From: an uncultured Pseudomonadota bacterium | GTDB taxonomy: Bacteria; Pseudomonadota; Alphaproteobacteria; RF32; CAG-239 | DNA: 60,347 nt | NCBI GenBank assembly: GCA_902793695.1 | Contig: CADBEI010000005.1 | Coordinates: 1-60,347 of the forward strand | Direction of reading: 5' to 3' | In this document: in pieces, positions 1 through 60,347 of the stretch | How the letters are laid out: each line of letters begins with the position of its first letter | Numbering within the stretch: position 1 is the stretch's first letter | Program-made: the position numbers and the translations under genes | The notes under the pieces: model-generated | The model's input: only the letters and a program-made list of their open reading frames with translations | Told to the model about the DNA's origin: nothing | Database searches by the model: none

Positions 1-650
1 ACGGCGTCCATATCGGCGTAGGAATCAAGAATCTCATTGACGCGCTCAATGAACCTTGTCTGTCCGGTACCGTGGATGCGAGCAAGCAATTCTTTGCTCG
101 GACGCTGCTGGCGAACTAATCTTACCAACATATCCTGAGCAGTTGCATTGCCGTCGGCAGAATTTCTGCACAAATCAAACAACATCTCCTTATCCGGAGT
201 GTTTTTCTTAAAGTATGACCATAAGATGTTGCCTGATCCGGCTTTCAGCAGGTCAATGACTTGACTTTTAGTAAGAGACAGACCGGATAAAATCCAGTTT
301 TCCCACTCACTTTGGTCTTGCCAAATGGTTGCCCGAGCTTCAGGCGAGAAGACGGCACCCCACAAAAGAGACTGCTTACCGCCATCATCATGCGACTTAT
401 AATAAGCCACCTGCGTCTTGGTGGGATACTCACATACCCTCTTTTTGCCGTAGCGGATAAACTCCGCACGGTACTTCATCGGAAGTACCTTAATCAGCGG
501 GGCATAGAGCCAGCCGCAAGCGCGGATCAGCAGTAGGTATACTAAATAGAAGTAGTTTAACAGCCCCTCCCCTTTATGCTTGGAGAAAGAACCGCTAATG
601 CTAATCGCTGTCATCTCCGGCGCCTTAATGCAGCACACGGGAAACCACAT
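1..650 (-). CDS. Hypothetical protein, truncated by the left window edge
   Basis: Manual translation shows an open frame from ATG 650 to base 1 (MWFPVCCIKAPEMTAIS...LLWGAVFSPEARATIWQDQSEWENWILSG...EILDSYADMDA). It is absent from the ORF track because its stop lies outside the window. Start uncertain. Confidence 0.65.
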   Translation of the reverse strand, partial: MWFPVCCIKAPEMTAISISGSFSKHKGEGLLNYFYLVYLLLIRACGWLYAPLIKVLPMKYRAEFIRYGKKRVCEYPTKTQVAYYKSHDDGGKQSLLWGAVFSPEARATIWQDQSEWENWILSGLSLTKSQVIDLLKAGSGNILWSYFKKNTPDKEMLFDLCRNSADGNATAQDMLVRLVRQQRPSKELLARIHGTGQTRFIERVNEILDSYADMDA

Positions 651-865
651 AGTTGTAATTTTTTGGCACCCTAGTTTCCAATCGGGATATGAATAAAAGG
701 TTTGTCGTTCCGTGGAAACAGAGCTTTACGCTCATCCGAAACAACGCTCATCTTCAGAAATAAAGAATCTTTTACACTCATTCATAAATCGGAATCTGAA
801 AGAAATTTCAAAAACGACCCAAAAATAAACATAAAATCATCCCCAATACTTAAATAAGCAAGGTC

Positions 866-894
866 AGTATATCGTTTTTGAAAAATTTTGTCAA
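866..894 (-). promoter_or_regulatory. sigma70 promoter for the edge ORF
   Basis: TTGACA-17 nt-TATACT on the minus strand. Confidence 0.6.
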
Positions 895-901
895 GATTTT
901 T

Positions 902-1855
902 TTAAAACATTCCCTTTTTGCGGAAATACAGAATTACCACCAAGGTTGCCAACAACGAGAGTGCTATCACCACGCCGAATCCTACGGTTTCATTCAAAAA
1001 CGGCACGCCGACGTTCATTCCCCAAAAAGTGCCGAGCATCGTCGGAATCGAAAGCACAATCGTGATTGCGGCCAAAAACTTCATAATCTGGTTTAAGTTA
1101 TTGTTGATAATCGAGGCAAAACCGTCCATCATACCCTCAAGAATCGAGCGGTGCATATCCACCATCTCGATAGCTTGTTTGTTTTCTACGATAACATCTT
1201 CGAGCAAGTCGGTATCATCTTCGGTAAAGGCCAGATACTTCGAGCTGGCCGGGGACTTGGTCATACGCAGAATCTTTTCCAAAACCAACTGATTATCGCG
1301 CAAAGCGGTTGTAAAGTAAACGAGTGATTTTTGAATTTCCATCAGCTGAAACAGCTCTTCGTTGTGTGTCGTCTGTTTGAGCGAATCTTCAATATGTTCG
1401 GTTTTGCGGTTGATAATCGCCAAATAGCGCAAATAGAACTGCGTAATTTTATAGAGAATCGAAAGCATAAACTTGGTGCGCTCGCGTGTATCAAACGACT
1501 TGGCCGTATTTTTGTTAAACGAGCTTAAAATACGATTATCGCGCGAACAAATCGTCAAAAAGTTTTCGCCGCTGAACACCAAACCGCATGGCAACGTATC
1601 AAAATTACCGTCTTCATCCAACAGCGGCAAATTCACAATGGTAGAAAAAACTCCCTCATCCAATTCGACTCGCGAACGTTCATCGGCATCCAAAGAGTTG
1701 CGCAATATATCCGAATCGACCGCAAGCAACGAGGAAACTTTGGTAATTTCCGCGCTTGTCGGGTTAGTTAAATTGAACCAGGCTTTGGCAACTTTGCCGA
1801 ATCTTTTGAGCTTAACAAGTTTTCCGCCGTCTTCCGTTTTATAAATACGCAGCAT
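902..1855 (-). CDS. corA: CorA-family Mg2+/Co2+ transporter
   Basis: GMN signature (FWGMNV) between two C-terminal TM helices; LDADERSRVE motif; AAGGAG RBS before ATG 1855. Confidence 0.92.
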   Translation of the reverse strand: MLRIYKTEDGGKLVKLKRFGKVAKAWFNLTNPTSAEITKVSSLLAVDSDILRNSLDADERSRVELDEGVFSTIVNLPLLDEDGNFDTLPCGLVFSGENFLTICSRDNRILSSFNKNTAKSFDTRERTKFMLSILYKITQFYLRYLAIINRKTEHIEDSLKQTTHNEELFQLMEIQKSLVYFTTALRDNQLVLEKILRMTKSPASSKYLAFTEDDTDLLEDVIVENKQAIEMVDMHRSILEGMMDGFASIINNNLNQIMKFLAAITIVLSIPTMLGTFWGMNVGVPFLNETVGFGVVIALSLLATLVVILYFRKKGMF

Positions 1856-1902
1856 TATTAAGCTCTCCTTTGATGAACATATTTTCAAAGTCAGTTTTGA
1901 AT

Positions 1903-1988
1903 TGGTGCGGCCAAGAAGACTTGAACTTCCACGAGCTTAGCTCATAACGACCTCAACGTTACGCGTCTACCAATTCCGCCATGGCCGC
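1903..1988 (-). tRNA. tRNA-Leu(GAG)
   Basis: GCGGCCATGGCGGAATTGGTAGACGCG...TT-GAG-GT...long variable arm...GTTCAAGTC...GGCCGCACCA; CCA encoded. Confidence 0.96.
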
Positions 1989-2081
1989 ATTCAAAACAAC
2001 ATACAATTATTATAATATTTTTGATAAATCAAGTTTTTTTTGACACGAAACAAAATTTTTACACAAATTTTTATTTTAGGC

Positions 2082-2110
2082 TTGACAAAATTTACAAAAT
2101 AGGTTAGATT
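2082..2110 (+). promoter_or_regulatory. sigma70 promoter
   Basis: TTGACA-17 nt-TAGATT; the -35 starts 55 nt before ATG 2137. Confidence 0.55.
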
Positions 2111-2136
2111 AATGATGTTTTATCAATTATTGAGAT

Positions 2137-2817
2137 ATGAAAAAGATTTATTTTTTGCTGTTTGTAGCGATAGCTGTAGCAGCAGTGTGTGCTTTCACTT
2201 CGTGCTCTAACACCGAAAAGAAAAAACTCGGCGAGTACGAGTTGACAGAGTCCAATGGCAAGTATGGATTGAGGAGCGAAGGAGGAAGTGTCGTATTGGC
2301 TCCAGAATTCGATGAAATCGTGGAAGACACGGTGAACAAGGCCGTGTTTGCCAAGACCGGTGACCTGACCTCTATCGTCGTAAACTCCTCCGTGATTGCC
2401 AGCGGTATCAACATCGAGGCAGTCGAACCCGTTGAAGGCAATGCCGACTACGCCTACATCAAGGCCGATGGCAGGAAGATGTTGTGGAAGATAGGAACAT
2501 CATCAACGTTTGGTCCCTTCGAGGACATCAAGCTCATCGATGGTATCATCTTCATGAGTCAGAACGGCAAATGGGGTGCGGCCACAACCGACCTCCGCGG
2601 TCTGGCTCCGCGCAAGTTCGAACGCGTCATTATCGTCAAGAACGACCCGCACATGGCTGTGCTGGTGAAGGACGCCAAGGGCTGGGAGATGTTTGATGCC
2701 GAGGGTGTGAGCAACGGTCAGCGCTATGACATCTCGCCGAAGGCCTTAGACAAGCAGATTAAGGCGCTGAAGTGCGATGGCACCATTGCCGTTGTCAGCG
2801 TAAACTGGAAACTCTAA
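2137..2817 (+). CDS. Bacteroidota-style lipoprotein with WG/KWG-like repeats
   Basis: Lipobox AFTS-C; repeats NGKYGL..G..V..PEFD and NGKWG.....G..P.KF; C/G-ending codons unlike the neighbours. Confidence 0.75.
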   Translation: MKKIYFLLFVAIAVAAVCAFTSCSNTEKKKLGEYELTESNGKYGLRSEGGSVVLAPEFDEIVEDTVNKAVFAKTGDLTSIVVNSSVIASGINIEAVEPVEGNADYAYIKADGRKMLWKIGTSSTFGPFEDIKLIDGIIFMSQNGKWGAATTDLRGLAPRKFERVIIVKNDPHMAVLVKDAKGWEMFDAEGVSNGQRYDISPKALDKQIKALKCDGTIAVVSVNWKL

Positions 2818-2876
2818 CCACGAGCGCGGGCATTGTTCTTAATTGACAGTGTCCGTGCTCCGCTAAAACCAAACGT

Positions 2877-2999
2877 ATGGAACAAAAAACAGATGACTTG
2901 CTCGGCAAGAATCCGCACCGCCGAGCCGTTACAAAAAAGCCGCTTGATAACGGCAACCAGCCTCGCAAACGCGAGGAAGACCTGGACGATAGCCTGTGA
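2877..2999 (+). CDS. Small charged protein (40 aa), below the ORF-track cutoff
   Basis: MEQKTDDLLGKNPHRRAVTKKPLDNGNQPRKREEDLDDSL*; lies between a hairpin and a terminator; codon style like the upstream gene. Confidence 0.45.
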   Translation: MEQKTDDLLGKNPHRRAVTKKPLDNGNQPRKREEDLDDSL

Positions 3000-3029
3000 C
3001 AGGTTCTAGCTAATTAATCTAACTAAGCC

Positions 3030-3061
3030 GCTCCCGAGTTTAACCGCTCGGGAGTTTCTTT
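3030..3061 (+). terminator. Intrinsic terminator
   Basis: CTCCCGAG/CTCGGGAG stem followed by TTTCTTT. Confidence 0.7.
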
Positions 3062-3115
3062 ATGAACTTTTTTTTAACTCTATTCGGATATAATGCGCGC
3101 CGATGAGGTATAAAA

Positions 3116-3805
3116 ATGCTCGATTTTGACGCTCATATAATCGGCGAAAGCCCGAAAAATATGCTGATTTTTCTGCACGGTTACAACGGAACCGTGGCCG
3201 ACCATCAATATGCTCTCGCTTGGTTTGAACAACATTTGCGCGACACCGTGCTGATTGTACCGCATGCGCCGGAAACAAGCGATAAGAATCCGGAACGGCG
3301 GCAATGGTTCGGTATGCTGAAGTATGACGCAACGAATCGGCGCAAACAGCCGGAAACAAGCGTTGAAGAAATCTTTGCCATTTATAATCAGACCGCCGCT
3401 GATATCGCGCATTGTGCCAAACAAATAAACGACTTTATCAATACAATGCAACAGCAATATCATTTTGACGACGCGCACACTTTTTTATGCGGATTTTCGC
3501 AAGGCGCAATGCTGACAATATATACTGCTCTGACGCGCGACTCCGAACTGGGCGGTGCGTTTGTTTTATCGGGTTTGGTGGCCGGTGCGGATTCTTTGGC
3601 CGGCAAAATCAGTGCCCGTCCGCCGCTTTATTTGTTTCACGGCACGGCGGATATGAAGGTGCAATTCAAAACTCTGACCGAGAGTGAAAAATGGCTGAAA
3701 TCTTATAATGTTCCGCTGAAAATCGCAACTTATGACGGCTTGGAGCATCGTATGTGCGAAGAAGAAATCACCGAAATAACCGATATTATCAATAACCGTG
3801 TATAA
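3116..3805 (+). CDS. Phospholipase/carboxylesterase (alpha/beta hydrolase)
   Basis: FLHGY, GFSQG nucleophile elbow, FHGTAD and GLEH triad motifs. Confidence 0.9.
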   Translation: MLDFDAHIIGESPKNMLIFLHGYNGTVADHQYALAWFEQHLRDTVLIVPHAPETSDKNPERRQWFGMLKYDATNRRKQPETSVEEIFAIYNQTAADIAHCAKQINDFINTMQQQYHFDDAHTFLCGFSQGAMLTIYTALTRDSELGGAFVLSGLVAGADSLAGKISARPPLYLFHGTADMKVQFKTLTESEKWLKSYNVPLKIATYDGLEHRMCEEEITEITDIINNRV

Positions 3806-3832
3806 AAAAATTAAAGCAAGATGTTTTTCATA

Positions 3833-3861
3833 TTGACAAAAACCGCAAATTAAGCCATAAT
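3833..3861 (+). promoter_or_regulatory. sigma70 promoter
   Basis: TTGACA-17 nt-CATAAT; the -35 starts 55 nt before ATG 3888. Confidence 0.6.
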
Positions 3862-3887
3862 ATGCGGAGTTTAGCAATTATTAGAAT

Positions 3888-4445
3888 ATGGAATACAAAG
3901 AAATTATTAGAAACGGTCGTATAGTTGAACTTTCGGCCGCAGTGTTCGGGAAAACCATCAGGAATGCGGGGAATACTTATGCAGATTCGTTGGATGGAGA
4001 AGAAGAAAAAGAGTTAGTTCAGCGTCTGGTTTCAGATGAGAAGCCCGAAGAATGGCTCGGTTGGATGGCGGAGTACCGTAAGTACTATCCGCTCAGCAAC
4101 ACCGGCGTTGACGCGCTGATTGACAATCTGCAATCCGAGGCGGCTGAAATAGCTCTGGTTGAAGAATTCTCCCGCTACGGCTATACCGAAAATCAGGCCG
4201 TTATGATTTGCCGCAAGGCTCTTAATAACGAAGCCGGCACTTATCGGCAGCTGATTGAAACCATCTGCACGAGTGTGAGGATGTTTTTCTCCGATTTACC
4301 ATTGTTGCTTGCCCGACTGGATGAGCGCGACAAGGATGAAGATTTAGCGCCCCACTACGCCGAAACCTACCGCAAGTCTCTCCGTAAATATCGGGAGGAT
4401 AACAACTTGGACAGGTTCTATGACCCACAAAAAACACCTGCTTAA
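3888..4445 (+). CDS. Hypothetical acidic helical protein
   Basis: 185-aa ORF with its own promoter and a terminator (4431-4461); no recognisable motif. Confidence 0.7.
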   Translation: MEYKEIIRNGRIVELSAAVFGKTIRNAGNTYADSLDGEEEKELVQRLVSDEKPEEWLGWMAEYRKYYPLSNTGVDALIDNLQSEAAEIALVEEFSRYGYTENQAVMICRKALNNEAGTYRQLIETICTSVRMFFSDLPLLLARLDERDKDEDLAPHYAETYRKSLRKYREDNNLDRFYDPQKTPA

Positions 4446-4524
4446 ATGCCGGTGTTTTTTTGTTTTTTAAAATGCTTGCCAAATTAAACAAAATACATTA
4501 TAATATAAGCATAGGAGTAAGGCG

Positions 4525-5265
4525 ATGGCACAACCTGATTTTGAAACGGCTACCTTGGTGGCAGATAAAATTACCGCCGCCAAAGAACGTATGTCCGCAA
4601 CGCTGGGGCAGACACATATGGCTGCCGACGGCGCGGTGCATATTGTATTGCAACCGACGGTACCGGCTCCGGACCCGCTGAATATTAAACTGGAATATTG
4701 TTTCCGCAATATCCGCGACAATTTCAAAAAATACAACACCAAAGCCAAATATCATCTTAATTCAAATTTTATCCGACCGAAAGCCGAGCAAAAAATCATC
4801 AACGACTGCTTCAATAAAGATGAAGAATTAAAGCAGTTGATGAAGTATTTGAACATTACACTCAACGATTTTTCACAAAATCTCAAGCGCTTTATGAAAG
4901 GTGCGGAAAGTACCGATTACAGCGTTGATATCAGCCCTGCCGACGGTTCTTCTGCCAATATAAACATTGCCGTAAAAAATGCCAAAGGGCGAAAAATCGG
5001 ACCTTTTTTGCAAACCACTCTGTATCAGGATAATCACGACGGATACACGCGTTTGAATGTTTCTGTGGGCTATATGTCAAAGCATAACAAAAAAATAACC
5101 ACTCATTCGCTTTCGTATGATTCCGTATATAAACCCGAAGATTTAGCGGAGCGGCGCGGCGATAAAGAATATTTAAAAACCGAACAGCAGGTTCAACACG
5201 ATAAATTCAAAGACGTTAATGTTAAAAAAATGCGCAGCGATTTGCGTTTCAAGTACGGACGCTGA
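4525..5265 (+). CDS. Hypothetical protein with basic C-terminus (...RFKYGR)
   Basis: AGGAG RBS; TTGCCA...TATAAT promoter upstream; 246 aa. Confidence 0.75.
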   Translation: MAQPDFETATLVADKITAAKERMSATLGQTHMAADGAVHIVLQPTVPAPDPLNIKLEYCFRNIRDNFKKYNTKAKYHLNSNFIRPKAEQKIINDCFNKDEELKQLMKYLNITLNDFSQNLKRFMKGAESTDYSVDISPADGSSANINIAVKNAKGRKIGPFLQTTLYQDNHDGYTRLNVSVGYMSKHNKKITTHSLSYDSVYKPEDLAERRGDKEYLKTEQQVQHDKFKDVNVKKMRSDLRFKYGR

Positions 5266-5280
5266 TAAAATCAAGGCTTT

Positions 5281-5310
5281 AAAAAAGGGGGAAATAATCC
5301 CCCTCTTTTC
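5281..5310. terminator. Bidirectional terminator
   Basis: AAAAAAGGGGGA-aataa-TCCCCCTCTTTT between convergent genes. Confidence 0.7.
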
Positions 5311-5321
5311 ATCTCTCGCCA

Positions 5322-6119
5322 TTAGTCGGCAATGGTAATATTACGTTTTCCGGCCAGAGATTCTTTAATAAATTCAAGCTGTTCCATAACCATCGGATTA
5401 TCTTTGAATTTTTCGAAAGCGGCTTCCACCCGCTCAACAAAAGTACCGTCTTTGCCTTTGAAGATATACATAAAAGCACGGGTACAGGCTTTAATTGTGG
5501 CTTCGTCAATACCGCTGCGGCTCATACCGATAACATTAAGACCACGCAAAGCCGCCGGCATACCATTGGCGATACCGAACGGAATGACATCACGCGCCAC
5601 ACCGGAAACACCGCCGACCATGGCCTTGCGCCCGATGTGCACAAACTGGTGCACGGCGCAGTTGCCGCCCAAAATCACACCGTCGCCCAAATGCACGTGG
5701 CCGCCGATAACCGCATTGTTGGTCATAATCACGTTGTTGCCGACCACACAATCGTGGGCAATATGCGAGTTAATCATAAACATTCCGTTATCGCCGACAA
5801 CCGTGGTAAAATGCTCTTTCGGAGTGCCGGAATGCATGGTAACGTTTTCACGGATGATATTGTTTTTGCCGATAATCAAACGGGCTTTCGGCTGAAATTC
5901 GTTGCCGTGGTCCTGCGGTCCGCAACCCAAGCGCGCACCCGGAAACACAATTGTCCCCTCACCGATGGTGGTGTTGCCGTAAACGGTAACCTGCCCCAAA
6001 AGTTTTACGTTTTCGCCGATTTTTGCCTGCGAACTTACCCAGCACATAGGGCCGATTTCCGCGGTAGGTGCGATTTGTGCGCCGTCTTCGATAATTGCGG
6101 TAGGATGAATTTTAGCCAT
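5322..6119 (-). CDS. lpxA: Acyl-ACP--UDP-N-acetylglucosamine O-acyltransferase
   Basis: IHPTAIIE start, hexapeptide repeats, G..PQD, SHIAHDC, VHQF and GLNVIG motifs. Confidence 0.95.
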   Translation of the reverse strand: MAKIHPTAIIEDGAQIAPTAEIGPMCWVSSQAKIGENVKLLGQVTVYGNTTIGEGTIVFPGARLGCGPQDHGNEFQPKARLIIGKNNIIRENVTMHSGTPKEHFTTVVGDNGMFMINSHIAHDCVVGNNVIMTNNAVIGGHVHLGDGVILGGNCAVHQFVHIGRKAMVGGVSGVARDVIPFGIANGMPAALRGLNVIGMSRSGIDEATIKACTRAFMYIFKGKDGTFVERVEAAFEKFKDNPMVMEQLEFIKESLAGKRNITIAD

Positions 6120-6223
6120 AGTTATACCCTTTCATAATGTTATTATGATAATAACTTAAAATAATTACCGCGCTTATGCAACACACAAAAAGTTACAGTT
6201 TGTTTCTTTTGCCAAAGACAGTG

Positions 6224-6252
6224 TTGACATTCGGATAAAATCCGTTTAACGT
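6224..6252 (+). promoter_or_regulatory. sigma70 promoter driving the C4-like leader
   Basis: TTGACA-17 nt-TAACGT. Confidence 0.5.
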
Positions 6253-6361
6253 TAATATCAGGTGTGGGAGACCATGCTCAGGGCGTCGAAACCCTCTTAT
6301 AAAATTAGTCAGTCGTCGGAGCATGACGACTTAAATATATATGCCGGCTTCTGTCTTTTTT

Positions 6362-6451
6362 CGGGCGGATGTCGGCCAAATAAGGCTATGCGCCGAATAA
6401 GCCGAGCCGCTCTTTAGACTAATTTTATGACGGTTTTCGAACATCCGCCCG
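6362..6451 (+). ncRNA. C4 antisense RNA-like structured RNA
   Basis: Closing stem CGGGCGGATGT/ACATCCGCCCG; inner stems CGGC/GCCG and AGCCG/CGGTT; 6417-6440 is complementary to upstream 6286-6310. Confidence 0.65.
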
Positions 6452-6475
6452 CTTTCTGACGAAAGTGGGTTTTTT
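6448..6475 (+). terminator. Attenuator-type terminator overlapping the 3' arm of the C4-like RNA
   Basis: CCCGCTTTC-tgac-GAAAGTGGG followed by TTTTTT. Confidence 0.6.
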
Positions 6476-6507
6476 ATTTGCATAAATAAAATTTCGGAGT
6501 CGTTAAA

Positions 6508-7915
6508 ATGTCGGTATTAAAGCCTTTATTATCAAAACTGATATGCAAAAGATTATGTGCACTGCCTTTTGTTTTTTTCAGTATCTTTCTTATTTGCGCT
6601 TATAAATATGTGCAAAAATATTTTACCACTATGTCTGCGTCAGAATTTTTGTTTTTTATCAATACCCCTATGGAAGGGGCAGATAAGAGGCTTATCCATG
6701 TTTTTATAAATAAATGTCTGGTTAATCCGTTGCTTTATTCCATATTGATATGTTATATGTTTTGCAACGGCAATTATTTCATTGCCATTTAACATACTGA
6801 AAAAACAACTAAAATTGCCTGCTTTTCTTGGAATAGTATTGCAAAAAGTTAAAAAATATGAAACGATAACCTTGATTACATTATCGGTTTTAGTCTCGAT
6901 TTTCTACCTTCCAAAATTTTGGTTTCTCAAAGAATTGTTTGCTATGCACAGTGCTACTTATGATACATTTTATGAACAGCATTTTGTGCAGCCCACACCA
7001 CAAAACATACAATTTCCGCATAAGAAAAATTTGATTGTTATTGTTGTCGAAAGTCTTGAAGAAACATTTAAAAATAAAGATTTCTTCGGTCAATCATTAA
7101 TACCTCACCTTGAGCAGTTGGAAGCTGAAGGTGTAAAATTCACAAATTTTCAAAACGGATGGAGCACAACTTATACGGCGGCAAGCATTATGGCATTGTT
7201 TTCGGGTGTGCCGACAAATGTCATCGGGAAATACTTCGTTAACACATATGGTAAAACATTAAACTTTTTGCCGGAATATTATTCTCTCGGAAATATATTG
7301 CAAAGCAACAGCTACCAAACTTATTCGGTGCAGGGCTCAGGTGGTAGTTTTTCCGGATTGGAAAACTTTTTAATAGCCCACGGTATTGAGCATCTTATTG
7401 ACAACAAGGAAATGGAAACCGAATATCACATTGCTCAACCGCAAGATGATTGGGGATATAATGATAATGTTGTTATGGATGTTTCAAAAAAAGTAATTCA
7501 AAATATTGACCACTCAAAACCATATTTTTTATTGATTCAAACATTGGACACACACGCTAATTATGAAACACATATTCCGAATCACGGCAAATTTGATAAT
7601 TCGTGGTACAACGCAATTTATAACACCGATATACAGATTTATGAGTTTATAAAATGGATGCCTAAAGAAAGGTTTGTTTATAATTTATTTTTAAATGCAC
7701 CTAAACCGAAAAATACTGTGCGCACTTTCTCGCAAATAGATTTATTCCCTACCGTTTTGGAGGCAATGGGAGTCGAAATAAAAGGGCATCAACTGGGTTT
7801 AGGTATTTCCGTGTTCAGCAATAAGAAAACATTGTTGGAAAGATATCCCGATACTCTTGCTCAAAAATTATCCAAACGTAGCAAACTCAGTGAAGAATTA
7901 TGGAAAATGAAATAA
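6508..7915 (+). pseudogene. LTA synthase/phosphoglycerol transferase (LtaS/MdoB-like sulfatase superfamily), frameshifted and internally deleted
   Basis: KNLIVIVVESLE, WG..D, TLDTH and SQIDLFPTVLEA motifs. Split into 6508-6792 and 6782-7915 near a T-run at 6760-6763. The usual C-terminal ...(G/S)DH segment is missing at ~7658. Low GC. Confidence 0.75.
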
Positions 7916-8396
7916 CTGATATACCTTAATCACGCTAATAATCGGTAAATTGCCGATTACAGACGTGCCACGCGTAGCGATTCACAGATGGTGTCGGCGC
8001 ACAAAAACGAATCGCCGAGCGTGTTGCAATTTACAACCCGCAAATAACGAATCGGCACTTCATATTCGGCCGCAGGTATTTTTTTCGCCCTGCCGCATCA
8101 TATCGCCGTATGCAATACAAATCGGCGTTTTTTACCAACGTTTATCGTGTGCTGATATTGTCGGCACATAATCTCCGCCAAAATCCGCATTTGGTATAAT
8201 TTCCATCGGTTGCAATCGACCTCTTATCCGCATTTTCCCGTTCATGGTTTTGCTCGTGTATATAATATGATATATTCTTAAGTGTATTTATATAAATTAA
8301 CCGCTAAAAGTTATTAAAACAACCCCTCGTCCGTGTCAATGGCAAAACTACGTAAACTCATAAAAAAACCGCCGGCATAACCGACGGTTGGCAATA

Positions 8397-9704
8397 TTAA
8401 TCAAATTTTTTGCCGATACAGCGATATTCAAAGCCGAGTTTAATGGCTTCCGCCGGATTCAGCATATTGCGAAAATCCAGAATTTTTTTGCTACGCATAA
8501 GCTGTGCCACGCCATTTAAATCCACTGCCGCAAATTGTTTCCACTCAGTCAGAATCACCAAAACATCGGCATCTTTCACCGCCACATACATATCGTCGGC
8601 ATAGGCAATTTTATCGCCCAACAGCTGACACGCCGTGCCCATTGCTTTCGGGTCATACGCCGTTATATCGACCTTGTGTTGCAACAGTGCCGCAATCACA
8701 TCCATGGCCGGGCTCTGCCGACAATCATCGGTACCGTCTTTAAAAGCCAAGCCCCATACCGCGATTTTGGCGTGCGGAATTTGTTTAACAGCCGCCAGAA
8801 CACGCTCGGCCATTTTTTCTTTGCGTTTTTTATTGCCGGCAATCGTGGTTTCTATCAGCTCAATAGGTGTGCCGACAGCACGTCCCATATATGCCATCGC
8901 CATTGTGTCTTTCGGGAAACAACTTCCGCCGTAGCCCAAACCGGCATTCAAAAAACGACTGCCGATGCGACTATCCAAACCCATACCCTTGGCAACTTCG
9001 CTGATGTCGGCACCGGACTTTTCGCAAAAGTCGGCTATTTCGTTGATATAATGAATCTTCATCGCCAAAAAAGCATTGGACGCGTATTTAATGGTTTCGC
9101 TGGAACGACGCGACACAAACAGCATATTGGTTTTATCGATAAACGGAGCATAGAGTTCTTTAATCAGCGCAGTCGCCCTTTCAGAATTGGAACCAATTAC
9201 GATTCTGTCCGGATTGAAAAAATCGTGAATGGCAAAGCCTTCGCGCAAAAATTCCGGCAAAGAAATAACATCAAAGCGCGCGGTCGGATTTTTGGTGCGA
9301 ATAATCTGCTCGACGTTGTCACCCGTGCCGACCGGAACCGTGGATTTTGTGGCAATAACCGTATAGTCGGTCAAATACTCTGCAAGTTCAGTGGCGGCGG
9401 CATAAATATATTTCATATCCGCCTCGTGCGTAATCGGGTGAGGCGGTGTGCCTACGGCAATCAGCACCACATCGGCCCCCTCAACTGCCTTGCGCATGGA
9501 AGTGGTAAAACTCAAACGACCTTCAGCGATATTTTTCTTGAAAAGTTCTTCCAAACCATCTTCATAAATAGTCAGCTTGCCTGCTTTTAAATCATCAATT
9601 TTCTCTTTGATTTTATCAACGCAAACTACCTCGTTACCGAGTTCCGCCAATCCTACTCCGGTTGGCAAACCGACGTATCCTATACCGATAATGCCTATCT
9701 TCAT
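8397..9704 (-). CDS. ugd: UDP-glucose 6-dehydrogenase
   Basis: GIGYVG, KSTVPVGT, PEFLREG and GYGGSCFPKD motifs. Confidence 0.95.
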   Translation of the reverse strand: MKIGIIGIGYVGLPTGVGLAELGNEVVCVDKIKEKIDDLKAGKLTIYEDGLEELFKKNIAEGRLSFTTSMRKAVEGADVVLIAVGTPPHPITHEADMKYIYAAATELAEYLTDYTVIATKSTVPVGTGDNVEQIIRTKNPTARFDVISLPEFLREGFAIHDFFNPDRIVIGSNSERATALIKELYAPFIDKTNMLFVSRRSSETIKYASNAFLAMKIHYINEIADFCEKSGADISEVAKGMGLDSRIGSRFLNAGLGYGGSCFPKDTMAMAYMGRAVGTPIELIETTIAGNKKRKEKMAERVLAAVKQIPHAKIAVWGLAFKDGTDDCRQSPAMDVIAALLQHKVDITAYDPKAMGTACQLLGDKIAYADDMYVAVKDADVLVILTEWKQFAAVDLNGVAQLMRSKKILDFRNMLNPAEAIKLGFEYRCIGKKFD

Positions 9705-9851
9705 ATTTTATACTCCGTTCGTCTTATAAATTTTATACAGTTATTATCGTAAATAAACAAATTGCTAACCGTATTTATCCCCTTAATTTTGTGCGCTACA
9801 AACAAAAAAAGCGGCACCTTTTTAGGGTGTCGCCTTTGTTGATTTAAGGAA

Positions 9852-11624
9852 TTAATCTTTGGAAATTTCCGCCGCCAGAGCCTCGAGCTCGGCCATTTCC
9901 CGTTCCAGCAGCTTAATCCCGTCCTGCCAAAAACTCGGAGAAGTCGCATCAATACCGAATCGGCTCAGCGCCTGACGATAGTTCTCGATACCGCTGTTTT
10001 CCAGCATCTTCATATACTTGCCGGCAAAATTTCTTACCGTCCCGGACTTATACGCCTCATACAATGAATTAACCACGCAGCACGAGAAACAGTACGAATA
10101 AACATAGTAATCATACTCAAAAAAGTGATGAATACCGGCCCAGATGAACTTCAGATTGCCGGTATCAACGCTTGGCCCGAGATAATTGTCCATAACAGAT
10201 TGGAACATCTCTTGCAACCTTTGCGCCGAGACTTCGCCCTTGGCACGCTCAATGTGTGCCATATCTTCAAAACGATGAAACGCAATCTGACGACTGGTGG
10301 TGGCAATCATTTCTTCGATATGCTTGGCCAGCAGCACAAAACGCCAACGCGGATTGCCTTCCCTTTGAAGCATGGCATCAAACACCAGCTGTTCGGCAAA
10401 AATCGATGCGGTTTCCGCTTGTGCACAAGACTTTTCGCGTCCAAGCTCGCCATACTTCTTACTGACGTATTCATGCACGGCGTGTCCGAGTTCGTGTGCC
10501 AGAACATCAATATCGCAGAAACGACCGTTGAAGTTGACGAATACACGAGGCAGACAGCCGACCGGCATTTCCATGCAATAGGCTCCGTCAGCTTTGCCCT
10601 CGTAGGGGTAAAAGTCAATACAGTCTTGATCAAAGAACATTTGTGCTATCTCGGCAAACTTCGGAGAGAACTCGGCAAACGTAGCCAAAATCAACTCTTT
10701 AGCTTCTTCCAATGAGTAGCGTTCACCCTCTATTTCAAACGGATAAGGGGCTAACCTGTCCTGATACGGCAACTTGTCAACACCGAGCATCTTGGCCTTG
10801 AGTGCATGATAGCGATGGGCCAATTTACGTGCCGAAGAGTCATCACAGGCAAACGTATTAACCAGATTGTTCAAATCGTTGCCGTCGATATCGTTGAGCA
10901 AATTCGCCTCCTCTGTCGGATAGCTGTAATTCCGCCACTCTTGTTCAATGGCACGGCTCTTGAGTAAAGCATTGTAGATGAGAGCAAACAACTCTTGCCG
11001 TTCTTCATACCACGCTATACGCTTGGTCTCTGCTTCGGCTCGCAAAGAAACATCTTGCGAATCATAAAGTTGCATCAGTTCGCCCTCATTGTACTTTTTA
11101 CCGCGCACTTCAATCGAGAACTTGGCGCGCTCCTCATTGTAAAGTCGCACCCAGTAGTCGGCAACAGCCTGCTGATCGCAGAGCATTTGCTCCAACTCAC
11201 TCGAAAGGGTATGCGGCCTGAACTTCAGGCATTTTCTGAGCCAAGCCTTTTTGCCACGGTCATCGTCATTATCCGGTAAAATTACCTGCCGATAATCCAG
11301 TCCCTTACAAATCTCCACTTTCAAAAATGCCAATTCCTTTTGGCATTTTTTCACGGTATCTTGCATATTCTGGTAAAAGGTGCACACCGCTTTGTCATTT
11401 AAATGGGTTGACCACACCAGATATGAGTAGCTGTCCAATCGGCAAAGCATTGCGCAAACAGAGGCATACTCGGATAAGCAGTCGTGGAAATACATCGGCT
11501 TCAAAGAGGCGACTATCCCTTCATACTTTTTCCGGAAATAACTACACTGCAAAAGTGCTTTTTTGCTTGCGACACGCGCATCATCAGATGATGCAAAAAT
11601 GTCAGATAAATTCCATTTTTCCAT
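9852..11624 (-). CDS. pepF: M3B oligoendopeptidase (PepF-like)
   Basis: HELGH zinc motif, AETAS, GK..GAYC and HFFEYDYYVYSY. Start taken at MEKWNL, downstream of a TTGACA-17-TAAACT promoter (11690-11662). Confidence 0.88.
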   Translation of the reverse strand: MEKWNLSDIFASSDDARVASKKALLQCSYFRKKYEGIVASLKPMYFHDCLSEYASVCAMLCRLDSYSYLVWSTHLNDKAVCTFYQNMQDTVKKCQKELAFLKVEICKGLDYRQVILPDNDDDRGKKAWLRKCLKFRPHTLSSELEQMLCDQQAVADYWVRLYNEERAKFSIEVRGKKYNEGELMQLYDSQDVSLRAEAETKRIAWYEERQELFALIYNALLKSRAIEQEWRNYSYPTEEANLLNDIDGNDLNNLVNTFACDDSSARKLAHRYHALKAKMLGVDKLPYQDRLAPYPFEIEGERYSLEEAKELILATFAEFSPKFAEIAQMFFDQDCIDFYPYEGKADGAYCMEMPVGCLPRVFVNFNGRFCDIDVLAHELGHAVHEYVSKKYGELGREKSCAQAETASIFAEQLVFDAMLQREGNPRWRFVLLAKHIEEMIATTSRQIAFHRFEDMAHIERAKGEVSAQRLQEMFQSVMDNYLGPSVDTGNLKFIWAGIHHFFEYDYYVYSYCFSCCVVNSLYEAYKSGTVRNFAGKYMKMLENSGIENYRQALSRFGIDATSPSFWQDGIKLLEREMAELEALAAEISKD

Positions 11625-11770
11625 AAGCATAAAACTAAATAAATAATTGTATTTTGCCCCGAGTTTACCGATATTTTTTGTTTTTGTCAATCATTAAAAA
11701 CAAATACTTTATTTAAGAAAACAAAAAGCGGAGTATTTTTCGTACTCCGCCGCAAATTAATATTTTTCCA

Positions 11771-12175
11771 TCAATAACGGTTTTCCAAATCAACGGGTTT
11801 TTCTTCTTCAACAACTTCCTGAACTTTTTCCTGAACTTTTTCTTCGGAAACATTTTCCGTCGGTTGTTGTGGTTCCGCATCGCTTTTTGTTTTTTTATTC
11901 TTATTGATGAAACTGCCCATAAACTTCAAAGACTCTTCAATTTCTTCGGGAGTATTGTCTTCAGCTTCCGTTTTTTCTTCGGCATTTTTTTTGTTTTCCA
12001 TCTCGGTTTTAACTTGCTTAATCCGTTTTTTTGCAATTTTGGATCCCTCTTTTGCCACATCTACGCTGTTCTTGAATTTTTCCTCCAACAGCGCGCGCAA
12101 TTCGGGTAATTTCTCGGCATTAAAAATTGCCAACACTCCGACAATAACCACAAACCAACCAAAAAATCCGCCCAT
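11771..12175 (-). CDS. TatA/TatB-like protein
   Basis: N-terminal TM plus IFNAEKLPEL, amphipathic helix and acidic tail; follows nagZ as tat genes do in alphaproteobacteria. Confidence 0.6.
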   Translation of the reverse strand: MGGFFGWFVVIVGVLAIFNAEKLPELRALLEEKFKNSVDVAKEGSKIAKKRIKQVKTEMENKKNAEEKTEAEDNTPEEIEESLKFMGSFINKNKKTKSDAEPQQPTENVSEEKVQEKVQEVVEEEKPVDLENRY

Positions 12176-12187
12176 AATTTTCCTCCT

Positions 12188-13234
12188 TTATGCCTTACGC
12201 AGACGGTTCAATACCTCCGTCGCATCATAATTGTAGTTATATGATATAATATTTTTCAGCGCAGTACAATATTTATTTTTAACATATTCATATTGCGTAA
12301 AATCCCCGCTTTTTTTAATTATTTTTTTGATTGTTTCCAATCTTTGTTCAAACTTTGCACTCGGCTCAATTCCGCTTTCACAAACAGCAACATTGGCTGC
12401 AAAATCGGCATTTCCCAAACAAACGACATCGCACCCCGCCTCCATAACGGCACGCGAACGGTCGGCTATGGTGCCGTGCAAGGCTTGCATCATTACGGCA
12501 TCTGAAACCAACATACCGTCGAAGCCGATTTTATCGCGAATGATTTCTTTAATAACTTTCGATGAAACGCTGGCGGCATACTCCTTATCCACTGTCTTCA
12601 ACACAATGTGCGCCACCATTCCCATCGGAGCATCATTCAGAGCAATAAACGGAGCAAAATCGGTTTCCAGTTCGGTCAGATCTTCGTTGATTACCGGCAA
12701 TTCCAAATGCGGATCGGCCGCACCGCGCCCATGCCCCGGCAAATGCTTGATACACGGACATACACCCTGAGTAATATATTCATTAACCATAGCTTTGCCA
12801 AGTTCGGCAGCATTATTTTCAAAACAACGTCCTCTGAGCGCGTTTGACGTTGTTTCGTATAAAGTATCCAAAACCGGTGCAAAATTTACATTGATGCCGC
12901 AATTTTTTAAATCGTGACTGATTAAATAAGCGTGTTGCGCGGCAACTTCCGCTGTTTTAATATCTTGTTGCGCGGTTACCGGTGTAAATTCCGGTTCAAG
13001 CAAGCGACGGACTCTGCCGCCTTCTTGATCAACCGCGACCAAAACATCATCACGTCCGGTCGCATTTTGAATATCCTCAACCAGAGATTTTACCTGTGCG
13101 GCATTTTCAATATTGGCGCAAAACTTGGAAAAAAGGCACACGCCGAGCGGATTATAACGTTCAAACAAACGTTTTTCATCATCACTCAAACGCGCACCCT
13201 GACAAGATAAAAAAGCAGGTAAAATCTTATTCAT
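12188..13234 (-). CDS. nagZ: beta-N-acetylhexosaminidase (GH3)
   Basis: VDQEGGRVRR, NFAPVLD, KHLPGHG...DPH and VSDA.M motifs. Confidence 0.93.
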   Translation of the reverse strand: MNKILPAFLSCQGARLSDDEKRLFERYNPLGVCLFSKFCANIENAAQVKSLVEDIQNATGRDDVLVAVDQEGGRVRRLLEPEFTPVTAQQDIKTAEVAAQHAYLISHDLKNCGINVNFAPVLDTLYETTSNALRGRCFENNAAELGKAMVNEYITQGVCPCIKHLPGHGRGAADPHLELPVINEDLTELETDFAPFIALNDAPMGMVAHIVLKTVDKEYAASVSSKVIKEIIRDKIGFDGMLVSDAVMMQALHGTIADRSRAVMEAGCDVVCLGNADFAANVAVCESGIEPSAKFEQRLETIKKIIKKSGDFTQYEYVKNKYCTALKNIISYNYNYDATEVLNRLRKA

Positions 13235-13237
13235 ATT

Positions 13238-14203
13238 TTAACGCTCTTTAGCGATACAATCGTTCATACCTTTGGCTTTGAGCGCGTTGCATACTTTTTG
13301 TGCGTCTTCTTTAGAGGCAAAGCTGCCGGCGCGGAGTCTGTACATGGTTCCCTTGCTCCCCAAATCAACATTTTGAATTTCGTGCGGCAAACCTTTCAGA
13401 ACTCCGGCATATTTGGAAGAAGCATCGCTCCAAACTTTTTCCACCGCAGCTTTGTTGCTCGAAGCAACCAGTTGAATCTGCCATTTACCGTTGGCGACAA
13501 CCGCCGGTTTTTCCGCAACTTTTTCTACAGTTTTTTCTACGGTTTTTTCCGCGGCTTGGGCTTGTTCTTTTACGGTTTGTGCAACTTCGGCGGCCTTTTC
13601 CTCAACCTTTTCTTTGGTTTCGGCCACGGCTTTGGCGGCGTCAGATTTAGCGGTTTCGGATTTTTCTTCAACCTTCTGTGCGGTTTCTTTAATTTCTGCC
13701 TTGTTTTCTTCCAGCAAATCCTGCGGTTTTGCGGCCACATCATCCGAATTTTCTTCGGAAACGACATCAACTATTTCATTCAAATCGGTAGCATTAACGT
13801 CCGTTACTTCCGGCACAATATCCGGTAATTTAGGCTGTTCCGGTGTCGGCAACAGATTTTCCACCACGGTATTATCCACATCTTTCTTTTCAACCAGATT
13901 GTAGATGTCTTTATCCTGATTCGGAATATCCATTCCGCCCGGATTTTCCGGCTTAACTTTCACCGCGGTTTCCGGACGATGAATGGTCGGAACATCTTTG
14001 TGCGCCTGCTTATATTGCGGTGCCAACACAAACCAAGCCACCACACCGGCCAAAACAATACCGGCCAAAGTGCCTAAAAAATTGTTACGTGAACGTGCCA
14101 GTTCATGCCGACGTTCTTCGATGGTGGCGATTTTTTGTTCCGCCACTTTTTGTTTGAATTGATTAACGTAATCGTCGTTTTTGTTGTAAAAATCCTGATA
14201 CAT
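13238..14203 (-). CDS. SPOR-domain cell division protein (FtsN-like)
   Basis: Single TM, KVKPENPGG motif, low-complexity linker, C-terminal WQIQL...YRLRAG SPOR domain. Confidence 0.88.
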   Translation of the reverse strand: MYQDFYNKNDDYVNQFKQKVAEQKIATIEERRHELARSRNNFLGTLAGIVLAGVVAWFVLAPQYKQAHKDVPTIHRPETAVKVKPENPGGMDIPNQDKDIYNLVEKKDVDNTVVENLLPTPEQPKLPDIVPEVTDVNATDLNEIVDVVSEENSDDVAAKPQDLLEENKAEIKETAQKVEEKSETAKSDAAKAVAETKEKVEEKAAEVAQTVKEQAQAAEKTVEKTVEKVAEKPAVVANGKWQIQLVASSNKAAVEKVWSDASSKYAGVLKGLPHEIQNVDLGSKGTMYRLRAGSFASKEDAQKVCNALKAKGMNDCIAKER

Positions 14204-14330
14204 GATAAACCCCTTTTTTATATTTTGTATTTGTTATACAGATTTATGGTTTAAAATCACTTAACAGAATAAAAATTTTCTTTACATTGTTTTCAAAACG
14301 ATAGTAATATTTTGTCAGAGGAAAAAATTT

Positions 14331-15125
14331 ATGAAAATTGCCACGCTCAACATCAACTCCGTCAATGCCAGAATCGCCAATTTATGTGATTGGCTCGGTC
14401 AGCATCAACCTGATGTTTTGCTGTTGCAGGAAATCAAAACCGAATTTAACAATTTTCCGTTTTTTGATTTGCAAATGCAAGGATATGAGACCAAAATTTT
14501 GGGGCAAAAAGGTTATAACGGTGTTGCTATTTTGAGCCGCTACCCTTTAACTTTGCGCACGGAAAATCTGCCGAATTTTACCGACGAAAATGCGCGTTAT
14601 TTGGAGTGCGAAACGGTTATCAACGAACAAAAATACATTATTGCCTCACTCTATTTACCCAACGGTAATCCGCCGTATAACAACCCGTCGGATAATTCAA
14701 AATTTGCATATAAATTGCGTTGGATGGACGCCTTATTGCAACACGCCGATAATTTGTTGCAAACACAAAAAAACGTTGTTTTAGGTGGTGACTTTAATGT
14801 GATTTTAACCCCGCACGATGTATATAATCCCGAGCTGTTCAAGGGCGATGCCTTATATCGGCCGGAAGTACAAAACCGCCTGCGTTTGCTGTTGCGTTCG
14901 GGGTATTGCGATACTTATCGCGCACTGTATCCGGAGCCGAACGGCTACACTTTCTGGGATTATAATGCCGGCTCGTTGCAAAATGATTTGGGATTGCGTA
15001 TTGACTATATTTTAAGTTCGCCGGCGCTGACCGACAGGCTGGTTTCGTGCGTTGTTGACCGCGATTTTCGCACTTGGGAAAAAGCCTCCGACCATACTGT
15101 TTTAATTGCTGAATTTGAGGACTGA
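14331..15125 (+). CDS. xth: Exodeoxyribonuclease III
   Basis: NINSV, LQEIK, GYNGVA, YLPNG, GDFN, RIDY and SDH motifs. Confidence 0.95.
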   Translation: MKIATLNINSVNARIANLCDWLGQHQPDVLLLQEIKTEFNNFPFFDLQMQGYETKILGQKGYNGVAILSRYPLTLRTENLPNFTDENARYLECETVINEQKYIIASLYLPNGNPPYNNPSDNSKFAYKLRWMDALLQHADNLLQTQKNVVLGGDFNVILTPHDVYNPELFKGDALYRPEVQNRLRLLLRSGYCDTYRALYPEPNGYTFWDYNAGSLQNDLGLRIDYILSSPALTDRLVSCVVDRDFRTWEKASDHTVLIAEFED

Positions 15126-15127
15126 AA

Positions 15128-16195
15128 ATGTATCGATTGTTGTTTGCTTTATTTTTACTGTTTCCGCTGATTGCCGATGCCAAAAACAATATCGACACCC
15201 ATCTGGTCAACGAAATGCTGACCACCGTCAACCGCCAATATTATGAGCCGGTTGATAATGCCGAACTGATTTTGGCCGGTCTGCAAGCCGTATCCGATTT
15301 GGATAATAAATTCACTTTCTCCAAAGGGCGCGACCGTTTTTATATTTATTACAACCGCGTCATCAATCGCGCCGTACCTTTTCCGGAAAAAAGCGATGAC
15401 GTTTACGCGTGGATCGAAACTCTATCCAAGCTGTTGAATGCCACCACCGAAATTTCTCAAATTGCCGACGTTAAGGACTTTGAACTGCCGGATCGCGTAA
15501 TGAAAAAAATGACGGAAAGACTTGATGAATATTCGCATTATTATTCGGAATACGATTACGATGAAGACGCGCGCAAAAACGAGGTTTATACATTGTTTAA
15601 GGATAGGCTGATTGACGATGTTTTATACTTAAAAGTCCGCACTTTCAACAAACAAACCGGCAAATTGGTGCAACAGGCGCTGGAAAATAACCCTGAAGTT
15701 AAAGGTGTGGTACTTGATTTGCGCGGCAACAGCGGCGGTATGTTTAACGAAGCACTGAAAGTGGCTAATTTGTTTTGCGATAATGAAATAATTACCTACA
15801 CCGCCGGCCGCAACAACGAAAATATCCATTATTACACCTCCAAAGAGAATCCGCTGTATACCGGTCCGTTGGTGATTATGATTGACGGCGACACGGCCTC
15901 GGCGGCAGAGGTTCTGTCCGGCGGATTGCAGGAACAATCACGCGCCAAACTTATCGGTACTCACAGTTTCGGCAAAGGCACGATTCAGAGCGTTACGCAA
16001 ATGAGTAACGGCGGCCGATTGGTGTTGACTACCGAACAATTTTTCACGCCGAGCGGTAAAGTTATTCATAAAAAAGGCATTGAGCCGGATGTTTGCCTGA
16101 GTGGTAAAACAAGCGAGGGTTGTTACAGCGAAAAACGTGTCGATAAAGAAGAAGATATCGAACAGGCAATCAAATTGCTGAAAGGCGAATTATAA
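15128..16195 (+). CDS. S41 C-terminal processing peptidase lacking a PDZ domain
   Basis: Signal peptide; LDLRGNSGG, TASAAE (catalytic Ser), FGKG (catalytic Lys) and GIEPD motifs. Confidence 0.88.
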   Translation: MYRLLFALFLLFPLIADAKNNIDTHLVNEMLTTVNRQYYEPVDNAELILAGLQAVSDLDNKFTFSKGRDRFYIYYNRVINRAVPFPEKSDDVYAWIETLSKLLNATTEISQIADVKDFELPDRVMKKMTERLDEYSHYYSEYDYDEDARKNEVYTLFKDRLIDDVLYLKVRTFNKQTGKLVQQALENNPEVKGVVLDLRGNSGGMFNEALKVANLFCDNEIITYTAGRNNENIHYYTSKENPLYTGPLVIMIDGDTASAAEVLSGGLQEQSRAKLIGTHSFGKGTIQSVTQMSNGGRLVLTTEQFFTPSGKVIHKKGIEPDVCLSGKTSEGCYSEKRVDKEEDIEQAIKLLKGEL

Positions 16196-16261
16196 GAGCA
16201 CGCTGCGTCGGCTGTGCCTTGCGCTGGCGGTCGTCTTGATAAAATTTTATCTTTTATTTTT

Positions 16262-16458
16262 AATGGCGGATAGAGAGGGATTACTTCGCTGCGCTTCGTT
16301 CTCCTCATTCGTTCGCTGTCGCTCACCGGCGTACTCCCGTCCGCCTCTCATTCGTCGTCGAACCTCTACTTCGAGGGTTCCAATCCCTCAACCGGCTATT
16401 TACGGCAAAACCCTCCGCTAGGGAGGGTTTTATCGTAAATGGCGGATAGAGAGGGATT
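16262..16458. repeat. 21-bp direct repeat of the tRNA-Ser 3' end, period 176 bp
   Basis: AATGGCGGATAGAGAGGGATT at 16262-16282 and 16438-16458. Confidence 0.9.
16398..16440 (-). terminator. Hairpin directly after tRNA-Ser
   Basis: ATTTACG.CAAAACCCTCC/GGAGGGTTTTA.CGTAAAT inverted repeat. Confidence 0.6.
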
Positions 16459-16530
16459 CGAACCCTCGGTACCCTTTGGAGGTACACACGATTTCCAATC
16501 GTGCGCCTTCGACCACTCGGCCATCTATCC
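16440..16530 (-). tRNA. tRNA-Ser(GGA)
   Basis: GGATAGATGGCCGAGTGGTCGAAGGCG...TT-GGA-AA...long variable arm...GGTTCGAATCC...TATCCGCCA. Confidence 0.96.
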
Positions 16531-16682
16531 ATTCAAATCTACACCTGTATAAACCGATATTTTTATTTTCGCAAGTATTTTTTGCACCTGTGCGTATTTT
16601 TATGCACCGCACACCATAATCAAAAACCGCCGAGCTAACAACTCAGCGGTTTTCTTTTTCCCGAAATATTGTTCAAAAATTA

Positions 16683-17138
16683 TCAGTAATACGGTATAAT
16701 TCTCGAAGTTGCGCCGTTAATCAGCATACATCTCTGACCGGCCGACAACAACGTATCCGTACCTTGTGTCACGCTGTAAATCTGACCGCTGTCGGTACGA
16801 ACCACATATTCGTAACCGCTTTGGCTCATCATTTGGTCTTGAGCCATAGCACCGACTGCCATACCGGCCAAGGCACCGCCGATGGCACCGATGGCATGCG
16901 AACTGCTACCGTGACCGATGGTTGAACCGGCCACACCGCCGGCAACACCGCCGAGCAAACCGCCGGTAGAATTATCACTGCTGTTGACATTTACCTGACG
17001 AACCGACATTACCGTGCACGGAAAACCGTTGCTGGCTTGGCGAACAGAGCCGTAATCATAGTCGTTACTACCGATGCGCGGAGCACAAGCGGCAACTGCC
17101 AAAATAACCGGAACGGCGAATAATATTGCTTTTTTCAT
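16683..17138 (-). CDS. SlyB-like outer membrane lipoprotein (glycine zipper 2TM)
   Basis: Lipobox VAA-C; GGLLGGVAGGVAGSTIG.G...GAIGGALAG glycine zipper; EYVVRTDSG..SVTQ. Confidence 0.88.
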   Translation of the reverse strand: MKKAILFAVPVILAVAACAPRIGSNDYDYGSVRQASNGFPCTVMSVRQVNVNSSDNSTGGLLGGVAGGVAGSTIGHGSSSHAIGAIGGALAGMAVGAMAQDQMMSQSGYEYVVRTDSGQIYSVTQGTDTLLSAGQRCMLINGATSRIIPYY

Positions 17139-17267
17139 TGCGTATCTCCTAAATATTAACTATATACATAATTATCCATAACTTTTTTGTTGTCAAGACT
17201 AGACAATTAAATATCAATGTTATATAGTGCATAAAATTTTGATTTTTAAAACTTATCAGAGGGAAAA

Positions 17268-18656
17268 ATGTTAAAAAGAACTAAAATTAAAAAATTGTTG
17301 GCTTCCGAGCAAACTATTGCCGAAGTGTTGGTAAAAGGTTGGGTTAAAACCAAACGCGACTCCAAAGATTTTTCGTTTATTGAAGTGAATGACGGTTCGT
17401 GTTTGAAAAATATACAGGTTATCGCCAATAATACCCTCAATAATTATGATGAAATTAAAAAGCTGACTACCGGTTCGTCCGTTGCAATTAAAGGTGCTCT
17501 GATCGAATCCGCCGGCGGCAAACAAAAATACGAAATTAAGGCCGAAAATATCGAAATTTACGGTATTGCGCCGGACGATTATCCGCTGCAAAAGAAAGGT
17601 ATGAGCGACGAATTCTTGCGCTCGATTGCTCACTTACGTCCGCGTACCAACAAATACGGCGCGGCTTTTCGTGTACGCTCGCGGCTTTCGTACGCCATTC
17701 ATCAATTTTTCCAAAACCGCGGTTTTGTGTATGTGCACACTCCGCTGATTACGGCTTCCGATTGCGAAGGTGCCGGCGAGATGTTTCAGGTAACAACGCT
17801 TGATTTGAAGAATCCGCCGCTGTTGCCGAACGGCGAAATTGATTACGTCAAAGATTTCTTCGGCAAAAAGTCGAGTTTGACCGTTTCCGGACAACTTAAC
17901 GGCGAAATGTACGCTTGCGCTTTGGGAGATATTTATACTTTCGGACCGACTTTCCGTGCCGAAAATTCCAACACGCCGCGCCACGCCGCCGAGTTCTGGA
18001 TGATAGAACCGGAAATGGCGTTTGCCGACCTTAACGACGATATGGATTTGGCCGAGGATATGGTGCGCTATCTGGTTAAGGATATTATGGAAAACTGCGC
18101 CGATGATTTGGATTTGTTTGAAAAATTCATCGATCCGACGCTGAAACAAACTTTGAGCAATATCGTGGAAAACGGCTTTGCCCGCATTACATATACCGAA
18201 GCTATCGAAATTATGAAAAAATCCGGCAAAAAATTTGAATATACGCCGGAATACGGAATTGATTTGCAAACGGAACACGAACGTTTTCTGGCGGAAGAAC
18301 ACTTTAAGCGTCCGGTAATTGTGCGCGATTATCCGCAAGAAATCAAAGCGTTTTATATGCGCCTCAACGAAGACGGTAAAACCGTGGCGGCAATGGACGT
18401 TTTGGTACCGAGAATCGGCGAGCTTATCGGCGGTTCGCAACGTGAAGACCGCTATGATGTTTTGGTTAAAAAAATCAAGGATTTGGGTATGGACATCAAA
18501 AATTACGAATGGTATCTCGACTCCCGTAAATACGGCACGGTGCCGCATGCCGGTTTCGGTTTGGGTTTTGAGCGCATGATGATGCTGGTTACCGGTATTA
18601 CCAACATTCGCGACACCATCCCGTTCCCGCGTACTCCGAAGTCGGTGGCATTTTAA
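17268..18656 (+). CDS. asnS: Asparagine--tRNA ligase
   Basis: [36 protein letters not shown] and GFGLGFER motifs. Confidence 0.97.
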
Positions 18657-18665
18657 GGATAAAAG

Positions 18666-19262
18666 ATGAGAAAGTTTCCGGCGGTTTTAATTTTTTGTAT
18701 GTATGCATTGATTTCTGCGGCATCGGCACAGGAAGCGGTTGAAAGTACCGCCGTTGCAACCGAAAGTGAAGAATTGATAGACGATACATCCATAAAACCG
18801 CTGGCAACGCATTTATCCGAATCTGAAAAGTTGCAAGAAGAAACTTCCGATTTAAGCTATATTGCCGACGAAACGCCACGGCCGGATTTGTTGTGCGATG
18901 ACGCGGATTTATTTAAGCAAATAAAAGACTTTATCTTTGCCTCGGAGCAAGAAAAAACATCAAATTCCGTACACGAAAAACGCGCGCGTATTTTGCTCGT
19001 TAACAATTTACATTCGTTTACGGAAGTAAATGAAGAAGCGCTCCGCGGGAATTTTGAGGCTTCGGCCGCTTTGGCTAATCTCAAAATCAACGAGCGTCGC
19101 GAAATTCACCGCATTTGCGCCAGTTATGACAATAAATCCCAAAAATTCAAAAATATTTATGTCATTATATATCCGTACGCCGAATACTATAAAGTTGTTG
19201 TTACCAATATTATGCTGTTGCCGGAAAAAATGGATGAAGCAACCTTTATTTTTAAGCGGTAG
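18666..19262 (+). CDS. Hypothetical exported protein
   Basis: Signal peptide ending ASA; two further Cys; operonic spacing with asnS and rpoH. Confidence 0.7.
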   Translation: MRKFPAVLIFCMYALISAASAQEAVESTAVATESEELIDDTSIKPLATHLSESEKLQEETSDLSYIADETPRPDLLCDDADLFKQIKDFIFASEQEKTSNSVHEKRARILLVNNLHSFTEVNEEALRGNFEASAALANLKINERREIHRICASYDNKSQKFKNIYVIIYPYAEYYKVVVTNIMLLPEKMDEATFIFKR

Positions 19263-19268
19263 GTTTTA

Positions 19269-20171
19269 ATGAGTAATCGTACTGATCTTGTCGTATACGA
19301 AAATAAATCCAATTTACCGGTCGTTGTCGACGATGACGGATTGCATCGCTATTTGCAACAAATAAAGCAATTTCCGGTATTGAGTCCGGAAGAAGAAATT
19401 AACTTGGTGCGACAATTCAAAGAAAAAGGCGATTTACACGCGGCTCAAAAGCTGATTACTTCGCATTTGCGGCTGGCGGTTAAAATTGCGCTGACCTATC
19501 GCCGCTACGGTTTGCCGACGGCGGACTTGATTTCTGAAGCCAACATCGGTTTGATGCAGGCAGTAAAAAAATTCGACACTAATAAAAATGTCCGTCTTTC
19601 CACTTACGCCATGTTGTGGATTAAAGCGGCTTTGAACGATTTTGTTTTGCGTTCGTGGTCACTGGTTAAAATCGGCACGGTGGCGGCACAAAAAAAACTG
19701 TTTTACAATTTGGGTAAAATCAAGGCACGTCTCGGTTTGTACGACAATAAAGAACTGGCACCGAGCGAAGTCAAACAAATTGCCCATGAGTTGGTGGTTG
19801 ATGAAAAGGACGTGGTGGAAATGAATCGCCGTATCGGCGGCGACAGTTCGCTCAATGTTGCAGTCGGGTACGATGATGACGCAGTTGAAGCCATCGATTT
19901 ACTCGCCGATAAATCGCAAAATATTGAAGGCAGTTACGCCCGCCGCGAGGAAGCCGAGTTAAAACGTCGTATTCTGTTTCAGGCACTATCAAAACTTAAC
20001 GACCGCGAACAATATATTGTCAAAAATCGTATGCTGACCGAAACTCCGGAAACTTTGGATGAAATCGGCGAGAAATTCCAAATCAGCCGCGAAAGAGTGC
20101 GCCAAATTGAAAAACGCGCTTTTGAAAAACTTTCGGACGAAGTTAAGCAATCAATGGCCGCCGCCGAATGA
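19269..20171 (+). CDS. rpoH: RNA polymerase sigma-32 factor
   Basis: SHLRL; RSWSLVKIGT..AQKKLF RpoH box; SRERVRQIE. Confidence 0.95.
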   Translation: MSNRTDLVVYENKSNLPVVVDDDGLHRYLQQIKQFPVLSPEEEINLVRQFKEKGDLHAAQKLITSHLRLAVKIALTYRRYGLPTADLISEANIGLMQAVKKFDTNKNVRLSTYAMLWIKAALNDFVLRSWSLVKIGTVAAQKKLFYNLGKIKARLGLYDNKELAPSEVKQIAHELVVDEKDVVEMNRRIGGDSSLNVAVGYDDDAVEAIDLLADKSQNIEGSYARREEAELKRRILFQALSKLNDREQYIVKNRMLTETPETLDEIGEKFQISRERVRQIEKRAFEKLSDEVKQSMAAAE

Positions 20172-21013
20172 GTACGGTTTTCGAACAAATTGTCGCCGAA
20201 TTATCAGCCGCCGGTATTGATGCTCCGCGTCTGGAAGCCCGTTTGCTGATTGCCTCCGTGCTCAAAAAAGCGCCGACGCTGGTGTTTGCCGACACAACAC
20301 TGAATGACGCACAACTTGCAAAACTTAATGCTTTACTTAAACAAAGATTGCAGCATAAACCTCTCGATAAAATTTTAGGACATCGCGAATTTTATAAGTC
20401 AGATTTTATGGTTAACGAGAACGTATTATCACCGCGGCCGGATACGGAAATTTTGGTGGAAGAAGCGCTACGATTGTTGCCGGATAATAATGTGAAGATT
20501 TTGGATTTGGGTACCGGCAGCGGTTGCATTATCGAATCGCTCTTGGCAGAACGTCAAAAAGTGTCCGGAGTTGCGGTCGATATTTCTGCCCAAAGTTTAG
20601 CCGTTGCGCAAAAAAACGCTGAAAATCTGGGAATAAGCAAGCGCTTACAATTCATTCAGGCCGATTGGTTTGCCGATGATTTTATCAAGCGAATCGGTGA
20701 GAAATTTGATATGATTGTCAGTAACCCGCCGTACATTCCGACAGCCGATATTTCCACTCTTGAACCGGAAGTAAAAAATTATGACCCGAGAGCTGCACTC
20801 GACGGTGGTAAAGACGGGTTCGACAGCTATAAGCGAATCGCCGCAATCGCACCGAATTTATTGCAAGACGGCGGCTATATCTTGCTTGAAGCCGGAATCG
20901 GACAGGCAAAGCAAATTGCCGAAATATGCGAGCAAAACGGCTTAAAGCATATCCGTACGGTTGCCGATTTGAGCGGTATTGAACGTTGTGTTATTCTACA
21001 AAAAAATAAATAG
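20168..21013 (+). CDS. prmC: Release factor glutamine methyltransferase
   Basis: PRPDTE, LDLGTGSGCI, SNPPYI and ALDGG motifs. Confidence 0.96.
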   Translation: MSTVFEQIVAELSAAGIDAPRLEARLLIASVLKKAPTLVFADTTLNDAQLAKLNALLKQRLQHKPLDKILGHREFYKSDFMVNENVLSPRPDTEILVEEALRLLPDNNVKILDLGTGSGCIIESLLAERQKVSGVAVDISAQSLAVAQKNAENLGISKRLQFIQADWFADDFIKRIGEKFDMIVSNPPYIPTADISTLEPEVKNYDPRAALDGGKDGFDSYKRIAAIAPNLLQDGGYILLEAGIGQAKQIAEICEQNGLKHIRTVADLSGIERCVILQKNK

Positions 21014-21163
21014 ACCGCTTCCGAAGTAAAGTTTAGTTTTAACAATTCACCGATATTTTGCAAAAAGCTGTTGCCAAATACAAAAAAAGCAAGTATATAA
21101 TTGACCTAGGGCATTTTTGGTCGCCCGCTTATGAAAAATTAGCAAAATATTGAATGGATTTAC

Positions 21164-21715
21164 ATGAAAAAAATCAATAATAATAAATTTCGCGGCAATG
21201 CCGTATATTCTTTAAATTATAAATTTGACAGCGTTTCTCCGGCCGGAAAGTGCAGCGGCACCGCGCTTGATTTGATTAAACGCTATAACGAATTGGCAAA
21301 AGAAGCCCAAAATAACGGCGATTATGTCGGTATGGAGGTGTTTCGCCAGTATGCCGAGCACTATCGCAAAATCGTAACCGAAATCAACGAGCGCAAATAT
21401 CAAGCGCGCGATAATCAAAACAACAACTGCGGAGATAATACCGCAACCGAAAACGGTCAGACGGAAACCGCCGAACCGGTAAATAACGGTTTGGTGGAAA
21501 CCCAAAGTGCCGAACCGACAGCTGTCGCAAGCGAAACTCCGGCTCAAACGACAGAAACCGTGCGTAAACCGCGCCGAACCCGCGCATTTACGGTTATTGA
21601 CGCCAGTAATTCCGCCGAATCGGCAGCCGAAACCGCTTCTTCCGAAACCGAGGCCGAAGCTAAACCGCAACGTCGCCACTATACGCGCAAGCCCAAAACG
21701 ACAGCTGAAGCATAG
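21164..21715 (+). CDS. DUF4167-domain protein
   Basis: FDS..P.GK..G.A..L..RY..LA..A...GD.V..E...QYAEHY motif; conserved position after prmC. Confidence 0.85.
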   Translation: MKKINNNKFRGNAVYSLNYKFDSVSPAGKCSGTALDLIKRYNELAKEAQNNGDYVGMEVFRQYAEHYRKIVTEINERKYQARDNQNNNCGDNTATENGQTETAEPVNNGLVETQSAEPTAVASETPAQTTETVRKPRRTRAFTVIDASNSAESAAETASSETEAEAKPQRRHYTRKPKTTAEA

Positions 21716-21751
21716 TGTGTGAAATATTACTTTTGATCAAAGGCTAGTCTT

Positions 21752-22177
21752 ATGAATGAGCTGGAAATTGCACGACAAATTGCCGTAAATGAGGACGTGT
21801 CAACGCCGCCTGACAGCGTGGTTTTATACAGTATCAGCTATCAAGCAACCGACGAAAACAAACGTAAAGCCTTGCGCTTTTTAGCCGAACATTCGGGGTT
21901 TTATACCCTTGATGATACTACCTGTGGCAAAAAACTGATGGCACTCGGTTTAGAAACAGGTAATGATAATCCGAATCCGGAACTGCTGAAAATTTGGGCA
22001 ACGGCTTCGCGGCGTTTCATTCTCGCGGCTTCCGGCAATATTACCGCATTTGTTGACAACGCCGACAAACGAAGCACCTTTGTTTCGGTAGAACTGCCGC
22101 TGATTTTGCAAAACGATAAAATCAAATTGATTAACGGCACGGAAAAACATAAATTTGCCGCGCAATTTCAGAGATAA
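21752..22177 (+). CDS. ADP-ribosyl cyclase (CD38-like)/NAD+ glycohydrolase domain protein
   Basis: VLYS, YTLDDTTCG, IWATASRRFILAASG and DKRSTFVSVEL parallel CD38 LLWS, FTLEDTLLG, FWKTVSRRFAEAA and DKNSTFGSVEV in the same order. Confidence 0.72.
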   Translation: MNELEIARQIAVNEDVSTPPDSVVLYSISYQATDENKRKALRFLAEHSGFYTLDDTTCGKKLMALGLETGNDNPNPELLKIWATASRRFILAASGNITAFVDNADKRSTFVSVELPLILQNDKIKLINGTEKHKFAAQFQR

Positions 22178-22701
22178 TGCCAATGCCTTTTTATCTTGTC
22201 ATCGGCAATATTTTTTCTTTGTTATCCGCAATTTGCATTGCCGTTTCGGTCATTAAGAAAAACAAAAATGATTTGATTTGGTGGCAGATTATTGATGTGA
22301 TTTTTTGCATTTTATCCAACATCGCACTTTATACTTATGCAGCTTTAACCACCAATACCGTCTCGCTTATCCGCAATATTTTGGCATATAAAAACAAGCT
22401 CAGCAAAAAACTGACTTTTATTTTAGTGGTTTTGTGCATTATCGCCGGACTATGGGCCAACAACCGCGGCATTATCGGGTTGTTTCCGATTATTGCTTCG
22501 GCCAGTTACACAATCTTGATGCACACCACCAACAACGAACAACAGATGCGTTATGCTCTGGTTTCAAATCTGGTGTTGTGGTTTATTCACGATTTCTACG
22601 TTCAGGCCTATCCTTCGGCAATTATGGATATGGTTTTGAGTCTATGGACAGTGTTGCAGATTTTTCAAAACCGCAACAAATTTACCGACAAAGCGAACTA
22701 A
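22177..22701 (+). CDS. YgjV-family inner membrane protein
   Basis: About 6-7 TM helices; SLIRN, LFPIIAS and R.....N...W..HD...AY motifs; start overlaps the upstream stop (TAATG). Confidence 0.8.
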   Translation: MPMPFYLVIGNIFSLLSAICIAVSVIKKNKNDLIWWQIIDVIFCILSNIALYTYAALTTNTVSLIRNILAYKNKLSKKLTFILVVLCIIAGLWANNRGIIGLFPIIASASYTILMHTTNNEQQMRYALVSNLVLWFIHDFYVQAYPSAIMDMVLSLWTVLQIFQNRNKFTDKAN

Positions 22702-22913
22702 TCCTTGCTCGCCTGCACATTTTCCTCAATAATCGAAATAGCATCTACGGGGCAAGAGTTAACCGCTTCCTTCACTTTATCTTCGACTCCGACCGGTGTT
22801 TCGGCATAAGCCTCGGAAATACCGTCGGCATTAAAGCGAAAAACTTCCGGCGCCGTGCTGACACACAAACCGCAACCGATACACAAGTCCGGATTGACAT
22901 ACGCTCTTTTCAT
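22698..22913 (-). CDS. Single-cluster ferredoxin
   Basis: MKRAYVNPDLCIGCGLC...APEVF...CPVDAI; own AAGGA RBS; in frame with the upstream ORF. Confidence 0.88.
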   Translation of the reverse strand: MKRAYVNPDLCIGCGLCVSTAPEVFRFNADGISEAYAETPVGVEDKVKEAVNSCPVDAISIIEENVQASKD

Positions 22914-22962
22914 AAAAAATCCTTTCGCAAAAAAACATTTCGCGAAAGGATATAATTGCTGT

Positions 22963-24069
22963 TTACCGCCCCTGGTCTTTTGCACAAATTTCTGCGTTGT
23001 CGGCGTTACAACATTGGTAAATCTTGCTCCGCGCGGATTGGCAGCTCGCGGTGACGGATATTCGTGATAGGCTGTCTGATTTTTGGCCTCGACGAATCCG
23101 TCAACCTTATTTTTTTCGTTCATTATCTTTTGCGCCATTTGTTCGGCCGATTTATCGTTTATTTGCAAAATCGCATTGTAAACATCACGCGGAGTTATAA
23201 ACATCTTGGACATATATTCTTTAGCATATTTATAACCAACCTTAAGTATAGTTTGATTGCTGACGGTGGAATTTTTGGTAAAATATATTTTCGGATTTTT
23301 GGCGTAATGTCCTTTTTTGCCTCTTTTGCCGGTTATATTGGCGTTGCGATTTTTATCAGAAATATCGCGCGCCGGATTATACAGATATTTCTTTCCGAAA
23401 TCCGTAACATATTCTTTTACCAATTCAAGCGGTCCTTTTCCGCCAATCAGAATATGCCCGTCGGGAGCACCGAATCCTTTACCGAATACGGCTATACTGC
23501 CGGGAACTATTTTATTCATATGTTCATAAGTTGATTTTACTCCGACAACATTCGGACATTCATCCAACCACTTTTCAGCTTCATAAGCGGACTGACCTTC
23601 CAGCCACGCAATCGGATTGGTTCCGGACAATATATGCTTTATCCATCTATAACATCTTTCACCCGGTCCGTTTGCCTCCATCTTGGCAGACCTTTCCAGC
23701 TCCAGTCCCAAGCTGTCGGTATTGGCCAACAACATATCTTCGCCGTCCATTATATAATTTTTAAAACCTTCGGACAATGCGCTGGTATAGTGGCTTGTCT
23801 CGGTTATTTTGCGCAAATTTTCAATGTCTTCTGATGTCAATTCGTTGTATCCGCCGCTGCTTTTTTGCAGATTCTTCCACGTGGTTACCATGTCCATACC
23901 GACTTGCGTTTGTTCCCACGGCATAGCAACGTCTTCGCTTTTCGACTTATCCAGCTGAGCCAACATTACTTCGGCAAAATTTTCATCGCTGTTGTGCTTT
24001 GACTTTGAGTGTAGCGACAACAGCCAAAGTCACGGCAATATATTTAGCAAAACCGAAATCCATACCCAT
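22963..24069 (-). pseudogene. NlpC/P60 (CHAP/amidase-like) protein with frameshifts near both ends
   Basis: AGGAG-led ATG 24069 stops at 23983. The main frame carries ERCYRWIK...G.SAY...PGSIAVFG...GHILI. An out-of-frame ...QGR-TAA lies at 22963-22965, before a hairpin. Confidence 0.55.
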
Positions 24070-24211
24070 TTCAATCTCCTTTTTGTCAAAAATAACATAT
24101 TCTACAATAAAATGCAAGTTTTTTCGTAGCATTTTTGCAAAAATATCCGCTTGAATTTTTCCGTAAATGTTTTATAAAAAATTTGTGTTCTTTTGTAACG
24201 GAGAAAGCAAA

Positions 24212-24736
24212 ATGAGTTTGACCGACATAAAAAAATCAATTCGCAATATTCCGGATTATCCGAAACCGGGGGTCCAGTTTAAGGACATTACCACCGCCAT
24301 GAAAAATCCGCAGGTTTTTAAGGAAATCATCGATATGATGACGGAGCATTTCCGCATGGAGAAAATCGATTATGTGGTCGGAATCGATGCCCGCGGATTT
24401 ATTTTTGGTGCGGCGTTGGCATATAAACTCGGCTGTGGTTTTGTGCCGGTGCGCAAACCGGGGAAACTGCCGGCGGACACAATATCCGAGGAATATGCTT
24501 TGGAATACGGCACGGATAAGCTCGAAATCCATAAAGATGCCCTAAAAAATGGCGACCGTGTGATTATTGTCGATGATTTAGTAGCCATCGGCGGCACGGC
24601 GGAAGCTGCGGCAAAATTAGTAAAACGCCTCGGAGCCGATATCGTATCATTTGCTTTTGTGGTTGAATTGATCGCACTCAAAGGACGTGATAAATTAGCA
24701 TCTTTAGCCGATGTTTATTCTTTGATTAAATTTTAA
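24212..24736 (+). CDS. apt: Adenine phosphoribosyltransferase
   Basis: [31 protein letters not shown] and VDDL.A.GGT motifs. Confidence 0.96.
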
Positions 24737-26766
24737 ATTCTGCCGGTTTTGAATAAGTTATAGTATTTATAGACGGAACCGCCGTCGCACGACCAGCTGA
24801 AATCGTCACGCATAGCTTGCTGTTGCATTTTATGCATAACCTCCGGCGCCGTATAATAGCAGCGAATCGCCTTATCCAGCACCGCTTCATACGCATTCAG
24901 ATTATTTTGCAAATGTTGTGCCGCCGCATTGCTGCCATAAATTTTTTCTTTGCCGGCAAAAAACGCTTCGGTGCGAAAACCGTCAACCCCGTCTTCAATC
25001 GTATCAACCAAACCGCCGGTAGAAGTGGCTATCGGCAGTGTACCTTTGGCCATAGCTTCCATCTGCGTCAATCCGCACGGCTCAAAATACGACGGCATCA
25101 TATAAAAATCGGCCGCCAACTGCACCGAATATGCAAACTCGTCTTTATAACCGCGAAACACAAAAATACGTTTGGCAAAATCGCGAAACATCTGCTTGGC
25201 ATTATCTTTAAGCATCATCAAATCGCTGTATAAATCCTTATTGCCGGCACCACCTAAAATGAAAATCGGAAAATTATCCGGCGAATTTTTATAGCGGTCG
25301 ATAATATGCAAAATCGCGTGAATTGCCATATCGTACCCTTTTTGTTCGACCATGCGGCTGGTCATACAAATAATCGGTATCTTATCCACCTCGCCAACCA
25401 ACGAAGCAATATCTTCAAACTTATACAAATCAACCAGAGGAATTGTCTTATCTTTGTATTCGGCATCGGTAGCCAAACGCGAAAGCAGCTTCATACACTC
25501 ACGCTTGTTATGCAATTTGACGTTCAAACTTTTTTCATCATAAAATTTAAAGTCCGTAATTTTGAAAAAGTCGTTTATTTCTTTGATTTTTTGCTTATTC
25601 GGTGAAATCAAACGTTTTTCATAACCATTGACAATGCCGAAGAACGTGCGGTAATTTTTACGAATTTTCAAAATGTCACGAAAATCGAAACCGAAACTTT
25701 TTTCATTGGAAACTTCTTCCATATAATTTTTGGAAACCGTGATAATGCGGTCGGCCAAATGCATATTGCCGGAAGCCTGATTATATGTATCGCTGACAAT
25801 CAGGGTGTTTTGCGTGCGCGTATTGCTGTTTTTGACCGCTTTGGCATTTTTTAAGACCAGAGTAGCCAAATCTTCATACAACGAATTCAATATGCGTGAG
25901 GTGTTATTGTAATCCCAACCTTGATAACCCATGTGGTGCGCAATGTGAATAATCGGAATATTTTTGATTTTATCGGCATTTTCGCGTGTCATTCGTCCAA
26001 TAAACACCTTGGCCAAGGTCAGATATTTGGTTAAGCCGGAAAGTGCGCCGCTGTGCCAATCATTGGCAATCAAGATATTGGGCAGGGTAAATTCTTTATT
26101 TTTGACGGACAGTGCCTTTTCCAGCATAGTATAAACCACTTTGGAAAAGAAAGCAAAACGCTCGACCTCGTCAACATTATCTTTATTGAGCACATAACAA
26201 CCGGTCTGTCCCGAAGGATTTTCCGGCGCCGGATTTATCCCGAAAAATCTGTCGTTGCGCACAAAGTAATAAGTCACGCCGTTAAAACTGCCTTCATATA
26301 TTTCAACATCAAAAGTGCGTAATTTATACTTGCCGGCAAACAACATTTTGATATTTTTAATCAATTTCACCGACACCGATTTGCCTTCGGCACCATAATA
26401 CACTCCGTCAATCAACTCGGCCTTTTTCTTGCCGGTATCGCCCAAATACATCGGGGTTATAATACTGATGGAATGACCATCTTTACCGAATACGGTATTA
26501 AAATTTTCCGGCAGTTCGGAAGCTACCATTCCCAATCCGCCGCATTTCATAAACGTTGCGGTTTCGGCGCTTATCATCCAAGCGTTGATTTTATCTATCT
26601 GCGGCCACTCGGTATTGTTCAGACACTGTTTTTTTGCCATATTCTGGATTTCTGCTAGAATGTCGTTTTTCGGAACACCATAATTTATTATATATTTTTT
26701 CTTATTGAAATTCGTCGGCAAAAACTCAAAAACTTTCCGGCCCGAACCGATAACGACTGCACACAT
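24733..26766 (-). CDS. glgA: Glycogen/starch synthase (GT5), enlarged
   Basis: [37 protein letters not shown] and TGGLVDT motifs. Confidence 0.85.
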
Positions 26767-26919
26767 ATCCTGCCTTTCAACACCTAAAAATTATATTCTG
26801 CGAATCAATATATACCTTTTCTTTATAACCTTCAACAAAAAAAACGGCTCTTGACTTATGAAATATTAACCACTAAGTTTTATGATATATGATATGTTGT
26901 TTTTTTGCAGAGGGAAATT

Positions 26920-27489
26920 ATGACTAAAGATAAAAAATTCAAACAGCCGGAGATTGAAGACAAAGAGCCGAAAATCGAACAAGCTCAAACCGAAGAAAAC
27001 GTTGAAAATATCGAACAATCTGAAGATGAACTGGCCGTTTTGGCTGAAGAAAATGCCAAACTTAAAGATGCATATTTGCGTGCTTGCGCTGAATCCGAAA
27101 ACGTAAAAAAACGTTGTCAGCAAGAAATTGAAAAAAATACCAAATTTGCCCTATCCTCTTTTGCCAAAGAGTTGTTGACCGTTGCCGATAATCTGCATCG
27201 AGCCGTTACTTCCGTAAGTGCCGAACAAGCCGAACAATGCCGTCCGTTATTGGAAGGAGTGGAAATGACGCAAAACGAGCTTTCTAAAGTTTTTGCCAAG
27301 TTCGGTATCAAAAAAATTGACAGTCTGGATAAAGTTTTTGACCCTAACTTCGAACAGGTGGTACAAGAAGTGGAAGACCCTTCAAAGCCTGCCGGCACAG
27401 TTATCGCCGAGTTGCAGTCGGGATACCTGATTAACGACCGCATCTTGCGTGAAGCCATGGTAATCGTTACCAAGGGCGGAAAAAAATAA
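26920..27489 (+). CDS. grpE: Nucleotide exchange factor GrpE
   Basis: R..AE.EN..KR, FAKELL.VADNL.RA, FDPN and GY...DR.LR.AMV motifs. Confidence 0.95.
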   Translation: MTKDKKFKQPEIEDKEPKIEQAQTEENVENIEQSEDELAVLAEENAKLKDAYLRACAESENVKKRCQQEIEKNTKFALSSFAKELLTVADNLHRAVTSVSAEQAEQCRPLLEGVEMTQNELSKVFAKFGIKKIDSLDKVFDPNFEQVVQEVEDPSKPAGTVIAELQSGYLINDRILREAMVIVTKGGKK

Positions 27490-27599
27490 TTTTCGGGCCG
27501 TTTTCTCAATAAAATACGGCGGTTTTCGCATTCATTTTATGTGGTATATCTTGCAAATATTTATTTTATTCTGCAAAATATATCGCTATAATTCCGCGT

Positions 27600-28733
27600 A
27601 TGAGAATATTAAACAGATATATTGCCAAACAAATTATCGTCGGCTTTTTGCTGATTGCATTATCTTTGCTCGCCATGCTGTGGCTGACGCAATCGCTTCG
27701 TTTTGTGGAAATGGTTACGCGCCAAGGTTTGCCGGTTTATTTGTTTGTGCAAATGACCTCTCTTTTGATGCCGCGCATTTTCAACGTGTTGTCGCCGATT
27801 GCGCTGTTTGTCGCCGTTTTGTTTGTATATAATCGCATGATTGCCGACCGCGAATTGGTGGTTATGCAATCTTCCGGCATCAGCCCGTGGAAAAATGCAC
27901 AGGCGCCGCTTATGGTCGGTTTATTGCTGTCTTTGTTCGGAATCTATGTCATGAACTTCGGCATTCCACAGGCCGAGCAAAAATTTCGCGAATTGGAATG
28001 GCGGGTTAAGAACAACCTGACACAAGCCGTGTTTCGCGAAGGTGAATTTACTACTTTGAGTAACGGCATCACGGTATTTATTGATAAGCATGAAGCGGAC
28101 GGCTCGGTTACCGGTATTTTCGTCAGCGATGAGAGCAAGCCGGATGTAAAAGTTACGCTGACGGCGGAAAAAGGCCGCATGATTCAAACCGAAAAAGGAC
28201 CGCGAATTTTATTTATCAACGGCGTGCGACAAGAAATGAATAAAGAAACTTTTAAATTCAATATGCTGTCTTTTACGCGTTATTCAGCTGATTTCAACAG
28301 CGGCGGCGGAGCCAAGCGTAAGGAACAAACCGTGCGCGAAAAAAGTTTTTCCGAGTTAATAAATGCCGCCGACGATAAAACTTTGTCACCGCAAGATGTA
28401 CGCAAATTTGTGGTTGAAGGACATCGCCGAATTTTATATCCATTTTTCAATATGGTGTTGGCGTTGATTGCCTGTACCGGTCTTTTAATCAGCAACTTCA
28501 ATCGGCGCGGACAGACCAAGATTATTGCCATTGAAATAATTTGTATGATTTTAGTTGTCGGCAACGATTTGGCAATAACAAATTTAGCCGGACGTTCGCT
28601 TTATTTTGTACCGGTACTCTATGCAAATTGCATTTTACCGTTTTTGATTTGCCTTTATCTGTTGTTGTTTTATAACCCTTTCTATTTTTATCGCCGCGGT
28701 ACTGTTAAGGATTTGAAATATGCACATAAATGA
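27600..28733 (+). CDS. lptF: LPS export permease LptF
   Basis: RYI.KQ, WLTQSLRF, DRELVVM.SSGIS and EGEF motifs. Confidence 0.88.
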   Translation: MRILNRYIAKQIIVGFLLIALSLLAMLWLTQSLRFVEMVTRQGLPVYLFVQMTSLLMPRIFNVLSPIALFVAVLFVYNRMIADRELVVMQSSGISPWKNAQAPLMVGLLLSLFGIYVMNFGIPQAEQKFRELEWRVKNNLTQAVFREGEFTTLSNGITVFIDKHEADGSVTGIFVSDESKPDVKVTLTAEKGRMIQTEKGPRILFINGVRQEMNKETFKFNMLSFTRYSADFNSGGGAKRKEQTVREKSFSELINAADDKTLSPQDVRKFVVEGHRRILYPFFNMVLALIACTGLLISNFNRRGQTKIIAIEIICMILVVGNDLAITNLAGRSLYFVPVLYANCILPFLICLYLLLFYNPFYFYRRGTVKDLKYAHK

Positions 28734-31023
28734 ACGTAACCTTATAATCATTACATCTGTCCTGATGTTGGCGGGGTTGCCGGCGTTGGCCGTGACCGAG
28801 GCCGGAGAAGTTATGCGTCAGGAAAAGAAAAACCCCGGTGCCTCCTTATATGTTACGAACGATATTACAAATATCGGCTCCTTCGGTTCGGATGAATCTT
28901 CATCCGACGAAGGTGATGAAGCCATAGATTTTTCCGCCGACGAAATGATTAACGATGACGCAACGCAAGTTATAACCGCTCGCGGCAACGTTGAAGTTTT
29001 GTATAACGGTATGCGTATGACTACCGACAAGATTGTTTATGACCAAAATGCCGACACTCTTACGGCAATCGGAAACGTAAAAATGTATACGGCCGACGGT
29101 GCCGTAATCGACAGCGAACTCGTTTCCTTATCGGATAATATGTCGGTCGGCGCCATGAACAATGTTAAAGTTTTGATGAAGGATAAATCACACGTTACGG
29201 CCGAGTATTTCGTTAAAAAGAATAATCACACCAAGGTTATGCGCAACGCCACATATACCGCCTGCGATATTTGTGAAGGCAAAAGCCCGTTATGGCATAT
29301 CAGCGCGCGAAAAGTGCAACATCAGGAAGACGATAAAAACGTATATTACAATCATGCATTGGTTTATTTTAAGTATCTTCCGTTTTTCTACACGCCGTTT
29401 ATGACGCACCCTGATCCTACGGTAAAACGCCGTACCGGTTTGTTGGCTCCGACCATCGGCAGTTCCAACTATTTGGATGCTTATTTTCAGCCGCGTTTCT
29501 TTTGGGCGGTAGACGACCAGACCAATATTTTATTCTCGCCGATTTATTCCTCCGAAAAGGATATTGTTTGGAGTGGTAGTTTTTCGCATTATTTTTATAA
29601 CTCATACATTAACGTCAGCGGTTCGTATTTAGATGACAAGCCTAACAAGAACGATAAAAAATATAAATACCGCCCGAAACACCGCGGAAACATTTTTGCC
29701 GACGGCGTTACCGACATCAACAATGATTGGCGTCTGAAATATAACCTGAAATATGTTTCCGATTACGTTTACTTGAAAGATATGGATTTGGAATATCAAG
29801 ACGATGCGTGGCTTGTTTCTGATGTTAAATTTGAACGTTTTTCGGGACGCGACTATGCTTCGATTGAAGCTTATTATTACAAAATTCTCAGTTATAATCT
29901 GCATCAAAGTAACGTACAACAATTCAATACTTTGAACAAACGCAAACCGATTGTAGCGCCGTTGATTGAGGCGGAATTTTATTCGGATCCGCTAAAATGG
30001 GGTTCTTATTTGAAAAACGATTTCAGCACGGCATCGGTTTATCATCAAAACGGTTCGCAAACCCAACGAGTTACCTCTATTAATGCTTGGGAATTACCGC
30101 TTACCACTTCTTTTGGTGATAAATATCGGTTTGTTACCTCGCTAAAGTCCGACGTATATTACATAAACCGCTATCAATATAATAATCCGCAGAGTTACAC
30201 CGGCACCACGGCGCGCTTTTTCCCGCAGGCCGGTGTGGAATGGCATTTACCTTTTGTGCGAGCCACTTCAACTTCTCGGCAAATTGTAGAGCCTGTAATC
30301 GTCGGTGTGGTTTCTCCGGACGGCGGCAACAAGGTTGAAAAAATTCCGAATGAAGACAGCGAAGATGTTTATTTGGATGATACCAACGTTTTGGATTTGG
30401 ATCGTTATGCCGGTTACGATCGTAACGATACGGGCAGTCGCGTCAGCTACGGTTTACGTTGGAGTTCTTACGGCAATTTATTCGGTCGCACTTCCGCCTT
30501 TATTGCACAAAGTTTTGAACGCAATCGCTCTTCCAGTTTTATTCAAGGTTTGGATAATCAGGACGCAACCCATTTCAGCGACCTGGTCGGTCGTATCAAT
30601 GCAACCCCGAACAAATATTTGGATTTAAACTATCGCTTCCGTCTTGATAAAAATAATTTAAATGCTAAATACAGCGAATTGGGGACAAATATCGGTCCGG
30701 CGCTGTTAAAACTCAATGTTTCCTATATCTTTTTGCAAGGTAACACCCATTACATTGACAGATATTCGGAGCGCAAAGAGCTTTATACTTCGCTCAGCTC
30801 CGAGGTTACGGAAAATTGGAAATTATCAATTTATAATTTGGAGGACTTAACCAAGAAAAGACGCGGCCGTTTGGAACACGGCGGAACGGTTACTTATGAT
30901 GACGAGTGCTTTACTTGGAATTTGACCTTCAAAAAATATAACACCAGCAACCCGAATTTAGATAACAACTATGAGTTCGGTATGACATTTTACTTAAAAA
31001 CCGTAGGCGGCTTCGGTTCATAA
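28720..31023 (+). CDS. lptD: LPS assembly protein LptD
   Basis: OstA-like N-domain, YTAC..C...P.W, HPDPTVKRR.GLL, NEDS and C-terminal YDDEC barrel motifs. Confidence 0.93.
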   Translation: MHINERNLIIITSVLMLAGLPALAVTEAGEVMRQEKKNPGASLYVTNDITNIGSFGSDESSSDEGDEAIDFSADEMINDDATQVITARGNVEVLYNGMRMTTDKIVYDQNADTLTAIGNVKMYTADGAVIDSELVSLSDNMSVGAMNNVKVLMKDKSHVTAEYFVKKNNHTKVMRNATYTACDICEGKSPLWHISARKVQHQEDDKNVYYNHALVYFKYLPFFYTPFMTHPDPTVKRRTGLLAPTIGSSNYLDAYFQPRFFWAVDDQTNILFSPIYSSEKDIVWSGSFSHYFYNSYINVSGSYLDDKPNKNDKKYKYRPKHRGNIFADGVTDINNDWRLKYNLKYVSDYVYLKDMDLEYQDDAWLVSDVKFERFSGRDYASIEAYYYKILSYNLHQSNVQQFNTLNKRKPIVAPLIEAEFYSDPLKWGSYLKNDFSTASVYHQNGSQTQRVTSINAWELPLTTSFGDKYRFVTSLKSDVYYINRYQYNNPQSYTGTTARFFPQAGVEWHLPFVRATSTSRQIVEPVIVGVVSPDGGNKVEKIPNEDSEDVYLDDTNVLDLDRYAGYDRNDTGSRVSYGLRWSSYGNLFGRTSAFIAQSFERNRSSSFIQGLDNQDATHFSDLVGRINATPNKYLDLNYRFRLDKNNLNAKYSELGTNIGPALLKLNVSYIFLQGNTHYIDRYSERKELYTSLSSEVTENWKLSIYNLEDLTKKRRGRLEHGGTVTYDDECFTWNLTFKKYNTSNPNLDNNYEFGMTFYLKTVGGFGS

Positions 31024-31037
31024 AAATAGGAGAGAAA

Positions 31038-32237
31038 ATGAAAAAAACAATAATATTTTTTGCAGTATTTTTTACCTGTATTTCCGCGGTAAAAGCTGAA
31101 GATGTTAATTTGAAAGAAATTGATACCGAATCGCGTGCATCTCAGCCGAGCACCAATTCCATTATGTTTCGCCGCAATGCCGAACAATATAATATGCTGA
31201 CCGACGAGCAAAAAGAAGAAATATCGAAACAGCGTGAGATTATGCGTAAACGCGCAGAGGATTATGCCAAACAACAAGAAGAAATGGCACGGAGACAAGC
31301 GCAATACGAAGCGCAAATGCGTGCGGCCGAAGAAGCCGAGCGCCGCCGTCAGGAAGCACTGCGACCGATTACATTGTACGGCAACAAACTAAAAATATTC
31401 GCATTGGTAAACGGCGAAGTTATCTCAAGCAGCGATATGCAAAGCCGTATAAATGCCTTTATTTTAACTACCGGAATTCCGTATAACGCTCAAACCAAAA
31501 AAATGATAACCGACCGTGTTCTGCAGGGCGCGATTGATGAAAAGCTCAAATTGCAGGAAGCCAAAAAGAATAAAATTCGCGTAACTTCGCACGAAATCAA
31601 TAAAGCCGTTGAAGCTTTTGAAAAAGGTAATAATTTGCCGGCCGGTGAATTGCGCAAAATTCTGGCCGAAGCCAATGTCAGTATGAAAGTTTGGGCGACG
31701 CAAATCGAAGCGGATATCGCTTGGAAAAAACTTATCAACAGTAAAGCATACAGTCATATTTCCGTCAGCGAAACCGAAATTAACCGCACTATTGATGAGG
31801 TCAAAAAAGATATGTCACAGCATAAAAAAATGGTTTCCGAAATCGTTATCAGCAAAAAAGACGCCAAAGAAATCAATTCTTTGGTGGCAACATTGCGTCA
31901 GGACCCGCGTTTTGAACTTTATGCTTCGCAATTTTCACAAAGTCCGAGTGCAGCTAACGGCGGACGTTTGGGTTGGGTTACCAAAGGCAAATTGCCGGCT
32001 GTTTTTGAAAAAGCACTGGAAAAAATGAAAGAAGGCGACGTTTCCAATCCGATTGCTTACGGTAACGATTATTATATCTTGAAACTTGATAAGATTTTCG
32101 ACCCGCAACGTGATGCTAAATCATTCCCGAGCAAAAAGGAAATTCGCGCTTATCTGCAAAATAAGAAAATAGAAGAATTTTCCATTAAATATATGCGTGA
32201 TTTGCGCAATAAAGCCCTGATTGAAAAGAAGATATGA
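31038..32237 (+). CDS. surA: SurA-like PPIase/chaperone
   Basis: ALVNGEVIS, IDEKLK.QEA and rotamase FS.SP.A..GG.LGW motifs; follows lptD. Confidence 0.88.
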   Translation: MKKTIIFFAVFFTCISAVKAEDVNLKEIDTESRASQPSTNSIMFRRNAEQYNMLTDEQKEEISKQREIMRKRAEDYAKQQEEMARRQAQYEAQMRAAEEAERRRQEALRPITLYGNKLKIFALVNGEVISSSDMQSRINAFILTTGIPYNAQTKKMITDRVLQGAIDEKLKLQEAKKNKIRVTSHEINKAVEAFEKGNNLPAGELRKILAEANVSMKVWATQIEADIAWKKLINSKAYSHISVSETEINRTIDEVKKDMSQHKKMVSEIVISKKDAKEINSLVATLRQDPRFELYASQFSQSPSAANGGRLGWVTKGKLPAVFEKALEKMKEGDVSNPIAYGNDYYILKLDKIFDPQRDAKSFPSKKEIRAYLQNKKIEEFSIKYMRDLRNKALIEKKI

Positions 32238-33067
32238 TAAACGAACTGCCAAGTTTGCGCGATACCGTTGAGCAATACGGATTGCTGGCCAAAAAATCTC
32301 TCGGCCAGAACTTTTTGCTGGATATGAATATTACCGACAAGATTATCCGTTGCTCTTTGGAGGCGCAAGGCAAGGCAAATTTTCAAAACGAAAATGTTTA
32401 TGAAATCGGTCCGGGACCGGGAGGGTTGACGCGCGCCATTCTGAAAGCGAATCCGCAGAAACTGACGGTGATTGAAATGGACAGCCGTTGTATTGAGATT
32501 ATGCACGACATAAAAAAACTTGTCGGTGAGCAGCTGCAAATTGTGGAAGGCGATGCTCTGCAATACGATTTTACCACCGACCGAGAAGCCGTTAAAAATA
32601 TTGTCAGCAATCTGCCTTACAACATTTCCGTGCCGCTGTTGCTTAATTGGCTGAAAAATATGCAAAATTTTGCTAGCTTAACCTTGATGTTTCAAAAGGA
32701 AGTTGCCGAGCGTATTACGGCCGAGCCTGACAATAAAACTTACGGACGAATATCGGTTATGGCGCAACTTACCTGTAAAATCAAAACGCTGTTCAACCTT
32801 AATCCGAACTGTTTTGTGCCGGCGCCGAAAATATGGTCGACCGTGCTTTTGTTTGAGCCGCTTGCGACAATTCCACCGGCTGACATATTGCAAAAAGTGG
32901 AAAAACTGACCGAATTGGCTTTCAATCAGAGGCGCAAAATGTTACGGCAGAGTTTGAAATCAGTGGTGAATCTGCAACAAATTTGCGAACAGGTAAATAT
33001 AGACCCGACCGCGCGCGCCGAAAATCTGACACCGCAACAATATCTGAAACTGGCTGAATTGATTTAA
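32234..33067 (+). CDS. rsmA: 16S rRNA dimethyladenosine transferase
   Basis: KKSLGQNFL, EIGPG.G.LT, NLPYNI and MFQKEVA motifs. Confidence 0.96.
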   Translation: MINELPSLRDTVEQYGLLAKKSLGQNFLLDMNITDKIIRCSLEAQGKANFQNENVYEIGPGPGGLTRAILKANPQKLTVIEMDSRCIEIMHDIKKLVGEQLQIVEGDALQYDFTTDREAVKNIVSNLPYNISVPLLLNWLKNMQNFASLTLMFQKEVAERITAEPDNKTYGRISVMAQLTCKIKTLFNLNPNCFVPAPKIWSTVLLFEPLATIPPADILQKVEKLTELAFNQRRKMLRQSLKSVVNLQQICEQVNIDPTARAENLTPQQYLKLAELI

Positions 33068-33071
33068 TTTA

Positions 33072-33650
33072 TTACCAAATATGGCACAAAAAGATGGCCC
33101 ACATTCCGCACCAAAAAGCGAATATGAAGCACATAAACGCACGGCTGTCCAGATTGCTGTCTGCCGATTCATCGACAACTTCGCCGTATTTGTTGGCCCC
33201 GATAACACCGCGACCGCACAAAATCCAACACAAAAACGAACAATAAATCATTGCGGCAGCTAATAAATAAAGTAATCCTGCCGTATAGCCGAATCCCCAC
33301 AATCCTAACACAAGCAACGCCAGTGCCGTCGCCGGTAAACACCACCATCCGGATAGCGATATATCATGCAAGCGACGCACGGTTATGGTAGTTGCCGGCA
33401 ACAAGAAATACAGTGCAAAAATGCCGATGACGATTTTAGCTTCACCAAAGAAACGACCGCATAAAATCAATAACAAAAATATGATCAGGCTGACAGACTG
33501 AAAAGCCCAGAAATCGTAGCGCGAAGTTCGCCCTTTCAATACCAGCATTTGCATAATCGCATTGTTCCAACGAGATAAGATACGATTTTGCGACATCGAC
33601 GCTGTTTTATTTTGCTCTTTAATTTCAGTTGTGTTTTCCATCTGAGTCAT
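33072..33650 (-). CDS. DUF805 membrane protein
   Basis: GR.SR..FW, VRRLHD..SGWW and G.NKYG motifs. Confidence 0.88.
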   Translation of the reverse strand: MTQMENTTEIKEQNKTASMSQNRILSRWNNAIMQMLVLKGRTSRYDFWAFQSVSLIIFLLLILCGRFFGEAKIVIGIFALYFLLPATTITVRRLHDISLSGWWCLPATALALLVLGLWGFGYTAGLLYLLAAAMIYCSFLCWILCGRGVIGANKYGEVVDESADSNLDSRAFMCFIFAFWCGMWAIFLCHIW

Positions 33651-33706
33651 ACCTGCTAAAATCAGTACGGTGCCTCCCGTTGCCGGAAAGCACCGTCATT
33701 TCAAAA

Positions 33707-34630
33707 TTATTTTGCCAATTGAGCTTGAACTTCTGCGGCAAAATCTTCTTCTTTTTTCTGCAAGCCGTCGCCTAGTTTAAAGAACACATAGTCCGTCAAT
33801 TTGATGTCGGCACCGCATTCTTTAGCCTTTTCGGCAATAACGTCTTTAACTTTTTTATCCGGATCCATAATGTAGTTTTGTTCTTCCAAAACAACTTCTT
33901 CATAGAACTTGCGGATACGACCTTCCACCATTTTTTCGATGATGGCAGCCGGTTTGCCGGAAGTAGCAGCCTGCTCTGCAAAAATAGATTTTTCATGTTC
34001 TACCGCAGCCGGATCAACACCAGCCACATTCAAAGCAATCGGCTGAGCAGCGGCAACATGCATTGCAATATGCTTACCCAAATCAGCCAACTGTGCCTTA
34101 TCTGCCGTAGATTCCAACGCAACCAACACACCGATTTTACCTAAACCGGCGCGTGCCGCATTGTGAATATAAGAGCAAACCAAACCGTTGTTAACGCTGA
34201 CAACTTTAGCACGACGCAAGTTCATATTTTCGCCGATGCGGGCAACCATATCGGTCAAGCGTTCGCCAAAGGTTTTACCGCTGGCATCGGTAGCGTTCTT
34301 CATAGCTTCAACATCGCCGTTGTTTGCCAATGCAACTTTAGCGGCATCTTCAACATAAGCTTGGAAAATATCATTTTTAGCCACGAAATCGGTTTCGGAG
34401 TTAACTTCAACTGCCGCACCTTTATTGCCTTCAACATAAACCGCAACCAAACCTTCGGCGGCAATGCGGCTGGATTTTTTAGCGGCCGAGGCCAAACCTT
34501 TTTTGCGCAACCAATCAACGGCCGTTTCCATATTCCCGTTTGCTTCAACCAAAGCCTTTTTGCAATCAAGCATACCGGCGCCGGTTGTTTCTCTCAATTC
34601 TTTTACCATAGCGGCTGTAATATCTGCCAT
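33707..34630 (-). CDS. tsf: Elongation factor Ts
   Basis: VKELRE.TGAGM.DCKKAL and [10 protein letters not shown] motifs. Confidence 0.98.
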
Positions 34631-34730
34631 TATTTTAATCCCTTATTATCAAAATTTCAACTTTTCAAACACGGCGCGGCAATCGGATAAACCGCCGCGC
34701 CATTCAATCCATACCAAATCGGCTTAAAGC

Positions 34731-35540
34731 TTATTCGGCAGAAGCTTCGGCACTTGCCGTAGCCTTGGTTTTGCGCGGTGCACGCTTTTTCGGAGCAGCT
34801 TTTTCTTCAGCGGCTTCAGCATTTTCCACATCCAAACCTTTGGCGGCGATTTCGGCCGAAACACCATCCAAAATAGCGCCGGAGATTAAGTCGCAATAAA
34901 ATTGAATTGCTCTCAATGCATCGTCGTTACCCGGCACCGGATAGTCAACTTCATTCGGGTTAGCGTTCGTATCAACAATGCCGACCACAGGAATACCCAG
35001 CTTTTTAGCTTCTTTAACTGCCAAAGCTTCTTTCGGCGTATCGATTACGAATAACAAATCCGGCTGACCGCCCATATCTTTAATACCATTCAAAACAACC
35101 GCCAATTTTTCGCGTTCTTTTTTCAGGTTCAAGATTTCTTTTTTGGTGTAGCCTTCATAAGCGTTCTTTTCTTCCATTTCGTTAAGCTTATTCAGACGCG
35201 TAATTGATTTATAAACGGTTTTCCAGTTTGTCAGCATACCGCCGAGCCAGCGGTAGTTAACATAATATTGGCCGCATCTCTCGGCGCTTTCCTTAACGAT
35301 TTCCTGAGCTTGTCTCTTGGTAGCCACAAACAAAACCTTACCGCCCTGTGCGGCAACATCGCGAGTTGCGTTCAATGCATTATAGAGCATCGGATAAGTT
35401 TTTTGTAAGTCGATAATGTGTACATTATCTTTTTTGCCGTAAATATACGGTGCCATTTGCGGGTTCCAGCGACGAGCGTGGTGTCCGAAGTGTACGCCAG
35501 CTTCAACCATCTGACGTAATGTAAATGTAGGAATTGTCAT
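34731..35540 (-). CDS. rpsB: 30S ribosomal protein S2
   Basis: AGVHFGH, RWLGGMLTN and PGNDD motifs. Confidence 0.98.
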   Translation of the reverse strand: MTIPTFTLRQMVEAGVHFGHHARRWNPQMAPYIYGKKDNVHIIDLQKTYPMLYNALNATRDVAAQGGKVLFVATKRQAQEIVKESAERCGQYYVNYRWLGGMLTNWKTVYKSITRLNKLNEMEEKNAYEGYTKKEILNLKKEREKLAVVLNGIKDMGGQPDLLFVIDTPKEALAVKEAKKLGIPVVGIVDTNANPNEVDYPVPGNDDALRAIQFYCDLISGAILDGVSAEIAAKGLDVENAEAAEEKAAPKKRAPRKTKATASAEASAE

Positions 35541-35558
35541 ATTTTATTATCCTTTTTT

Positions 35559-35640
35559 CCGGTTAAACCTCCGCAGACTCTTGGCTTTTTACAGCACCGG
35601 AGCGAAGATGACAAATATCATTCCGCCTGTCTGCGTGTGT
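35559..35640 (-). promoter_or_regulatory. rpsB 5' leader (putative S2 autoregulatory structure)
   Basis: CACACGCAGAC...GTCTGCGGAGGTTTAACCGG closing stem, resembling rpsB leaders. Confidence 0.55.
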
Positions 35641-35790
35641 ATTGTTATAAAGTCGCACCATTGCGACTTCGGGCTATTTCTACCACATTTTTTCGATTTT
35701 TCAAGTGTTTTTTTATGGGCTTGAACAAAAAATATTCGTCAGACAGATATTTTTTAATTCATGTTCGGCAAACACGCCTAATATGCGCGA

Positions 35791-37314
35791 TTACGGCTGC
35801 AAATCGTCATCTTGTAAATCGTCATCCTGCGGGTTAGCTGTCATATCTTGGTCTTCTTCGTTATTTTTTTGTTGTTCCAAATACATTTTTTTGAAGTCCA
35901 ATTTTACCGGATCGGCAATCCTGACATTATTTTTGAATACTCCCTGTTCGGTGAATTTATAAACGGTTTCCGAATCGTTTTTGGTGATATCGATTACATC
36001 TTTCAACTCAGATAAAATCATATTGTTGCAATCCGGAATCTTGGCGGCTTGCGGATTATTTACGCATTGTTTTTGCTCAGGAAAAATATTGAACAAATTG
36101 CGGACTTTTATTTTTCCCGCGCCGAAAAGATAGCCGTTTTTGTATTCCAGTTCCCAAATTCCGCTGATGTCGGCATCCGCAAATTTAACCTCGGCATTTG
36201 CCGCCAATTTCGTCTTTTTTGCAATTTCATCAATAATCTCGGCTGTCTGTTCGTCAATTTTTTTCTGTTCTTCATCTGTTAAATTTTCATCTTGCGTAGG
36301 AATTTTACTCAAAGCAACGATGCCGTCGGCTGCAATGTTTTTGATGGAATATTTCAACGATATCTGTTTAGGCTGTATATTCGGATTTATAAAAGCATCA
36401 AGAAATCCGCCACTAAAGTTGATATTGTTAAATACCGTTTGCCCCAAAATATAATAACTTTCCTTATTCTCGCGTTGTATGGTATTTTTTATATCGACAT
36501 CAAAACCTAAATTAAAACCGAACATATCCGCTCCGATTTTAACGTCATCAGCAAGCGCGGAATACTTTATTGCGGATAAAAACGGAATATTCTCTGTCAT
36601 TTGTTGATAGTTAAAAGCGGCATCTTCCGGCACCTCATAAGAAACTTCCGAACGATGTTTTTCACCTTTGATATGCAACGAAAATATCGGAAACGCCAAA
36701 TTAAGCGAATCCATAGAAACATCAGCACCGTATTTTATCATATTATTTTCATCGGTTACCTGCTGTTGAAAATCAAGAGAGCCGAGATTTCCGATTTCAC
36801 TTTTAAGTCCGGTTGTTTCATCTTTTTTGGTGTATGACAAATCATTGATTTGCAACTTGGAATAACTGACCACGCCGAGCTCCGGCACCATTTTCATTTC
36901 TTCTTTATAAGAGCCGGCGGTTATATCTTTTACAAATGCCAAATTGAAGTTATTGTAAATCTGTGCCATAAATTTATGCAAAGAATCTACATAAATCTGA
37001 TATTGCGCATAAGATTTAAAATCCTCAATTTTTTTACATTCAGCTGCGGTTGCCTGTATGGTATACTCGGAGTTTTTATTAGATGCACTCGCTCCCAACC
37101 CCAACATAGCCAATTGGGAAAAATCCGCTTCATCTTCTCGGATTGTTGTTGCCGGATAATTTACCGAACATTTTTCTTCATCAACTTCCACTATTACGTC
37201 GGCCCCGTAGGTTGATGTCAAAATTTCAGCCATTTGTTCGGCAACCGGTGCACCGGCAAATGATGATGCACCGTAAATAAAAGAAATTGCCAATACCAAC
37301 AAAACTTTTTTCAT
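35791..37314 (-). CDS. Hypothetical exported beta-rich protein
   Basis: Signal peptide (SFA), 507 aa, acidic repeat tail (QDDDLQDDDLQ). Confidence 0.75.
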   Translation of the reverse strand: MKKVLLVLAISFIYGASSFAGAPVAEQMAEILTSTYGADVIVEVDEEKCSVNYPATTIREDEADFSQLAMLGLGASASNKNSEYTIQATAAECKKIEDFKSYAQYQIYVDSLHKFMAQIYNNFNLAFVKDITAGSYKEEMKMVPELGVVSYSKLQINDLSYTKKDETTGLKSEIGNLGSLDFQQQVTDENNMIKYGADVSMDSLNLAFPIFSLHIKGEKHRSEVSYEVPEDAAFNYQQMTENIPFLSAIKYSALADDVKIGADMFGFNLGFDVDIKNTIQRENKESYYILGQTVFNNINFSGGFLDAFINPNIQPKQISLKYSIKNIAADGIVALSKIPTQDENLTDEEQKKIDEQTAEIIDEIAKKTKLAANAEVKFADADISGIWELEYKNGYLFGAGKIKVRNLFNIFPEQKQCVNNPQAAKIPDCNNMILSELKDVIDITKNDSETVYKFTEQGVFKNNVRIADPVKLDFKKMYLEQQKNNEEDQDMTANPQDDDLQDDDLQP

Positions 37315-37461
37315 AATTCATACTCCGATAAAAATTAACATTATCGGCTATTATAATCATTTTACCGCTATGTGCAATATTTTTGTTAAGTCGTACAATA
37401 TCTTCGCTTTGCTATTAAGTAAAAAAATCTCTCGCGGTTCAACACGAGAGATTTTAAGCGT

Positions 37462-38115
37462 TTAATCATAGGTATGACTGTTTTTAATGTGTTTCATCAA
37501 CTGCGAGGCCATCTCTTTTTGCGCTTTGTTTGATGACACATCAAAACGCGAATTCATCCTATCCGGTATCGTCTGCGACAAATCCTCATCCTCGTTTTGC
37601 CAAGTCCTGACGCCTTTATTTTCCGACGGGATTTCACTGGCATCAATGCCTTTATATTCATGTACGACACCGACTTCGTCCTCCGGCACGCCTCTGCCGA
37701 ATTCAGGCACAGGAATCTCGCCCTCTTTCAGTACGCCTTGACGCTCGCCGAGTTTTGTACCTTCCGGAACACTTAAATCTCTTTTACTGTCTTCGGTAAG
37801 CTGATTTTCAAAAAATTTGCCGGACTGTTCTATAATATCTTCTTCGGCGATTTCTCCCTGATTAACTCCCCACGGATCGGCTGTACGAGCATCGTTTTCC
37901 GGTACAATGTTAGGTACGGGTACTTCTCTGGGATTCGCTTTTATTTGATTATTTTCTTCGGCATTTGCCGAATCCTGACCGCCAAAGCCCAATACCGCAG
38001 CAGCCACAGCCCCGACCGTGAAAGCGCCCAGTTTTAATTTCATATTTAATTTCATACTGTCTATACGCGCTTTATTTTCAGCGTTTTTCAAATATTCCGG
38101 ATTTGGTTTCACCAT
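37462..38115 (-). CDS. Hypothetical acidic protein with one hydrophobic segment
   Basis: AGGAGA RBS before ATG 38115; terminator-like hairpin at 37421-37455. Confidence 0.7.
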   Translation of the reverse strand: MVKPNPEYLKNAENKARIDSMKLNMKLKLGAFTVGAVAAAVLGFGGQDSANAEENNQIKANPREVPVPNIVPENDARTADPWGVNQGEIAEEDIIEQSGKFFENQLTEDSKRDLSVPEGTKLGERQGVLKEGEIPVPEFGRGVPEDEVGVVHEYKGIDASEIPSENKGVRTWQNEDEDLSQTIPDRMNSRFDVSSNKAQKEMASQLMKHIKNSHTYD

Positions 38116-38292
38116 TTTATTTCTCCTGCTATCATTTGTTCTGTAACATAGTTTCATTATAGCATATTTTATTTTTTTGTCAACATATAAAGTTGTTGCA
38201 TATTTTTGTTTATGAATTTGGGTTTTTGCTTGTATTTTTCGCGTTTATCGGCTATTTTGGCGACAATTTGAGAGTTTTTTTTGAGGGAAAAA

Positions 38293-40290
38293 ATGTCCGA
38301 TTTATTTGAAACGAATGCATCATCAACGCAAAGCAAAGCCGAATATACTGCCACCGATATTGAAGTGCTGGAGGGTTTGGAACCGGTGCGTCATCGTCCG
38401 GGAATGTATATCGGCGGTACCGACATTCAGGCGATGCACCATTTGGTGGCCGAGATTTTGGATAATTCCATGGATGAAGCGGTTGCCGGTTTTGCCAATC
38501 ATATCGATGTAACGATGAATGCCGACGGCACGGTTACAATCACCGATAACGGACGCGGCATTCCGATTGATGAACACCCGAAATATCCGGGAGTATCGGC
38601 ACTCGAAGTTATTTTAACCACCCTCCACTCCGGCGGCAAATTCGGCGGCGGTGCCTATAAGGTTTCCGGCGGGTTGCACGGCGTGGGTTTATCGGTAGTC
38701 AACGCTTTATCGGAAACCTTGGTGGTGGAAGTTGCCCGCGACAAAAAACTCTGGCGCCAAGAATATTCACGTGGTAAACCTCTGACGCCGCTTGAACTGA
38801 TCGGAAATTGTCCGAATCGGCGCGGCACCTCGATAACTTTTAAACCGGATGCCGAAATTTTTGAGGGCAACAACCAGTTTATTGCCAATCGTGTTTACCG
38901 AATGGCACGCTCAAAGGCTTTTCTATTTAAAGGAGTACTGATAAATTGGAAATGCGCGCCGGAACTGATTACCGAAGGCGATACCACACCGACCGAGGCC
39001 GAATTGCACTATCCGAACGGTTTGTCCGACTTTTTGAATATTCAAATCGGTGAGCGCGCCACCATTAACCGCACCGCATTTACGGGCGAATCGGAACTTG
39101 CCAACAATGAAGGTCGTGTAGAATGGGCCGTAACGTGGCCGTTGGATGAGAAGGGATTTTCTTATTCTTATTGCAACACGGTTATCACTCCCGAAGGCGG
39201 AACACACGAAACCGGTTTTCGTACTGCTCTTTCCCGCAGTCTCAGAGAATACGGAGAAATGGCAAATTATAAAAAAATATCCGCCATTACGCCCGATGAT
39301 TTATTAAGCGATGCCTGTCTGATGCTTTCGGTTTTCATTACCGACCCGCAATTTCAGGGGCAAACCAAAGACAAATTGACCTCGACCAAAGCGATTCATC
39401 TGGTGGAAACCGCCGTAAAAGATTCGTTTGACCATTGGCTGTCATCCGATGTTGAAAATGCCAAAGCGCTGATAGAATATGTGTTGGAACGTGCCGAGGC
39501 TCGACGTAAAAAGAAAGAGGAAAAAGCTCAAGCTCGTAAGGCACCGACCAAAAAACTGCGTTTGCCGGGTAAACTTGCCGATTGCTCACAAGCAGCCGCG
39601 GAAAATACGGAGATTTTTATCGTTGAAGGTGATTCCGCCGGCGGTTCGGCTAAACAGGGACGAGACAGAGTTACGCAGGCTATTTTGCCGCTTCGCGGTA
39701 AAATCTTAAACGTGGCCAGTGCTTCGGTTGAGCGAATCGCACAAAATCAAGAAATCAAGGATATGATTGAGGCGCTCGGTTGCGGAGTTAAAGACAACTA
39801 TAACGAGGATAATCTGCGCTATGAGAAAATCATCATCATGACCGATGCTGATGTGGATGGGGCGCACATTACCTCACTGTTGATGACATTTTTCTATCAA
39901 CATATGCCGAAACTGATTGAAAACGGGCATTTGTTTATCGCCACTCCGCCGCTGTATAAAATCGTGGCCGGCGGCAAAAACTATTATGCGCTAGATGATG
40001 AAGAAAAAGATAAAATTCTGAAAAAGGTGGTTAAAGGTAACATCAAGCCGGATATCAGCCGTTTTAAAGGCTTGGGTGAGATGAGCCCGACACAGCTCAA
40101 AGAAACAACTATGGATAAAAATAACCGCGTGCTGCTACGAGTGATGATTCCGAGTATCGATACCGAAGAAGGTCGTGCCGAAGACTTTGAGACGCGTCGG
40201 CAGGTTGAGCGCCTGATGGGTAAAGATCCGGAGCCGCGTTTCCGCTTTATTATCGAACGCGCCAAATTTGTTGACAATCTGGATATTTAA
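38293..40290 (+). CDS. parE: DNA topoisomerase IV subunit B
   Basis: RPGMYIGGTD, DNSMDEAVAG, VEGDSAGGS, PLRGK and MTDADVDG motifs; short (665 aa) ParE-type length. Confidence 0.92.
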   Translation: MSDLFETNASSTQSKAEYTATDIEVLEGLEPVRHRPGMYIGGTDIQAMHHLVAEILDNSMDEAVAGFANHIDVTMNADGTVTITDNGRGIPIDEHPKYPGVSALEVILTTLHSGGKFGGGAYKVSGGLHGVGLSVVNALSETLVVEVARDKKLWRQEYSRGKPLTPLELIGNCPNRRGTSITFKPDAEIFEGNNQFIANRVYRMARSKAFLFKGVLINWKCAPELITEGDTTPTEAELHYPNGLSDFLNIQIGERATINRTAFTGESELANNEGRVEWAVTWPLDEKGFSYSYCNTVITPEGGTHETGFRTALSRSLREYGEMANYKKISAITPDDLLSDACLMLSVFITDPQFQGQTKDKLTSTKAIHLVETAVKDSFDHWLSSDVENAKALIEYVLERAEARRKKKEEKAQARKAPTKKLRLPGKLADCSQAAAENTEIFIVEGDSAGGSAKQGRDRVTQAILPLRGKILNVASASVERIAQNQEIKDMIEALGCGVKDNYNEDNLRYEKIIIMTDADVDGAHITSLLMTFFYQHMPKLIENGHLFIATPPLYKIVAGGKNYYALDDEEKDKILKKVVKGNIKPDISRFKGLGEMSPTQLKETTMDKNNRVLLRVMIPSIDTEEGRAEDFETRRQVERLMGKDPEPRFRFIIERAKFVDNLDI

Positions 40291-40292
40291 CT

Positions 40293-40718
40293 ATGATATG
40301 GGGACTGAAAACAGAGGCGGCATTCGATGTTTGGTCAGTCGAGCATCTGATGATGGGGGTTACGGTCGGATGTTTTTCTGCATGGGCGGCTCAAAAAATC
40401 ATCAAAGACGAAAAAGTTTCAGATGCGTTGCGTCTGAAAATAAGTTTCATCATTACCCTTTTGGTGGCATACATGTGGGAAACGCTCGAGCATTATCTTG
40501 AGATCGGACTGGCCGGAAATACGGTCGAATTTTGGTTGCAAGGGGTAGAACATTGGAGCAACCGCCTGTTTTGTGATAATCTGATGGTTATTTGCGGTTG
40601 GTGGATTTATCAGCAGAAAAACCGTATGGTGTGGTTCGCCCGCGTGTTTTCGATAGTCTGGCTGTTTGTACACATTGTAATTTTTCCGCACAGTATGTAT
40701 TTGCACCAATTATTTTAA
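40293..40718 (+). CDS. Membrane protein with D.WS..H...G / WE..E / N...D motifs (DUF2585/DUF2238-like)
   Basis: Four TM helices with conserved-looking polar residues. Confidence 0.6.
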   Translation: MIWGLKTEAAFDVWSVEHLMMGVTVGCFSAWAAQKIIKDEKVSDALRLKISFIITLLVAYMWETLEHYLEIGLAGNTVEFWLQGVEHWSNRLFCDNLMVICGWWIYQQKNRMVWFARVFSIVWLFVHIVIFPHSMYLHQLF

Positions 40719-41357
40719 GCCACGTAAACGAAGCACTTGTTGTTTAATTTCCGGCGTCACACGGAAAGATTCGTTGATTTTGCGAATGGTCATCTTAAAA
40801 GTTGTAGCATCAAGATTATTCTGCCCCGAAAGATATTCCAAACATTTTTCCGGATATTTGGCACAAAGCGTCGCCAATGCCCATGCAACACCCATCTGCG
40901 CATAATATTTTTCGGTATAAAGCGAATCCAAAACCGTCAGCACACGGTCGATATATTCATCGTTCAGATAATGGCTGAGCAACACCACCGCCACAATCCG
41001 CGTTTCAAATTCCTGCCGCGAATTACGGTATTGCATCACAAAATCCCACACTTGTTGCGAAAAGCGGCGGGCAATCGTAAAACCCTGACACAGCGTATCG
41101 CAAACCGCCCAATCGTTGACATAGGGCACAAAACGCTTGAAGCAGTTGAGCAGATTAGGTAAATCGTCGCGAGCATAGCCCAAAACTAGCGCATTTAACA
41201 ACCGCAATTCAAAAGTTTCAAATTCGGTATTGTCTTGCAAAATTAGATAATTTTGGCGGGCAATTTTGCGAGCTGTTTTGCGCAACTCCGGTATTGAAAT
41301 ACCAAAAGTTGTGCGCGGTAATTGAGCTAATTCTTGCAAAATATCCTCAACATTCAT
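40710..41357 (-). CDS. DNA alkylation repair protein (AlkD-like)
   Basis: G...P.LR..A, NDWAVCD, YY.QMGVAWAL and KI.ES.RV motifs. Confidence 0.88.
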   Translation of the reverse strand: MNVEDILQELAQLPRTTFGISIPELRKTARKIARQNYLILQDNTEFETFELRLLNALVLGYARDDLPNLLNCFKRFVPYVNDWAVCDTLCQGFTIARRFSQQVWDFVMQYRNSRQEFETRIVAVVLLSHYLNDEYIDRVLTVLDSLYTEKYYAQMGVAWALATLCAKYPEKCLEYLSGQNNLDATTFKMTIRKINESFRVTPEIKQQVLRLRGLK

Positions 41358-41496
41358 CGCCAAACTCCATTTAAAATATATCACTTTTTTATCGGCAATC
41401 TGCCCGTTGCTGTCAAGAAAAAATATTTACAATAAAAAACTTGACAAAATTTATGTATTTGTTATACTGAGGCAAAACCTTTATTATTTTTACATT

Positions 41497-41760
41497 ATGA
41501 GCAAAGTTTTTTTAGGCTGTTTAATCAAATTGTTGATTTCGGCCAGTTTAGGTGTATTTGCCGTTGTTCTTATCGGAAAAGCCTTGCACGGTGACCCGAT
41601 TGCCATCGGTTTAGCTGTTGCAGAGTTTTTGATAATTGCGTACCCTTACTGGGCTGCAGAACGGACTGTCGCTCCGTGGTTGGATAAAACACACCTCTAC
41701 AGTACAATGGTGTGGTTTATAGCCGCAATCACTTGGGTGTTGTATGTCTTGTTCTTTTAA
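41497..41760 (+). CDS. Small 3-TM hypothetical protein
   Basis: Own TTGACA-16-TATACT promoter (41441-41468) and terminator; no SD. Confidence 0.6.
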   Translation: MSKVFLGCLIKLLISASLGVFAVVLIGKALHGDPIAIGLAVAEFLIIAYPYWAAERTVAPWLDKTHLYSTMVWFIAAITWVLYVLFF

Positions 41761-41766
41761 CAAAAC

Positions 41767-41804
41767 AAAAAACGCGTTATGCCTGACCGCATAACGCGTT
41801 TTTT
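41767..41804. terminator. Bidirectional terminator
   Basis: AAAAAACGCGTTATGC/GCATAACGCGTTTTTT perfect inverted repeat. Confidence 0.85.
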
Positions 41805-41821
41805 AATGTATAAGCCGAAAT

Positions 41822-42892
41822 TTAATCCATTTCTGCCAAGCGGGCGGCTTGATCTTCAGCAATCAGCGCATCGATAATTTCATTTAGCGCCTCACCCGAA
41901 ACAACTTCTTCCAGCTTATACAGCGTTAAGTTAATCCGATGGTCGGTCACACGCCCTTGCGGATAGTTATAAGTGCGAATCCGCTCACTGCGGTCACCGC
42001 TGCCGACTTGTAATTTACGTTTTTCCGAATAATTGGCGTCGATTTTGGCTTTCTGTTCGTCATAAAGTTTGGCACGCAAGTGATTCATCGCCTTTTCTTT
42101 ATTCTTAAATTGCGAACGGTCGTCCTGACATTGTACCACCACGCCGGTCGGGATGTGGGTAATACGCACCGCCGACTCCGTACGGTTAACGTGCTGACCG
42201 CCGGCGCCGGATGCGCGATACACATCGATTTTCAAATCCGCAGGATTGATATATAAATCCACTTCTTCAATTTCCGGCAGAACCGCCACTGTGGCCGCCG
42301 AAGTATGCACTCTGCCCTGCGACTCGGTAACCGGTACGCGTTGTACGCGGTGTGCTCCGGATTCAAATTTGAGTTTAGCAAATACATCTTTACCGGTAAT
42401 ACGTGCTGAGGCTTCTTTATAACCGCCGATACCGTTTTCGTTGGAATCGAGAATTTCAAACTGCCAACCTTGTTTTTGCGCATAACGCTGATACATTTCA
42501 AACAACACCGCGGCAAACAACGCGGCTTCATCACCGCCGGTGCCGGCTCGCACTTCCAAAATGGCGTTTTTCTCGTCATCACTATCTTTCGGCAACAACA
42601 TAACTTTGATTTCTTTTTCCAAAAGCGGCAGTTGCTCTTTAGCCTCATAATATTCGGCTTCGGCCATCTCGCGCATTTCTTTATCAAGCGTTGTATCATC
42701 CATCATTGCCTTATCATCGGCCATCATTTGTTGATGATGTTGATATTTATGGATTACCTCAACCACCGGTTCCAGTGTTGAAAGTTCCTTATTGAGCTTT
42801 ACCAATTCGTCGGTAGAAACATCAGAAGTGAGCAAAGCCTGTACTTCTTCAAAACGATTAACGACGTTGGCCAGTTTTTCATCTAAATCCAT
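41822..42892 (-). CDS. prfA: Peptide chain release factor 1
   Basis: GTGGDEA, RVPVTE (PxT) and GAGGQHVN motifs. Confidence 0.98.
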
Positions 42893-42894
42893 TA

Positions 42895-44127
42895 TTACAA
42901 TTCCTTAATCAAATTAGCCAAAGCTACCGTTTTTTGTTCGCCGCTGTCCAAATCTTTAATGGTTGCGGTCTTGTCAGCCAGCTCATCCGAGCCGATAATT
43001 ACCGCTTTGCAGGCATTTACTTTATTGGCTTTAATCATACGTTTTTTCATATTGCCGCTATAACTCTGTTCCACCGAAAAACCGGCCAAACGCAATTCAT
43101 GTGCAATTTTAAGTGCGGCGTCGAAAGTATCTTCTCCCACCGGAATTACAGCTATCGGACGCGGCAAAGAAACATCCTGTTCCAACAGCATAGCCAAACG
43201 CTCAACTCCGCCGGCCCAACCGATACCGGCAACTTCGCCGCCGCCCATCTGCGCCACCAGACCGTTATAGCGGCCGCCGGCCAAAACCGTGCCTTGCGCT
43301 CCGAGTTTATCGGTAGTGAGTTCAAACACCGTGTGAGAATAATAATCAAGCCCGCGCACCAAGCGATTGTTAATGCGATATTTTATGCCGAGCATATCAA
43401 GTCCTTGCAACACATCGGTAAAAAATTTGCGCGATGCTTCGTTCAGGCTGTCGGCATACAGCGGCGCATTTTCCACTACCGCTTTATCGCATTCTTCTTT
43501 GGAATCAAGAACGCGCAACGGGTTTTTATCCAGACGATTTTTACTGTCTTCTGAAAGTTCATCATAATGATTTTGCAGATATGCCACCAATTTTTCGCGA
43601 TAAGCGGCACGGCTCTCGGCATCGCCCAAAGAATTGATTTCCACCGTAACCTGCCCGCTCAAACCGAGTTTTTCCAAAAACTCATACGCCATGGCAATAA
43701 CTTCTATATCGGCTTGCGGCGTTTCCACTCCCAGCAGTTCCACTCCGAATTGCGTAAACTGGCGTTGACGTCCCTTCTGCGGACGCTCATAGCGAAACAT
43801 CGGACCGGTATAATAAAACTTAACCGGCAGATTTTGTTGCATACCGTTGGAAACAAACGCACGCACCACACCGGCCGTACCTTCCGGACGCAAGGTCAGG
43901 CTCTCTCCGCCTTTATCTTCAAAGCAATACATTTCTTTGGTGACAATATCCGAGGTATCACCCAAATTGCGGGCAAACACTTCCGTAAATTCGAAAATCG
44001 GCGTTTCGATTTCTTCAAAGCCGTATTTTTCCACTACCTCCGAGCCGACAGTCACGACTTTTTTCATTTTTCGCTTGGCGGCACCGTATAAATCATAAGT
44101 GCCGCGCACACATTGAACTTTTTCCAT
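42895..44127 (-). CDS. hisS: Histidine--tRNA ligase
   Basis: [28 protein letters not shown] and GGRY motifs. Confidence 0.98.
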
Positions 44128-44135
44128 ATAATCCT

Positions 44136-45077
44136 CTAGTTGTTTGTCTTAATCAAAAAGCTGTCCAAACTGACGCGCTTATTATTCATAACCGAAACCA
44201 CCTTTACCGGTTTATCGTCAACATAAAAAGTGGCGCTGCGCGGTCTGCCCACGGTAATAGTCAGGCCTTCTTCCTGTGGGATATCGTAGCTGAAGCCTCT
44301 TTTATAAACCGAACCGCGAAGCACGGTTTTCTCGCCGTTTTTGATTTCCACCCACGACGGTCCGCTCAACACCATCCGCATTTTATGAAACTTTGTTTCC
44401 GGTTCGGCAACTTCAGTCGATGATTCCGCAGCGTTTTCTTCCGCAACTTCCGGTGTTGCTTGGGCTTGATTTTCGTCAGCCTGTGTTTCGGCAACGGCGT
44501 CTTCCGCAACTTCGGCTGATGTTTCTTCATCAGCTTCGGCAGTTTCTTCTGCTGCATTTTCATTATCCGCAGGTTCGTCCTCAGCCATAACCTCTGCCTC
44601 GTCCGCCGTATTTTCATCGGTTACGAGAACCGGCTCCGGAATAACATCGGCAGCATCTTCCTGAAAGTCTTCCACCGGTTCGCTCAACGGCAAAACCGAC
44701 CATACGGCAAACAATATTGCCAAGCCGCATATCCCGAATAATATATGTTTCAAACGCGGTTTGGAAGAAGAGGTATGAGCTACTTTTTCACTGATTTTTT
44801 CTTCTTTATTTTCGTGAAAAGATTGTTGATAGGATGATACGATACGGTCACTGTTTAAGCCGACCGCATCGGCATATGCACGGATGAATCCGATTCCGAA
44901 CGGGCGCGGCGGAATATTGGAAAAATCCATTTCTTCAATAGCCGTAACATAAACCTTGCGAATGCACAATAATTCGGCAATATCGGCTTCACTCTTACCT
45001 GCTTTCAAACGTGCTTCACGCAACATAGCGCCCACGGTTTGAATTTCTTCTTCTTGTTGTTCTGTTTCTTTTACCAC
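44136..45077 (-). CDS. rodZ: RodZ-like HTH/DUF4115 protein
   Basis: G..LREAR...L.IR..Y..AIE...GFIRAYA HTH, a TM, an acidic linker and a SWVEI C-domain. Confidence 0.88.
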   Translation of the reverse strand: MVKETEQQEEEIQTVGAMLREARLKAGKSEADIAELLCIRKVYVTAIEEMDFSNIPPRPFGIGFIRAYADAVGLNSDRIVSSYQQSFHENKEEKISEKVAHTSSSKPRLKHILFGICGLAILFAVWSVLPLSEPVEDFQEDAADVIPEPVLVTDENTADEAEVMAEDEPADNENAAEETAEADEETSAEVAEDAVAETQADENQAQATPEVAEENAAESSTEVAEPETKFHKMRMVLSGPSWVEIKNGEKTVLRGSVYKRGFSYDIPQEEGLTITVGRPRSATFYVDDKPVKVVSVMNNKRVSLDSFLIKTNN

Positions 45078-45116
45078 GTTTTTTCTCCTGTTGTTGTGCG
45101 GCTTATATCATAAAAA

Positions 45117-47336
45117 TTATTCAATTGCAATAGCGTGATCGTAGGCATATGCCGTTAATTGCGGCCGAATACTGGTTTTCGGCGATTTCATCAGGGTTTT
45201 GATGTAATCCTCGACATCTTCCGTATTCATAGAGCGTATCATATTTTTAACCTGCGCATAACGAGCACCCGATACCGATAAATTGCGATATCCCAAACCG
45301 ATAAGCGCCATTGCTTCAAGCGGATTACTGGCCATTTCACCGCATACCGAACAATGTACTCGGTATTGCATAGCTTTATCCACGATTTTTTTCATCAGCT
45401 TCAAAAACGGTGCCGAAAGCACATCATAGCGGTCGGACAGACGCGGATTACCGCGATCGCAGGCAAATACGAATTGATATAAATCATTGGTACCGACCGA
45501 TATAAAATCAACTTCCTGCAACAACTCGTCAAGCTGAAACAGTACCGACGGAACTTCTATCATTATGCCTACTTTAACCTCGCGCGCCGTCGGTTTTTTA
45601 CGCTGTTGTTCGCGTTCGTATTCCAGCATTAAAGTTTCTTTGGCTTCCAAAAACTCCTGCAGTGAAGAAACCATCGGAAACATAACATTTAATTCTTTGC
45701 CGGCGGCAGCGCGGAGCATAGCGCGAATCTGTTGACGCAACAGCGCACGCCTGTCCAAAGTAATGCGAATCGAGCGCCAACCGAGCGCCGGATTTTCTTC
45801 TTTCATTTCGCCCCAATACGGCAAAAATTTATCCGAACCGACATCCAAACTGCGAAAGAATATTTTTTTGTTGCCCATAGCATCAAACAGCTTTTTATAT
45901 TGTTTCTCCTGACTTTCGACATCCGGCATTTTCTCGGCCGACATAAAAGTAATTTCGGTACGATATAAACCGATGCCATCACAGTTGGTCGGCTTGAGAT
46001 ATTCATAATCCAAATCCAAACCGTAATTCATCGCCAATTTGATTTTGACGTTATCCAGCGTCACTGTCGGTTTATCCTTAAGCTTTTCCAGTTCGGCAAA
46101 AACTTTATGCAAACGCACCGATTTTTTTTGATATTCGGCAATCTGCCTTTCACTCGGGTGCGTATATACCATAGCCTCGTTGCCGTTAACGGCGATAACT
46201 TCACCGACTTTGATTTCTTTCAAAATCCCGTGAATCTTGGCAATAACCGGAATATTAAGTGCCTTTGCCACAATAACGACATGCATAGTCGGGGTACAGT
46301 CCTCAATTATGAGACCGCGGATATTTTCATATTTATAATCCATCAAATCGGACGGTCCCATGGTTTGGGCAATAATAACAATATCTTCATCGGGAGCTAT
46401 TTGTGCCGCAGATTGATTATCGCCGGCAATAAATGCACGCAGTCTGTCGGAAACATCGCGCAAATCATAAAGTCTTTCTTTAAGATACGGATCATTGGTG
46501 GCGGAAAGTTTATTCCACATATCTTCATATACGTGTTCCACCGCCGCCTCGGCCGTATAGCCTTTTTCAATATCGGTGTTGATTTTTTTGTACCACCCTT
46601 TATCCATGGCAAACATTCGATACGCTTCCATAATGTCGGTGGTGTTGCCGATATAGTTACCGGCCTGGTCGATTTTATCATCAAAATAAGCGACCATACG
46701 CTGGCGGCCTTCCTCAAGCTTGGATTTTTCCAACTCGATATTATCGGTAAAGATATTAACCAGTTCACGGTGACGGTGATGTAACACCGCTTTGCCGACG
46801 CCGTACCCCTTATTGAGACTCGTGCCGTGCAAGGCATCACGCACCACAATACCTTTTTCGCGAATAATTTGATTGCGTAATTCGGTAAATTCATTATGGC
46901 TGAACAAATCAGGAAGCGCCAAGGCTAAGGTTTCGGCTTTTTCCACTTCAGAATCATCAAATGCATCAACACCCGATTTTACCAACACCAAAACGCCGAT
47001 GGTCAGATTCATACGGGTTACCGGAATACTGAGCAGTGTAATATTCTGTGCCGATAACGTTTCGCGAATGGTACGTTTGCTGGCAGCACTACGGCCGATG
47101 CTGTCTTCATTATAGCGAATGTTGGATTTATAATTCTGCGCCTTCCGTTCACCCACCAATTCCAGATAGTTTTCATCAACCGTGGCATACAACAAAGCCG
47201 AATCTGCCTTAATCGAATCGATAAAGGCTTTAAGTATTTTATTGAGCTTTTCCGGCATAGTCCCCGACTTAAGCAATTCGGTACTGATTAAACGCTGAAT
47301 TGATAAGGCTTCGCTGATTGCCGCCGATATTTGCAT
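45117..47336 (-). CDS. ptsP: PTS-Ntr enzyme I with GAF domain
   Basis: GAF N-terminus; phospho-His in TMHVVIVA; GLYRTE, EENPALGWR, SVGTNDL and CGEMA motifs. Confidence 0.93.
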   Translation of the reverse strand: MQISAAISEALSIQRLISTELLKSGTMPEKLNKILKAFIDSIKADSALLYATVDENYLELVGERKAQNYKSNIRYNEDSIGRSAASKRTIRETLSAQNITLLSIPVTRMNLTIGVLVLVKSGVDAFDDSEVEKAETLALALPDLFSHNEFTELRNQIIREKGIVVRDALHGTSLNKGYGVGKAVLHHRHRELVNIFTDNIELEKSKLEEGRQRMVAYFDDKIDQAGNYIGNTTDIMEAYRMFAMDKGWYKKINTDIEKGYTAEAAVEHVYEDMWNKLSATNDPYLKERLYDLRDVSDRLRAFIAGDNQSAAQIAPDEDIVIIAQTMGPSDLMDYKYENIRGLIIEDCTPTMHVVIVAKALNIPVIAKIHGILKEIKVGEVIAVNGNEAMVYTHPSERQIAEYQKKSVRLHKVFAELEKLKDKPTVTLDNVKIKLAMNYGLDLDYEYLKPTNCDGIGLYRTEITFMSAEKMPDVESQEKQYKKLFDAMGNKKIFFRSLDVGSDKFLPYWGEMKEENPALGWRSIRITLDRRALLRQQIRAMLRAAAGKELNVMFPMVSSLQEFLEAKETLMLEYEREQQRKKPTAREVKVGIMIEVPSVLFQLDELLQEVDFISVGTNDLYQFVFACDRGNPRLSDRYDVLSAPFLKLMKKIVDKAMQYRVHCSVCGEMASNPLEAMALIGLGYRNLSVSGARYAQVKNMIRSMNTEDVEDYIKTLMKSPKTSIRPQLTAYAYDHAIAIE

Positions 47337-47422
47337 CTGAATACCCGTTAAATTATTGTTGCAACATTTGTTTTATTGTTATACTAGATTTTAGCTGATG
47401 TAAACTAAAAAAGGAGTTAAAA

Positions 47423-47788
47423 ATGGCGAATAATTATGCACGCGGACAACACGATGTCCGTCCGTGGGGAACTTGGGAAGTTATCGATTGCGGTAACGGC
47501 TTTTGCGTTAAGCACATTACGGTTAATGCCGGCGGTATCCTTTCGTTGCAACTGCATCATCATCGGGCAGAGCATTGGATTATGGTAAACGGCACCGCTA
47601 CCGTTACACTCGGCAAGCAACAAATTGAGAAAAAAGCCGGCGAATCGGTATTTATTCCGGTAGAAACCGAGCACCGTATTCAAAACGATACGAATCTGCC
47701 GCTAGAATTTATCGAAGTGCAGGTCGGTGAAAATTTGGATGAAAACGATATCGTGCGTTTGGAAGATAAATACGGTCGCATCGGCTAA
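47423..47788 (+). CDS. Mannose-6-phosphate isomerase type II cupin domain protein
   Basis: RPWG, LSLQ.HHHRAEHW and EVQ.G..L.E.DIVRLED.YGR motifs. Confidence 0.92.
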   Translation: MANNYARGQHDVRPWGTWEVIDCGNGFCVKHITVNAGGILSLQLHHHRAEHWIMVNGTATVTLGKQQIEKKAGESVFIPVETEHRIQNDTNLPLEFIEVQVGENLDENDIVRLEDKYGRIG

Positions 47789-47886
47789 CCTTATTATCTG
47801 TGCATAACTTTATGCATAACTGCAGAATCCCCTTGAACTTTTTTAAAGGTTAATGAATCCTTAAGCAAGTTTTGGGGGATTTTTGT

Positions 47887-48303
47887 ATGTCTGATACGGA
47901 AAATTTTGATTTAAGTGTTATTCAAACCGGCGATGTAATGGTGTCCGCATATCCGGAGCAATTGGATTGTGATGATAACAGACGGGAACTGTGGGCGTAT
48001 TGTTTGCGGATAGAAAACAATTCGAATCAGCGTATTCGTTTACTCAGACGCAATTTCTGCATTACCGACAGTTTCGGGCAGAATCATTATGACTTGAGCG
48101 AAGGTTTTAACGGTGAAATTCCGGATTTGGAACCGGGAGAATGTTTTGAGTTTGAAGACACCGCGATTATTGACGGTCGCGCCGCCGTGCTTTACGGAAG
48201 TTGCATTGCCGCCAAAGATGACGGCACCGTTTTTCATATAGACATTCCGTTGATGCAACTCAGTACGGCGAATCCGTTGCCGAGCAAGTTTCTTATTAAC
48301 TGA
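47887..48303 (+). CDS. apaG: ApaG-family protein
   Basis: WAY..RIEN....RLL.R.F.ITD..G...G..GE.P.LEPGE.FE motif. Confidence 0.82.
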   Translation: MSDTENFDLSVIQTGDVMVSAYPEQLDCDDNRRELWAYCLRIENNSNQRIRLLRRNFCITDSFGQNHYDLSEGFNGEIPDLEPGECFEFEDTAIIDGRAAVLYGSCIAAKDDGTVFHIDIPLMQLSTANPLPSKFLIN

Positions 48304-48331
48304 AAAACGCCGGAACAATCCGGCGCTTTTT

Positions 48332-50218
48332 TTATTTATCGTTTTTCTTGATTGATATTTCATCCAATGCCTTCAACAACTCTTTATCGTGAAGTTGTAT
48401 CAGCTCATTATGCTCAATACCGTTTTCGATTTTTTGCTCTATCAGATTCTTATCGATTGCTTCGGCATCTTCCTTAAAGACCAAAGCGTGTCGCCATTGG
48501 AAGACCGCCTCGTTTTTCCGACCGCCCATCCAATAGGCATCACCCAAATGGTCGCTGATGGCCGCATTTCCGGAATTAAGGTCAGAGGCCTGTTCCAAAA
48601 AACCGATGGCTTTATCGTATTGTCCGAGCTTATAATATACCCAACCGAGACTGTCGGTAATGTGTCCGTCATACGGATATTGTCGATATGCTTCCAAAAT
48701 CATGGCGACGGCGTCGTCTGGATTCTTATTCTCGACCAACCACGAATATCCCAGATAGTTCAACACATTCGGGTCACGATTGCTCAATTCCAACGCTCTC
48801 TGCAGACTGGCTTCCGATTTGTCTTTTTGATTTAAACGGTCATACGAAACAGCCATAGCGTAATAAATCGGCCAATTGCTCGGCTGTTCCTGTTTGATAC
48901 TGGCAAGCGCCTGCTGATACAGTTTTACGGCTTCGGCATCTTTGCGCTGATTGCTGTTGATACCGGCCAAATCGCTCAAAAGCTGAGTATTATCCGGATA
49001 ACTCTGCAACAAAATTTTGAGTTGATTTTCCGCTGCGTCGTATTCTTCCATGGAATTATAGTTTTCAATCATTTTCAGCCGCGCAATAAAATAAGAGCCG
49101 GAATCTTTGCCGATTTGCGCATAGTATTTATTGGCTTCTTTCAGCATACCGGATTCTTCCAATACATTGGCCAGCGCAATTTTGGAAACCTCGTATTCCG
49201 GATTTAAGTACGACGAAATTGCTATATAAAATTGTGCAACTTCACTGCCGTTGTGTGCAGTTCTGAACAAGGTACCGATATTGAACAATGCCTCGGCCAA
49301 ACCTTTTTGCGGTGTATCAATAATCGGGGCGGTTGCAGCATTTGCATTATCTATTTTAATTTCGATATCTTTCAGCAACATTGAAAGTAATCCGTCATCA
49401 TTATAACGTCCCAGAAGACGTAAAGCGTCATCTTTGTTGCCCAAACGCACATAAAAATTGGTGATTACTTCCAAAATGCGATAAGTAACGTCTTTCGGAT
49501 ATTTTTGAGCAATCGTGACATAACATTCCGATGCCTTTTCTTTGTTGCCGAGATAATCGTAAATCATCCCTTTATGGAACAGTCTCATAACATTCAACGA
49601 CGGGTCGTTGACAATGCTGTCGATTGCGGCAATAGCCTTTTCTTCATCGCGTTCACCGGCATAAGCCCAAGCATTAAACAGCGGATTTATCAATCCGACA
49701 TAAAGTTTGTCATCTATTGAGGCCATTATCTCGCGGGAAGTTGCATAGTTCTTATCGGCAAATTCCTTGACCGCGACCACCAGCGGCGCCAACAATTCTC
49801 TTTTTTCCGTCTCCATTTCTTTGCGAGCATACGGAACCGCCCTGTCTATTTGGCCCAGTGAGGTTAAAATAACATACACCGTGCGATTGAGTGATACATT
49901 ATCTTTGTCTTTGTCTGTGGCGATTTTATAGTATTCGGCGGCATTTTCAAAATCTTGCCGCAAGTGCGCCACCCGACCGGCCAAATATGCTCCGTATTGT
50001 GATTTTGTACCATAAAAAGAGATCGTCTGGTCCGGATTTTTCTTGGCAATAAAATCCTGATAATGCCAATATCCGTCAGTATCAAATTCCGGAACAACAT
50101 TCTCCGCCGGATCTGATTTTTGCCATAACGGCAACTCGCTTATATTATGACGGAAAGGCCACATTGCGGCGCATATCACCACTGTAGTACATAAGATTCT
50201 TATCAATATTCTGCTCAT
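48332..50218 (-). CDS. TPR-repeat protein
   Basis: YGAYLAGR.A, G.AEALF, LNYLGYSW, DSLGW and DHLGDAYW..GR..EA.FQW motifs. Confidence 0.92.
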   Translation of the reverse strand: MSRILIRILCTTVVICAAMWPFRHNISELPLWQKSDPAENVVPEFDTDGYWHYQDFIAKKNPDQTISFYGTKSQYGAYLAGRVAHLRQDFENAAEYYKIATDKDKDNVSLNRTVYVILTSLGQIDRAVPYARKEMETEKRELLAPLVVAVKEFADKNYATSREIMASIDDKLYVGLINPLFNAWAYAGERDEEKAIAAIDSIVNDPSLNVMRLFHKGMIYDYLGNKEKASECYVTIAQKYPKDVTYRILEVITNFYVRLGNKDDALRLLGRYNDDGLLSMLLKDIEIKIDNANAATAPIIDTPQKGLAEALFNIGTLFRTAHNGSEVAQFYIAISSYLNPEYEVSKIALANVLEESGMLKEANKYYAQIGKDSGSYFIARLKMIENYNSMEEYDAAENQLKILLQSYPDNTQLLSDLAGINSNQRKDAEAVKLYQQALASIKQEQPSNWPIYYAMAVSYDRLNQKDKSEASLQRALELSNRDPNVLNYLGYSWLVENKNPDDAVAMILEAYRQYPYDGHITDSLGWVYYKLGQYDKAIGFLEQASDLNSGNAAISDHLGDAYWMGGRKNEAVFQWRHALVFKEDAEAIDKNLIEQKIENGIEHNELIQLHDKELLKALDEISIKKNDK

Positions 50219-50380
50219 AACTCTTTGCCTTAAAAAACAAAATTATCGTCACTATAATATAAATATTATTTATTTGCAACGAGTAAAAATTTATTAACAG
50301 CTGTTTATATATACCGCAAAAGATATTCTTTGTATTGCAAAAAAAATATTTCCGCGTATATTGAATAAGGTGGAGTTAAA

Positions 50381-51172
50381 ATGGACGATATCGAGCAAAT
50401 ATTAAATTGGTATTTAACCGCCGGCGTTGATGAAATATGCGCCGATGCGCCGTATGATGCCCTCAAACCGCCCGTTTTGGCGCAAAATAATGTGAGCGAA
50501 AATTCCATGGTAACACCGGTAACGACCGTTGCCAGACAGGCTGTTTCCACCTTATCGCAAATTAACACGGTTGCTTGCAAAAATGCCGAAGAAATCTGCC
50601 AAAAAGCCCAAACTCTCGATGATTTGCGCGCCATGACGGAAAATTTTGACGGTTGTTCGCTGAAATTTTCGGCCAATTCCACCGTGTTCGGATATGGCAA
50701 TCCGCAAGCGGAAGTTATGCTTATCGGTGAAGCACCCGGAGCAGACGAAGACCGCTTGGGCGAACCGTTTGTCGGGCGCAGCGGCCATCTTTTGGATAAG
50801 ATGTTGACCGCGATTGGGCTCAAACGAGAAGACTGCTACATTACCAACATTCTGCCGTGGCGACCGCCGGGGAATCGCACTCCGACATCGGAGGAAGTTG
50901 CGGTTTGTCTGCCGTTTTTGAAGCGGCAAATTGAGTTGGTTAATCCCAAAATCATTTTTATTTTGGGGCGCAGTGCGGCTAATGCTCTGCTCGATAATGC
51001 CGACAGTATTTCGGCTTTGCGCGGGCATTTTATTGACTACACTTCGGCGCAAGGGACGGTTATTCCGACTCTTTCGAGTTTCCACCCCGCCTATTTGTTG
51101 CGCACCGCGTCGCAAAAAAGCAAATCGTGGGCTGATTTATTGCGCTTGAAACATAAATTGAGCGAGCTGTAG
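50381..51172 (+). CDS. Uracil-DNA glycosylase family 4
   Basis: IGEAPG.DED..G.PFVGRSG, WRPPGNR.P and HPAYLLR motifs. Confidence 0.95.
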   Translation: MDDIEQILNWYLTAGVDEICADAPYDALKPPVLAQNNVSENSMVTPVTTVARQAVSTLSQINTVACKNAEEICQKAQTLDDLRAMTENFDGCSLKFSANSTVFGYGNPQAEVMLIGEAPGADEDRLGEPFVGRSGHLLDKMLTAIGLKREDCYITNILPWRPPGNRTPTSEEVAVCLPFLKRQIELVNPKIIFILGRSAANALLDNADSISALRGHFIDYTSAQGTVIPTLSSFHPAYLLRTASQKSKSWADLLRLKHKLSEL

Positions 51173-51248
51173 TTTTTTTGTAAAATTTAGGAAAAATTAA
51201 AGAATAATTATTATGATATGGTCAGATTTAATACTTTGGAGTAGAAAA

Positions 51249-52052
51249 ATGAGTTTGATTAAAAAAATTACATTCGGTTTAACTTTCGGTATGGCTATAT
51301 GCTTGGCTGCAACGTCTTATGCCGATGAACCGCAAAAAAAAGAATTTGAAAAAACTTCTGATGCAGGGGCAATTTTGTTCCGTATCGAAAATATTAAACC
51401 TTTAACCAACGAAGAAGGTTTGACCGACAGATGTTCTTTTTTGGTGACCGTGTATAACCGCATGGAAAAAAAGATTGAAAAAATCAATATGGACTTCCGC
51501 TGGCAAGATGCCATCGCCAAAAAATATCAGATTGTCGATGACAATGTTGAACCGGTTGATGACCCGAAAGACGCAATCACCTACATTATGAAACACGTTG
51601 AATTGGAAGATGTTTTCCCGCATCAACAAAAGAGTTTTGAGCAAATTGTCACCACCGACAAGTGCTTTTTGTTGCTTGACCAGTTGGAATATAAAGTGAA
51701 CGATTGTATTGCCGAAGGCGATAAAATTACGGTTAAAAACAATATGCAAACCAACCGCGGCAGCTGCATCAACAATTTCAACTACATTAACTCCAAAAAT
51801 CCGGAATATTATTCGGAATTTAAAGATACTCCGGACAGTGTGTTGGAACAGCAGGCAGAAGAAGCCAAAGCACATGAGTTGGCCGGCGTTGAAGAAGTTT
51901 ACAAAAAATCTTTGGCCGATTTGGAAGAGGTCTCCGTTGAGCTGGATAAAATCATAAAGAGAGGCTCGGAAGTTGCGGACGACAAAAAGGCTGAAGACGG
52001 CAAAAAAACCGAAGAAACTAAAGAAGAAGCTAAAGCCGAAGATAAAAAATAA
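51249..52052 (+). CDS. Exported Cys-containing hypothetical protein
   Basis: Signal peptide; RC.F...VYNR and C.....VNDC motifs; charged tail. Confidence 0.75.
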   Translation: MSLIKKITFGLTFGMAICLAATSYADEPQKKEFEKTSDAGAILFRIENIKPLTNEEGLTDRCSFLVTVYNRMEKKIEKINMDFRWQDAIAKKYQIVDDNVEPVDDPKDAITYIMKHVELEDVFPHQQKSFEQIVTTDKCFLLLDQLEYKVNDCIAEGDKITVKNNMQTNRGSCINNFNYINSKNPEYYSEFKDTPDSVLEQQAEEAKAHELAGVEEVYKKSLADLEEVSVELDKIIKRGSEVADDKKAEDGKKTEETKEEAKAEDKK

Positions 52053-52070
52053 TCTTTGAAAGGTTCACTT

Positions 52071-52763
52071 ATGCGTTTGATTTGTTATCTTGTATTAGTT
52101 GCGATTTGCTCGACGTTTAATGCGTTTGCGCAATCATTTTCCAGCGGTTCGGGGATTGCGTCCGGTGCGAATGTATCTGCCGAATCGAATGTTGCAACCG
52201 ATACAAGCACCGCAACCGATTCCGCAACAGCTGATTCTGCAAAGCCGAAAGATGCGCCGATAATCGGCATTCCGGCTTATACCGAATCCAATGATGTGGC
52301 TTCCAAACCGGATGTGGTGGTAAACATCAGCGGCAATGAAACCCAGCCGGAAGAGCCGGTATATGATAACAGCGAAGGCAAAGTTGTCAGTTTTAAGGTT
52401 GTCAACGGCAAGATTGTGCACGATAAAGAGCGCAAAATTTTAATTTCGTATGACGATTTTTCGGTCAGCCGCGGTATGGATAATCTGGTGCGCTGCAAAA
52501 TGCGCATTTATGTTCTCAACGACTTGACCGAGCGCATTAACAGTTTCGGGATAAAGCTGATTTGGCCGGAAATTACCACTGCCATCAATTTGGTGAAGGT
52601 AAATCCGGGAGTGAGAACCTATCGCGATGTTATGCTTTTGGGCAACGGTTGTTTTTCTATGGATAAAAATCCGACGATTGAGGTTAATCGTTGCCGAGTG
52701 AAAGGCAAAACCGAAGAACAATGCGCAAACGCCGTCAAATGGTATAAAAAACCGGCGCGTTAA
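52071..52763 (+). CDS. Exported Cys-containing hypothetical protein, likely paralog of the upstream gene
   Basis: Signal peptide; S/T/A-rich linker; RC.M...VLND and CF.....VNRC motifs; terminator at 52787-52820. Confidence 0.75.
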   Translation: MRLICYLVLVAICSTFNAFAQSFSSGSGIASGANVSAESNVATDTSTATDSATADSAKPKDAPIIGIPAYTESNDVASKPDVVVNISGNETQPEEPVYDNSEGKVVSFKVVNGKIVHDKERKILISYDDFSVSRGMDNLVRCKMRIYVLNDLTERINSFGIKLIWPEITTAINLVKVNPGVRTYRDVMLLGNGCFSMDKNPTIEVNRCRVKGKTEEQCANAVKWYKKPAR

Positions 52764-53015
52764 TATATAAATACTTTCCTCCGACAAAGGCTTTCGATAA
52801 AATCGAGAGCCTTTTTTTTTGCTTGCCAAATTTGCAAAAAACGGTTATAATATAAGTGTTATAAATTAGGGATTTTATTTGCGATTATTAAATTATTCTA
52901 TTCAATGTTGTTATTATTTCTGCCTTCCGAGACTTTATGTTTTGGTTGGTGAATAATTTCGATATTTGAGGGAGTAGTTTGTTAAGCGCAAATAAATCCC
53001 TTAATATATTGGAAT

Positions 53016-53225
53016 ATGGTAATAATATTTATAATCATCCTCGCCATTTGCGTTCTCGCAAAATGGTTTTGGATGGAACACAAAGAGGACGAATGGGTTA
53101 AAAGTCCCATTCAACTCGTTGTGTTTGGAGGCGTTGCACTTTGGTGCTATGTCTCTTTTGGACTAATCATCACTCTTGGTGGTGTAGTCATTTTATATCT
53201 ATGCGGAATCTGGAGAGAATTATAA
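53016..53225 (+). CDS. Small membrane protein (69 aa)
   Basis: Hydrophobic ORF followed by terminator CGTTCGGT/ACCGAACG-T7 (53252-53294). Confidence 0.55.
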   Translation: MVIIFIIILAICVLAKWFWMEHKEDEWVKSPIQLVVFGGVALWCYVSFGLIITLGGVVILYLCGIWREL

Positions 53226-53309
53226 TCACTCGGATTTTCGTAACTTTTCGGCGTTCGGTATATGGGAGGAATTTCATAAACCGAACGTTTTTTTATGCAG
53301 AAAAAGACT

Positions 53310-53590
53310 CGTTATTACGAGCCCGACAGGGCGTGGTAATCTCATGAAGAAAAGGACGCGTCAAAAAATAGTGTCATCGCTCGGTCTGCGCTGTCTTATT
53401 ATTGTCATACCTCGCACGATGCGGTGCATTCGTGCGTCAGGGTATCTCGACTTTTGGCACGTTAGTGTCACTTCCGATTCACGTAAAATAAAGCGCTACG
53501 CAAAGACAAGATCCCTTGATGACCTGACGCGCCGCGCAGGTCAAGGGATGACATAATGTTTTTTGCGCTGCACATCGCGAGGAATGACAG
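53310..53590. repeat. Cluster of degenerate GTCA...TGAC palindromic (REP/RPE-like) elements
   Basis: CGTTATTACGAG...CGTGGTAATCTC; GTCATACCTCG...GGGTATCTC; GATCCCTTGA...TCAAGGGATGAC; GAGGAATGAC. Confidence 0.6.
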
Positions 53591-53623
53591 GTTATTTTTT
53601 ACAAAAAAAGGGTTTTAAAATGC

Positions 53624-53660
53624 GAACAGCGTCTCTCCGGTTAGGGTAGAGGCGCTGTTC
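53624..53660 (-). terminator. Hairpin ending the two-gene block
   Basis: GAACAGCGTCTCT/AGAGGCGCTGTTC inverted repeat. Confidence 0.6.
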
Positions 53661-53675
53661 TATATAGTAGAACAA

Positions 53676-54587
53676 TTACTTGTTAGGCGTCTGGTACGGC
53701 ATGTGCTTCATGTTGTTCACGTCCGTCACCGTATAACCGGCATATTCCATGCCTTTAATGTTATACTGCTTGTGCTTGAACAATCTCAGCTCGAAACCAA
53801 CCGTTAAACGAACTTCAAGTTCGTATCGGTTGGTATTCATCAGGATGTCCTGCTGGACACCCACCTGAACCTTACCGTACAGACCGGTCGGCTTGAACTT
53901 ACCGCGATAGCGGGCTTTAAGCCATCCGTAACCACCTGAGGTCAGCTGCTTATTATGCAAGTCTGACCTTGTGGTTGTCTTGGTGGTTGTTGAGCCATCA
54001 GGATTCGTCTGCTTACCCGACCAGGACATTTCGTCCTTTTCGAAGTAATCACTGACCTGGGCTGAGTAGCCCACTCCACCAGAGAGGTCGAAGTGGTGCG
54101 TCGGGCTCTGATAGAACTTAAAGCCCAACTCTCCGAAGACTCGACCGCGGACGAACTTTTCGGGGTCGTCCGACTCCTTTGCAGGAGTACCCCAGACGGC
54201 GTTTGCTCCGAGGCTCCACTCCCACTGGCGGTAGTCGTGGCCGCCGGCCAGACCTACGCCTCCGGTGAGGTTACCGGCGAAGTACTCGCCGATTCCCTCG
54301 ATGGCAAGCCAGGTGCCGTTGATATCCTCCGTGTAGAGGGTCAACGGCTCTTCGTTGTTGCCAACGAAGACCTGAATGGCCTCCTGGAAGGCCCCCTTCT
54401 TATTGATTGCCTCGGTATAGTTATACCGAGCAATCTTGACGGCGGTGTTGTCAGCGGGGAACTCCGGATTGGAGTTCCTCTCAACCTCGGGGGTCAGACC
54501 GCCGAAGTTTGACTCGTCAACAACTGTCTGGGCACTCATGTTCATTGTGGCGGCAGCGCACACGGCTGCGATGATATACTTTTTCAT
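53676..54587 (-). CDS. Bacteroidota-style putative outer-membrane beta-barrel protein
   Basis: Signal peptide ending MSA|QT; alternating beta-strand pattern; ...LTVGFELRLF; SD-less A-rich leader; GC3-rich codons. Confidence 0.7.
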   Translation of the reverse strand: MKKYIIAAVCAAATMNMSAQTVVDESNFGGLTPEVERNSNPEFPADNTAVKIARYNYTEAINKKGAFQEAIQVFVGNNEEPLTLYTEDINGTWLAIEGIGEYFAGNLTGGVGLAGGHDYRQWEWSLGANAVWGTPAKESDDPEKFVRGRVFGELGFKFYQSPTHHFDLSGGVGYSAQVSDYFEKDEMSWSGKQTNPDGSTTTKTTTRSDLHNKQLTSGGYGWLKARYRGKFKPTGLYGKVQVGVQQDILMNTNRYELEVRLTVGFELRLFKHKQYNIKGMEYAGYTVTDVNNMKHMPYQTPNK

Positions 54588-54829
54588 ATTTTTTTGTTTT
54601 TTTTGAAAGTGAATAATTTGTGTTTTTCAGTCGAGGTCACCGACTTGCAAGGTCATACGGCATTGCCGCTATATCCCCTCCTATGCCACTGGCACAATCG
54701 GAAAATAATTATGACTGTTGCAAGAAGGCGAACCTCACATCAAACACTTAAAAAAAATTACATATCCAATGGGGAGGAAAAATGCCCGGAACCCGTCCGC
54801 GCGCTTCGACCCCATTGCGGGGGAAGAAG

Positions 54830-57118
54830 TTATTTCCAAGAACCCATGTAGATATTCTTATAGGTATCGGTAGCAGTCAAACGACCAGCCTCAACCTTTA
54901 AGTCATATCTAGATGTATAGACCGAGTAGTGGTTATCGACTACATGATCCTCATCCCAATGCTGAGACTCGGCAAACGAGTAGTCTTTATTAGCCAACTC
55001 CTGGGTCCCACGTCCCCAAGTCATCTGGGTGAATTGGTCGGAAGCGATCGTGTTCACCCATGTTCCGTTGAGGTATGTAGCCGAGTTATAGTCATGGTTT
55101 GACGTATACTCAAAGTACTCAAAGTGCCACTCGGGACGCTTTGAACCTGCTACTACTACAACGGGGAGGACACCCTGCTCAAAATGCAGGCTCCAAACGT
55201 AAACAAACCCGTTATGGTCAACGTTATTGCTTACGGTTTGCTTTGCATCGAGCAGTCTTCCCCATACCGGGGGGAAGAAGGTTTCCTCTTCCGGAGTTGT
55301 TGCCTCCTTTATTTTAATGACACCGGGGGCGGTTACGTTCTGTATATTGTTTCCCCAGACGTAACGAAGCACGTCTGAGTACTTATATACCATAAAGTCA
55401 CCTTCTTTATTACCGGCGCTGAGCACGTCAGCATTGGTAGCATCGAGGGTACAAGCCTCGAATGTGAAGGTTTTACCCTTGTACTCGCAAGAGAAATTAT
55501 TGGCCTCGCGAGAGGTCCAATGATTCTTCTGCTTTGAGCCACTAAGGGTGACTTCAGCGGACATATCACGGTACTCACGTACCCAAGATGCCTTCGCACC
55601 ATTTTGTTCCTCGCTGTGGTTCTCCGTGTTAGTCAAGGAAACAACCACGTTAGACGTGGTAAATGTGTTGTCCTTTTCCTCAGAGTTCCAATTCGAGTCA
55701 CAGTTGACGTTTCTGACGTCAGAGAAGTCGAACTTGACACGCTCAGAAGTTCCGTCACTCATGTCTGTGACGTACTCCAAGTGCCAATCGACACGATTGT
55801 CAGTTACGGTCTCGGTGCATTTGCTCTTATCCCATCCCTGGGAGGTCTCATGAGCATTCTCGATCAAGAGGAACACACTTTCGGCAACGTCCTGAGCATA
55901 ACCCAGATACGAAGTGCTGATTGCGTTGTTCAATCTCTTGGTAGAGTAACCATTGCGCATCTCTGCGTCGTTTACGAGGGTGCTGCGCTCAGCAACCTCG
56001 GGAACAATGAAATCGAAAGTAGCCTTCACTCCAAACTGGTTGGAGTATACGGCCTTCTCATGGTAGAACTTGTAATCGGTGTCAACCGGATTCAAGTCAC
56101 CGTCATTGTTCAAGCGAGCAGAGAACATATCAGTCTTCCCGCTGATGGTAAAGTTACCATCGGTGCGAACTTCAGAGGCGGAACCATTTGCCCAAGGATT
56201 GTTATAACGCCAAGTGTAAAGGAAGTTCTTTACAATCTTGTCGTACTCATCCTTGGCAGTCCACCCGCGCTGGAGAATGGTGGACTCGGTCGAACGATGT
56301 GTCGACTTATCCTTCATAATCCATTCTATCTCAACGTCACAACGCTCCTCAGTCTCGCTGACGGGAACTCGATTCTGGTCTACCTTCCTGGCGTCTGCAA
56401 TATCGTTGACGTCCATCTGGTAGACACGAATCGTGTCTCGCAGTTCAATTTCTCCTCCATTCATAGTATATCCGATAACTTCGTAGGGTACTCCCCATAC
56501 GAACTCTCGGCAGACAGAGTCAGCAACAAACTCTTCAGCACGGGTCCCATATTTAGTGGTTCCCGGAAGGCGGTTAATCGCCTTCAAATACTTCTTCCCT
56601 ACCTTTACGTAAGGCAGGGTATAGGTCTTTCCGTTTACCGTGTATTCGACACGCTCATCTGCGTTGTCACAATACACAATATTACCATCCTCTACCTGAG
56701 AGGTGGTCTTCACGGCATCCTCAAAAACCTTGCGGTTGTTTGAGGAAGACTTTGTCGAAGTATTCACATCGGAGTGCGATGTTCTCTCCAAGGAATAGGC
56801 AAGTGCCACGTCCTTGGCGGCAGCGTACTTATCGTGCTCATGAGAACACGACACATGCGCCTTCCCCTTATCGGACAGACCGAGTTCAGAGCCATCAGTG
56901 ATGACCCAGTTGATATCGGCTTCTGTACCGCGGTTGTCCACGGTAACAGCCATGTTCCAATTCGGGTTTACTTCCGGCTCCGTTTTCGGTTCAGCCGGGC
57001 CCTCAGTATTTGAGGTCGCGTTGAGGTGATCACTCAAATCACCGCACGATACACCCATAACTACCATGACCAGCATCATCAGGACGCTGGTGAGGTTAAA
57101 TTTTTTTACTCTTCCCAT
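54830..57118 (-). CDS. Large Bacteroidota-style lipoprotein with repeated beta-rich domains
   Basis: Lipobox GVS-C; 762 aa; T/S/N/D/V-rich; internal repeats; no SD. Confidence 0.78.
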   Translation of the reverse strand: MGRVKKFNLTSVLMMLVMVVMGVSCGDLSDHLNATSNTEGPAEPKTEPEVNPNWNMAVTVDNRGTEADINWVITDGSELGLSDKGKAHVSCSHEHDKYAAAKDVALAYSLERTSHSDVNTSTKSSSNNRKVFEDAVKTTSQVEDGNIVYCDNADERVEYTVNGKTYTLPYVKVGKKYLKAINRLPGTTKYGTRAEEFVADSVCREFVWGVPYEVIGYTMNGGEIELRDTIRVYQMDVNDIADARKVDQNRVPVSETEERCDVEIEWIMKDKSTHRSTESTILQRGWTAKDEYDKIVKNFLYTWRYNNPWANGSASEVRTDGNFTISGKTDMFSARLNNDGDLNPVDTDYKFYHEKAVYSNQFGVKATFDFIVPEVAERSTLVNDAEMRNGYSTKRLNNAISTSYLGYAQDVAESVFLLIENAHETSQGWDKSKCTETVTDNRVDWHLEYVTDMSDGTSERVKFDFSDVRNVNCDSNWNSEEKDNTFTTSNVVVSLTNTENHSEEQNGAKASWVREYRDMSAEVTLSGSKQKNHWTSREANNFSCEYKGKTFTFEACTLDATNADVLSAGNKEGDFMVYKYSDVLRYVWGNNIQNVTAPGVIKIKEATTPEEETFFPPVWGRLLDAKQTVSNNVDHNGFVYVWSLHFEQGVLPVVVVAGSKRPEWHFEYFEYTSNHDYNSATYLNGTWVNTIASDQFTQMTWGRGTQELANKDYSFAESQHWDEDHVVDNHYSVYTSRYDLKVEAGRLTATDTYKNIYMGSWK

Positions 57119-57468
57119 ATGTATAATGTAATTTTTGTTTGTACTATTCTTGGCGGTTCATCTCCATTGTCATCACTTTGACGGAGAAATGACGTATTAC
57201 AGCTGAAAACCATACTGCATACGTGCTCCATCATCATGATGACGGAGTATATGAACTGTCAATTTTTCAAACAACAAAATCCAATGAAAACGTATATTAA
57301 ACAAGTAATCACGTTCTCGATAATAATCGTTAGAAAAATTAACATATATAATTTATAAGCATTATTAACATAGCATGTTTTTTCGGGCTTTGCAACAAAA
57401 AAATGCGTGTTTTTGAAAAAATTTTGACAAATGGCGAAAATATTGAGGAGATATTATATTCTTCCGTG

Positions 57469-57583
57469 CTCGGGGTATGACTATATATCGTATTGACGCA
57501 ATGCGATGTATTGAGATTCCCACGTCGGCATAAATGCCGCCTCGGAATAACGTGATTCTTCCTCCGGTTCCTCGGAATGACAC
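57469..57583. repeat. Degenerate ...ATGAC palindromic (REP/RPE-like) element ends
   Basis: CTCGGGGTATGAC; GAGATTCCCACGTCGG...CCTCGGAATAAC; CCTCGGAATGAC. Confidence 0.55.
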
Positions 57584-57674
57584 GTCCGCTCACGTTTCCG
57601 TTGCCGGCGACTCCGCACAAAAAAAGGAGCCCCGAACAGGACTCCTTAATGACTCTTTATACCGAGCAGCTATA

Positions 57675-58349
57675 TCAGTAATACTTCCAAGCCAATTCGT
57701 TGGTGGTATCTTCGGTACAAGCGTTGGCTGCCCAAGCCACGGACATCGGCATTGCATTAAAGCAAGACAATGCTTTACCGGCTTCACCGGTAGAAGTGCA
57801 GTTGTCATATACCTGTGTCCCCAAAGTTTCAGTATTGTTAATCGAGAAGGCAATCAAACCGGAACCGGAAGAAGCATCCCAGTTTTGCGAAGCCAAGTCA
57901 ACACAAGCTTCCTTCGGAATACCGCCGAATACAATGATGAATGCTTTATGAGCTTTGGTGGCATCATTTTGACCGGAGCCGTTTTCAATAGCGAATCTTG
58001 AAGCTGAATAAAGTTTAACCGAGCCGCCGTAAGCGTTGTTCCAATCAGTCCAATCCATTTCATCACCGGCCGTACCGCCCAGCATTTCATCCGGAAATAC
58101 GTGCGCTTTATACATAAGCGACGGAACGTTGGTTGTAGACTCTGTTGACAAATCCTTATAATTCTTTTGCGAACCGAACAGAATACGTACGTTTGCCACA
58201 ATGTGGGAAACTTGGTCGATTGTCTTATTTGCTCTGAATTTGGCCATAGCTTTTGAATAACCGGCAATACCGCCTACCGACAAAACGCCGATAATCGCCA
58301 ACACGCCGAGCATTTCAATCATGGAACGACCTTTTTCGTTTGTTTTCAT
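57675..58349 (-). CDS. Type IV pilin-like protein
   Basis: MKTNEKG|RSMIEMLGVLAIIGVLSVGG class III signal with E+5; N.YGG.V and IPKEACV.L motifs; four Cys; AGGAGA RBS; TTGAAA-17-CATAAT promoter; terminator at 57619-57647. Confidence 0.88.
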   Translation of the reverse strand: MKTNEKGRSMIEMLGVLAIIGVLSVGGIAGYSKAMAKFRANKTIDQVSHIVANVRILFGSQKNYKDLSTESTTNVPSLMYKAHVFPDEMLGGTAGDEMDWTDWNNAYGGSVKLYSASRFAIENGSGQNDATKAHKAFIIVFGGIPKEACVDLASQNWDASSGSGLIAFSINNTETLGTQVYDNCTSTGEAGKALSCFNAMPMSVAWAANACTEDTTNELAWKYY

Positions 58350-58480
58350 AATTTTTCTCCTTATAATTAAGTACTTAATAGTCTGCCATTGTGGCATTCT
58401 GGGTTTATTATGCCGCGCTTTTTTTTATTTTTCAAGCCCGAAATTGGATATATTACTTTTGGTGTATATGCGGATTCGAC

Positions 58481-59695
58481 TTAAATATGTCGCAACAATT
58501 CTTCTCTGGTCAGGTTAAAACCGCTGTCTATCCACATTTGTTCCAAACGGTTGAGCGTCTGGCCGATTTGGCGGTCGCCGCTGATGCCGTTGTTGACAAT
58601 ATCTCGGCCGCGAATCGGGAAAATCGGCACCACCGCGTTTTCAATTTCCGCAAGCAGACGATTGAGCGACGGCGCATCAAAGTCATACATCGCCGCTCCC
58701 ATCAGAATTTTATCAATGCAAAACTGCTTGCCGTAGCGATAAATAAACTGCATACGCGATTGTTGCGGCATAATATTCTCCGGTCGCAAATCGATTTTAG
58801 CCCAACGCACAAACACCTCTTTCTGCTTTTTGGTAAAGCGCAGAGTATCCGCCATATTTTCGGCAGTTGCCGCCTTTGGTTGATACATTACAAACAACCG
58901 GCGCAAAAAATTGCCCTCATACTTGATATCGGCTACCAATTTTGCCAAACGGTCAAGCGCGTCCAAATGCTGAGATTTAGGCAGAAAATACGCCAAAATA
59001 TCGTTATCGTAAATGATTTTCATTGATACGGCGGCATTAGGAGTCACCAAAATTTTAAACAGCTCGTCGCGCACCCGCTCTATGGCAATATTGCGCAACA
59101 ACCCTTTATATTTTATGCAAGCATCCAGTGCTTCTTTATCCGGCGGAGTTTTGCCGAATCGGGAATAAAAGCGGAAAAAACGCAAAATACGCAAACCGTC
59201 TTCTTCTATTCGGTCTTCCGGATTGCCGATAAAACGCACCACGCCGTTTTTCAAATCGGTAATACCGTCATAATAATCAAACACATTGCCGTGCAAATCG
59301 GCATATACGGCATTGATGGTCAGGTCGCGCCGCGCCGCATCGGCACTCCAATCATCGGTAAATACAATTTCATATTTACCCTGCTCGTTTTTGACACTGC
59401 GTCTGAGTGATGCAACTTCCAAAATTCTGTTATCCGCCACCACGCCGACCGTTGCCTGTTTTAAGCCCACCGGAACAGTTTTAAGCCCGTTATTCTGACA
59501 AGCTTCAATTAATTCGTCCGGCGATAAATCGGTGGCCAAGTCCAAGTCGAATCCGCTTAATCCGGCCAAAGTATCACGCACCGCACCACCGACAAAACGG
59601 ATGGTACCGCCATGTTCCTCCACCGCTTGAAACAAGCTGCCGATTTTAGCCGATTTGGCGATTTTTGACATATCCAAATATTCAGGTATGAACAT
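58481..59695 (-). CDS. cca: CCA tRNA nucleotidyltransferase
   Basis: VGGAVRD...DLDLAT, DAARRDLTINA and RIEED.LRILRFFRF motifs. Confidence 0.92.
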   Translation of the reverse strand: MFIPEYLDMSKIAKSAKIGSLFQAVEEHGGTIRFVGGAVRDTLAGLSGFDLDLATDLSPDELIEACQNNGLKTVPVGLKQATVGVVADNRILEVASLRRSVKNEQGKYEIVFTDDWSADAARRDLTINAVYADLHGNVFDYYDGITDLKNGVVRFIGNPEDRIEEDGLRILRFFRFYSRFGKTPPDKEALDACIKYKGLLRNIAIERVRDELFKILVTPNAAVSMKIIYDNDILAYFLPKSQHLDALDRLAKLVADIKYEGNFLRRLFVMYQPKAATAENMADTLRFTKKQKEVFVRWAKIDLRPENIMPQQSRMQFIYRYGKQFCIDKILMGAAMYDFDAPSLNRLLAEIENAVVPIFPIRGRDIVNNGISGDRQIGQTLNRLEQMWIDSGFNLTREELLRHI

Positions 59696-59794
59696 AGCTT
59701 TAAAAAACCCCTTGTTATTTTTAGGAAATTTTAATAGTTTATATACACTTTTTTTATATAATCCAAGTAAATTTTAATAAAAAGGGATAAATAG

Positions 59795-60304
59795 ATGTTA
59801 AAATATTTTTTAGTACTCGTCGGTTTATTGATTTCGGCAACGGCTCAGGCGGCCAATCAGCCGCAGCTTTTGGGTGAATACGGCGACTGGACCGCGTGGA
59901 CTTATAACGATCGCGGCAATGTGATTTGCTATATGGCTTCCAGCCCGAAAAAAGATGAAGGCAAATATACCAAACGCGGCGATATTTATACGGTGGTTAC
60001 CCATCGTCCGTCCGAAAAATCATTTGATGAAGTCAGTTTTGTGGCAGGATATGTATATAATCCGAAAGCACATCTGGTAATAAAAATCGGCAACGAAGTA
60101 TTTCGTAATACCTTTACCGAAGGCGATAAAGGCTGGATGGTCAATCACGCCGAAGACCAAAAGTTGGTTACGGCCATGAAACGCGGCGAGCGTATGATTG
60201 TCGACGGCCAATCGAGCCGCGGCACCGCCACCAAAGATACTTATTCACTTAAAGGATTTACCAGTGCATATCAGGCAATTTCCGCCAAGTGCAAGAAAAA
60301 ATAA
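59795..60304 (+). CDS. Invasion-associated locus B (IalB) family protein
   Basis: Signal peptide; YGDW, CY..S.P and AMKRG...G.S.RGT.T.DTYSLKGF..A....C motifs. Confidence 0.88.
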   Translation: MLKYFLVLVGLLISATAQAANQPQLLGEYGDWTAWTYNDRGNVICYMASSPKKDEGKYTKRGDIYTVVTHRPSEKSFDEVSFVAGYVYNPKAHLVIKIGNEVFRNTFTEGDKGWMVNHAEDQKLVTAMKRGERMIVDGQSSRGTATKDTYSLKGFTSAYQAISAKCKKK

Positions 60305-60306
60305 TC

Positions 60307-60347
60307 ATGGCTAAAACAGAACTCATCGGACTGAGTAAAGACGAATT
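60307..60347 (+). CDS. rlmN: Probable start of 23S rRNA m2A2503 methyltransferase (truncated by the window edge)
   Basis: MAKTELIGLSKDE start; usual position after the ialB-family gene. Only 13 codons are visible. Confidence 0.55.
   Translation, partial: MAKTELIGLSKDE

Follow-up and report, generated by a model that had tools for sequence, protein, structure and literature searches.

We identify a near-core, apparently vertically inherited, probably cytoplasmic and partner-free family of proteins with the ADP-ribosyl cyclase (ARC)/CD38 fold in a family of gut Alphaproteobacteria. Standalone non-toxic ARCs were already known; a family of this distribution and inheritance is new. Our favoured reading, which we hold with moderate confidence, is that the ARC protein is a cytoplasmic, slow or regulated Nac-like NAD(P)+ glycohydrolase/cyclase, and that the YgjV-family membrane gene found immediately behind it in the window (the whole analysed stretch of 60,347 nt) is unrelated to it and was inserted there once. 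The basis for this reading is a fold model, residue conservation, the distribution of the gene, its synteny, purifying selection and the restriction of the YgjV neighbour to a single branch.

The features of the locus are as follows.

19269..20171, forward strand: sigma-70-family factor gene, which we take to be rpoH-like; overlaps prmC through ATGA
20168..21013, forward strand: prmC (PrmC_N, E 6e-15); member of the conserved run closed by ARC
21164..21715, forward strand: DUF4167 gene (PF13763, E 1.6e-15), 36 nt 5' of ARC
21752..22177, forward strand: ORF A, ARC/CD38-fold protein by fold model and residue conservation; 141 aa, standalone, no signal peptide
22177..22701, forward strand: ORF B, YgjV-family membrane protein; 174 aa (PF10688, E 1.6e-19)
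24167..24736, forward strand: apt-like phosphoribosyltransferase gene, beginning 1,466 nt past ORF B

The layout described in the original prediction is present, with both ORFs, the TAATG overlap at 22175-22179, and prmC and DUF4167 upstream.

A modelled ARC/CD38 fold with a conserved active site

ORF A had been described as ARC-like, and this is right: the resemblance is weak in Pfam (ADP-ribosyl cyclase PF02267, E 0.015, below the Pfam cut-off) and clear by structure. NCBIfam gave no match to ORF A or ORF B, and phmmer with ORF A gave ARCtox (9RO8; E 6e-4) and then CD38 entries. An AlphaFold2 model built from an alignment of 40 sequences (pLDDT 91.9) superimposes on Tac1 (9OUF; Z 12.3, rmsd 2.9, 122 residues aligned), on ARCtox (9RO8; Z 11.4, rmsd 3.1, 114 aligned) and on CD38 and Aplysia cyclase (Z 8.1-9.0). 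All 50 matches listed in the structural search were ARC/CD38 entries, and Foldseek with the same model gave an E-value of 1e-5. The model therefore confirms a two-lobed ARC/CD38 fold for ORF A. The ESM Atlas additionally returned unnamed clusters of 136-144 aa and one ARC cluster at 0.88, which we treat as a lead only.

According to the accessible sections of PMC12605009, the catalytic residues of ARCtox are W273, E299, W323 and E356; in our alignment these correspond to Y26, D54, W82 and E114 of ORF A. Alignment to 9RO8 and CD38 gives the following set of positions.

ORF A active-site equivalents: Y26-S27; T52-L53-D54-D55-T56; W82; S86; S108-T109-F110; catalytic E114

Across 94 distinct ARC sequences of the family (duplicates by C-terminal sequence removed), E114, W82, S86, S108, F110, T56, C58 and G59 are invariant (94/94). 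Two catalytic positions carry conservative changes: position 26, the first-Trp site, is Tyr in 93 of the 94 sequences, and position 54, the second-acid site, has Asp in 77 and Glu in the other 17. A signal-peptide-like N-terminal hydrophobic stretch was found in none of the 94 at the threshold used. Family members are about 140-165 aa long, and no longer fusion proteins turned up, which is weak evidence.

ORF A shares with Tac1 and ARCtox the minimal two-lobed fold, the size, the catalytic Glu and the second Trp. However, it is only 20-22% identical to them, has two of the four catalytic positions substituted, carries no LXG, PAAR, RHS or CdiA trafficking domain and no adjacent immunity gene, and lies at a fixed housekeeping locus. 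With CD38, CD157 and Aplysia cyclase it shares the fold, a TLDDT motif resembling the CD38 signature TLEDTL (as given in the available part of PMC3329556), and a nearly identical STF-SVE motif round the catalytic Glu. Unlike these enzymes it is roughly half the size and cytoplasmic, with one conserved Cys in place of a disulfide scaffold.

ARC is near-core in the family and under purifying selection

Of 150 genomes sampled from the window's gut alphaproteobacterial family, labelled RF32/CAG-239 in GTDB, 130 carry the ARC gene, mostly in single copy; in a second sample, which overlaps the first, 164 of 199 family genomes do. The genomes are alphaproteobacterial MAGs from rumen and gut, one being Candidatus Scatocola faecigallinarum. 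Outside the family the gene is rare, with 4 carriers among 397 other Alphaproteobacteria genomes. Within the family, genus g23 has ARC in 20 of 43 genomes, and ARC is absent behind clpB in those ARC-negative loci where downstream DNA is visible; ARC is therefore dispensable. No divergent or remnant ARC was detected near clpB in ARC-negative genomes (best E 1.4), with several of the 24 loci ending at or near clpB.

Pooled dN/dS for ARC was 0.090 (47 pairs), compared with 0.143 for prmC, 0.031 for rpoH and 0.027 for asnS at the same loci, and ARC is under purifying selection. In a quick ARC tree, which has many unresolved forks, the labelled sequences of genera g6, g13 and g7 cluster, and inheritance in the family is apparently vertical. 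Viral or mobile spread was considered for both ARC and YgjV and rejected, as no viral copies of either were found: IMG/VR contained no relative of ARC (59 pattern matches, none confirmed) or of YgjV, and phage records contained no ARC. A plasmid search gave one weak ARC match.

Standalone ARC relatives of 140-190 aa occur sporadically outside the family, and more distant relatives carry fused RHS, SLH, ankyrin or RTX domains. One close standalone relative lies in a distant, high-GC alphaproteobacterium (locus L160, G385:C374, 187-768); together with the ankyrin-fused protein P0141 it shows that the ARC subfamily extends beyond the gut family. Some genomes of genera g6 and g19 hold second, divergent ARC-like copies. 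The database proteins P0153 and P0157 have Asp at the catalytic Glu position and a changed first motif, and are possibly inactive paralogues.

In the small shares of two metatranscriptomes that were searched, one 212-nt RNA contig (~93% identity) lay over part of ARC and two contigs over parts of YgjV, DNA carry-over being possible; none of them spanned the ARC-YgjV junction, and we give these contigs no weight for expression or co-transcription.

ARC ends a conserved run of housekeeping genes

We compared the neighbours of ARC in 80 GTDB loci, the best of the 98 confirmed; a few of them share a genome. The gene directly 5' of ARC was clpB in 35 loci and DUF4167 in 27; 12 loci had a HAD phosphatase there, 2 a metallophosphoesterase, and the remaining 4 another gene or a contig end. 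This spectrum points to an ancestral order prmC-DUF4167-phosphoesterase-HAD-clpB-ARC, from which different genes dropped out in different lineages. Across the family, DUF4167 is the neighbour that has stayed with ARC most persistently. The original prediction had placed the ARC-YgjV pair in the position usually held by clpB, which does not agree with the 35 loci where clpB itself directly precedes ARC; in the window's own genome clpB lies on contig C44, suggesting that clpB left and ARC stayed. The window shows no GC anomaly and the neighbours are housekeeping genes. Promoter and terminator scans gave signals at chance level. Transcription of ARC together with the prmC-DUF4167-(clpB) run is probable.

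The 3' side is far more variable. In the best 80 of the 98 loci, the genes following ARC fell into 48 clusters, 4 loci had none, and 53 of 76 downstream genes were on the opposite strand. Such scattered and mostly opposite-strand genes argue that ARC loci have no immunity gene in common, and an immunity gene may lie elsewhere in the genome. Imm74 was matched in none of 151 genomes, in a search whose control also matched nowhere. The ORF upstream of the outside ARC homologue in L160 had an Imm74-like look, for which Pfam gave no support.

The proximity of apt, 1.5 kb from the pair, had been taken as a hint of nucleotide salvage. The distance holds in the window, but apt is found in the retrieved ARC flank at 9 of the best 80 loci, and it is not part of an ARC module. 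In two sister lineages that have no YgjV (L038 and L039), apt lies directly 5' of DUF4167-ARC after a local rearrangement.

Between YgjV and apt, on the reverse strand (22698-24020), the window contains a 440-aa ORF in which a ~370-aa protein and a 71-aa ferredoxin are joined in frame; in loci L034, L035 and L037 the two are separate genes. The window is without ~49 nt, stop included, a 14-bp hairpin is located at 22919-22951, and the 5' end of the gene appears out of frame. Pfam gave no match for the ~370-aa protein, whose Cys/His pattern we take to suggest a CHAP/NlpC-like hydrolase.

The ARC-YgjV adjacency is limited to one branch

ARC and YgjV had been proposed as a translationally coupled two-gene module and a candidate undescribed system. 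The TAATG overlap on which coupling was proposed does exist, but its ATG differs from the conserved YgjV start. An ATG at 22183, 5 nt past the ARC stop, is common to all aligned YgjV-adjacent loci, while the TAATG form is seen in the window, L034, L035 and L175 and is absent from L036, L037 and L040 (3 of 7 aligned loci). Across 63 YgjV proteins Met3, rather than Met1, is nearly invariant. From these alignments the conserved start is probably the ATG at 22183, giving a protein of 172 aa. Among 920 co-directional gene pairs of the window's own genome, counted from rough ORF-based gene calls, a 1-nt overlap occurred 47 times and a 4-nt overlap 43 times. Since such overlaps are common and the shared YgjV start is the second ATG, we give the overlap little weight.

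Conservation of the pair was tested in four data sets (the 150 genomes, the GTDB loci, the trees and the metagenomic YgjV loci) and rejected in view of how rarely ARC homologs are adjacent to YgjV genes. Both genes occur in 20 of the 150 genomes, adjacent in none of the 20, the nearest being 22 kb apart (G134), and 110 of the 130 ARC-positive family genomes have no YgjV match. YgjV lies directly 3' of ARC in 5 of the best 80 of 98 GTDB loci, all of them within the 7 closest to the window. ARC was present in 2 of 56 metagenomic YgjV loci, 45 of which had at least 450 nt upstream, and both carry a YgjV 91% identical to that of the window.

The six adjacent sequences (five GTDB loci and the window's own genome) form one side of a branch in both the ARC tree (SH-aLRT 93) and the YgjV tree (SH-aLRT 90), which is consistent with one insertion of YgjV behind ARC. 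In this branch YgjV is under purifying selection (dN/dS 0.115), and none of the 6 sampled members has lost the pair. However, the five GTDB loci of the branch have retained the block of ferredoxin, large gene, apt and glgA just as well, so that the retention of ARC with YgjV is ordinary synteny. A chance pairing, named as a fallback in the original prediction, fits best, and we do not consider ARC-YgjV worth pursuing as a conserved defence or salvage system.

YgjV is a patchy accessory gene

The identification of ORF B as a YgjV-like membrane protein was correct: it matches PF10688 (Imp-YgjV) over residues 9-164 with 70.7 bits, against a cut-off of 23.5. Its model (pLDDT 87) has seven main helices, consists almost entirely of membrane helix and shows no sensor domain. 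A fold comparison with SemiSWEET and PnuC had been suggested, and the best full-length structural match is indeed PnuC (4QTN; Z 9.5, rmsd 5.6, 162 aligned), but it is tied with short helical matches and a Z of 9.5 is within the chance range for helical bundles. Foldseek against PnuC gave a probability of 0.96 and an E-value of 0.38, SWEET13 was also near the top of the structural matches, and no sequence match of YgjV to a solved structure was found. A PnuC/SWEET-like role of YgjV as a small-solute facilitator is therefore a lead offered by the model.

In comparison with the PF10688 family and the seven-helix facilitators of PnuC/SWEET type, the YgjV described here is a Pfam member that behaves as a patchy accessory gene. 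It is present in 26 of the 150 family genomes with varied neighbours, and the window's own genome has a second copy on contig C10; PF04973 had no match in this genome. Likely, YgjV is an unrelated accessory transporter gene that reached the ARC site in one branch. In another locus (L119; G125:C15, 1486-3437), a divergent YgjV lies directly 5' of a nadD/M-like gene and pncA, an independent contact between YgjV and NAD genes, which makes a niacin-type substrate for YgjV worth considering.

NAD metabolism and alternative readings

In the window's own genome pncA, pncB, nadE and a nadD/M-like gene are clustered on contig C19 (15808-23960), presumably with a sirtuin-like gene nearby, judging from its motifs; ARC does not adjoin this cluster, and NadA and PnuC had no match in the genome. 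We searched for partners of ARC in 60 hand-picked family genomes, 24 ARC-negative and 36 ARC-positive, which are kin and not independent. pncB, searched with a single-protein query, was found in 2 of 24 ARC-negative and 10 of 36 ARC-positive genomes, and in none of the 20 ARC-positive genomes of g23; nadE in 14 of 24 and 19 of 36; PnuC in 1 of 24 and, as a weak match, in 1 of 36; and macrodomain genes in 6 of 24 and 5 of 36 (11 of 60 overall, in a patchy pattern). None of these candidates tracks ARC. Both functional schemes put forward in the original prediction, a signal synthase with a membrane effector and NAD breakdown with a transporter, are thereby weakened. Moreover, nadE had no match in 17 of the 36 ARC-positive genomes. 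This speaks against ARC being an NADase that is fast and constitutive, and also against its having a set position in a pncA-pncB route. Missing nadE makes the spending of NAD look costly, and the substrate might therefore be another nicotinamide nucleotide.

Two further observations were made in these searches. Of the 60 genomes, which are near-complete, 27 have no nadE match, and most of them also lack a match to the pncB query and PnuC; direct import and an amidated route are candidate routes. A 719-aa protein (G000:C35, 1844-4003, reverse strand) has an N-terminal macrodomain, and the 638 residues scanned gave no other Pfam match. A search with TIGR01993 had matches in 145 of 151 genomes and was too unspecific.

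CD38-family enzymes are known to accept NMN and NR and to perform base exchange. It is conceivable, although in our view unlikely, that ARC is a family-wide salvage or house-cleaning enzyme of this kind, an N-glycosidase or base-exchange enzyme acting on NMN, NR or a related pyridine nucleotide, with YgjV incidental. The pncA-pncB-nadE and nadD/M-like genes of a genome in which NadA and PnuC had no match would suit such an enzyme, as would the HAD phosphatase found directly 5' of ARC in 12 of the best 80 loci, which is weakly pyrimidine 5'-nucleotidase-like (E 2e-13, below cut-off). However, ARC follows none of pncB, nadE and PnuC across genomes and does not sit beside the NAD salvage operon.

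A latent NADase, acting as a dormancy or abortive-infection switch that only a trigger would activate or that an unlinked protein would inhibit, is quite unlikely. Selection on ARC is housekeeping-like and the protein has no secretion domain, shared neighbour or extra sensor domain, even though its toxin-like fold with an intact catalytic Glu, its distant RHS-, SLH- and RTX-fused relatives and its loss in about half of genus g23 speak for such a switch.

We regard as very unlikely a young functional pair limited to the one branch, in which ARC would free nicotinamide and YgjV would move nicotinamide or its riboside across the membrane. Such a pair would account for the tight spacing, the retention in 6 of 6 members, the low dN/dS of YgjV, its best full-length match to PnuC and the L119 arrangement; but the downstream block is kept equally well, 110 of 130 genomes have kept ARC with no YgjV match, dozens of unrelated contexts contain close relatives of YgjV, and the match to PnuC is within the chance range. 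Finally, a Thoeris-like antiphage pair, with ARC signalling on infection to YgjV as a membrane effector, is extremely improbable: type VII Thoeris, whose cADPR activates membrane SLATT effectors (available text of bioRxiv 10.64898/2025.12.03.692087), resembles ARC-YgjV only in the idea of an NAD-derived signal with a membrane protein, whereas the latter has no TIR, SLATT or Macro effector, no sensor domain in YgjV, no match of ARC or YgjV in PADLOC at E 0.1, no GC anomaly and a housekeeping neighbourhood outside any defence island, and pairs a near-core syntenic gene, unlike patchy defence genes, with a neighbour that is not conserved.

A proposed Nac-like activity for the gut-family ARC

We return to our favoured reading, that of a Nac-like glycohydrolase/cyclase. 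By homology to CD38 and Tac1, Trp82 and the TLDDT loop would position NAD; nicotinamide would then depart, with Glu114 stabilising the ribosyl intermediate, which could be released as ADP-ribose or cyclised to cADPR. Asp54 (77/94) and Tyr26 (93/94) would likely lower hydrolysis and toxicity, and this predicted lower toxicity fits the life of ARC without an immunity gene. Asp cannot be the whole account of a low toxicity, since 17 of the 94 sequences keep Glu54 and yet have no partner. In CD38, substitutions of E146, Asp included, are reported to raise cyclase activity.

Closest in kind is Nac1 of Actinophytocola oryzae (accessible text of PMC12356396), which is likewise standalone, has no immunity gene and keeps the catalytic Glu, while the second acidic residue is usually changed. 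Nac1 has Ala at the second-acid site, makes cADPR and ADPR about equally, needs no immunity protein and can be purified from E. coli, and Tac1 without its second Glu released cADPR (same source). This loss in Tac1, the behaviour of Nac1 and the CD38 E146 substitutions together favour a Nac-like reading of the gut-family ARC. Counting against low toxicity, most Tac1 active-site mutants were still toxic on overexpression, according to the same portions of PMC12356396. The family ARC also differs from Nac1, which has a Sec signal peptide, in having none, in its residues at the first-Trp site (Tyr) and the second-acid site (Asp or Glu), and in being near-core across a whole bacterial family. Its role is most likely that of a modest NAD-derived signal or of NAD turnover, and its origin may have been toxin-like; our searches found no receptor for an ARC-made signal.

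Accounts from 2025 present bacterial ARC domains mainly as secreted toxins, and one, in its accessible sections, called them exclusively tied to secretion domains (PMC12605009). One secreted non-toxic cyclase has been shown, in a study whose available text does not settle what cADPR does in bacterial physiology (PMC12356396) and whose main text does not contain the words 'Alphaproteobacteria' and 'clpB'. Among the titles and abstract beginnings searched, none describes the gut-family ARC or an ARC-YgjV pair; figures and supplements may list members.

It is possible, although rather doubtful, that the whole gut family domesticated a CD38-like toxin fold as a vertically inherited cytoplasmic cADPR synthase. 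If so, canonical cADPR would serve these bacteria routinely as a second messenger outside immunity, its synthase being encoded by a near-core gene that ends the clpB run. A conserved, partner-free cytoplasmic ARC provides a small soluble protein for probing the role of cADPR in bacteria, and one genus of the family offers natural ARC-positive and ARC-negative genomes to compare.
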